A stretch of 63,663 nucleotides of DNA, the filler included, from Intoshia linei (taxonomy: Eukaryota > Animalia > Orthonectida): the NCBI GenBank assembly GCA_001642005.1. It is 7 parts of 7 records of this genome, joined end to end, with 100 filler letters (N's around TTAATTAATTAA, not from the genome) between each part and the next. Parts side by side here need not be neighbours in the genome. Positions count along the whole stretch, not along the records: positions 44,045 to 46,443 come from LWCA01002326.1; 6 more parts are not named here. One strand, 5' to 3'. The notes under the pieces were generated by a model. That model worked only from the letters and a program-made list of their open reading frames with translations. It had not been told where the DNA came from and made no database searches. The position numbers and the translations under genes were made by a program. This document shows positions 1 to 63,663 of this stretch, one piece after another; within the stretch, counting starts at the first letter, position 1, and each line of letters starts with the position of its first letter.

Positions 1-718
1 TTTTAAAATAATAAATATTATCATAAATTTAAATTTAAAAAAATTATATCTTCAGGGCCGAAACCCCTTATTATCTTTTTTTAATGAAAACAGCCCTAGA
101 ATTGAAAAAGTTTTACAGGTGGTACAGTTGTATCCTGTTAACACGCACACTCAAAAATGTCAATCTGACGCCTTCACGGTCAAAAATGCATTTTAGTATT
201 CATATATTTTTTCCGAAATATTTTATTAAAACAAAAAATGTGAAAAAATTAACGGTCCGAAAATTAAAAAAAAAAGAGTATTCTGATAAACCTTATTTCA
301 GTTGATATAAATGAAAAATTTTATTTTATTTTTTTGAAGTAATGTGATATGACGGGTTCACCTGAAACACGTTTGGGAACCACTCTTTTAAAGGATTGAT
401 AATAGTGAATAGTAGGATTTTTAAGTTAGATTTTCAACGTGAATTTATAAAATAAAAAGATATATAATAGATATATAGGCGTAGAATAAAAATGTGACCT
501 CGATAGAGCTAGGTGGTGTTTGTACGTAGTACATAACAGTCAACCTAGTATAGTATATACATATAGTTCCCAAAGTAAGATTTTTGTATATTTATGGATA
601 TTAGCTATTTGCATTGTAATTTAACATTTCAAGTATAAACCCTGACTCCGTTTAATATTTTATGGGAACCACAAGTATAACATTTTCAAATTACTTATAA
701 TTTATATTATTTTTGTAG

Positions 719-2289
719 GAGGTGCGGTATATTCTCCAGCAATGACTGATTTTGTATTTATGGTTCGAGATACATCGTATTTGTTCATAACAGGACCAGA
801 TATAGTTAAAGTAATGAATCTATACTAAGATCTGATAAATTTTGTAACCACGGGTCAGTGATTTCAAGTTAATTTTGTGCGAAACACTCAAAACTCAGAA
901 CACGTAATTATTAAGGCATGTTATCAAAAAATTATCTCTAGATTATAAATCTTTCAAATTTTTCATTGGGACCGGTGGTGGTACATTTTTAACATTCACC
1001 TGTAATTTCTATGTTAACCTTAACGTAATTCATTAATCTGACCAAAATATTTTTAGAGTGTTACTAATGAAGTAGTCGATGCAAACAGTCTAGGAGGATC
1101 CGAGGTACATATGAAAAAATCAGGTGTTTGTCACGTTGCATTTGACAACGATATAAAGGCACTTTTGGGTGTGCGTGATTTAATGAAATACGTTCCATCA
1201 AATAACGGATTGTCTGATGGTTTTAAAAGGCAATTGCAAGTGAACACTGCTTCGAAAATGGAAAGCTTGGAAAAAGAAGAAGAAATTGGTTTATTGAACA
1301 CTATAATTCCTCTCGATTCTACTAAAGCATATGACATGTTATCGATAATCAAAGCTGTAAAATATATTTTTTTATTATAAAGATGTGTAGGTTATAGATG
1401 ACGAAATTTTTTTTGAAATACAACCTGATTTTGCCAAAAATATAATTACATTATTTTCTAAAATTGGCAATCAAAACGTTGGAATTGTGGCTAACCAACC
1501 AAAGATATTGGCTGGGTGTTTGGATATTAATGCTTCAGTTAAAGCTGCAAGATTTATTCGATTCTGTGATGCATTTTCAATTCCTTTAATTACGTTTGTG
1601 GATGTTCCTGGCTTTCTTCCAGGTACGACTCAAGAATATGGAGGGATTATAAGGTTTTTAAATTTTGTGTTATTTTGTTTACTATTTTTTACTAGACATG
1701 GGTCTAAATTATTGTACGCCTATGCTGAAGCTACAACACTAAAAATTACAATTATAACGAGAAAAGCTTATGGAGGAGCTTATGATGGTTTTATTTCATA
1801 TTTACATATCTACAATTTTATATAATAAAATGTCTAATCTTTATTTTTTTAGTAATGAGCTCTAAACATTTAAGAGGCGACAAAAATTACGCTTGGCCTA
1901 ATGCTGAAATTGCAGTCATGGGAGCAAGTGGTGCAACTAAAATAATTTTTAGAAATTTAAAGCAAGATGAAATTAAAATTGCAGAACAAGACTATATAAA
2001 CAAATTTGCAAATCCTATGCCTGCAGCAACCAGAGGTAAATGTATTCTAGTTGTACAATAAAGACTTCTATCTTACCGAATCGTACTTTAGACCATGTTA
2101 TAGAACACTACATGTACTATTGCGATTACTGAAGAGTACAATATACATTGTAATTTTAAAATTTTAGGTTATGTCGATTCCATTATAAACCCTAGCAAGA
2201 CTCGCCATATTATTCTACAAGATTTAGATTTTTTAAAAACAAAAAATGTCAAAAATCCTTTAAAGAAACATGGAAATATTGCTTTATAA
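719..2289 (+). CDS. PCCB: Propionyl-CoA carboxylase beta chain, 3' part (exons 719-810, 1057-1356, 1391-1653, 1696-1787, 1853-2035, 2168-2289)
   Basis: Spliced translation gives [12 protein letters not shown]...[65 protein letters not shown] and C-terminal KKHGNIAL*. All introns are GT-AG with compatible phases. The 5' exons lie outside the window. Confidence 0.95.
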
Positions 2290-2300
2290 AGTGTGTATCC

Positions 2301-2313
2301 AATAAATTTTATT
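2301..2313. terminator. Back-to-back polyadenylation signals for PCCB (+) and LRRC51 (-)
   Basis: AATAAA at 2301-2306 on plus; AATAAA at 2313-2308 on minus, overlapping the LRRC51 stop codon. Confidence 0.55.
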
Positions 2314-3437
2314 TTTTTATATTTGACGCCAAATCTCGTTCTTCTTTGGTCACTAATGTGAAATCCAAATTCTTTAATTGTGGTATTTGTTTTATTATTA
2401 TTTGTCTATAGTTCTAAATATTCAAATGATTAAAATTTTATTAATTTACAAACAATGTCATTGAAATAAAAATTAAGCATCAAAATTTAAATTAAATCAT
2501 CCACATTCATATACATTGTACACTTTTATTCACAATTCAAAAATCTTGTTCACAACGTCTGAAATTAAAATTCGATTTTTGATATTTTTTGTTTATTTTA
2601 GTTTTTAAAATTTAATTTCTGGAATTCAAGCTATTAAAAAAATATATGGAAACATTTTCCATCGGAAAAACTAGCTACTGTTTTTACAGAGTACAAAATG
2701 GAATCTAAAAATTTACATTATTTTGATGCTAAGTTCAATATTAACTACAAACACGTAGATATCAATTTGAGAACTCTACGTTTTATCTGTAAAAAAATAT
2801 TACAATTTTTGTTTCTGATAACGGATTAGCATGGAGTGTCAATTTTCTTAAAAAAGAAAACTTTGCTAATTTAATTACTTCATTAATATTTGAAATTTTG
2901 TTATTGTGAAGATTTAGTATATTAAGGTTCACAAATTCCAATAGATTCTAAATAAATTAAACTGTAAATGTAATCACATTACATAGTAATATTGATAAGG
3001 GTATTCTGAAAACCACAGTACCAGCCACTCACTTATATCACCCATTTTAATGAATTTTAGACTAATTTGTTTAGAAAATGAATAGATTAGTTTTTTACTG
3101 AATCGATATTTTCAATTTGGTTGCTCGATAAATCTAACCAGGATATTTTATTAATTTGGTATATAAAATTTTGAAAAATTGTGACAAATCCTGTTAAATC
3201 TGAAATTTTGTTATTGTTTAATTTGAGGCAATTTGAATCATAATAATCGTTTTGGTCCTGTCTTAAAACTGTCCTAGATATATCTTTTGGTGAACGAGGT
3301 TCCATTTTTATCACATCTGTTAAAATACATTAATTACAAATTTTTACCATATTAATACCATTTAAATTTTCAATTTCTAAAAATGAATAATTAATATTTT
3401 TAAGTTTAATGGGGTTTTTATTAGTTTCATTCTTCAT
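2309..3437 (-). CDS. LRRC51: LRRC51-like ciliary leucine-rich-repeat protein (exons 3437-3359, 3316-3099, 2947-2804, 2413-2309)
   Basis: Spliced product NYSFLEIENLNDVIKMEPR...LKLNNNKI...ISWLDLSSNQI...ILNLHNNKI...LRKLTLHANPL...YRQIIIKQIPQLKNLDFTLVTKEER follows LRRC51 (DYSF..EEPR..LWLNNN..WIDLSFN..LTLHGNP..YRQYV..FDFSGVTK) along its whole length. Confidence 0.85.
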
Positions 3438-3504
3438 GTTGTGAAATGATAAGCAACTCGTAAATTAAATATTTATTAGTTGATATAGATAACTAAACAA
3501 AATA

Positions 3505-6500
3505 TTATCGTTTTTTATGTCTATATTTAAGAGTATTTCGTAAAATTTTTTTTTCTATCGGTGCTGTGGAAGATGATACTGAAATATCAGTGGATACGTT
3601 AAAATTTGGTTGATTTAAATTTTCAAGGTTGGTATTTTCCACGTTAAAATTTAAGGAATCTGATAGAGTTTTTTTACTTTTAAATACAAATCTCTTTTCA
3701 TTAATAATTGGACTGTTGAACGACGATCTAACCTGTCTTAGGGCTTTGTGTGAATTTAGATAAAAATTTTTAGATTTGTTGTTGGAGTGCAATTCTTTTG
3801 GAGGTACCGTCAGATATCTAGTATTTTTATAAAATGTTTGGAGGGTATTAAGTGTATTATATTCATTAATTGTATTGGCAGATTTGGTCAAATTTGTATT
3901 GGAATTATCAACTAAATTAAATCAAATTATCTACATACATTATATAAAGGTGACCCCGTGTCAATCAATTTTATCGTGACGATTATAATCATGTTAGTTT
4001 TATCACAATTAAATTCATAAAATTTCTATTTATCATGATTGTTTTTATCAGTGTTTGTGTTTATAACGATTTTATCATAATTAAATTGTGAATTAAAAAC
4101 TACAAAATTATAGAAATAACAGTTGATTAAATTAAAAAATGCGTGAAAACGAGATATATAATTAATACTACTCCAAATATTTTATATTCAAAGCTACACT
4201 ATAGATGTAATTGAATTTTATGATCCGCAATATAGTGAAAATTATATTTGTGGGTAACATAATTATTTTAATGTGATAATTTGTTTCATAATTAAGTCCT
4301 TTATAAGGCGAATTTTCCTCAAAGTATATATTACGTTAGAAATCACGTTTGTCATAAAGTTTAAACGTTGATTTTCCAAACGGAATGTTAAGTATTTGTT
4401 TGGTTTTTTTTAATAATAAAATTCCCTGACTCAATTCTTTCTATTTAACAAACCATAAAAACAACAGACTACCGTGTATCTGTTTCTGTGTTGATGTAGA
4501 CATGATGGAGAATTAAAGTAACCATTTTAAAAGCTCCGTGAATTATACAGTCACCGGAACTTTCCCGTCATCACATTTTATTCTTGTTATCTATTTATCC
4601 ATATGACGTCATCGTATTAAAGGTATCAGAACGGTTAACACATATTCAATACAATACTGGATGGCTAAACACAGTATATATGGATCAGGATAAAAATTAT
4701 TATATATTCTTCTACAAAACAAGGCATTCAGTAAAAGAAATGATAAGCAAATATAAAACATTATATCAATGAATGAAAAGTAGTTTAGATAGCGAAATAT
4801 ATATCTAACTGACTCACGTGTAAAAATAACTGTCAACGATTAAATAATAAGAGCGCGTAATAAACATCATACAATCTGATTCATTTTCATGAAAATTGTG
4901 AGAAAAACTGATTAACATGATTATAATATATGTGATAGAAAATTTACCCGATAACACCAAAATGTTGCGATATATCTAAAATTAATCAACCCTCCTGATG
5001 TATTGTATTTAAATTTAAACTAGATTGTCGGTATTGAGCTGTGAACTAAAGTAGTTAAGTCTGCTCTAAAGAAGGTTTCCAAAAGTTTTAAAATAAATCC
5101 AATTCAAAAAAAATAAAATTTAAAATAATCAAACACACTTGAAATAATAAAATTGACATTATAAATAAATTAAAGTATAAAATGTATACTTTATATCTTT
5201 ATTGTTATATATTTCTTAGATTCTAAACCACAGAGTGCAAAAAATTCAAATATAAAATTTATAGCAAATTTATGTTTAAATTACATTTTAAAAACGATAG
5301 TTATAAATCTTTTTGAATAATGAAAATTGAATAAAATTTTCTTCAACTTAATTTTGTGATTTAAAAAATGCCATCAAAGATATAAATATCAGAGATTGTT
5401 ATGAAATTTTAAATTATAAAGTAGTAATATGCTTTATTTATCTTAATAATGTGTCATAATTTGCAAAATATTGATTATTAAAATGGTGATACAGACTGTA
5501 TATTTGATGCAATGCATGACTGTATCATACAGTGATATCTCGATTTAATCACGTTCGATTACTTAAATTTTAGTTTATTTAGAAACAATTTTAAGCCAAA
5601 AATATTTTTTGCAATCATAAATATGTAATTTTGACATTACATTTTAAATTAAATTTTAACTCCAAATAAACTAAAATTAAAGTAATCGAACGTGACTAAA
5701 TCGATATATCACTACGTTTTAGACTTAACTTTCTCTATTATTCAATAATGTACAATCAATGTGTATCAATCAGTACAATGGATCTTACTTTTAATAAATT
5801 TAAAGTATCGTTTTTTGCCAATATATTCAAATTTTTCCTTGACGGCTGGATAATTTTGCAGCAACACCAGCAAGTTTTTTTTAGACAAACTCAATAAATT
5901 GGAATAACCTACAGATCTAACATTAGCTGATCGTCTATTGACATTATAAATGTTGAATATTGCCAATTCTCCAAAATATGTGCCTTTGGTCAAAGTAGCT
6001 ATAATGTCCTTCTTATCTGGACGTTCTATCTCTTCAAAGTTTTTAGATTCTTTAATATTTTCAATAACTTCGATTTTCCCGTCTACTATTATATACATGT
6101 CTACGCCAATATCATTTTTGAAAAATACATAATCGTTTGGACAAAATGTTTGAGGTTGTAGTTTTTCGACCAATTTTTCAATGAAACCTATTTCGGCATT
6201 TTCAAACAAGTCTATTTTCGACAATATGTCAGAATAGGATAATAATTGAATTCTAATTTGTATTTTTCGGGGTAGGAAGGAAAAGTTTATTTTTTCATCA
6301 ATGGTATTTTTATTGTACCATAGGTAATCGTAATAATTTATTATTTTTTTCTCCATGTCTTTTGAAATGTTTCGTTTTCTTAGGAAGGATTTTGTCATTT
6401 CCAATTTATCTAATTTTAAAATTAAATGTTTTTACAAAAATATTGCATGATCTACAATGTACATCCGTGAGTGAGTGACCGTAAAATCCGTAATGTGATA

Positions 6501-9132
6501 TAACGTCTACCCACCTTCACGGTATTGAAATTTTAAATTTAACACGGAATAAGATGACTCATCATATTGAAAATTATAATTTTTTTAATGTTGTATTTGA
6601 TATTATTAGAAAAAACAATGGTTACGAAGAGAGTCTAGATAGGTTTGGTTATGCATAGATTATATCGAATGCATTACTTGCTTACATTCATCAGAGTTTT
6701 TTAAAGAAGCGATTATTTGGTCATTATATTTTTAATTCTTTTTCACAGAATCTTTTACAGTGATTTGCATTTTCCGTAAAACACCCAAAATAAGAAAAAA
6801 TTTAAATTAATTAAATTATACATTATATATATACAATTAAATGTTATTATTATTTTTCAATGTAAAATGTACAAATTACATATAGTAACTTTATTATGTT
6901 AGATTTTAAATTACATTTTTCCCACATTAAACATACGTTTATATTATATTTTAAAATCGATAGTTACAAAGTTGTTTTCAATTTCAATTTAATATTGATG
7001 AAATTGCATCAGTATTGAGAAGCTTGTAGGAATTGTACATTTTGAACTCATAGGACTTAGTTTTTTAAGTGATCGGGAACTCAAACATTCAAGTTTATAT
7101 AAGTCAAAGATTTAAAATGAAATGAATTTTAGTAATGAATTGTCTATTAAGATTACCGTACTGGAGACTCAAGTCTTAATTCAAGTTTTAATTCTTTCTT
7201 GTATTTCCTATAAATATTAGTTAAGATAGGGTGGCCAGATGAAATATGTATTATCAATTGTGTTTACAAATTTCAAGCCAAAAATATTTTTTTGAAATCT
7301 AGTCTATATCTTATATATGTAATTTTGCCATTAAACCAACTAAATTTAATTGTATTATCCACATATCTTATCTTACGAACCGTTAAATTTGTTAATGTAA
7401 ATCACAGTGTCACTCAACCTTTTTTCTACTGGAGTGGACTTGAAAGCAATGTCAATGTCATGACTCATGAGGAGTAAATAATAAAATTGGAATCGTTTTA
7501 TATTTATTGTGTATGTAGTATTATTCTACAACAGGACCTGAATCACGATTCTGTCCTCAACTTCGTCTTCGGATCGCATTGATGACATATTTAAAGTTCA
7601 TATTCTTGCTAGTGTTGGGATTACATTTCTATAAATGTTACTACTGACTGATTGATATATATGGAAATTTAAAGTTTGTGCTACGAAGCGTGTTGAAGTA
7701 ATTTTTAAAGTTTGTATTCGGTGTTTCTGACAAACGATTTTATTTTAGATAATATTTCTCACAACTCAAGTTTTAATGCAATAAACTGCAATGAGAATAT
7801 ATAGTGTAGGTAGATTCTGCTGTACAAGTTCCACCATACATGGTACCAGGTCAACAAGATAGGACAGTTTTACCCGATTGTTATCAACATAACAATGATA
7901 AACATACAATTATACTAACATCTAATAGAATTACCTTTATATTTTCCATTCTCTTTTCTATCGTTTGAAACAAGTGTAACTATATGCATTAATATGAAAA
8001 AATAGAAAATTAAAACGCATGATGATAAAAATATACAGAAAATGTGTTGATTTATTGTAATCGGTTTCGGTAAGATCTAAATTAAATCAGGTATAATATT
8101 AAATATAGATGGAAATCAAAATGTAGCTACGAAAGAAGAATTTCATTTACTATAGATTAATATAAATCTTTAAAAATAACTAGACAATATTATTAAATAT
8201 TGTTTGTCTTCTAGGCTTAGACATGAGTGCTTTTGCACTCATTGAACCGAACGTATTTATTTTTTATTTAAAAATTATAATAAATATAAAAAATTACTGT
8301 GCTAAATGAGCAGAATAACTGAAGACTCCAATATAAACTAATAATGTAAGATGTAACCAAGCCCTCTTCCGGGTGGAATTCTAATTCTGGAAACCAGCTT
8401 ATATTATGAAATTTATTCACAAAAAGGTGCATAATGCACGCATTCCTAATTAATAGAATTATAAATATTAAAATATTATTACCAATGAAACATGAAATAC
8501 ACTAGAAAAAGTACTAAAAACATACGAAATATTTTAGGGTACGTCATGTGCCTTTCTAGAGCTTCAATGAAATAATTGACAGTAACGATTTTGAGCAATC
8601 TAGCACATCTCAAAATGGATATAAAACCAAATGAAACGTATAAAATTTCAAAAGGAGTAAGACTGATTAGATCAACATAGAATTTAACTGAATTTTTGTA
8701 ATGAAGACGGATGAGTTTGAGATTTTTTTCAAGAATTCCATTTAAATAGTATGCTGTTTTCAATTCAATAAGTATATCAACAATATATGTAAAATCAGCT
8801 ATACTATCCAAGATTAACCAAAAATATATTGTAGATTGATTGATTTCAGACATGGAAAATCGAAATATTATTACCCAAAGATTATAACAATAAAACATTG
8901 TGGTTATACCTAAAAAATTAATTTTTTTTAAACAAAAAGTGTCATTACCTGACCAAATACATTTAAATCTACCCCATGGTTCAAATACATAATTTCTAGT
9001 TGAATTGACGGCATTCCGAATCGTTTTTATAGATTTTTTATTAGATATGAATGGTTCAGTCTCTATGGCAATTTTATCATCATTAGGATTTTGAAGAATT
9101 TCTATAGCCTTTTTTTCAATTTTTGATGTCAT
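3505..9132 (-). CDS. Cyclic-nucleotide-gated channel subunit, divergent (exons 9132-8949, 8909-8483, 8445-8298, 8076-7935, 6409-5789, 3911-3505)
   Basis: S1-S4 with YNLWVIIFRF, DFTYIVDI, FYVDLISLTP, LRCARLLK; S5 HWNAC; pore helix YWS; C-linker YYDYLW; CNBD FGELAI...RRSANVRS. Splice phases are consistent. Confidence 0.88.
3950..4950. mobile_element. Decayed DNA transposon (MULE-like) in the last CNG intron
   Basis: Imperfect ~60-bp inverted ends (ttataatcatgttagttttatcacaatt near 3984 vs aattgtgagaaaaactgattaacatgattataa near 4894) around broken ORF fragments. The family assignment is tentative. Confidence 0.4.
5530..5714. mobile_element. Pogo/Tigger-type MITE
   Basis: TA|CAGTGATATCTCGATTTAATCACGTTCGATTACTT... 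pairs with ...AAGTAATCGAACGTGACTAAATCGATATATCACTA; about 50-bp imperfect TIRs. Confidence 0.7.
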
Positions 9133-9992
9133 GTTTTAAATTCGCTTCAATTTTAGTCATATTTTCTATAAAGGTAATTATATATTCATTTAATGATTAT
9201 ATTGATTTTACAGTTTAATTAGACTACAATTTTATATTGAATAAATATGTAATCCAGTACACATTTTTCTTGCGTCTATTGATCATTGGTATTATTATTG
9301 TAAAATGATATTGAATTTGATTGATGATACTACCCAAATTAATTACATTACTATTGATTAGCACTTTGACATGCTAATGAATTTGTCTCACGTACGTAAA
9401 GTAAATTGGTTTGAAATGAATAGATTTATTATTTGTTAATTTTAATTTATTAAAATGATATTACTTTCAATAATATTAATAATATCATTGTAATTTTTAA
9501 ATTTTATAACATTTTTAATCTTTTAAATCGTTAATCTTATGTTGTGCGGGTTCATGCAATGAATTAATCACTTTAATATAAATCTCTATGTGACTGAATT
9601 ATGCTAATTTATATAATAAATTGGATTAAATAGTTACATCAAAATTGTAAGTTTAATCCGTCGATTTATAATACTTTTTCATTTTTCTACAAAATATTAA
9701 TCAATACATTCATATTTATATCAATAAAAACGAACAAGGTTATAATATGATCTATGCATACCACTTATTATAAACTTTAAGTGAGTGATGACATTTATTA
9801 GATATATTTAAATATATCTATTTCAAGTTATGCTTCGTGATCAAATATATCATGGATTGGGGATTATAAAAACCTACATATTATCCAAAATTTAATCAAA
9901 AAATGTAATTTTATTTCAGATATAACATAGAAATTAAAATTTTGTTATTAGAAAAAATTCGTTGAGCGAAAAATAATAATATTTTAACGGGG

Positions 9993-10601
9993 TGTAATGA
10001 GTAATGTGACAATAATTTATTAAATACAAAAAATTATACATTAAAGCTTTTCATAGCATATATTTGTAAAAGTGACGTGGACGATTCGTGTAACTATTGT
10101 AATAAAGTTGCATGATAATAATTGGTTAATAGTAACGCTACACCTCCCCCAGGCGTGAAAGATAATGGGGAGCATCAAAATCAAATATCATTGTAATTAG
10201 CAAAAATATCATCTAATTTTGACCTGACTGCGGCACAACGTGTATCGGAATATTCAGAAAGTACAGTATCTATTTCCTTTTTGATTTTTTCACGTGATGT
10301 GGTAGGTAAACGCCATAATTTCATTTGTGGTCTGACAGATAAAATATCTTCTAAATCACTATCGGATGATTGGTCAGCGGCTACAAGGATTGTAGAAGCT
10401 GGTTCAAGAGTAACAATATAGTTACTACCGGTATAAAAATCATCATATTTTTTACGAGTAGACACGGGAGATGTAGGTGACAATGAACTATTTGTTTTGT
10501 CGTTATTTGCAAGTGAGGCAGGATTAACATGGTCAGAATTGGTTTCCTGAATGATAGAGTCATTTAATGTAGTATGATTGGCTACATTCGTATCCTGATT
10601 T
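9993..10601 (-). mobile_element. 3' end of an LTR retrotransposon: ORF tail, polypurine tract and ~150-bp LTR
   Basis: On the minus strand the ORF is open from the contig edge to the stop at 10181. GGGGGAGG (10150-10143) is immediately followed by TGTAGCG...AATAAA...CATTACA (10142-9993), with TGTA/TACA termini. Confidence 0.65.
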
Positions 10602-10701
10602 NNNNNNNNNNNNNNNNNNNNNNNNNNNNNNNNNNNNNNNNNNNNTTAATTAATTAANNNNNNNNNNNNNNNNNNNNNNNNNNNNNNNNNNNNNNNNNNN
10701 N
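10602..10701. other. Artificial contig spacer (44N-TTAATTAATTAA-44N); identical spacers at 22302-22401, 43945-44044, 46444-46543, 54406-54505, 61963-62062
   Basis: The same 100-nt structure occurs six times. TTAATTAATTAA puts stops in all six frames, and genes are truncated at these points. Confidence 0.97.
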
Positions 10702-10905
10702 ATTCCTTTGTAAAAGGATTAAAAATTTAGCAGAAGTTATCGAACTTCAAGTTATAAATGAACTTCGAAAAAGCCTAGTAAAATATAGTTTACAATTGGA
10801 TGAATCTACTGATGTGTTTGATAGATAATTTGTGAATGATAACATTAAGGAGGAATATCTGTTTTGTGAGTCATTAAATAAAACTACAAGAGAATTGATG
10901 TATTC
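10702..10905 (+). pseudogene. hAT (Buster/ZBED5-type) transposase fragment
   Basis: YSLQLDESTDV followed by a frameshifted NDNIKEEYLFCESLNKTT. Confidence 0.75.
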
Positions 10906-11199
10906 GAAATATATTATATATTAATACATTAAAATATATATAAAATTTTTTAAGGGCCCTATAATTTACTTGGGCCCCCAAATAGAAAATTTTTTACATA
11001 GTCTCTTGATTTTTCTAGTGGCTTTTTGGGAAATATATTATATATGACTATAATAGATTTAAATGTCATATTTGGTGGTTTTTGGTGTAGTATGCTTAAT
11101 ATCTATCCATTTGTGACTGAAATTGCCCTTGAAGTAATTATTAATTTTGTTACAACATACAGTAGTATATGATATATGAGTTTTATGAAATAAAATTTT

Positions 11200-11392
11200 T
11201 TTTCAGTTTCATTTTATACAGAACATTTAATTTAAATACTGACAATCAATTATTTATACTGACACCTTGTCAATTGGCACCTAAATACTGACAAACCATC
11301 TACAATACTGAAATTTCAATGTTTCTACTGACAAACCATCACCAATACTGAAAAATCAATAAGAAAAATACTGACGCGATAAATGCACGCCA
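11200..11392. repeat. Array of (AA)TACTGAC(A) motifs; related arrays at ~33460-33910 and ~48905-49090
   Basis: Repeated tactgac cores. 11200-11245 matches 33501-33550 in inverted orientation. These are probably subterminal repeats of a DNA transposon. Confidence 0.6.
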
Positions 11393-11494
11393 TTAAAATT
11401 TATTTAAATAAATTTGTTCAATTGTTATGCAAAAGTTTTCCGCTACTACCTAATTCGTCTATTTTCTTAGTCTTTAACATTATATTTGAATAGT

Positions 11495-14132
11495 CTATTT
11501 TTGATTAATGAATTTGGTGGTATGACCAGGGCTACTACATTTCCCGATATTTTTCAATGAAAAATAAATAGTATATCTACTGGATATTGCAGTAGTACTT
11601 ATAAAAATTTTAGTGGGTATGATAGTTGACACGTTTTCATCTTTATAAAGGTTTAAAGTAAGTACAGACAGGGTCATATGTTCCGTGTTTACAATTATGA
11701 AGGCCTACTTTTTTAATTTATTAATAGGTATTGATGAAAAATTTCTTAAGTATATCATAATTTCGATAATCAATGTGATTTCCAATGGTTATTTTTAATT
11801 TTTAGATAATGAATGTTCGATTAATTAATGTATAAAGGTCCATTTTTAAAAATGTTTTTAAAGGGGCCTATACTTTCCATCGCGCCTGAGCCTACTGCTG
11901 GCTCTCCACGACCATTATTATGACCAAATCAGCTTTAATTCTTAAATTTTATCCGTTTAATTTAAGTAACTAGTTAACACTTTATTTATAATTAATATTG
12001 TATTAATTGATTTTTAATCAGGGGTGCACAGTCATTAATATCAATATTTGGGGGTGCATAGGTCAAAAAAGGTTAAGAACCACTGGCCTAAAGGATTTAA
12101 ATAATTTATTAATAATAATTATTATTTCATATTTACCATTGATAAAATTCCGAAAGAATAAAACACTAAGAATCTTGTTCCATGTACAATAATATTAAGA
12201 ATAGATAGTGCACAATTCTGTTTGAAATTGCATTGAATCTAATATTACTTGTACACTGTACAGTGATAATATATTTTTTCTTACATTATCGTTATCAATA
12301 TGAATTGGAATTTTATTGTTTTTGAGCAAAACATTCACAAATAGATCCTATAATAAAAAAATTAAAATATATGCTATATATAATATATGTATTATTTTAA
12401 AACATATTTTTATTATTTCGGACATGATTTGTAAAAATGGACTGTGATAAGGTCATATTAAATAAAAAAATGCCTAAATCAGGATTAAAATTCGATACCG
12501 CAGAATACCATTATATGATTATACCAGAAAGGCACCACAAGTATATATCAAAAGTATATATTCGAATCTCGATAATGATATATTAATACAATATCAAGCA
12601 TTTATCAAGCGTTTGATGACTAAGAAATGTACAAAATGCTAATGAACACAATCAAATCCTTTATTTCTAATGATTATCGTATAATGGATAGGTGGAAGGC
12701 ACTTATTGTGAAATGACCGAAATAAAGAAATGTAAATATTTATATAAATATCTTACTTAACAAGAAACAAGTAAATAAGAAACAAGGTGCCAAACATATG
12801 TTGATTATAAATAATACTTTACCGGTCGTTTGAAAAGTAGTATAAGCAATATAATATAACATATGGCAACCGAAGCATCCACAACAATCATCTATAATTA
12901 AATATATTAATTTTAAACTACATTTAATTTATTTACATGTTAATATCACAAATACACTTAGACTCAAAGTTTAACTGTAAAATATATAATAAAAAATTTT
13001 TTTAAATATTTGTTTTTGTGCGTTTCTATTTCCGTAACAACCTTAATTTTGTATTATTCAGAATTTTATCAAATTCGGATTATTTTACTTATTTCAATTT
13101 TATTTGTTGCACAAATTCGAAGAGTTAATGTTTATTGTTATTAATAATATTAATCCTTACTTAATTATGTTCTCTATCCATATATAGTAAAAGTTGGTGA
13201 AAATTTGTGTCTGTCTTTCCGACTGTTAAGGTGTAACCATTTATTAAGAAAACTGAGAGACCCAGAAATTTTATAAACAAAAATGCTAAGTCAGTTTTTT
13301 CGGTGCAGAAATTAAGATAAAATTAAAAAAATATATATTAAAATACACATTTTAAAATGATGAGCATTATGATACATTTCAATCTCAAAAACGTATATCT
13401 TACTTTCTCCAAAACACTAAATTAGCCTTAATCTTGAAAAATGAAGAAAACTAAGTCTTACGACATTAAAAAAAATTTTATTAAAATAAGACATGAAAAA
13501 ATTAATAGTCCAGGAATTTTAAAAATAGATTATTCTGATAGAGTTTATTTTTATTCAATTAAAGAAATAATTTTAACTTCATAAGTATACGTTAATTAAT
13601 TCCTAATGCAAAAGTACTTTTAATATATTATCAACCAATATTTAATTAAATTTAAAAATGAAAATGTAAATATTCCTACTAAAAGAGTATTTACTACATG
13701 TATGATTTAAATATAACTACCAATCAATGTTGATTCGTAATCGTAATTCAATTAAAAGAATTTTATACAATTCATTTGAAGTTTATTAATGACTTTACAA
13801 ATTTCTTACATAATGTATATATTATACATATATACTATATTCAATATTAAATACTAAAAATAAAATAGAAGTAAAAAGCCCAAATGTATAAGTAAAAGTA
13901 TTACTATCATAACAAACATTCGATTTTTGAATAATTGAGCTAGCGTTGTCATAAAGAAGGTACATATAGATATTACAACAGTGATAAATATAATATTTCC
14001 TTCAATTTGTAGTATTGCAATTTTCGTTTCAACTTCTCTGAATGATTCATTGAGCAAAAGGTTTTGAATATTTATATTTTTGTAAAAAAAGTAAATCATC
14101 ACATCATACACAGCAATAGTAAATAATATCAA
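11495..14132 (-). CDS. Putative multi-exon gene for an unknown membrane protein
   Basis: Three consecutive phase-0 open AG/GT-bounded exons (12347-12285, 12238-12137, 11704-11495). Hydrophobic AG-preceded segments occur at ~12890-12823 and 14132-13855. No family recognised, and the upstream exon chain is not resolved. Confidence 0.4.
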
Positions 14133-14929
14133 CTAAATTATATATAAAATGGGTAAAATTGATAAATGATAATTAAATATAATTAAGTATAATTTTCAGA
14201 GTGATAGTTCGATATCGTTGTAAATAAGCTGTGTTAAAATTCTAGACCTGTCAAAAATCACTCTACGCTGACGAGTCTATCAGTGGTTATCAATTAAAGG
14301 TCATTCATATTCATATTTCGAACCACGACCCCCAAGTTGGGATATATCACTGAAACTCTCAATGTTATTTGTATCAAAGCGTAAAATTCTTTACAAGTTT
14401 CCATGTTATGCATACTACTATTCCAGTGAGTTGCTTTCTTTTCACTAATCATGGCAATGTAGATATAATTTTAGCTAAAAAATCACTTTTTTTATCTTTC
14501 TCGAATATCATTCATATAATTATAATACAATTCAGTAATTCATAGAAATGTTGTTGTTGACTTTTAAAAAATAAATAAAAACTTAATAAACTACAATTCC
14601 GTCGATGTAGGTCTACCAACACTGCTCAAATAAATTAAAAAACAATTTAAAAAAATACATTGTATACATGTATCTATATTAGTTTATATTTTACCCTTAG
14701 TTTAAAAATAACTGACAACAATTTAAATAATTCACGAATAATAGAAACATCAAAGCTTATTAGTTTTCTTTTAAATTATTATTATTAAAATTATCTTATT
14801 TAATTTTTTATAGCAAACCTCAAGGCAAGTATGTAACTTATAATATGTATAATATATAATTATAATATATAATTATAATATAATCTAGGCTCTAATATAT
14901 CTGGTTCTCAATTAATTCTCAAAATGTTT

Positions 14930-15332
14930 GCCCTTCTGTATTTTTCATTATGGGGATGTGAGCCTTCAAAATTTCTTTATCCACTGAAGTATTTGAACTG
15001 TCAAGAATATTATTGTGTTTTCCAACATCTTACACGATTCAAAGTGGATTCAGTTCTGTAAAAAAAATATTGAATAAACATAGAAAAAAAATTAACATAT
15101 GTCAAAGATGGGATATTTTTATCAAATTAACCAGTATAAAACTACGAATTAAGGAGTTGCAACCTAATCACCAATCCATAAGATAATGATAATCACCATA
15201 AGATTAATTAAGGATTATAATTGATTTGATTTTATAAAAATTATAGTTTATTTTATCATAGGGGTCCTGATTTAAAAATTTATCAATTATGGTGGAATGG
15301 GGGCGTTGGTTTAAAAATATTGAGAATCCTGC
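14930..15332 (+). pseudogene. hAT transposase C-terminal fragment with right terminus
   Basis: RILLCFPTSYTIQSGFSSV resembles the hAT dimerisation motif (LLPFPSTYLCExGFS). The fragment ends in a TIR-like TTGAGAATCCTG. Confidence 0.65.
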
Positions 15333-15539
15333 ATTAAAGTGTTTCACAAATTGAAATCAGTTTTAGCGGTAGAAAGAATTAATCTAATATTATAACTACA
15401 AACGCTATGTCCCATTAAAATATTCTTACAAATTGAAGCGATCAGTTGCGAAGCATGATTAAATTTTCAATTTAACTCTAATTTAAACATGCATATTATA
15501 GTTTTTTTATAATAATATATAGATAGAGAACATCTATAA

Positions 15540-15871
15540 CATGGGTTCTTAACCGGGAGTGCCAGAAATATTTTCGAAAATAAAGCTAATTTCATTTCTA
15601 TCCATCAGTATCAAAGTGTGTTAGTTCAGTTAAATTCAATGTATCAGCACATCATTGTGTCATAATGCAATGCAATTATACTAATTTGTCCTTATTAATT
15701 ATTGGTCTTTTGAATAGAAAATGAAACTAGACAAATCGAAGTATATATTTTTTTGTTACTATGGTTTTAATATTAAACAAAAATCGAAATTAAATTTATT
15801 AAATTTTTGGGGGTGCCAAATCGATTTTTTTTAAGTAGGGGTTCCCAGTGAAAAAAGGTTAAGAACCCATG
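15540..15871. mobile_element. Intact hAT MITE
   Basis: Perfect 15-bp TIR CATGGGTTCTTAACC and perfect 8-bp TSD ATCTATAA (15532-15539, 15872-15879). Confidence 0.92.
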
Positions 15872-15909
15872 ATCTATAATGAATAATTTTGCATTTCAGT
15901 TATGTGAAC

Positions 15910-16112
15910 TATAAATCCAACCATTTTTACTAAACATCCACTTTTAACAACCTTTAAGGGAAAAATCCAATTTTTACCAACCCTTATGGGAAAACCCACT
16001 TTTACCAACTTTTATGTGAAAATGAAAATGCAAACAGCGTTGCTGCTTGCTTCAGGCGTGCTTGAAGGGATGAATTTTCGTAAAAATGGTTGGATTTAAG
16101 TAGACACCCTTA
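15910..16112. repeat. MITE with AAATCCAACCATTTTTAC inverted ends and internal ~30-bp tandem units; relatives at ~24715-24845, ~34730-34765, ~39800-40040
   Basis: aaatccaaccatttttac at 15914 pairs with gtaaaaatggttggattt at 16080. Repeated acc(c)tt(t)aagggaaaa..cca.tttt units lie inside. Confidence 0.6.
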
Positions 16113-17499
16113 AATAAATAAAGGTATGTTTACGTTTATTTTATTAAAAGACGTTTTAAAAAATAAGCGAAGAAAATCTTAATTAAAACATAGTCTATAC
16201 ATAATCGTGATCAGCGCATAAAAATACATCTATATGCAAATATACTTTTTGATCTTTAAAAAAGTGGACATCCTAATGACCATAGTTTATCCATGACGCT
16301 AAATTTAAAATTAAATATGAACTGCGTGGAACCAATGAATTAACCACGCATTCGTTAAAAATTGATGTAAATTTAGTCAAATTTCGTTGTTGTAGTTTAA
16401 ATTTAAATTTTAAACAAAATGTTTTGAAAATGAGAATGAAAAATTGCGAAGGAATGAATTATATAGATTTTCACCCCCTTGGAAACGTAAATGTGAAAAT
16501 GATTTGTACGTTATAAGAAAAATAAATTGTCAACAATTTTTACTCTATTTATAAACAATGAAATACATTCAAAATAAGTTGAAATAAACAAGTTAACTAT
16601 GAAATTACAATTATTTAAATTTTGTATAACGTTCACTAATAGTGTCACTATAAATAATCTCCACTGTAATAATCAAAACATATCCATAAATAAAAATATA
16701 CCAAAGCAAGTATATGAATAACGAAACTAATATATCCATTCTTTTTCATATTGTATTGTAATCAAATCGTCTGATATAAAAATAGGTAAAGTATAAATTA
16801 GGTAGGTGAATTTTATTATAAGATAAATATTTAGTTTGTTAAATATATAATTAATTGTTATTTACTTTTCGGGTATTCCATTTCAAGACTGTAAGAGAAC
16901 CTTAATATAATTTTGCAGTTTTTTTTCAGTGGGGTCTGGTATATTTTTAAGAGTAAAAGTGGGAACTAGCATAAAAAAGGTTGGGAAACACTGATGAAGA
17001 CTTTATTTCTTCATATCAATTTTAATATTGAGATACTCTTTATTAAAGTATATACAGCGTAAGAATATCATTAACCTCCATTTAACTCTGTGAGGATCCA
17101 TCGCACGTAATCGATGGATAATATTAATAAATTTTATAATCGCAAAAGCCTGTGCGATATTTTATTATTTGAGTAAACAATTTAACATTTATTGGCTTCT
17201 AATTTCTTCTGTAATTTAAGCTTAACACATTAAAGTATATATTAGTGCAAAAATGAGATGTGATGTAATAAATACAATGCAATTCCACATAGATTGTTTA
17301 TATTTTACAATAACGAATATTCCTTTAAGGGTTAAGACTGTTTACTTTATTAAGTTTCTAGTACCGCAAACATTTTGTATAACAGCTTTTATAAAAAAAC
17401 AATGTATGAAAGCGTAATACAGTATTTGTCGATTTAAACAACATTTTTCTAAAAAATAGTGTGCTTTAAATTATTATTTACAATTTAATTATTTGTTAA

Positions 17500-17870
17500 T
17501 TCAATTTAAAACTTATAAAAATCGAATTTTAAACACATCGGTTCTACGATTGGAGGATCAAGTTGGATATTTCAACAAGATAACGCACCAATACACGTCT
17601 ACAAAATATCCAAAAGTTGGTTTGAAAATAATGACATAAATCATCTAAAGTAGCCTTCTCTATCTCCAGAGCTAAACCCTACATAGAATATATGGGGCAT
17701 TCTTGCATGTCAGGTTTATAAAAATGAAAAACAATGATTCCATACAATACCTGAAAATAGGTATCATTTCTGTATGTAATGAAATGTTTTTCAAAACGTA
17801 GTGAACTATATGCCTAACAGAATGTTTGAACTAGCAAAATCCAATGGGAAAAAAATAAAAAAAATTAAAT
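17500..17870 (+). pseudogene. Tc1-family transposase remnant; inverted second copy at ~62320-62670
   Basis: FQQDNAPIH...*PSLSPELNP..NIWG with stops. A related copy reads on the minus strand at 62320-62670. Confidence 0.75.
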
Positions 17871-18560
17871 ATTTTCATATTAAATTTTAAGATTTTCTTA
17901 ATAAAAATTATTATGTAAAAACGAATTATTATTATGTAGATTAAATTATTTTTCGTCACATTTGTTTTTATCAGATATTATGTAAATATTAACATTAATA
18001 TGTAAGTTATTATTGTCTTGTCTCAATATTCCTGCGTTTATCAAATTTTCAATTCTATTTATATTTTTTTTAATACTATAAAAATCTAAGTAACGATAGA
18101 GCAATATTAGAGTAACTATCGTTAAACTCACTTCACTCTAGAATGAATATATTATGTTAATTCATTTTATACATGAAATATAATGTTTGGTATATAAGTT
18201 TTTAGTAGTACACTATTGAAGTTGCTGTTAGTACTTAATATCTATATTAATAACTTATTATCTCGTTACCAAATGTATTTATAACTTCATTTTTATGAGT
18301 TTATACACCCGATTACGCTATTATCTATTTTTTAAATAAATGCTTAATTTTTTTTGATATACCCCATCAACGAATCTTTATCACCTTTCTTACTATGTTG
18401 ACACCATAATGTAGGTCGAATCCACCTGATGCTTACTAATTTCAAAATAAAATGCTAACCTCACTTGTGAAATTTAAATAAGATTGCTCTGTAGAGTATG
18501 TATTTTTTATATGGTTTAATTTAAATATAAAATTAGACATTAAATTAGTCCATTCGTAAT

Positions 18561-21500
18561 TTATGAATTAGAAAATTTTGGTTTCCTTTTTTCGACAAAT
18601 GCAGACATACCTTCTTTCTGGTCATTCTAAAAATAAATATTCTTATAAGCGGACATTGTTTACTTAAAAACCACCTACTTTATTATATTAATACTACAAA
18701 TATTGTACGTATAGTATTCGTAATATTATAAAATTAATTGTAGTGTGTTAATTTTTATATGATGTTTATTTACATGATCATTGATCACAGTTTTTTCAAA
18801 TTTAAAATAAAAATAGTGTAAAATATAATGGATACTATTTAATGCTCCGACTAATTTAATATTTATAACGAAAATTTAATTAATTTAACATTATTTAATA
18901 AGTACTGTGGTTGTCTAACTTAATGCTCAAGCGTATAATATAATTATTGTACCATCTCACTTAACATTCGAAACGTTTGAATCAATTTATAAATTTCTGT
19001 CGATCACCACAAATCAACATTTATCATAAGCCGTTTTTTTATGGATAAAAATTTTTAAGTAAATTTTTGAGTTATTATTATTGAACCATTTAATTTAATA
19101 GTTACAACATATCTAATTAATTTCGCTTCCATAATTATGTAATTAATTCTTATAATTATAAAACGATCAGTACTAATGAAAATTCGTGTAAAGCTGGTTT
19201 ATACTTGTTATATCATAATAATCATCTGTTATATCTTTGTATTTGTTTCTGGACATATATCATCGACAGCCATCAATATACAGTTTTTAATAAAATAACC
19301 ATCCAAAAAAGGTTTAGAAGTCGAAGCTATTTATTGACAAATTTTATAGCTGACTTTGAGTGATCCAACTCCAATTTCGTTAATTTTCTGAAACATAGAT
19401 TGTTGTTTCCAAAATTCTATTTCAAATTCTCTTAATTTAGTATTTCGTATTTTTCAAAAAAATATTCATCATATTCAACTACATGATTCATGGTATAATG
19501 TCTTTTTACGTTATATAGTTTAATCACTCCTAACTGATGCTTACAAAGTAAACATGTTGGTTTACCATTAAAATTAGTAAAAAAATATAAATTTTTCCAT
19601 TTTTCTTGTATCAAACCATGTTCTTCGTTGATTTTTCCCTTTTTTGAAAGCATGACTAAGCACTAACGATAATAAATTCAATATAAAAATAATACGTTAA
19701 ATCAACGTCGTTGATATTATAATATCTAATGTTGAAATTTTAATCATGAATAAATACATACATGTAATAATGTAAATAATAAAAAATAAAAATTAATATT
19801 ATAACGCGGGGCATAATTGACACCCCTGCTATAGACGCTGGTGAAATTAGACGCTGTAACTATTAAATTATATGTTGCAATAATAATAACTCAAATATAA
19901 TCATCAATAACAACATAAATAATCACAGTCGAAAATGTAGCATAAAATAGAGATCTTTCATATTCCAATCCACTCGACAGAGTTGATTCATAAGCTAAAT
20001 AAAACATTAAATATGGTATTAAAATGTAAATATTAATTACCAAAAAAAATTAATATTTTTAATTCAATTTTTTTCAAATTTATTTTAAATAATTTTTAAT
20101 GTAATGTAATAAATGTAATTGTCTAAATTTCAATGGATTAATTGGAAATACACTTCAAAGTTAGTTATTCATTTAGAAATTTTTAATAAAATTTTAGGAA
20201 GGTTTTCTAGTAATTCAATTTTAAACTGTAAAAAATTGAAAAAACTTAATGTGAAATTAACGGTTTACACCAAAAAAAAGTTTGAATATAAAAAATTGAC
20301 CTTGCAGAGCATTAATTACTATAGTACAATCATTCCCAACATATTTCACAGTTGGTACCCCTAAATTAAAAAAATATAATTTAGTATCCCATAATAATTT
20401 AAATTTAGTGTAACTACGACACCTCATCAATTGAAAAAAAATGTTTTAAAAATTGAAAATTGTTAAAACTACTTAACCAAAAATCAATATCTGAAAAGTC
20501 GTTTATGATTAAACTAACGAAATATAGTCGTACATTATGGAGTCCTGATTATTCGAAAATTTGAAAAACTTGTTATCGAATAATTCCGGTTATGTGAACA
20601 GCGATTATCCGATTAATCGGAATTTAAAATTTTTAACATAAAAACCAATAATCCTTACTTATATAATATGCTACGCCATTTTTGTTTGTGTGTGTGTTCC
20701 AATTTATTTAAATAACTACCCGTCTTAGAATTTTATATTTCGTAGATAATATTTAATATGCAATCTTAAAATCACAGAAACTATCAAATAGACGTAAATA
20801 CATAATAAACTAAGTATATTATTACAAATTAATTTCTATTATCTATTATTTTTATGAATTTAAAAAATATCTATAATTTATGAGTCATAGTATCAGACGA
20901 GCTGGTACCTCAAAATAATTTCTGGTATCCCTTAGAGGTCCCAGTACCCCACTTGGGAACCGTTTTCATAGTATAAGAAATATATTTTTACATTTAAAGC
21001 GCTAATAAATCTATTTGTCTAAAAATGTGTAAAAATATAATATTAAACATAAAATAACCTTCATTAACAGCTTTTTTAGCCATCGAGACAATAATAGGAG
21101 ATTTTTGTGAAATTTTATCGGCGGTTTTTATAGCTTCATCAAGTAATTTCGTTTTTTCGAATATTTTGCTAATTAAACCTAAAATTAATTACTTGAAAAA
21201 AATTCCGACAGAGTGGAAGCTACCGGCACTGAGACCCATCCTCTGGAGAGCCGCCGCAAAATTTTTAAAAATGGTGAACTTGTTTTTCCAAATTAAGCAT
21301 TTAAAAAATAATACAATTTTCAATTTTATAACTCTAATTCAGGTTTGTGAAGACGTGTCTGAAAAAAGCAATTTTTATGTGTATATGGCATAACGTATCG
21401 TTAGCAAAAATATTTTGGGGTTATTATTATATTGTCAATGGTAGGTACGCTCTATATGCCGATATCAGAAAATTCGTCACTCTTGAATATTTAGTAGAGG

Positions 21501-21618
21501 TTAAAAATGATACCAGCTTCTTTAGCCTCAGCGGCAGATATCATATCACCAGTCAGAATCATTTCCATTGCTAGCGATTTTCCAACATATCTAGGAAGTC
21601 TCTGTGAACCACCTCCAC
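18561..21618 (-). CDS. ECHS1: Mitochondrial short-chain enoyl-CoA hydratase, 3' part (exons 21618-21514, 21178-21059, 19994-19927, 18626-18561)
   Basis: [25 protein letters not shown]...GLISKIF...[50 protein letters not shown] is the ECHS1 C-terminal half. The ORF track misses it because the exons are short. No upstream exons are found before the spacer at 22302. Confidence 0.93.
19200..19828 (-). mobile_element. 5' part of a GTF2IRD2/SPIN-like hAT element in an ECHS1 intron
   Basis: Terminus CAGGGGTGTCAA at 19828, then ORF 19653-19432 with a BED-like finger ([23 protein letters not shown]). Confidence 0.8.
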
Positions 21619-22525
21619 CTAATTATATAATTAATTTAAAAATTTACACCATAACCACTGGGGCATGCTTCTTAAACTTTTTTGGTTGTGCACCCCTTAA
21701 TTAATTATAATTAAATAAATTAAATTAATTAATTATATCTATTTTCCGTGTTGTCAACATTGTAAATGGCTTTACTGAAAGAGGAGTGCTGGTCAATAAA
21801 GCCAATGAGTCATTAAAACTGACTATTTTTGTAGATCTTTTAAATATTAAGGTAATTGTATATATATATAATTATATATATACAATTTTATATTATAATA
21901 TAAGGGTGTCTGTTTAATTTTATTAAATTAGATTAACCAAACTTTAAAGGGGTTTAAGGATACCTAAGATTATCAAAATGTTAATTGAGTCTTAAAAATG
22001 CAAAAAGCTAATATTGTTTCATTTTTCGAATTGATCAGAACCCGAAGAGCTATAATTTTAAAAAATCCATCAGATGTTATACACACCGTTAAAAATTCAA
22101 CAATTATATTACCATAATCATGAGCCCTTTTCCCGTCAAATTGCAGACAAAAATCTTTTTTAAAGAACTGAATATCTTAATTTATTTTATCTGTACAACA
22201 ACCAATTCTTTGTTCAAAGCACGCATGCACATTGTTCTACAAAAAAAGATAGAATTAGTGATTGTTTTTAGAATCGTTTGCATTTTACGTGAAGAAGTTT
22301 CNNNNNNNNNNNNNNNNNNNNNNNNNNNNNNNNNNNNNNNNNNNNTTAATTAATTAANNNNNNNNNNNNNNNNNNNNNNNNNNNNNNNNNNNNNNNNNNN
22401 NATTTCCCAGGCCCCACCAAATTTCCAATGTCCCACCAAAAATTTCGTCATGCCCTACCAGTGGGGCCTGACCCCACGGTTAGGAAACACTGATCTACTT
22501 GTACCATCAAATGATTACTGTTTAG

Positions 22526-25501
<2,976 letters not shown>

Positions 25502-25861
25502 ACGCATTTTTAATTTCTTTTTAAAAATATGTTTATATTAACGTGGTATTTAATTCTCATAGTGGTAATGCGTACCTCTGGGTGCACAAAAATATATATT
25601 ACATCATAAGTACATCGTAAGTTTTTTTTAAGTTTATATAGAATTACGCAAGTATTAAAAATAATTAATTAAATTCAATCCAAATCGAATTATAATTATA
25701 TTGAACGGTAAATTTGTGCAAAATCTAATTTTTGCTATTATAAATATTATTGGCGTCTAAATGTATTAATTTCCAGTTTATGTTAACAGGTAAATAATAA
25801 TTGGTCATTCTAACTTAATTGATAAACTGTATTGGGACCATAAAAGTTGAGAATCACCTGA

Positions 25862-27048
25862 TTATAAATTTATTTGACAAATTTTATATACACTCACATC
25901 AAAGGAAGAAACAATTCCTAAATAAAAATTAACATTTTCAGGCACATTTTGAGTCATTTTAGATATAGTATCAATGTTGGTTTTAAAGTTTAGACTAAGA
26001 TTAAATATAATATAAACATAATGAAATAAAACTTTGTGAATTGCATTAAAAAATCATTTTTGACATTTTTGTTTTTGGAATAATTAGTTTCACTTCTGTA
26101 ACCATCATATAGCTTTGAACAATTAGAAAATCCTTCAAATCTATAAATCAATAAAATTAAACCAGTCCTGTATAAAGAGTTGGTCCACAATACAAAATGA
26201 TTAATTTTAAATTATCCAGTTTTTATGATACGGCTTTACCGTTGATTTTATATGATAATATTCTGTGGGTCCAAATTTTTTTTTAATTTAAAGGTGACGC
26301 AATAAGTACATTTTTAATTAAAATGTAACTAAAACGAAAAAATGGGTGAAATATACTTTTAAAAATACCGAGGTGGTAAAGTATCCATTGTTACGTTAAA
26401 AGCACGAGTTTGACGCAAAACAAAAGATCTACGTAAAAATCTCTCAAATCCAATAATTGTATAACTACAAATATGTCTGAGTATAAGACAAAAAGTTTCA
26501 TTAGTCGATAATGCCATTCCTTCATATAAAATAATAGCACTCCCCTAAATAAAATATCTATTATATCTCAATTAGAAATTTTATAAAAATATACCTTATC
26601 AATCAAATAATAAGCTTCCTCTAATGAAAATGTGTAATTTCCATTAAAAATATAACCCATATATTTCCAAAATTTATCCTAAATGAGAATAACAACACTA
26701 TAAAATTTAGATATACATAATTTCCAAATATTATTTTAAAATATCCAGATGTGCAAAATTCCAGTCCAATGACATTATTTCTAAAATTGTAAACAATAAA
26801 AATTAAAGAATAATCAATAATTACAAATTATAAACTCTATTTTTAGAAAAAATCAAATTTTGAATTTCATTGAATGCACTTAAATTTGAATTGTTATCAT
26901 CAGTACATTTCAATTTATTTTTGTAATTGTCCAAATATTTGACAATTTTTTTGTTTACATTGGTGCATTTTTCTACTAAGGATTTAATTTCATTTTTATT
27001 TTTTACTATTTGATAAACGTATAATTTGTCTTTTTCCAGTGGTTTCAT
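25862..27048 (-). CDS. TSEN54: tRNA-splicing endonuclease subunit Sen54
   Basis: DKFWKYMGYIFNGNYTFSLEEAYYLIDK|GSAIILYEGMALSTNETF matches the Sen54 N-domain (GKFWQTMG...PEEALYLLECGSI..LPLSIQEAY). C-terminal YDGY...FYLGIVSSFDVSVY fits the Sen54 tail. The start codon and middle exons are uncertain. Confidence 0.75.
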
Positions 27049-27346
27049 CGGATTTATTGCTAGAATAAAATTAACGTTTTTTATCAGAATAAAAGTTGAG
27101 CAGGTAATTCATATTTACGTTACAAAATTTGTATAATTTCAATGTCTTTATATTTACTTGGTTTTAACTTTATTTTCTTTATACATATTGCACAAATTTT
27201 TAATTATTATTTCAAATACATTAAATTTTAAAAGTTAAAATAGTTATGAAAACTAATTTGTCCGACCTGGCTGAAATTTTCTGAAAATTGAACCGCAAAG
27301 ACAATACCAACGTATTAAAAAAACATTTCTCATCATGTATGACCAT

Positions 27347-27957
27347 TAGGGTGTCACATTTTTTTTAAATTTTTAGAATTTAATGGGCGGTTAGTAATCA
27401 ATATGTGTATTTTTAAAATAGAAGCATTATGTCGCAATTAAAAATATCTAATGATACTTATCCAAGTTGCGCTTATTATTTGAAATATCCTTTTGAAAAT
27501 CGTATAGAAAAATTTAAATTTATTTTTTGCGAAAACAACGTTGTGGTAAGTTGTCATGGTTTATATTTTATGGTCTCAACACCCACGCTTAACTATGCAA
27601 TTCAATTTTTAAAATTTGGTTCTAGCTCGATTTTTGTGGTTTTTATCGACATTCAAATTTCGGATAGATTGAAAATTTTATAAACATTATTGCATAAATA
27701 ATAATTAAATGTATAGTTAAGCGTTGGGTGTTGATACCATCAAATATAAACAATGACAACTTATCACAATGTTGTTTTATCAAAAAATAAAGTTAACTTT
27801 AAATTTTCTATACTATTTTCAAAAGGATATTTAAAATGCTGAGCGCAACTCGAATCGGCATCTTTGCAACACCCCATTCTAGATTATTTTATGTATCATG
27901 ATAATACACCATTTCCGCAGTAACCGCCCTTAATTCTTTGATGGGTGTGACACGCTA
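27347..27957. mobile_element. hAT-type fold-back MITE
   Basis: TIR TAGGGTGTCACA/TGTGACACGCTA; near-perfect 8-bp TSD (ATGACCAT/GTGACCAT); internal inverted arms at ~27460-27602 and ~27708-27855. Confidence 0.75.
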
Positions 27958-28297
27958 GTGACCATATTTATCTATATGTCTATCCATTGTTGTTGTAAAA
28001 CAATAAACATTGTAATTTTTGATTACGGGTTGTTAGATTAACCAGATCCGAATCTACCGTACACGATAATTTTCTTCGGATGGGGCTCTACAAAATTTTT
28101 TGTAAAATGGTGGCCTTATTTTTCAATATCAGCTGTCAATTTTAGGCGTATAGGAGAGGGGTATGATATTGAAATTATGAAGTATGTATAAAATATATAA
28201 ATGGAAAATTTTTTAAGGGATCTCGATCGTGGTAGGTTCGGTTCTAGATTAATCCTTCGGTTTCATCGATTACACTTTGGAACTCGTTGCGTTAGAC

Positions 28298-28606
28298 CAG
28301 GGGTGCACAACGTACGGCTGCATGCGTTCTGAGAGTGTTTATTTGAGACCGTGAGTAATCCATATGATCATAATGAATATATCATTTTACTTCAAATTGA
28401 AAAGTTTAAATCAGATTTTATTCAAGGACTATTCAATTTTATTTAATATTTGTATTTAAAAAGTCACATTTTTGACTTTGGCCACTTTCTCAAAATGGAT
28501 TTAAACTTTATCAGTGTAAAAGTTAACTTTGTATATACTATTTGCCGTAGTATCAATTAGTAAAGTAGCTTTGCGGGTGAATTTGTAGAAAGGTTGTGCA
28601 CCCCTG
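28298..28606. mobile_element. Intact hAT MITE
   Basis: Perfect 14-bp TIR CAGGGGTGCACAAC and perfect 8-bp TSD CGTTAGAC (28290-28297, 28607-28614). Confidence 0.92.
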
Positions 28607-28808
28607 CGTTAGACAAACCATTTGACAAACAACTTTTGAGTCATGATTTTTGACTAGAAAAGTGGACAACTATCATGTAACCTTTTGATTGACATATTTA
28701 TTCCCTACTTCATATCTTTGTTTATAAAAACATTCTATGAAACATTGTTGCAATAATGAAATAAACTTTAAATTTGTTTGATTTATTAGATTTTGACATG
28801 TGATTAAG

Positions 28809-31800
28809 ATGGGTATAAAGGAAATTAAACTTTTAAAAACCAAAACTATATTCAAATCTTTGATATTTCAATTTTATCTTGTTTTGTACGCTTGTTTGTG
28901 TTATGCTGCAATTACTGGGTTGTGGATTGATATAATTGTGTATTGTCTTATAATTCTAACAATAGTGTCGAAATGCATACTGATATTAATGAGCTATTGG
29001 TTTGTGTGGATCAGAGTAAAGATAATGTACAAGAAATGCGACAGTATAAGTGAATGTGATTACCTGCATGTGATTCCCTTCGAAAATAAAGGAATTGAAG
29101 AAATTTTAAAATATATTGAAAAAGACGGGTCATTATACTTCATATACCAGAAAACGAAATATTATTATGATTCTGAAACACAAGAGTTCAATTTATTAAA
29201 ATTTCCAATCGATTGGAAAATTAGTAAATATCTGGACTGGGCTGGTCATTCCAATGAATCTTTGGAACAATATTCTGAAAAGTATGGTGATAATGGCTTA
29301 GAAATACAAATTCCAAAATTTTCAAAGTTATTTTTGGAAAGATGTACCAACCCATTCTTCATTTTTCAATTTATTTGTGTTTTTCTATGGATGCTTTACG
29401 AGTATTGGATGTACCCATTATTTACAGCATTAATGCTGGTGGTATTTGAGTCTATACTGGTAACTGAACAAATGAAAAATTTAAAGTTGATACATTCTAT
29501 AGGAAACAAAGAATTTATTATCAAAGTTTACCGTTATCGAAAATGGATACAAATATCTACAAAAAAACTTGTTCCCGGTGATATTGTTTCCATATGTAAT
29601 TCTACTACACTAGCCGCAGATATGATTTTGATTAAAGGAACTTGTATTATAGATGAATCTATGTTAACCGGGGAATCGGTTCCAGTCAACAAAGAGCCTT
29701 TACAATTTTCTCACGAGGACGACGTTTTTGATATATCAAAATCGAAACTGCATTTTTTATATTCGGGGACACAAATAATTCAAGTTACAGGAAAAACCGA
29801 CATCCCATGTAAATCAAATGAATTTAAAAAACAAACTGGATGTGTTGCAATTGTTGTTCGAACTTCATTTTATACAGAACAAGGATCTCTTATGAGAACT
29901 ATATTATACGGGTCTCAACGAATGACTGCTAATAACAAAGAAACTTTGTTTTTTATTTTGTTTTTACTGACCTTTGCGTTAGCGGCAGCTTTCTATCTTT
30001 TATGGTACGGTTTGGAAGACGATTCAAAAAGTAAATATACTCTTCTATTGGAATGTGCAATCATTATTACCAACGTGGTGCCACCAGAATTGCCATTGCA
30101 ATTATCTTTAGCCGTTAATAGTTCTCTTGTTTCTTTAGTCAAACTAGGAATTTACTGCACGGAGCCTTTTAGAATACCGTATAGTGGAAAATTAGATATT
30201 TGTTGTTTTGATAAAACGGGTACATTGACCCATTTAAAACCACAGATTGCAGGTATAATTACTCACGATAGTGTTGTAGCAGGGTCCAGTATTCCAATAT
30301 ACGATGCTAATAAATTATCTCACCTTGTAATAAAAATATTAGCTGCTTGTAATTCTGTAAGTGTCATCAACAAAAAAAAAATTGGTGACCCATTGGAAAT
30401 TGAATTAATGAATTTTGTAAAATTTAATTTCGTGTCGGAATCATCTGTATCATCATCTCAATTTAAAGCTTTAGGGACCATCAAAATTTTAAAAAAATTT
30501 CATTTTTATAGCGAATTGGGAAGAATGTCAACAATTGTTTCTTTTTCAATTGAAGGAATACAAAAGACTGTAGTTTTAACTAAAGGAGCACCCGAAATTA
30601 TTTACAATTATCTCAAACCGGATCAAATTCCCAAACAATACACGCACATTCACGAATTAGCTACTTATAGAGGTTCGAGAGTGTTAGCGTTGGCTTACAA
30701 AATAATGGAGGGTAATATCTGTTCTTCTCGAATACATTCTTTGACGAGAGAATCTATTGAATCAAATTTAATATTTTCAGGTTTTGTAGAAATAAATAAT
30801 GCTATTAAAAAAGAGACCATCAATAGTATATTTGAATTGAGGAAATTGATGAAAATTAGGTGTATTATGATAACTGGTGACAATATATACACTGCCAGTT
30901 ACGTTGCTAAAAAAATTGGTATGTTTGATAATTCAAAGATATTTCAAATTTGCAATGTTAAACATGATTATATCGTTTTACGAGAAATCGCGACAGACTC
31001 TAAAAAGGTTGAAATTGATTATAAAACGTTATTTGGATATTTACAGCAACAAAAAATTGAATTGGCTATTAGTGGTCCAGATTTTGGCAGGATTCAATTG
31101 GAAGATTTAAATCCACCTATTTATTTAAAATTAATGTCCAATGTGCGCGTGTTTTCGCGCACATGTCCTAAACAAAAGGAACAAATTTTGTATTTTTACA
31201 AAAAAAATGGGTTTATCACTTTAATGTGTGGAGATGGCACTAATGATGTAGGTGCTCTCAAACAGGCGCATGTTGGTGTAGCTTTATTGGATGGTGACGA
31301 AAAGGAAACAAAAGTAAAACCAAAATTCCGAAATTTAGTTGATGAAATGAATAATGATAATACTATTGTAAAATTGGGTGATGCTTCTATCGCTGCTCCA
31401 TTTACATCTAAAGTTCCAAATATTTCCACTGTCAGTAGTATTATTTTACAAGGGCGATCTACATTAACAATTACTTTACAAATGTTCAAAATACTGGCTG
31501 TTAACGCTCTTTTATTGGCATATTCTCAGAGCGTTTTATATTTAGATGGAATAAAATTTAGTGATACACAATCAACGTTTCAAGCCATGTTGCTCATTGG
31601 TTGTTTTCTATTCATTACCAGGGTAAAACCTTTAAAAAAGCCAGTTCCAACCGACCCTCCGCCATCAAAATTTTTTACATTTCCAACAGTTTCCATTATT
31701 TTTATTCAATCTTTACTTCATTTAATTAGTGTCGTATATATTAATAGGATTTGTAAAAGTTTGTCTCCCATGGAACCATTACCTGTAAATCTTGATTCTA

Positions 31801-32214
31801 CTGTTGACAGTCCTGTATCGAAAGAAGAAATTTTTGTTCCTTCTCTTATCAAATCTTGTACATACATTCTGTCTACAGCATTGCAAATTATCACATTTTC
31901 TGTCAATTATAAAGGATATCCATACAATCAATCCTTGTTTGAAAATAAACCCATGTTTTATAGCATTTTATTTTCGTCAAGTTTAACTGTCGCATTGCTG
32001 TTTAACGTTTATCCTGATTTGAACGAATACATGGAACTTGTTCATATCAATAATGATGTAATTTTTTAATATATTATCAATTGTTTGTTTAATTTTTTTT
32101 TAGGTCAAATTAGCCCTATTATTTACAATTTTAGCTAATGGTTTTATCGGTTATATATCTGATAGATTGGTTCAATACTTGTTTGTCAACAAAAATCCCA
32201 AAATGACTGTATAA
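28809..32214 (+). CDS. ATP13A1: P5A-type ATPase (ER transmembrane-helix dislocase, Spf1/ATP13A1); exons 28809-32057, 32104-32214
   Basis: TGES, PPELP, phosphorylation motif DKTGTLT, MITGDN, MCGDGTNDVGALKQAHVG, P5A-typical LGDASIAAPFTSK and VNYKGYP. Confidence 0.95.
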
Positions 32215-33229
32215 TAATAAATATTCATGACAATAAATTATTATACTTATTCATTAATAATACAATAATGAGGGGTTTGTCTACTATTTTTTCATTTATT
32301 GATTGAAATTTCCGTTAACGTAGGAATTATTAACTTATTCATTTAAAGTCATCTAAAATGCTGAATTACAAAGTAAAAAATAAAATACATGAAATTTTTT
32401 AGACCCAAATTCATATGGAGCATTTGGACGACCCCTAATATAGACACTGTCTATCAGAAAATACTTAGTATAAGATTGTTTAAAATATAATGAATTTTAA
32501 GATTTAACTTTAATTTTTGCGAAATCTATATTTCAGATCCACCGTTATGAAATTGTTTCTTAGTTCTAATCTAAAAAAATCGAAGTAAAACTTTTTGAAA
32601 CGTATGTTTAATCTTTTTTCAATTAAATATATATTTATATTCTTCATTTTTCTTATATTAACAGCAATTGATGTACAGATTATGCTGTTTGATTACACTA
32701 TCCGACAAATTTTTATTTTTTTATCTGTATCATAATCAACATTGATTAATGGGTAATAAATATATGCAATTATTTATCTGATTTTATAGATATTTCCAAT
32801 ATTAACGTGATAAAACACTCACCGACGATTCATCTGAGTTTTCTTTGCAGTTGGTAAATGCATAACTAACACAAATCTGACATTAAATTGGTGTTTTTGA
32901 TTAAAATTAATACAATTCAAATGTAATACAACCCCGTCCATATATTTTGTGCACCTCAAAAAATCTTCCATTGTTATATAATTATTATATATTCAAATAA
33001 TGATTTATTAAATTTTATCAATTTTAGTCGTTTATATGTTTTAAGCACCTGTCTAATTAAATGTTAATAATTGGTATTTCCGCCATTTACTTACAATGAA
33101 TAATCTTGAAATAGACTCAAAGTTTTTTGACATAATCATTAGGTATTGTGTAAAATTCTTCCTTTATTATTCTCTACACTGTATTGTAATGACGTCAAAT
33201 TTTGAGGACAGTATTGGCATACCGTTTTT

Positions 33230-33390
33230 TTCAATTCAAACATTTTCGATTATATTAAAATCTGGACTCTGTGACGGCCAATTTACTAGCATATTTAAAT
33301 ACTGATTTTATATCCATTGGCACATAAATCTGATTTATGAAACGAAGCATCGTATCCTAACTTATATACACAATAATTCCTCGTTAACGG
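33230..33390 (-). pseudogene. Tc1 transposase remnant
   Basis: Minus strand reads VNWPSQSPDFNIIENV. Confidence 0.6.
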
Positions 33391-33909
33391 ATTTTTTTAT
33401 AGATAATATGCAATACGTTCAAATAATAATTTTTTTTATTATATTAATATAAATAATTGATTGTCAGTATTTACATTGGAACGGCAGTAAAAAAAATTAT
33501 TTTGTCAGTATTCAAAATTGAATGTTCTGTATAAAATGAAACTGACAAAAAATTTTATTTCATATTAGAATATTATCTGGTGTGAACACCATAGAATATT
33601 TCTAATGTTTTTGTAATATGGTATCTTAATATTTCAGTTTTAACTTAGGTCTGTAGTGAAGGATATATTATTTCAAAAACTAAATTTTTAATTTTTATAC
33701 TGACACTCCAAAATAATCAAACTTACAATTGAATTTTTTTACTGACAAAATCTTATTTTATAAAATGTGTTTATTTATATATACTTTTTTGTTGAGTTAC
33801 TTACAATTTTCGATGAATACTGATCAAGTTAATATATTTACTGACAAGAAAGCAATTAAAAACTGACAAATATGTAATTGAATAGTGACAAAATACTTTT
33901 TATTACTGA

Positions 33910-34470
33910 TATTTTAGTGTGTACACTTTTTCTTTATGTAACATCAATATGATAGAATCTGTAAAAAACAACAATATTTTCATAAATTGGAAGAGAACAA
34001 TAATTTCCTGGGCCATACCTATAAAACTGTTCTTTCCTTTTTGATATTTTTTATTTTTCATCAATTGCGAAATCAGGATGTGCAATAGATTCTAAATTCA
34101 CCCGCGGAGCCCTATACCTCCTTTCCTTTACATATAATAATATCACTTGGATCACCATACATAATATCAGTAACAATAGATAACGGACTCTCTGTAACTG
34201 CTTCAATGCATTTCCTTTTCATGTCATTCCTCTTTTTCAATTTACTTATTTTCGAATGATCAGTAATTTGATGGTTGTGTTCAGTAATTTCTTTCAAAAA
34301 ACTATCATCTAAGCAATTCAAATTTGTATTTGTTATTGGCATGAGATCTACAATTTCGAACTCTACACATCCAATGAATAGTCATTTTTCTCTCTTTTGA
34401 TTGTAAAAATATAACTATTTAATGCAAAAATCGGTGTACCTTTTTGTGATTTCAATATTCCCATTTAGCT
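33910..34470 (-). pseudogene. MULE (FLYWCH-type) transposase N-terminal remnant
   Basis: SQKG..IFALNSYIF..KR, then ..EHNH..KLKKRNDMKRKC...ESPLSIV, with frameshifts. Confidence 0.55.
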
Positions 34471-34794
34471 ATAAGATAATTTAATTTTTGTTATAAATAA
34501 TATTACATTTTCTATAAATTATTAAATTTTAAAAAACGCGGTTAATGAACGATAATAAGTCCTCTGCGATATTTTAATCGTCAATTAACTTAATATTCAT
34601 TTATTTTTATGGGAACTATAGAAACTGTTAAATTCATTCTGTATAACAATTTGTTACATTATTATTATTTTATTTTTAACAAATAATTCAGTTTAGGGAC
34701 ATAACGTCCCTAGGACATTATTATTAATTTTAGTAAAAATGGTTAGATTTAAGTAGACACCCTTATAAAATTATAACAATTGTTTTTTATAATT

Positions 34795-35039
34795 ATTTAC
34801 GCAAATGTTAACAAACAAAAAATTAAGATGAAATAATTCACTTTAAAGTAATTAGTAATGTGATATGACGGTTCCACCTGAAACAAATTTGGGAACCACT
34901 CCTTTAAAGGATTGATAATAGTTAATAGTAGGATTTTTAAGTTAGATTTTCAACGTGAATTTATTTTTTTGGTATAATAAAAGAGTGCTCTCAGCAAAGC
35001 TAGGTGCTGTTTGTACGTAGTACAAAACAGCCAAGCTAG
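34795..35039 (+). mobile_element. Non-autonomous Helitron 3' end; other copies end at 548(+), 46175(+), ~43853(-), ~61272(-), 63313(-)
   Basis: Hairpin GCTGTTTGTAC-GTA-GTACAAAACAGC (35005-35030) lies a few nt upstream of CTAG|T. Candidate TC-starting 5' ends with (TG)n tracts occur at ~20653, ~42719, ~43518, ~61038. Window 1-310 is an inverted copy of ~61390-61650. Confidence 0.75.
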
Positions 35040-35685
35040 TAAAATATAATTGTAGTGTTGTACCAGTTTAGTTGTTATCGTTTAGTTGTATAGTTGTTAT
35101 AGAGTGAGCGAGTTATTGTTAATTAATTCTCATTTAGAGATATCACGTAATGACTCTGATGAAGACTGTACCCAGTTAACGTGGTGTGTTGTGCGTGTTC
35201 AATTTTATTTAAATAATAACGCGTCTTACAATTTTTTAAAGGCCACATTTCATGAATTAATGGGAGCAATAAATACAGGGTTTATATTGTTATGTATAAA
35301 GTTTTTAAATCTAATATATTTACTTCAATCACATCGGAGGGCTGTATTGTATTTTAAAGGAAATGCTTCGTTACGTAGATCGAAACTTGAACAGCGAATA
35401 TATATCAAATTAAATATTAATTACATAATTAACACAAAATTATACATTGTATAAATTAATAAAATTTGTAATTTTTGTAAATGACTCGACTAATCATGAT
35501 TATCAACCTTTAAAATAAATAATTAATTCTAACATAATAATAACAATATAATTATTTCAACTTGTCAATAGAGATTGAATGAGTGTTAACAATGATTGCA
35601 TAATAATAAAATATTTTGACATATATCAATAGAGATTGAATAAGTGTTAATAGTTATTGCATAAGTAATAACATATTTTGACATA

Positions 35686-36813
35686 CAGTAGTTGCAAAAA
35701 GTTTACGTTGGTAATTTCATTGTAAAATAAAAAAATATTTACACGTATATCTGAAATAAAAGGTAATAATAATTTAAGATATAATTCTTAATTTAATAAT
35801 GATACAACAATAACTTTAGAATTCCAAAGAATAAACAATTTTCGGATAATTTAAAAGAATCAATTATAAAATCACATAAAAGGGGTGATAAACCCACTAA
35901 AATAGCGAGAATGTTCGAATTAAAATTATCATCAGTAACAACAATAATTTTAAAATATAAAAAATATGCCACAATTAAAGTATTGCCTCGAAGTGGTTGA
36001 CTAAGTAAAATAAATAGAACGACAGAGCGCCATATATTAAGGAGTTTAGCCAAAAATCCACGACCCGATTAAAGAATATAAAAAATTTGGATATATAACT
36101 ACTCCAATAAATACATTGAAATGGGCGCTAATTATTTAAAGAGGATAATTTAGTCTGACGAGACTAAAATTGAGTTGTTTGGAAGAAATTCTAATCAATT
36201 TATCTTCCGTAAAGCATTGGAGGAATTCCAAGAAAAAAATCTGATTCCTACTGTTAAGTATGGTGGCGGTAGTATGCTGATTTGGGAATGCTTTAGTAGT
36301 AATGGAACAGGAAATATTGTGTGCATTAAGGGGATAATAAATGAAGAAAAATATAGAAGTATCCTTTCGGAAAATCTCAAAATATCCTCAAGAATGTTGG
36401 GTTTAGGGGACAATTTTGTATTTCAACATGACAATGATTTAAAACATAAGTCAAAATTGGTCGCGCAATGGTTGTCTGACAATGATATTGATGTGCTGGA
36501 TTGGCCCAGTCAATCACCAGACCTCAATCCCATCGAAAATTTATGGGGTGAACTGAAAAGAAGGCTGGCCGCCAGACAAAGCATTGAAAGAACTTGAAAA
36601 ATACGTTTATGAAGAATGGAAGAACATATCTAAAGATATTTGTGAAGGTTTGGTTAATAAATACAATTGACGTCTCGTTGCTACGTTAGCAGTAAAAGGA
36701 GGAACGACAAAATATTGAACATTCATTTTTTATATACACAAACTTAATGTTACTGAGTGTTAGGGTAGTATTTATAGAAATTTAAATACAACGTAAACTT
36801 TTTGAAACTACTA
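35686..36813 (+). mobile_element. Tc1 (DD34E) element, internally deleted and pseudogenised
   Basis: 25-bp TIR CAGTAGTTGCAAAAAGTTTACGTTG (2 mismatches), TA flanks, motifs SDETK, HDND-34aa-E and SPDLNPIENLW. Confidence 0.9.
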
Positions 36814-37197
36814 TATGTCAATAGAGATTGAATAACAGTCAATCGAGATCGTAAAACCCGATAATTAAATAACTAATAGAAGAAATTAAACAAAAGTATA
36901 GCCTTTAGATAGTCCTGTAACGTATATTTAGGTACACATATAGCAATTTAATATGCTGCTGAACTGCCATTAGCACTAATGAAACCAATTATAATGGATT
37001 TTTTTCAGAAGAAATGTCTTGTTTTTTTCCCATAACAAATGAAGAAATTTCAAAAATAAAAATAAACGTGAAGAATTATAACCGTGTTATAAAATAATCA
37101 ATGAATGTGATGAAATTTAAGAGCTATTAAGTTTAAATACGACAATTTATAAGGATTAATTGAATTTATAAAAATTATATTATAATTTTTCATTTAC

Positions 37198-37432
37198 TAG
37201 GCCAATGTTCGTTTTTACAAACATCTTTATACTTCCTTCGTGTTTATTTTTTTTATGTTTCATCAGTTTATATCTTATTAAGGCAATATTGTATGAAATA
37301 TTTATAGATTATTTTTTATTTATCATGTCTAGTTTGGTTTTGGCCGTTAACGGGTTAATAAGATATAAACTTATAAAACAAAAAAATTAAATACGAAGGA
37401 AATATAAAGATGTTCGTAAAAACGTTGGCCTA
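37198..37432. repeat. Fold-back element
   Basis: About 80-bp imperfect inverted arms, TAGGCCAA...TATCTTATTAA / TTAATAAGATA...TTGGCCTA. No clear TSD. Confidence 0.7.
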
Positions 37433-38447
37433 TCAACTAAAAAATTATGTTACAATTGTACAACAATTAATCGTCTAATAAAATGTTCTATCAACATTTC
37501 AATTAGTGTCGTGTAAATATTATAAAAAGCAGTGTACACTGTACAGAGGTCCGATTTTTAAAAAATTTTAATCACAACTACTTCTGGCTCTCCACGCCCC
37601 TCCTAAATACACAGTAGCATTAGATAATGTAGTTTCAAATTAAATTATATTTTTTTCTATATTATGAACGTCCATTGTTTTATCGTGATAAATGCTGCAC
37701 GTTGTCACTAAATGTCGATAATTATTTATTGAATAGGATCTATTTCCATTATATAAATTGACTGGAAACACCTAGTAATGATACAACACAACAATTCCTG
37801 AATGACGTAAGGTTGACTTGACTTAATAAGTCCTTGTATCCCAAAAAAATTGTAATAGTCCAGTAAATATCACCACGCTTAAAAAATTAATGAAGTACAC
37901 TCTGTATAATTCCTGCAAAACATTTTCTGATGTTTACACCAAATACGGGGACCAAACCAAAACCAACAACTAGATGAAAAAATGTTAGGAAAACAGTAAA
38001 AGGTAAAGATGCGGGAGTTTTTTGTGACGAAAATAAAAAATATGTATATCATTCTGCAGCAAATTAAATGGAGATTATTGTTTATATAAGTCTTTTTTAA
38101 ATTTCAAAAAAAGTCAAAATATGAATAGCCCTAATGTATACATTATTCAGTTCTTCAATCATATATTTCAATCATATATATTATATTTATATATCAATAT
38201 AAAATATGTATATTAAATAGGAAATTAAATTAAATTAATTTGGTTTCATTACTTCATAACATTGAACTTGAACAACACTATTTTTATTGGTTTGGTTTGT
38301 TTATATCAAAATATTGTATAAGTATTATATATCTAGGAAATTGAAAAAATATTTGTATATATTACGTAATCAAGTCAACATCACAAACAATTATTATAAG
38401 CACTGATATATGAGAATATGCTGTAATTTCTGAAATAAATTGATTTA

Positions 38448-41400
38448 ATGCCACAAAATTGTTTAAGTGTGGATGCAAGCATCACCAATGCAAATATAAC
38501 TGGCGTTGATAGTACAGGATGGATAATTACGGTGGTATTAGGATTTATGACTGGGATAATTATTCTGTTAATTTTGTACAGATTCAAACGCAAATCTTTT
38601 GACCCATCTAAGGTATTAAACTTACATTTAATATAATTTGAAATTATATTATATTATAGATAAATAATACATAGCTAGCTAAGATACATAAATGTATTAT
38701 AAATTATACATTTGAGTCAATATATTGGCATTATAATTTAAATTCAAAAGGATATAGGAAAAAAAATAGCTACTAAAAATAGAAAATAAACAGTGACATA
38801 GATTCACTATTTTTTAAATTACTCAAATTTTGGATAATTTGAAATTTAGTCTTATTTTAGAAAATTTTTACATACGTAAATAAATTTTATTAAATTTGAA
38901 CGTAAATGAGTATACAACTTTAATCTTATCATTAGTTTGTTTTTAAATTAAAATTAAATTATATTAAATCTCAAAATATAATTTTGGTTATTTATGTTTG
39001 ATACAGTTGCTGTAACTTAGCCTGTAACATAATTAAACTGACCAGAGTTGCTATGTTTGTTTTTGTCAATAATTCTACATTCCTACATACTTTATGTACC
39101 AGATTATTTCAAATATAAACTGAGTACATTATTTGTATAAAGGAGTTGATATGAATTATTTAACAAAAATAAAACCTGAACGTATTTGCGTGAAAATTAA
39201 TGATGGATTTTTATTTTCCAAAATGTATTTAACCAGAAAAAAACCTGACGATATAACAGCTTATATATTTGCATTCATTATGGGATCATTTACTGGTGTG
39301 ATTTTGTTAGGTTATATTTTTAAAACCAAGAGAGAATCATTTACTCAACGTGTAATTTGTTAGTAAATTGAATTAAAATTAATAAAAAACATATTTAAGT
39401 ATTTATTATGATCATAATTAAATTTAGTTTCCTAAACTTCCAAAATTTCCAAATAGAAAATACAAAACTAACGATTCATCTTCTTTAAAAGAAGTGAAAA
39501 CAGTATATAATTTATCTTATATTTTGAATTTACACTTTTTTGTGATAGGATAAAAATAAAAAGCGAAAAACTTTGGATCTATCTAGCATGTTTGCTACTG
39601 GCCCAGGTGTCTCTGACAATAATTTAGAAAGACTCGAAGATTACGAAAAGGAAAGATGTTTAATGGATGCATTTTTATGCGACAATATTGCATCCGCGGA
39701 TGCAGCCTTGTTAGACAATGATTTGGAAGCTATGGATGATCTTGAAGCCGATTTAAGTGAAGAATACATAATGGTAAAGTGTTTAATATTTAAAATAATA
39801 TTGGAAAAAGCAGATTTTTCAAAAAAATATAGGAAAAAGAGGATATTCCCTTAAGGCTTAAGCGTTGCTAAATTTGAAATTTTTATTATGAAATTGGAAT
39901 AAGAGTTTTTTCTGATAAGATTTGATAAAATCGTGTTTTCGAAAAAATATTAGAAAAAGGGGATTTTTCCATTAAGGATTATTAAAATCGGATTTTTCAA
40001 AAAATATCGGTAAAAGTCGATTTTTACCATACGGGTTATGAATTGATATTTTTTATTAAATTTTATTAATGATGAGATAAATAATAATATATTGGTCTAG
40101 GCCAACATCTGGCAAATCTGTAAAAATATTAAAAATCCTCTTATATAAATAAACAAAAGTTGATACTTTTTTTTAATATTTTATTTAAATCTCACTAACC
40201 CCCAGGAATATAGTTTTGCACCCAAATGTGTTCAGAGACACCCAATCGGGAACCACTGCTCTAAATAATTACGAAATAATGTTTTGCAGAAATTTTTTCA
40301 AAGGTAGCGCGAAATTTTTAATTCTTTAAGGGTGATGTTGCTCGACATAAATGTAACAAATTTAATCTAAAATACTAAAATACCCAAATTAATTTTTAGA
40401 CACTAATTCAAATCTTGCGTATTATTTTAAGTGATCGAGAATTATCAGAAGAAGAAACTAACGAAATGATAGAAAACATAACTAAAGAGTCTAAAAAAGA
40501 AATGGATGAAATTAAACAGGTATATTACATTTACCATATATTTCATTATTTACGTAGATGAACCAAGACAAAAAAATAACAAAAAACGAATACAATGACA
40601 AAATTGTAAATTTTATTTTTGAGTTTTATTTAAATTTAATTTTTTAGAACGAAATTATTAAAAAACAACAAGTAAAGATTAAGTCAGAAATAAATGATAA
40701 TAATAAAATCAATAAAAATGAGGTAATTTGAATTATTAACTTATAAAATTAGTTTGGAATCCAAACTTTGGATCTAAATATACGTATGGAATTTAGGCTG
40801 GAATATTACTAACTAAATTTGACGAACAAGTAAAAAATATTGACCAGCAAAGAAATATCGACAGAGATAAACAAGAAAAAGTAATTTTAATATATTATAC
40901 CATAAAATAAGCAAATTAGAAATCAATTTACATTAATTTTTGGTTTATATAATTATACAATAATTAGTCTTAAAATCGTATCGATTATAATCGTACTATT
41001 ATGCCTAGGGTGCTGCACGGGTAACATTTTTGGTTCTCTAATTATTTCAGTCTTTTTAAATTTCTTATGTGGCTGTGATTCTAAAACTTTGAGCAATGTG
41101 ACCTTTATATGACGCCTTACTACCGAAGTTTATCATAATAATTTTAAATAAAAGGCGATTGAAGAAAGATTAGCCAAACGGAAAAAATTGTTAAATGAAA
41201 CAATTAGTGAGAGTGTTTGCAATAGTCGATTACAAGAACTTAAAGAAAGACGAACTCGACACGAGACTACTTTGAATCAACTTTTGGATGATGAAAAATT
41301 GGATAAAAAAACTGTTGATAACATTATGAGTAGTTTCGATAAGAAGCAATTGGAATTAAAAAAGAAATTGGATAATAGTAATTTTTTATTTAAAATTGAT

Positions 41401-43434
41401 TAATACATGTATTAATCATTTTTCATTTAGATGAATCTAATTTGAAAAAACAACTATTTGAAAAATTGAAAAAACAAAAAGAAACTGAATTGGAGAAATT
41501 GGCCAAGAGTCATTTACTCGAAAAGAAGGAATTAAGCAACGAATTGGAAAATGGATCTGTAGACATATCAAAATTAAATAACATGTACACAGCTCATAGA
41601 ATTGAAAAATTAGAACTAGAAAATAATATTGATGAAAAAGAAAAACAATCCTATTTAAATCTACAAAGTGACATATACGACAATGACCAAGTAGAACTTG
41701 ATAAATTAGACCAAGAATGTTACCAAATGTTTCTATCGGTAAAGTCAGATATAGATATTGAAGATTTGATTGAAAATAATAAAAAACATATGGAAGAATA
41801 TAAAGGTATAATTCTTGAGTAACGAAAACGAGACTGTATTTTTCATAGTCGTTTAATATTTTATTTATTTTTCTAGAAAAACAGAAAATAAAAAAAAAAA
41901 AATTGATTCATCAATATGAAAAAGAAGCTGAGGAAAATAAAAATGTTAATAAATTAAACTGGCATCATTATAAATATATCTAGAAATACAAAAAGCAAGT
42001 TTATAATGTACAAAAAGAACATGAACAAATGGTACAGTGCCAAAAAGAATCGTTAGAAAAAGTGATATCATCACAACAATTAGATGGAGAGTATATTTTA
42101 TAATTATAATTTTAAACCTTCAAAAAATTAAGAGGCATTGAGTTTTAAAAAGGGAAATTGTTAAGTATATAATTCACAGTGATTCCTAAAGTTTCCTAAA
42201 AATTAGTTAATTTTATTGATTTTAATTAATTTAGTTCAAAGGATGTGATTATGAAAAATCACGAAGAAAACATGAATTCAATGAATTCAAAGTTAAGCGT
42301 AGAAAGAAAAAGACAACAAAAAATGTAACTAAATTTTTTAATCAAAAATTTGAGAGTACTCTTATGTAGTACAGTCTGTTATAAAATTTAAAAACGTTTA
42401 GGCTTGAAGCTAGAATGTTAAAACAGCAAGGTAAAATTGCAGACTTAAAAGAAAAGCAGGAAACAATTGAATTTGAAAACAAACGAGTTAAACAAAAAGA
42501 ATTTGACGAATTAAAAGAAAATATTGTAAGAAAATTTTCAATTCTTAATTTTTACAGAATCTTATTTTTTATCAAAAAATAAAGTAATAAACATATTGGT
42601 TACGAGTACATCTAAAAATATCTGAAATATGATTTATTTTAGGTATATTTCAGGGTCCTCACATTGTTTGATGAATGGCACATTTTACAATTTTAATAGT
42701 TTGTGACAACCAAATTTATCCTTTACTTGCATAAAATTGAATGTCTATGTGTGTGTTATCGTTTAATTAAAAAATTAAGCGTCCTAAAATTACAAAAACC
42801 CAATTTCTATTGCATTATTTCGATAGTGGTGTATTATCGCAAATTTTATTCTTAAAAATTGAGGCCTTCAGCGTCAAAAACCTAAATTACCCTTTTTTAA
42901 ATAAGAAAAGTCATATAATTTTATTCATAATTCATAAATATTGCATTTTTTGATTAATGTTTAATTTTCTTAAATTCATAGTTTACATATTTTAAATTTG
43001 CAAGTAACAATAAATCTTATTTCCTAAAAACTTAAATTTTATTGTGGGCTCGTGATGAGAACCCTGATAGTCATTAATGTAATATTCGACCATTCGTTTA
43101 ATGCAATTCTTTTTATTTTTTAAGCATTTTTTAGTGAATTTATGATATTAATGGTAACCCCTGTAACATTTTTAATGTTAACAACAATTTTTATAACAAA
43201 AAACTTTTTTAAAAATTTATGATTCTGTTAAATAAAGCTAATAATGTATGTCTAATAGAATGAAATATCTTTTAAAAATTAAAATAGGAAAAGGAAATTG
43301 CATTAGCTGAAAAAAATGCAGCTACATTTAAAAATAATCGCCTAATTGAAATGAAAGAACTGCACATTGAAAGAACTCAACAATTGTTAGCAGATAATGA
43401 TCAAAAAATTTCGAATGTCATTGGTGGATTACAG
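38448..43434 (+). CDS. Single-pass membrane coiled-coil protein, EVC/EVC2 (limbin)-like; 3' end truncated
   Basis: TM exon(s), then exons 39428-39502, 39549-39773, 40400-40519 and many E/K-rich exons to 43434. LMDAFLCDNIASADAALLDNDLEAMDDLEADLSEE..QILRIILSDRELSEEETNEM parallels the EVC2 juxtamembrane region as recalled (VIDILSSEDPGSMLQALEELEIATLNRADADLE..GHLSPQVERKM). Confidence 0.55.
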
Positions 43435-44044
43435 GTATTTTCATTATATACAATTAATAGTATTTTTATAACTAAATCAGCGGTTTCCAACATACATTAA
43501 TCTTAACTTATTATATATCCTTACTTATATAATATGCTACGCAATATTTGTTTGTGTGTGTTACCGTTTATTTCAATAACTACCAGTCTTAGAATTTTAT
43601 AAAGTTCACATTTAAATTACAGTTTTTTCCGGGCAGGGCCGTGGAGAGCCAGCAGTAGGTCCGGGCCACATGAAAATTGTAGGCCCCTATAAATTTTTTT
43701 AAGAAAATAGAACATCTATACATGGTTTAAAAGATAGTTCGTTATCTAAAAATTAAAAATAACCGTTGGAAATCGCATTGGTGATCATTAAGAATAAAAA
43801 CAGTACATATGTAAAATGTTAATATACACTACGTAATTATTTATTATACAATACCGGGTTGACTGTTACGTACTACGCACAAACAGGACCAACTCTGCCG
43901 AGGGCACATTTTTATTATACTTAAAAAATAAATTCACGTTGAAANNNNNNNNNNNNNNNNNNNNNNNNNNNNNNNNNNNNNNNNNNNNTTAATTAATTAA
44001 NNNNNNNNNNNNNNNNNNNNNNNNNNNNNNNNNNNNNNNNNNNN

Positions 44045-44564
44045 TTGTTCCCATACATTTAATATTTGTTTGGTTAGCCGCTTTGATGATTTGGGAATAT
44101 GGTTTTAATTTTGATTTAATTGTATTATAAGTTTTTAGATTTAGACAGTTTATAGTTGATCCTGTATCAATTGAAAAGTGTATATTATTTAATGTGGTAA
44201 ATATACTTGATTGTAAATTTTTTGTATTGACATGGTCGATCTGGTGGTATGGACTTGAGAGATGGGTGGTTTTAAAAAAATTATTTAATTGAGATGTTTT
44301 GGAAAAAGTAACTTGAACTATAGCAGTGTCAATAATACAATCGTTTTTAGTAAAATATCTGAATGAATTTTGTGCATCTTCGTAATTGTAATATTTAATA
44401 AAAGCATACGATTTTCCTGATGGTATTCTAATCGATTGTATAGGACCAAAAATGCCAAATTCATTAATTAGATGTTGATATCCTATTACTTCTGTATCTT
44501 CATCGGAATTCATTCCTGAAATGTATATGCAGTTGTTTTCGTTTTTATTTATTAGTTTATCCAT
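44045..44564 (-). CDS. RRM-retropepsin (aspartic protease) fusion ORF, 3' truncated by spacer
   Basis: RNP2 IYISGM, core EFGIFGPIQSIRI, RNP1 KSYAFIKY; then FSIDTGSTINCL and flap IKAANQTNIKCMG of Ty3/gypsy-type proteases. No introns. Confidence 0.8.
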
Positions 44565-44808
44565 TTTTTTTTGTAAATTAAAATAGTAGTGTAGAACGAG
44601 TTTATACGTGAAAGTTGTATTTTAATTTAAGTGATTTAACACGATAATGAATGTAAATAAACTTAATGTTGTCGTTACATTACAGTCAATAAAGTTAATA
44701 AAGTCATTTTTTGAAATTGAAAATTGAACACTTCTATTTCATTCTAAAAAGTTTCACTTTTACAGGAAAAATTTTGATCATCACGAAATGATGTAACATT
44801 CATTTAGC

Positions 44809-45400
44809 ATGCCAAAAACTACAAAATCTCCTCATTTCAAAATCAACACCATAATGAATGCATCCTAATGAATTCAAGAGAACTCATAATTCACTTAGTT
44901 TTATAAATTGCAATTTCACTGTTTCCTTTGAAAAAATGCACTTTATTAAAGTTCACAGAAACACAAAAAAACACAGATTGCCAAACGATAGACCTCTACC
45001 TAAATTTTTAAAAATGTCTCATGATTTTACTGACCAAATTTTGGAAGCATTTATATCTGCAGATATTCCATTCTATAAACTGAATAACTTTAAAATTAAG
45101 CCCGTATTTAATGATTTAATAATAAATCGAGCTAAAGCCGCTGTCAACCAACTTGGATTAGAAAATGCTTTGATTCAAATATGTACATATTTATCTCTGT
45201 TAGATGTAATAGAAATGGCTCAAGANNNNNNNNNNNTTAGCATAGAAAAGGCCTACAATGTATTATGTAATTTGTCCTTTGATTCGGATCCCTGCAGCAT
45301 AAAGGATTATATTAATAAACGTCTAACGAAAAACGACATATATGCCATTATGAATAATTTAGATTCAAACAAATCCCCAATATTATATCATTCACAACGG
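44809..45400 (+). pseudogene. hAT-related (CGGBP1/DUF659-like) transposase remnant; a matching C-terminal piece lies at ~54506-54838
   Basis: HPNEF...CNFTVS..K.HF...H..TKKH zinc finger and AFISADIPFYKLNN. The 54560 region reads PPTSNGVERSFSMLK. Confidence 0.6.
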
Positions 45401-46543
45401 GGACCCTTTAGGGTCCACAGCACTTTTTTTGGGGTCCATAAAATTATACACATGTATTACATATTATATATTTAATTGATTTATTTGATATGACTTTCTA
45501 CAAAATTATCGGGAACTATGGAAATTTGCACTTTATTTTATTGCCTTCCCATCAACGTATTTAATGGAATGTGGATTCAGTTACGTAGTTTTATTATCAA
45601 AAAGAAGGAATAGGTGAGATATAGTCAAAAGAGGAGATCTAAGGCTAGCTTTATCAAATTTAGAACCTGATATAGAACTACTTGTAAAAAAGTCAATGCC
45701 CAGAATCTCATTAATTAAATATAATATAATGTTAGTGTTACAATTTAAAAATTTGTTTAATATTAATGGTTCATCAACTTTATCATTTCGAAAAACTAGA
45801 GTACTACATTTCATTTGGCCATCATTTGTTTCACCCAAATGTAATGATTCATTAAAAATTGTAATTATTATTAATTTTTTTGGGGGTCATAAATTCACGA
45901 TGAAAATCTAACAATTGTTAAGTCTTTACGCAAATGTTAACAAAAAAATTAAGATAAAATAATTCACTTTAAAGTAAAAAGTAATGTGATATGTTAATGC
46001 CACCTGAAACAAATTTGGGAACTACTCCTTTAAAGAATTAATAATAGTGAATAGTAGGATTTTTAAGTAATCTAATTTGATTAGATTTTCAACATGAATT
46101 TATTTTTTTTGTGTAAAAAGTGTATAAGTAATAAGCTAGGTGCTGTTTGTACGAGTATATACCTAGTCAACCTAGTATTATATATACATTATATATACAA
46201 TTGAATATCTGTGTTACCGTTTATCTGAAAAATTAACTGTTGTACAATTTAAAAAAACCCAATTTCTAATACAGTTTTTCGCTAGTGATGTTCATATCTA
46301 AGTTGAATTTTCCGATATTGATTCCCTTATGGTGAAAAACACAATTTTCAATTTTTTTTTTAAAATAAAATCATATACAATATGAATTTAAATTTATTAA
46401 TTATAATAATTAAATAATATATATATATTTTTATAATATTTATNNNNNNNNNNNNNNNNNNNNNNNNNNNNNNNNNNNNNNNNNNNNTTAATTAATTAAN
46501 NNNNNNNNNNNNNNNNNNNNNNNNNNNNNNNNNNNNNNNNNNN

Positions 46544-47812
46544 AGCTCAATTACTTGTACCCGATAAGATCGAATTGTTTAAAAATATTAGTTTATCTTG
46601 AAGAACAATATCAGATCGAATGAAATGGGATTAGATATTGAAACTTCATTAAAAGCGTTAGTTAATAGTTTTATTTATTATTCTTTAGCAATAAATGAAA
46701 CAGTAGACATATCTAGCACAGCCCAGTTGGCTGTTTTCATAAGAGGCATTGATTCTAGTTTCCATGTTAATTAATGTTAATTTAAACATAGACAATTTAA
46801 AACATTATTACTTGACCTTAAAGCAGATCATGGCAGTTTGATATATAATTGTGAAATACGGTGGCTTTCCAAAGGTTATATGTTAAAAAGATTTTTCCAA
46901 CTCAGAAACGAATTGAAAGTATATCTCAATGACAAAAAATATCCTATTCCAAAATTAGAGGATGAAGAGTGGTTGTGTGATTCAGCTTTTCTAGTTGATA
47001 TCACGCAGCATTTAAATACACTTAATTTAATTTTGCAAGGTTCAAACATTTTGATAACTTCACTCCTTACACACGTTAAGACATTTAAAATATATACATA
47101 TGTTAAAATTATTTATTGATCAGTTACATCAAGATGATACTACCCATTTTCCAACATTAAGAGAACAAAAGTCCACAAATGTAGAAAAATATTGCAAACT
47201 TTGTTCAAACCTTTATAGTGAATTTAAAAAACGAAAAAATCAGAATTCAAGATTTTTGAAACACCTTTTAATGTTTCCCCAGAAAACGCACCTGGACCAT
47301 TACAAATTAATTTGTTTGCAGGCAGATAATAATTTAAAAGCACAATTTAACAATGTTTCCATTCTTAATTTTTATAATATATATTTAACTAAAGAAAAAT
47401 TTTTATGTCTTAGAAATCATGCATTAAAAATTGCATCTTTATTTGGCACAACATACAGATGTGAGCAATTGTTTTCAAAATTCAATCTTGCAAAAAATAA
47501 AATAAATCACGTATTTCTGATGAAAATTTAGAATATCAGTTACGTGTTTATTCTTCACATATACCTATAAATATTGCATTATATTCCTTAAAGAAACAAA
47601 ACTATCCTTCTCATTAAATGAATATACATTATTATAAATTTAAATTATTTGTCCTATCCATAATATGCATTACATATTATTACTATGTTGAATATCCTAG
47701 CAACCAAATTAATTAAGTTTTTTATTTTTTTAATTATATTTAATTTTTTTAGCCCGCGTCTTCATTTTTTCAAAAATATTTGCTCTTTGCTTCAAAAGTT
47801 TCTCCACTCCTG
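46544..47812 (+). mobile_element. 3' part of a GTF2IRD2/SPIN-like hAT element, decayed
   Basis: YSLAINETVDISSTAQLAVFIRG, CEIRWLSKG, AFLVDITQHLNTLNLILQG, SLFGTTYRCEQLFS; ends in TIR-like TTTCTCCACTCCTG. Confidence 0.85.
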
Positions 47813-48228
47813 CCCTAATGGCCACACCACTTAATCATTAAGATCATTAACATACATGTAACCATTAAATAGAGATGAAACTTTTCGAAATGTATTTTGA
47901 AAAAGAATTCGTGCTTGATATTTTTTAATTCTTATATATTATACAGAGACGAATCTACCAAATACGAGGCTACCGAAAATAAAATATAAGCCCTAAGAAA
48001 TTTTTCGAAAACTATGCGTAATGTATATAGTGTAAATAAAATGTAAAATATGTAAGCCCTCTCCACCTCTCTAAGTGTCTTAAAATTTAACACTATTTTT
48101 TATATATTGTATTCAAGAATATAATTTTTTAATTAATGCTCAATTTGGAAAAATTAGGTCCAATATTGTAGTGATATATCGCTATCATACTAATCGAAAT
48201 TCGAATACTTATGATATAACTCTTTTGT

Positions 48229-48305
48229 GATGTCTAACTGGCAAAGTGGTTATAGTCATATAATTGTATTTTGCGTGGCTAGGTTCGAATCGAGTTTTGG
48301 ACATC
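48229..48305 (+). repeat. Degenerate tRNA-like Pol III element
   Basis: A-box TGGCAAAGTGG, B-box GGTTCGAATC, terminal stem GATGTCT/GGACATC, then T5. No clean anticodon arm. A diverged inverted copy lies at ~12440-12585. Confidence 0.4.
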
Positions 48306-48580
48306 TTTTTATTTAAGATGAACTTATCAGAGTTCTTATCTGCCAATCGTTACAATTATATAAAAATTTCGTTGAAGTCGCCCTGAATAAGCATCTCTGG
48401 TATGGCAGGTTCGATACTGCTCATAAAAATCCATTTATTCTGTATTTTGTTTGTATATTTATTTCAAATTTTCTATAAAGCTGAATTTTATCAACATATG
48501 TACAATTTTTTTTTCTAGTTTGGTTTGCTTAATTATAATTGTATCTGATTAATTTATGAATTCATTTACATTAAATAATT

Positions 48581-48698
48581 AATACGGCCATACCAAGATG
48601 GAAACACCTGTTCTCGTCCGATCACAGAAGTTAAGCATCTTCGGGCTTGGTTAGTACTTGGATGGGTGACCGCCTGGGAAGACCAAGTGTCGTATTTT
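48581..48698 (+). rRNA. 5S rRNA
   Basis: TACGGCCATACC...CTCGTCCGATC..GAAGTTAAGC...GGTTAGTACTTGGATGGGTGACCGCCTGGGAA; helix I AATACGGC/GTCGTATT; followed by an oligo-T terminator. Confidence 0.95.
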
Positions 48699-50460
48699 TT
48701 TATTTTCGATATTATCTCAAGAGTAATTGTACATCATGATTATTCGCAACTATTCGTCTATCGACCATAAAATATTGTATATGTCATACAAACCTTACAA
48801 ATTTTAAATTTTTAAAAATACATTAATCTAATTACAATTAATAATTTTATAAACTCTTAAAATTGATACCAATACAAAATTCTCTGATTAAAAATTATAT
48901 TTTGAGTACTGACAAAATATTTTATTTTACTACCCTTCCAATTGAAATACTGACAATAAAGTATTTATACTGACACCTAAAATACTCACAATTTATTATA
49001 TCAACTGACAGTTTAATATTTTTAATGACAAACTATTTAAAATACGGATACTTTACAGATTAAAATACTGACGCTATAAATACAAGCCTAATAAAATAGT
49101 TTCAAAATAAAAAAAAACTGAATACTAAATTGCTTTTTTGACCATGAAGGCGTCACTTTGACAGATTGAAATTTTTTCTGTGTGTTAACAGGATGCTACT
49201 GTACCTGATACTGATAAAACATCATTCTTGGACAAAATATATATTTTTGGAATTTTTAAAATTTCGACTTCTCTTACTTTTTTAAATAAACTGGAACAGA
49301 CAGACATACAAATAAATAATTCGACATACATATTTTAGTAGAGATTTACGTAATGTGTGTATAACGTATTAGAAATCACTCGATATCTAAATTTAATTTT
49401 CCAATTCAGGCGTATAAATGGTTATTTTTATAAAATTATTGTTTGCGCCTGACAATTTATATATAAATTTATTAATTAAATGATTAATTTAATCTAATTT
49501 AAATGAATTTAAAAAAACACCAATTGTAAAGTAAAATTTAACTTTTTTTTTACATTTACATAATATAAATTTTACAATTAAAATTTAAAAAATATTTTTG
49601 AAAAGTTTATTTTAACTAACAACGTTCCGTATTAAAGTTCTAAAACACGATTCTAAACCCACTCCGGGACAATCAGAAGCACGAACAAAAAAGTTGGGGT
49701 ATACCGAATCATACTTTGGAGTCAAAATTTTGGACTGTGTAGTAGAATTTTACTGCGAGTACAATCGATTTTTAGAAACTTTAATCTGGTACAAAATATT
49801 AATTAATAATTATTGATACACGCATAAACTAAAATAAAATAATAGCAATATATAATTACATTAAATATACTAAAATTGTAAACTTTTGGCACTTTTAATA
49901 GAAAAAGTTTGAAAAAATTTCAAATAGGTCTAGGTTAATTAAGTACAAGTACATTAAGTATAATACACTATTTAGGACTGAAATTAAAGAGATAGTTTTA
50001 TCTTGTTGATAAAGCGTATACAAAGATTTGGGAAACAACATATTTTAATATACATAGTGTATATTTGCTTTTTAATTAGACCTGATATTTATAATATCAA
50101 AAAGTATTGATCTAAATAAAAAAACTTTGACTGAGAATTTGAGCTTGGGAATAAGCAATGTAACAAAACATTTACATAACAAATGCAAATTAATTAAGCC
50201 ATCAATATAATATTGAAAATAATCATGTATAAATCTCGTTGAATCCAGACTTGAAGAAAGACTCATGATAAAATGAACTAAATAGAGTATACATTTAGGT
50301 AATTTCGTTTGATTTTTTGTTTACTGTTTCATAATGAATTCTTTCACTAGTATAAAGTTACACAGTCAAAACAAAAATATAATACATTAACTTAAATTGC
50401 GCTGCAATATTTATACAACTTTTTAATTGCTCGTCTGTTCTTTTTAAATTTATTCAATAA

Positions 50461-53400
50461 ATGAATAATGTAAAAAATTCAACAAAGATATGCCAAAAAA
50501 TAATATCTACTAAACCTACGATTAAAGCACCCGTAATGTCACGTATGCAACATCACACCAAAAGAATAGACGATTTTTATGTCAGACAAGTTACATATAA
50601 TAACAAGGACGTCATTGTTGGAATAGGGAATTACAAATATAAACTCTTGTCTAAAATTGGCAGTGGATCATTCGGAGATGTGAATTTAAATTTAGTTTTT
50701 TTAATTGTACGTTTTTAGGTTTATCTAGGAGAAAACAAAATTACTCATGAACAGGTAGCTGTAAAATTAGAACATAAAAAGAATAGATTTCCGCAATTAT
50801 TATTTGAAAGTAAAATTTATCGTTTACTCTATAATTCGAATAATTCAAATTTTAATGGCATTCCAAGGATTCATTGGTACGGAACACATGAAGCTGGGTA
50901 TAATGTTCTTGTTTTGGCATTATTGGGACCCAATCTTGAAGATTTGTTCAATTATTGTTCTCGAACGTTTACGCTAAAGACTGTTCTCATGTTGGCTGAT
51001 CAAATGATTGTTAGGCTACAATATGTACATTCTAGAAATTTGATACATCGTGATGTTAAACCAGACAATTTTCTCATGGGGTTGGGCGATAATTGTAGTT
51101 TACTATATCTTATCGATTTTGGTTTGGCTAAAAAATATCGGTATTATATTTACTACATAATTCAGAATTTAACAACCTACTTTTATAACACTCGGATTCA
51201 TTTTTTATTTTAATAAAAAAATATAATAAAAAAGTTCCTTTTGTTTTGATCATTATGTGTAAAATATTTTTCGATACGATTAGTAAATTTTTTTTTGTTT
51301 CTGTGAACGCGAAATTAAAAATATTGCCAATTCTGATATACGCGATGTAGGTCATCAGAATTAATTTTACAAATTAATCGGTAAAATGGATATTTCAATT
51401 GAAAGTTATATTTTAAATCGCGTTTCGCTAAGGGTCAACCGGACTGCGTGCGGTCACAGACAATAATGATGATTCTCGGAAATTTTAATATTACTTTTGT
51501 ATATTATTGTATGTTCAAGATACACAATCAAATTAAAAAGTAGAATCATTCACAGAGAGGTGGCACCAATCAAATGTATATTTATAATCATTTAAAATTT
51601 TAATATATTCTTTATTCTTATACTTATTGTAAAATTACAAGAGTTGAGAGTCTTGAATGTATATCAAATTTTAATTTTTCAGTAAGGTGTAAAGTGAACT
51701 AAATTAATTTTTATTTTGTGATAAAATCCATACAAATACAAAAAAAATAAATATTTATAAAAAAATTAATGACTTTTGTATTGAAAAAAATTTAAATTGG
51801 AACTATATATGCGCTGTTTGTACTGATGGTATACCAGTTATGCTTGGGTCAAAATCTGGGTTTCAGGTAAAACTAAAAAAAAATTCCTGGTGTTAATGGG
51901 GTTTCTCATTAATTTAAATTAATTTTATATTTTTAATCATTAGAAATAATTTATTTCAATCTCGTTTAAAAAATTTTTTAGAATACATAAATTAATCAAT
52001 GAAATTAAGTAAAGTTAATATTTTAGATATGAAAAATTGAAAAAATAAAAGGAGGGGCTCGAAAATTTTTATTGTTCATAAGGGTTCGCGAGGTATAAAG
52101 GTTTTGATTAGATTCTAATCAAAACAAATAAAAATATGATTTTGATAAAACCTTATAGAATTTTCGATAAAATTTAAAAATTCAAAAAGATAGATGGCGC
52201 ATATTGTATTGTATACAAGTCCATAATATTCTGCATCTTTAAATAATAAAACTTTTTTTTAAAATAATGTTTTTTGGTAAATTTTTTTCAAGTCACAAGC
52301 GTACTATAGCAAAATATAAAATAAAACTTTACATATACACTGCGTTTTAAGTTATTATGCAAACATTAAAAACATTAATAATTTAAATTAATTTTTTATC
52401 ATAATTAAATCATTCACCATATACAACTTTTTTGTAACAAAAAAATTTATCACGTTTCCAAAACAGCATTCTATTTAACATTTTATATTTTTGGGTAATT
52501 TTTAGTGTGCAAATTATTATGCTATTCAAAATTTAGGATAATTATGGGTAAATAAACATCACGTACTGTTGACGAAAAGGATCAAATCCTAAAAAAAAGT
52601 TAGATAACGGATTATCGATAAATGAAATAGCTTCAAATTTAGAACGCGATCATCGCACAATCCGTCGATATATAGAAAACCCTTCCAACAAGAGAAAAAG
52701 AAAGGCAAAGGGATCATTCAAAGGAGTATTTGTTAAAGATATATCCATATTAAACGAGAAATGGTTCGAAGCCTCTTAGCACTTTTCTAGAGATATTTAA
52801 ATCATCAGGATTAACTGATATACCCAAAACTAAGAGATGCAGAATATTAAAAACAGTTGGTAAAGTCAGGCATGCTAAAGGTAAACCAGGTTTAACCCAA
52901 CGACACCTGGAATTTCGACTATCCTGGGCTAAAAATTACATGAAGATAAATTTTTCAAATGTAATTTTTACCAATGAAACCAGAATATCTTTAGATGGGC
53001 CAGATTCGTGAAGTAAGGGTTGATTAGTGAATAACAGATCACCACCAAATCGTTTAAGGCGGCATCAAGGAGTGGGAGTATAATGATTTGGGCAGGCATT
53101 GTGACTTACACTATTATTGGACCTTTTAAGTTACATGATGGAGTCAAAATTAATTCTGAAATATACTGCGTGTTTTTAAAAAATAACATTTTTTCGTGGA
53201 TAAAAAAAAAGAGAAAAAAGTTTTCTTAAAAATTTCATTTTTATGCATGATAATAACCCAAGTCACGCATCCCGTCATACAAAAGAATATTTTTCATTAA
53301 ATGGCTATGGATCAGAAAAAATAATGTGTTGGCCGCCAAATTCTCCCGATCTTAATTGTATTGAAAATCTATGGTCCATAATTAAAAAAAAGATATACAG

Positions 53401-54119
53401 TGGGAATAAACATTACCAATCAAAAACGATCTATGGCATTCACTTTTGAAAGAAATCAGAACACTCAATGCAAAAACAATTGAAAACCTCACGAAATCTA
53501 TGGATAAACGATTTTTTCTTATAATATATCGGAAAGGGGTATATTAATATGTAAAGTTTAATTACATTTTTTTTGCTTGAATTTGGTTTTAATTTATTAT
53601 TATTGTTTAATATTCATTTGCATAATAATTTGGCACACCAAAAATCACAAAATTTTCTTAAATCTTCGTGTATTCTTTTTTTTGGAATACATTACGTTTT
53701 TCTTGGGACGTTAAAGTATTATTAGTTGAATATATAAATATGATAAAAAAATTAATAGAATCAAGTGACTACTTTTTAAATTATTAATGTTTTTAATGTT
53801 TGCATAATAACTTGAAACGCAGTGTATAATGTTAATTTAGAGATTTTAAAACGCAAGAGCATATACCCTACAGAGAAGGCAGAAGTTTAACTGGTACAGC
53901 TCGTTATGCCAGTATTAATGCTCATATGGGGATAGAACAAAGTCGACGAGATGATTTGGAATCTCTTGGCTACATTTTAATTTATTTATTGAAAGGCTCT
54001 CTACCTTGGCAAGGATTGCGTGCAGCTAATAAGAAACAAAAGTATGAAAAAATTCACGAAAAAAAAACTACCACTACAACAGAATCTCTTACTAAAGGAT
54101 GTCCTTACGAATTTACATT
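50461..54119 (+). CDS. Casein kinase I (alpha/delta type), 3' truncated; exons 50461-50679, 50719-51140, 53841-54119
   Basis: [93 protein letters not shown]. Confidence 0.95.
51790..52105 (+). pseudogene. hAT (Buster-type) remnant in the CK1 intron
   Basis: [16 protein letters not shown] corresponds to the hAT CTDGAPAMLG motif. Confidence 0.6.
52338..53824 (+). mobile_element. Tc1-family DD37E (TRT-like) element, full length but frameshifted, in the CK1 intron
   Basis: TA|CACTGCGTTT...AAACGCAGTG|TA with ~50-bp outer TIR; [14 protein letters not shown]; HDN-to-IENLW spacing of 37 residues. Confidence 0.9.
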
Positions 54120-55111
54120 GTAATTTTTCTGTTTTATCTAGCTAGTATTAGCCCCTAACCAACTTTCTAAGGTAATATTTATTACAAATATTAATCATTT
54201 TCTATAAAAAAGCTGAACTTTATTAAAATATGTACAATTCTGTCTACTTTGTTTGTTTACAGTAGATAATTTGTTTTTTTATTTATAAAATAAATAATTA
54301 ATAAAATTAAATTTTTAGTTAAATAAATGCATTTACTTATTTTTAATTTAAAAATGTAAAGCCAAAACTACTTATCTATGATGACGAATAAAAATTTTCG
54401 GCTTANNNNNNNNNNNNNNNNNNNNNNNNNNNNNNNNNNNNNNNNNNNNTTAATTAATTAANNNNNNNNNNNNNNNNNNNNNNNNNNNNNNNNNNNNNNN
54501 NNNNNATTATGTTAGCTATGGATCAGTTCAAACCTCCTTCATTGTACAGCCAATTGAGAGATGGTCCTCCAACTTCTAATGGTGTAGAAAGAAGTTTTAG
54601 CATGCTGAAGACATTACTCACGAAACAAAAAAATTTTTTTATCTAGTAACGTTAAAAAATATTTAATATTGTACCATAATAAATCTTAATATTTAATTTT
54701 TTAAATTATTTTCAAAAAAAAATTTTAACAGGGACCAAATTGAATTTTTAATGTATTTTTTATACGTTAGAAAAGTTATAATTTTATTTTGATAGGTTAT
54801 ATTTTTACGATTTTATAGGTTAGAAAAAGTTTGCCCTAGTGATGACTGTATTATTAATATTCAGTATTCATGTCCATATATTTTATTATCTAATGATAAA
54901 ACAAATGTGCTATAATTTAGCTTGTAAAAGCTGCAGATGGCCCATTTAATAATATAATACAATGGGTTGCTATAGAATAAAAACATCAACATCTTTTATC
55001 ACTAGAAGTGTGATTACTGTTGATTATTAATTTTTAGTATTCATATCAACATTTTATTATCTAAAATCATTTCAATAAATTAAGAAAATCAAAATAACCA
55101 CAAAAAGTATA

Positions 55112-59557
<4,446 letters not shown>

Positions 59558-59933
59558 TTACAAATTTGTAAATGTACATTGTATATATGTTTATCTTATT
59601 TATTTAACCTACCTTGTTAATAAAAACTTTTAATACATATACTTTATACTTTTCATCATGTTATTATTCTTTGTTCCATAAAATTTAAATTTAATCATTG
59701 CTAATTTTTGTATTGTTCTTTATTAGTTGAAAAGTAACAATCTTATTTTAAACATTTAGTTATGATATCTGAAAGTATCCTCCACTGATCTAGCCACTAT
59801 TTGCTCAAAATACAAAACAGTCAGGCTTGTTGTACTTAAAACAAATACCATATACATTTAATGTGTACAATATCCTGACAACATTTTCCATAAAAATTAA
59901 ATTTACATTTTGTAAATTGTAGCTAATGATAAA

Positions 59934-61017
59934 ATGACCCAAGTCGACGATCCAATCTCACCAACTGTTATTGACGACGAATTGATCCTCAAATCTGTCC
60001 ATGAAAACACGGAAATCGGTGAAGCCGGTCGTATTTTAGAAGCAGAAGGGATTGAAATCAATGAACTTGAAACATTGAGACTTGAATTTAAAAGTATTTC
60101 CATATCATACTTAAATTTAAAATATATTAATCTATTGTATATTATAGACATATTAAAAGTTGAAAACATATGGTCATTGAAATTAATAACAAAATTACAG
60201 TTATCAAACAACATTATTGAAAAAATTGAAAATTTAGACCATATGGTTAATTTGGAATGGCTAGATTTGTCTTTCAATAATATAGAAGAAATTGAAAACC
60301 TGGAAAATCTTGTCAAATTAAAAGATTTGACATTATTTAATAATAGAATAAGAAATATAGAAAATATACAACACTTTCAAAAATTACAATTTTTTTCAAT
60401 TGGAAATAATTTCATTTCCGATTTCAACACCGTAATTTAAACTTTTTATAATTTTATTTTAAATTTAACATGTACATCATTTAATAATACAAAAATATAT
60501 ATGTATTTATTTTATATACATTTTATTTTATTGTTGTACTTGTACATTGGTAGATTGTCAATTTAAGAAAACTTGAATCATTAAGATCTCTAAATACTAG
60601 TGGAAATCCAATTTCCAGTGATGTCAATTTTAAACATTATTGCATATCGCATATTCCTCAATTGACATTTCTAGACTACAAATTGATTCATGAAATTGAG
60701 GTACATTTTGTTTTTTGGATGTTTATCAAATTTTTAATTTTAATTAGAGAAATGAAGCCAAAGAAAAGTACGATATACTTTTAATGGAAATACAACAAAA
60801 TGAATTAGTTGAAATTAAAAAAAATAACGAGATATCAGAAAAACAAAGATTATTTGCTATTGACAAAGTTTTTGTTCTGTTTATGAAATTTATATTTATA
60901 TTAGATGGCATATGTTGAAAATATGAATAGCGAATATTATTTTATTAAATTATTTATTGACGACGCTGAAGGAATTATACTTAATATGATACCAGGGATT
61001 GAAGAAATTTTGGAATC
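59934..61017 (+). CDS. DRC3: Dynein regulatory complex subunit 3 (LRRC48), 5' part; exons 59934-60093, 60148-60431, 60554-60700, 60748-60867, 60905-61017
   Basis: PTVIDDELI...EAGRILEAEGI...LRLEFKNILKVENIW...LQLSNNIIEKIE..WLDLSFNNIE..LFNNRI..GNPI..LDY..AYVENMN...IPGIEEILE is collinear with LRRC48. Confidence 0.92.
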
Positions 61018-61026
61018 ATATCCTTT
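61018..61026 (+). other. U12-type (AT-AC) 5' splice site
   Basis: ATATCCTTT sits where DRC3 homology stops. Read-through hits a stop after SYPL, and no GT donor is nearby. Confidence 0.8.
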
Positions 61027-63663
61027 ATAACACCTATCAACTACTATAAAATTGAATGTCTGTGTGCGTCTCACATAAACTATCTGTTTCTGTTACCGTT
61101 TATTTCAAAAAATTTAAAAACCATAAATTCAGGGATGTGTTTTAAAATAATTAAAATTGTCGTAAAGTACAGCCTTAGAAGCGCACAACTTCATAGTCAA
61201 AACTACACATCACCCTTTGTTTTTAAAAATGAAAAATATCCTAAAATTTTATAAAACACTAAATTGACTTTCGACTGTTATGTACTACATACAAACAGCA
61301 CCTAGCTATATTTGAAAAATATTGATTAATAATATATTAAAAATTATTTTTCACCATTAATGTGTAGCCTTCTGGGGTTGAAAGTGTGTATTTATATTAA
61401 CTGGAATAAGCTCTATCAGAATAATCTTTTTTTTTAATTTTCGGACCGTTAATATCACATTTTTTGTTTTAATAAAATATTTCAAAAAAAATAATATATA
61501 AATACTAAAATACATTTTTCACCGTGAAGGCGTCATGTATTGAGATTAAAATTTTATTAAATTCTTGGGCTGTTTTCATTAAAAAAAAAAGGTAATTTAG
61601 GGTTTTAACCTTGAAGATATATTTTTTTTAAATTTAAACTTATGATATTAAAATCTGTATGAGAGCATATATTTTTTTAAAATCTCGAACTTTTGATTTT
61701 TAAAAAAAATCATAATGGGGCTTTTTGATCCGTAAGATGTGAGTTTGGGAGGTTGAAATTTATTTTGTTAAGACCCCGGAAAAAACTTTCATTGAAATGT
61801 GGACTTTATAAAGTTCTAAGACTGGTAGTTATTGAAATAAACGTGAACACACACATACACTGCTAGAAAAAAGTTTGGGACATTCATAGAATTTTATATA
61901 AATAATTGTTAAAATCATTTAAATATATTTGTTTTTTTATAAATGGTGTATAAAATAATTATNNNNNNNNNNNNNNNNNNNNNNNNNNNNNNNNNNNNNN
62001 NNNNNNTTAATTAATTAANNNNNNNNNNNNNNNNNNNNNNNNNNNNNNNNNNNNNNNNNNNNATACAGAAAGTGTGAATTAGCGATTAATAAATATCATT
62101 GAAAAATTATTTATTAGATAGCTAATTCGAATATGAAAAAAATTAAGACAAATCAAAATAATCTATTTATATTGCGACACTTAAATAAATACAGTTAATA
62201 AGTATTTTATTAATTTATAATAATTTATTTTAAATATTAAATATTTAATTTTATTAAACTGAAATTTAACTAGAGGGTCAAGGCTAACAATGGGGTTCAT
62301 TAAAAATTTTTAATTAAAAAAATATTTAATATGGTAATTTTTCCCATTGGATTTTGCTAGTTCAAACATTGTGTTAGGCATAGAGTTCACTACTTTTTGA
62401 AAAATATTTAATTTTATTACATTTAATATATACATGATATTTTTTTTTAGGTATTGTATGGAATCATATTTTTTTTTATTTTATAAATCTGGCTTGCAAA
62501 AATGCTTATATATTTTTAGTAGAGTTTAGGTTTGCAGATAGAAAAGGCAAATTTAGACCATTTATGTCATGATTATATAAAAAACGTTTGGATATTTTGG
62601 AGACGTGTATTAGTGCGTTATTTTGTTGAAATATTCAATTGTAGAACCGATATGTTTAAGATTTAATTTTTTTAACATATTTATGTATTGACTTGAATTT
62701 AAAAGTTTATTAATTACTTCTAAATTTAGCTTTTTGTTGTAGCTAAGACAATTTTTTATTGACTTATAGATTAACAAAAAAACTGATTTAAAAATTAAAT
62801 TTACTGATTTTATCGGACCTTAAAATCTTTGTTTTTTTCTATGGTTAATCCAACTGAATATACTATACCCCAAATTTTTTTTTTGTTAGCATTAAATTAT
62901 ATCAATACAATATTTAATACACCTTAATTTTAATATTTGCATAGTCCCGATCATGATGGTGTCGGTCACTTTACACTATAAATTAATATGAATATAACCA
63001 TGTCCATTCATTTTATCACGATGATTACACTATACAAACAAAAAATATAAATTGTTTTCGAAGATATGTTGTATATCACATCAACATCTCTACCTAATCA
63101 CATCTCTACGACTCTATTTTTACATATATTTAAATTGCAACATTGACAAAATTATATTTTTAAATATTATAGATGTTCTGTCTGTCATAATTAGATTGTT
63201 AAATTCAAACCAGTGGAAAAACGATCGGCGGTTATATGGCATTACTCATCAAACACTCATAATAATTTAAAATAGATCATTTTTACGTAATAATAGCAAT
63301 AAGATTAATATACTAGCTTGGCAGTTTTGTACTACGTACGAACAGCATTTAGCTCTCTCGAGGGCACTCAATGCGATGACATATATTCAGTATCCATTTA
63401 ATAATTACTTTAAAATACCAATTGTGCATAAATCATTAATTGAATCTTCACTTTATAAATATTTCAGTCGAATTTTACCATTATTGCAAAAAATTGTAAT
63501 ATAACAATAATTGATGTTAAAAACTTGTTTATACTTTTGGCCTTTTTTGTTGTGAATGTTACTTGTTTTATGTATAAAATGTATAAATATATGTATTTGG
63601 ATTGTATAAAAATTTTATGTTACATTTATTCACACTTAATTTGGCAAAAAATATATTCTTGTT

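What the first reader, a model, noticed from the sequence alone, without database searches (positions are those of the whole stretch)
44045..44684. RRM fused directly to a retrotransposon protease: candidate capsid-less LTR retroelement
Seen: an intronless ORF starts 25 nt after a ~95-bp TGTA...TACA unit (44684-44590, containing ATTAAA). It encodes a canonical RRM (IYISGM; FGIFGPIQSIRI; KSYAFIKY), a ~35-aa linker, then a DTG retropepsin with a gypsy-like flap, and is cut by the contig end. Established: in Ty3/gypsy, BEL and copia the protease follows Gag (capsid plus usually a CCHC knuckle); RRMs typify LINE ORF1p and host proteins. Here there is no room for a capsid between the start and the protease, and no TGG primer-binding site follows the LTR-like unit. 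Inference: a retroelement whose Gag was replaced by a captured host-type RRM, possibly with non-tRNA priming. Alternatively, it is a new domesticated RNA-binding protease. This is the strongest candidate for an undescribed system in the window.
Basis: partly seen in the sequence, partly recalled or inferred. Interest (0 to 1): 0.8.

Follow-up and report, generated by a model that had tools for sequence, protein, structure and literature searches.

The report
RRM-first gypsy-type retroelement, no capsid
The stretch is the 5' end of a decaying, multi-copy Ty3/gypsy-type retrotransposon of the orthonectid parasite Intoshia linei. Its single reading frame starts with an ordinary RNA-binding RRM domain where the capsid protein (Gag) normally sits, and runs straight into protease and reverse transcriptase.

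Summary
The piece is a 2,399-nt Intoshia linei contig (not human). ORF 44564-44046 (-) encodes an RRM above Pfam's cut-off, about 30 unassigned residues, then a DTG protease half cut by the contig end.

Three more copies lie on other I. linei contigs (94.5-97% identical). All four start at the same base, TGTAATGT (window 44684), 120 nt before the ATG, with unrelated flanks. Two copies continue in the same frame through the rest of the protease into a Ty3-type reverse transcriptase with YMDD. So this is no misassembly, single-copy chimera or domesticated gene: substitutions fall evenly on codon positions and two copies carry stops and frameshifts.

There is no room for capsid or nucleocapsid before the protease. 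TGTAATGT fits the published 5' integrase motif of Mag C gypsy LTRs.

Not shown:
- RNase H and integrase;
- whether capsid is absent altogether or supplied in trans.

All four contigs break inside the element. A search of 1.84 billion protein representatives found one other relative, a metagenome fragment with the same TGTAATGTAA terminus. The closest precedent is vertebrate metaviruses with an RRM-like domain ahead of capsid. Verdict: real, a new variant of a known kind, moderately interesting.

The parts
44565..44684 (-). 120-nt 5' terminal region of the element (LTR plus leader). It starts TGTAATGT at 44684 and contains ATTAAA.
   Evidence: Similarity among the four copies begins at this base, with unrelated upstream flanks. 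TGTAATGT fits the Mag C 5' integrase motif TGTNATRT (PMC3601003 Table 3). The 3' edge of the LTR is undetermined: ACA ends occur at element nt 95 and 113.
44590..44684 (-).
   Evidence: Only the 5' edge is supported. No second copy was found.
44618..44629 (-). Arm A of a 12-nt perfect inverted repeat (TAAATTAAAATA, element nt 56-67).
   Evidence: 6 of 2000 dinucleotide shuffles reach 12 nt. It forms the main stem of the minimum-free-energy fold (z -1.7). L001 has one A>G change that would keep a G-U pair.
44574..44585 (-). Arm B of the inverted repeat (TATTTTAATTTA, element nt 100-111). It lies 5 nt after the TACA, where a primer-binding site would sit.
   Evidence: Identical in all four copies. 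Any role in self-priming is inference only.
44046..44564 (-). Open reading frame of 173 codons, truncated by the contig end: RRM, linker, N-terminal half of the protease.
   Evidence: The same frame is intact in L001. It equals cluster member P0021 from a 2399-nt I. linei contig.
44298..44537 (-). RRM domain (about aa 10-89). RNP2 is at 44511-44528 and RNP1 at 44391-44414.
   Evidence: Pfam RRM_1 above its cut-off, PDB RRM matches, cellular RRM proteins as the phmmer hits scanned.
44202..44297 (-). Linker (about aa 90-121) with no recognisable domain and no CCHC knuckle.
   Evidence: Read directly from the translation. No Pfam hit.
44046..44201 (-). N-terminal half of a retropepsin-type protease. 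DTG is at 44160-44168.
   Evidence: Weak Pfam gag-asp_proteas hit. The C-terminal half and RT follow in frame in L002 and L006.

Best explanation
Window 44684-44045 (minus strand) is the 5' end of one decaying copy of a multi-copy Ty3/gypsy-type (Metaviridae, probably Mag-like) LTR retrotransposon of Intoshia linei.

The element begins TGTAATGT. After only 120 nt (a very short LTR plus leader) it opens a single frame that reads RRM, a roughly 30-residue linker, aspartic protease, then reverse transcriptase. No capsid or nucleocapsid comes before the protease.

Shown: copy number, the common terminus, the colinear in-frame RRM-PR-RT, the Ty3-type RT, neutral decay, and the absence of space for Gag.

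Inferred mechanism: the RRM takes over the RNA-binding task of Gag/NC. Translated at the head of Pol, it would bind the element's own RNA in cis, as a LINE ORF1p or a nucleocapsid does. The protease would then free it, and reverse transcription and integration would proceed as in other gypsy elements. Whether particles are dispensed with, or borrowed from a Gag-encoding relative, is open. Priming may be by fold-back of the RNA's own 5' part onto the 12-nt complementary site just before the ATG (Tf1-like), but this is untested.
For: Source: identified by cluster look-up as I. linei, GCA_001642005.1.

Copies: four copies (window, L001, L002, L006) start at the same base with unrelated flanks and are 94.5-97% identical.

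Frame: intact over 173 codons in the window and in L001. L006 shows the protease C-half and the RT N-terminus in one ORF. L002 reads from the linker through the whole protease to its end in one frame.

Domains: RVT_1 scores 76.7 bits. The best solved relative is Ty3 RT, E 1.6e-24, ahead of caulimovirus and foamy virus. YMDD is present. RRM_1 is above its cut-off.

Decay: variable sites by codon position are 14/17/11, and window versus L001 shows 4 synonymous and 11 non-synonymous codon changes, i.e. neutral decay.

Terminus: the 5' terminus fits the Mag C LTR motif TGTNATRT, a clade with short LTRs (training-set length listed as 174).

Distant relative: the only other family-like RRM among 1.84e9 representatives is P0004. 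It sits on contig L003 287 nt after the same 10-mer TGTAATGTAA, which directly follows a purine-rich tract and the end of an upstream ORF.
Against: - No full-length copy is available. All four contigs break inside the element, two at element nt 640 and two at about nt 1380, so RNase H, integrase, the polypurine tract and a 3' LTR are unseen in I. linei.
- A Gag could lie elsewhere or be supplied in trans.
- The protease is weak by profile, and both structure predictions failed (pLDDT 32 and 41).
- None of the four copies is shown to be functional.
- The RRM's RNA binding, and any role in packaging, are inference.
- L003's similarity beyond the RRM is not significant on its own.
Confidence: 0.6

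Rival explanations
1. It is a non-autonomous derivative. An ordinary gypsy element, possibly one with an RRM-capsid-nucleocapsid Gag like the PNMA-type metaviruses, lost its capsid region or had it replaced. The shortened element multiplied using Gag supplied in trans by an autonomous relative.
For: All copies seen are dead or partial and form one young family (94.5-97% identical). Metaviruses with an RRM-like domain ahead of capsid exist (PMC11011659). Gag-defective LTR elements that depend on partners are well known (own knowledge: BARE2, LARDs, TRIMs).
Against: The frame from RRM to protease is clean, with a linker that looks native. The distant relative on L003 (31-37% protein identity) also shows its RRM ORF as the first ORF after the LTR-like terminus, with FLIDT at the matching distance and no capsid-sized spacer; that last part is weak. 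No Gag-bearing relative was found by any search.
Confidence: 0.28
2. Gag is present but encoded elsewhere in the same element, for example downstream of pol or in an unseen second ORF. On that reading the RRM is an accessory N-terminal domain of Pol.
For: Only the first ~1.38 kb of the element is available.
Against: No known Ty3/gypsy lineage places gag after pol (own knowledge). The L003 ORF that ends just before the LTR-like terminus has no Pfam domain at all.
Confidence: 0.07
3. It is a host gene: a domesticated RRM-protease protein.
For: The ORF is intact in the window and in L001. UniProt names two of the fragments 'RRM domain-containing protein'.
Against: There are at least four dispersed copies with a common terminus. 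RT follows in frame. Two copies carry stops, frameshifts and a lost start. There is no excess of third-position changes.
Confidence: 0.03
4. It is an assembly chimera joining an RRM gene to a retrotransposon.
For: The contig is short and ends inside a repeat. Contig ends coincide between copies.
Against: The same colinear junction is found on four independent contigs with different unique flanks.
Confidence: 0.02

Closest known systems
Ty3/gypsy (Metaviridae) LTR retrotransposons, Mag C / SURL-type clade
   Same: Protease then RT in one frame. The RT is closest to Ty3 RT. The terminus TGTAATGT fits the clade's 5' integrase motif TGTNATRT, and the clade has short LTRs (PMC3601003).
   Different: No capsid or nucleocapsid before the protease; an RRM sits there instead. 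LTR plus leader is only 120 nt. No tRNA-type primer-binding site was seen. Clade placement by RT phylogeny was not done because no reference sequences were at hand.
Vertebrate metaviruses with RBD-CA-NC Gag (Gypsy-30_Ami type, ancestors of the PNMA genes)
   Same: A gypsy-type element whose first domain has an RRM-like RNA-binding fold (PMC11011659).
   Different: In those elements the domain precedes a normal capsid and nucleocapsid, and it was found only by structure and a dedicated HMM. Here the RRM is canonical by sequence (RNP1 and RNP2, Pfam RRM_1), gives no PNMA-family Pfam hit at E<=1, and is followed directly by the protease.
LINE ORF1p (RRM-containing type)
   Same: An RRM-bearing protein encoded at the 5' end of a retroelement that is thought to bind its own RNA. 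There is no capsid.
   Different: LINEs have no protease, no LTR terminus and a different RT class. Their ORF1 is a separate ORF, often with a coiled coil.
Gag-defective, trans-dependent LTR elements (BARE2, LARD, TRIM)
   Same: LTR elements that lack a working Gag of their own.
   Different: Those keep a disabled gag or lack coding capacity altogether. None is known, to my knowledge, to carry an RRM in its place.
Tf1 / sushi-type self-priming chromoviruses
   Same: No tRNA-type PBS. A 12-nt stretch just upstream of the ORF is perfectly complementary to a stretch 32 nt further 5'.
   Different: The transcription start is unknown, so it is not known whether the complementary arm is the RNA's 5' end. 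AT-rich sequence makes such repeats easier to get by chance.

Membership tests
Ty3/gypsy (Metaviridae) LTR retrotransposon | Reverse transcriptase of the Ty3/gypsy type with a YxDD box | tested here: met
   In sister copy L002: RVT_1 76.7 bits, Ty3 RT as best solved match at E 1.6e-24, YMDD. The window itself stops before the RT.
Ty3/gypsy (Metaviridae) LTR retrotransposon | Retropepsin (D-T/S-G) upstream of RT in the same polyprotein | tested here: met
   DTG lies at window 44160-44168. It is in frame with the RT in L002 and L006. Profile support is only weak (E 0.18 and 0.0097), and the structure models are unusable.
Ty3/gypsy (Metaviridae) LTR retrotransposon | Gag (capsid, usually with a CCHC nucleocapsid) upstream of the protease | tested here: not met
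   Only 132 residues precede DTG, about 80 of them the RRM. The element starts 120 nt before the ATG.
Ty3/gypsy (Metaviridae) LTR retrotransposon | Two long terminal repeats (TG...CA) with target-site duplication | tested here: inconclusive
   A common 5' terminus TGTAATGT in 4 copies fits the Mag C motif. No 3' end of any copy is available, and no second copy of the 120 nt occurs in the held loci.
Ty3/gypsy (Metaviridae) LTR retrotransposon | RNase H and integrase after the RT | not testable with these tools
   All four contigs end inside the element. No route to other I. linei contigs was left.
Ty3/gypsy (Metaviridae) LTR retrotransposon | tRNA-complementary primer-binding site after the 5' LTR | tested here: inconclusive
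   The only TGG in the first 145 nt overlaps the ATG. The LTR end is unknown.
RRM (Pfam RRM_1) | Profile score above the gathering threshold, with RNP1 and RNP2 motifs | tested here: met
   23.8 bits against 20.7. RNP2 is IYISGM and RNP1 is KSYAFIKY. TIA-1 RRM matches at E 1.9e-4.
RRM (Pfam RRM_1) | Beta-alpha-beta-beta-alpha-beta fold | tested here: inconclusive
   The single-sequence AlphaFold model has pLDDT 32.
PNMA-type RBD-CA-NC metavirus | PNMA-type N-terminal RBD followed by capsid and nucleocapsid | tested here: not met
   No PNMA-family Pfam hit at E<=1. There is no capsid or nucleocapsid. This is a weak test for the RBD, since that family was defined by structure.
LINE ORF1p | Association with a non-LTR RT/endonuclease, and no protease | tested here: not met
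   A protease and a Ty3-type RT follow in frame.
Domesticated host gene | Single locus under purifying selection | tested here: not met
   At least 4 dispersed copies. Variable sites are 14/17/11 over codon positions. Two copies carry stops and frameshifts.
Tf1-like self-priming element | The 5' end of the transcript is complementary to the PBS | tested here: inconclusive
   A 12-nt perfect inverted repeat is present (6 of 2000 shuffles). The transcript start is unknown.

The most novel reading that the evidence does not exclude
An autonomous lineage of gypsy-type LTR retroelements, present in orthonectids and at least one other unidentified eukaryote, has permanently replaced capsid and nucleocapsid by a canonical cellular-type RRM fused to Pol. 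It would replicate as a capsid-less ribonucleoprotein, LINE-like in logic but integrase-based, possibly with Tf1-like self-priming from a 12-nt fold-back.
Probability: 0.25. Interest if true: 0.8.

Novelty: new variant of a known kind. Interest (0 to 1): 0.55.

Why it matters
Capsid is considered a defining and indispensable part of LTR retroelements and retroviruses, because reverse transcription is thought to need the particle.

A gypsy-type element that carries only an RRM before its protease would do one of two things. It would show that an LTR element can trade its capsid for a simple RNA-binding module, bridging LTR-element and LINE strategies. Or it would give a clean natural example of a trans-dependent element that still picks out its own RNA.

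It also adds an invertebrate case, recognisable by sequence, to the recent finding that some metaviral Gags start with an RRM-like domain. And it corrects four I. linei 'hypothetical protein' gene models, two of them named 'RRM domain-containing protein' by UniProt, which are retrotransposon fragments.

Tried and rejected
- Word search with the 173-aa ORF: nothing.
- phmmer against 1.84e9 representatives: only the family's own fragments, P0004, and cellular RRM proteins. No protein matched the protease part.
- Word search with the RT piece: two short metagenome RT fragments. Their contigs L004, L005 and L007-L011 match only in the RT and show no RRM, so they were dropped.
- Profile word search with A4: added a fourth I. 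linei copy, P0024, and nothing else.
- The search for related loci in metagenome contigs (A4, then P0004) and in viral contigs: nothing.
- Cluster look-ups for longer contigs of L003's proteins and L006's protein: singletons.
- Two AlphaFold jobs (window ORF alone; L002 protease piece with a 5-row alignment): pLDDT 32 and 41, unusable, so no fold search was run.
- PDB sequence search with the protease piece: no retropepsin.
- Search for a second copy of the 120-nt terminus in 33 kb of sister loci (a solo or 3' LTR): none.
- Mag C 3' motif AYANAACA in the leader: no exact match, so the LTR end stays open.
- Similarity of L003 to the linker and protease start alone: not significant (E 0.28). The claim that L003 shares the RRM-protease junction is therefore kept as a hint only.
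- The element RRM against the SPEN-like RRM+SPOC gene 8 kb from the L001 copy: no similarity.
- Rfam and tRNA scans of the piece: nothing above threshold.
- Literature: no paper found describing a canonical RRM fused to the protease of an LTR element. No paper found under the assembly accession.

Broken copies were searched only as stop-free pieces by reference. No spliced model was involved.

Full report
**What the piece is.** The range 44045-46443 is 2,399 nt with 26% G+C. An exact look-up shows that its 173-residue product is a member (P0021, contig length 2399) of a protein cluster from Intoshia linei, assembly GCA_001642005.1. I. linei is an orthonectid, a tiny parasitic spiralian. The contig is not human. 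A 12-N scaffold gap sits at 45226-45237.

**Checking the observation.**
- On the minus strand an ATG at 44564 opens a frame that stays open for 173 codons, to the edge of the piece.
- Pfam RRM_1 scores 23.8 bits against a cut-off of 20.7. The RNP2 (IYISGM) and RNP1 (KSYAFIKY) motifs are readable in the translation. The best solved-structure match is a TIA-1 RRM.
- In a phmmer run over 1.84 billion representatives, 17 of the 19 hits lie outside the family's own fragments. I scanned nine of them against Pfam, and all nine are cellular RRM proteins at 26-38% identity (the 17 span 24-38%): SPEN/RBM15-like, PUF-RRM and others.
- D-T-G lies at residues 133-135. Profile support for a retropepsin is weak: E 0.18 in the window and 0.0097 in a longer sister piece. 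No solved retropepsin matches by sequence.
- Both AlphaFold attempts were too poor to use, at pLDDT 32 and 41.
- The protease call therefore rests on the motif, the weak profile hit and, above all, what follows it in sister copies.

**Sister copies.** Three more copies were reached through small gene models of the I. linei annotation:

| Copy | Contig | Reached via |
|---|---|---|
| L001 | LWCA01000832 | P0001 |
| L002 | LWCA01000326 | P0020 |
| L006 | LWCA01000598 | P0024 |

- Alignment of the four copies shows that similarity starts at one and the same base, the T of TGTAATGTAAC (window 44684). Everything upstream is unrelated.
- Over the shared 640 nt the copies are 94.5-97% identical.
- The window and L001 both keep the 173-codon frame intact.
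- L002 has lost its start codon, has an early stop, a 10-nt insertion and single-base deletions. L006 has several stops, and its DTG reads DKG.
- Variable sites fall 14/17/11 on codon positions 1/2/3. Window versus L001 differ by 4 synonymous and 11 non-synonymous codon changes. That is the pattern of neutral decay after insertion, not of a conserved gene.

**What follows the window's edge.**
- L002 and L006 run about 740 nt further. In L002 the frame reads on from ...NIKCMGT through TIIDISRIPELFYVCDTHDIIGCKTAIERGII, the second half of a retropepsin with its IIG motif.
- In L006 that stretch is in one ORF with the start of a reverse transcriptase.
- The RT piece of L002 scores 76.7 bits on RVT_1 and carries YMDD.
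- Its best solved relative is Ty3 RT (E 1.6e-24), ahead of a caulimovirus polymerase and foamy-virus RT.
- So the ancestral frame read RRM, linker, protease, RT without interruption, on four independent contigs. Misassembly, a single-copy chimera and a host 'RNA-binding protease' gene are all excluded.

**No room for Gag.** The element starts 120 nt before the ATG. Only 132 residues precede DTG, and about 80 of them are the RRM. The remaining 30 or so have no CCHC knuckle and no domain. A capsid needs about 200 residues (own knowledge).

**The terminus.**
- The first eight bases, TGTAATGT, fit the 5' integrase-recognition motif TGTNATRT. That motif was published for LTRs of the Mag C clade (which contains SURL) of metazoan gypsy elements, a clade with short LTRs: the training-set length is listed as 174 (PMC3601003).
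- The matching 3' motif is not found exactly. ACA ends at element nt 95 and 113 are equally possible.
- No second copy of the 120 nt occurs in the piece or in the sister loci. No copy's 3' end is available.
- 'LTR' therefore remains a well-supported inference, not a demonstration.

**Why the contigs stop.** The window and L001 end at exactly the same element base. L002 and L006 end at exactly the same later base. This is what a short-read assembler does at branch points of a repeat. It says the family has more copies than the four seen, and it explains why the full element is missing.

**A distant relative.**
- The only other family-like protein in any search is P0004. Its pairwise E-value is 4e-13, with 31-37% identity depending on the alignment. 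It lies on a 1,015-nt metagenome contig, L003.
- In L003 an ORF that runs in from the contig start ends at nt 300. A purine-rich tract (GGGGATGGAGAAG) follows, and then TGTAATGTAA, the same ten bases that start the I. linei element. The RRM ORF starts 287 nt later.
- That layout (end of pol, polypurine tract, LTR, first ORF) is what an assembler produces from a multi-copy LTR element. It suggests that the RRM is the first coding domain in a second, old lineage too.
- P0004 ends ...LLNTKFLIDTEFLIHY at the distance where the I. linei protein has ...LNNIHFSIDTGSTINCL. Taken alone, though, this similarity is not significant, and the contig ends there. I treat it as a hint.
- Further scans of metagenome and viral contigs found nothing more.

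**Priming.**
- No tRNA-type site is visible. The only TGG overlaps the ATG.
- The leader holds a 12-nt perfect inverted repeat: element nt 56-67 (containing the ATTAAA) and nt 100-111, which sits 5 nt after the TACA. Only 6 of 2000 dinucleotide shuffles reach that length.
- The repeat makes the main stem of the predicted fold. Arm B is identical in all copies, and the one change in arm A would keep a G-U pair.
- This resembles the Tf1 style of self-priming. The transcript start is unknown, however, and AT-rich DNA produces such repeats easily. L003 has a 13-nt one made of TAATTA-type palindromes, which proves little.

**How it most likely works.**
- Shown: a gypsy-type element with RRM-PR-RT in one frame and no Gag before the protease.
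- Inferred: the RRM stands in for the RNA-binding role of Gag/NC. It would bind the RNA that encodes it, be released by the protease, and leave RT and (unseen) integrase to act as usual.
- Open question: is the element self-sufficient without a particle, or does it depend on the Gag of another element? Taking the report's section scores, the broad RRM-in-place-of-Gag reading is 0.6; within it, autonomy is about 0.25, and the trans-dependent rival scores about 0.28.
- Remaining alternatives: an unseen Gag elsewhere in the element about 0.07, host gene 0.03, artefact 0.02.

**Comparison with what is known.**
- RRMs are typical of LINE ORF1p, but here a protease and a Ty3-type RT follow.
- The closest precedent is the 2024 report that PNMA genes and 'many modern metaviruses' of fish, amphibians and reptiles carry an N-terminal RRM-like RNA-binding domain in an RBD-CA-NC Gag (PMC11011659).
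- The I. linei element differs in three ways. Its RRM is canonical by sequence. It gives no PNMA-family hit. It is fused to the protease with capsid and nucleocapsid missing.
- I found no paper describing that arrangement. Repbase and GyDB could not be queried.

**Verdict.** This is a real feature: a new variant of a known kind, seen only as decayed 5' fragments. Interest is 0.55. It would rise to about 0.8 if a full-length, capsid-less, autonomous element is recovered.

**Handling.** Broken copies were searched only as natural stop-free pieces given by reference.

Noticed in passing
window 45546-45695 (+): A decayed coding remnant reads FPSTYLMECGFSYVVLLSKRRNR(stop)DIVKRGDLRLALSNLEPDIELL. From memory it resembles the C-terminal end of ZBED5/FAM200-type hAT transposases. 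Pfam gave no hit on the two stop-free pieces.
   Followed up: partly
window 44858-45475 (+): A 205-codon ORF on the other strand, interrupted by the 12-N scaffold gap at 45226-45237. No Pfam domain. It may belong to the same hAT-like remnant.
   Followed up: partly
window 44045; L001 10520; L002 11216; L006 11260: Contig ends coincide. The window and L001 stop at the same element base, and L002 and L006 stop at the same later base. These are assembly breaks inside a repeat, implying more copies than the four seen.
   Followed up: partly
L003 301-339: In the metagenome relative, a purine-rich tract (GGGGATGGAGAAG) after the end of an upstream ORF is followed by TGTAATGTAA. That is the same 10-mer that begins the I. 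linei element, laid out as polypurine tract then LTR.
   Followed up: partly
L001 1-2121: A SPEN-like gene (RRM plus SPOC) lies about 8 kb from the L001 copy. SPEN/RBM15-type proteins are among the best cellular matches of the element's RRM. No direct similarity to this neighbour was found, so it is probably coincidence.
   Followed up: yes
window 45401-45428 (+) and 45424-45442 / 45875-45893: A GC-rich hairpin (GGGGACCCTTTAGGGTCC) in very AT-rich DNA gives a sub-threshold hit to the histone 3' stem-loop model (18.6 against 34 bits). A motif TTTTTTTGGGG(G)TC(C)ATAAA occurs twice, 451 nt apart (D5).
   Followed up: no
I. linei gene models OAF66777.1, OAF69161.1, OAF67686.1, OAF67685.1: Four annotated 'hypothetical protein' models of 63-103 aa, two of them named 'RRM domain-containing protein' by UniProt, are fragments of this retrotransposon and not host genes.
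   Followed up: yes
L007 6057-6479: A marine metagenome contig with a decayed gypsy RT also carries a LINE-type endonuclease ORF (Exo_endo_phos_2). These are nested or adjacent retroelements unrelated to the finding.
   Followed up: no
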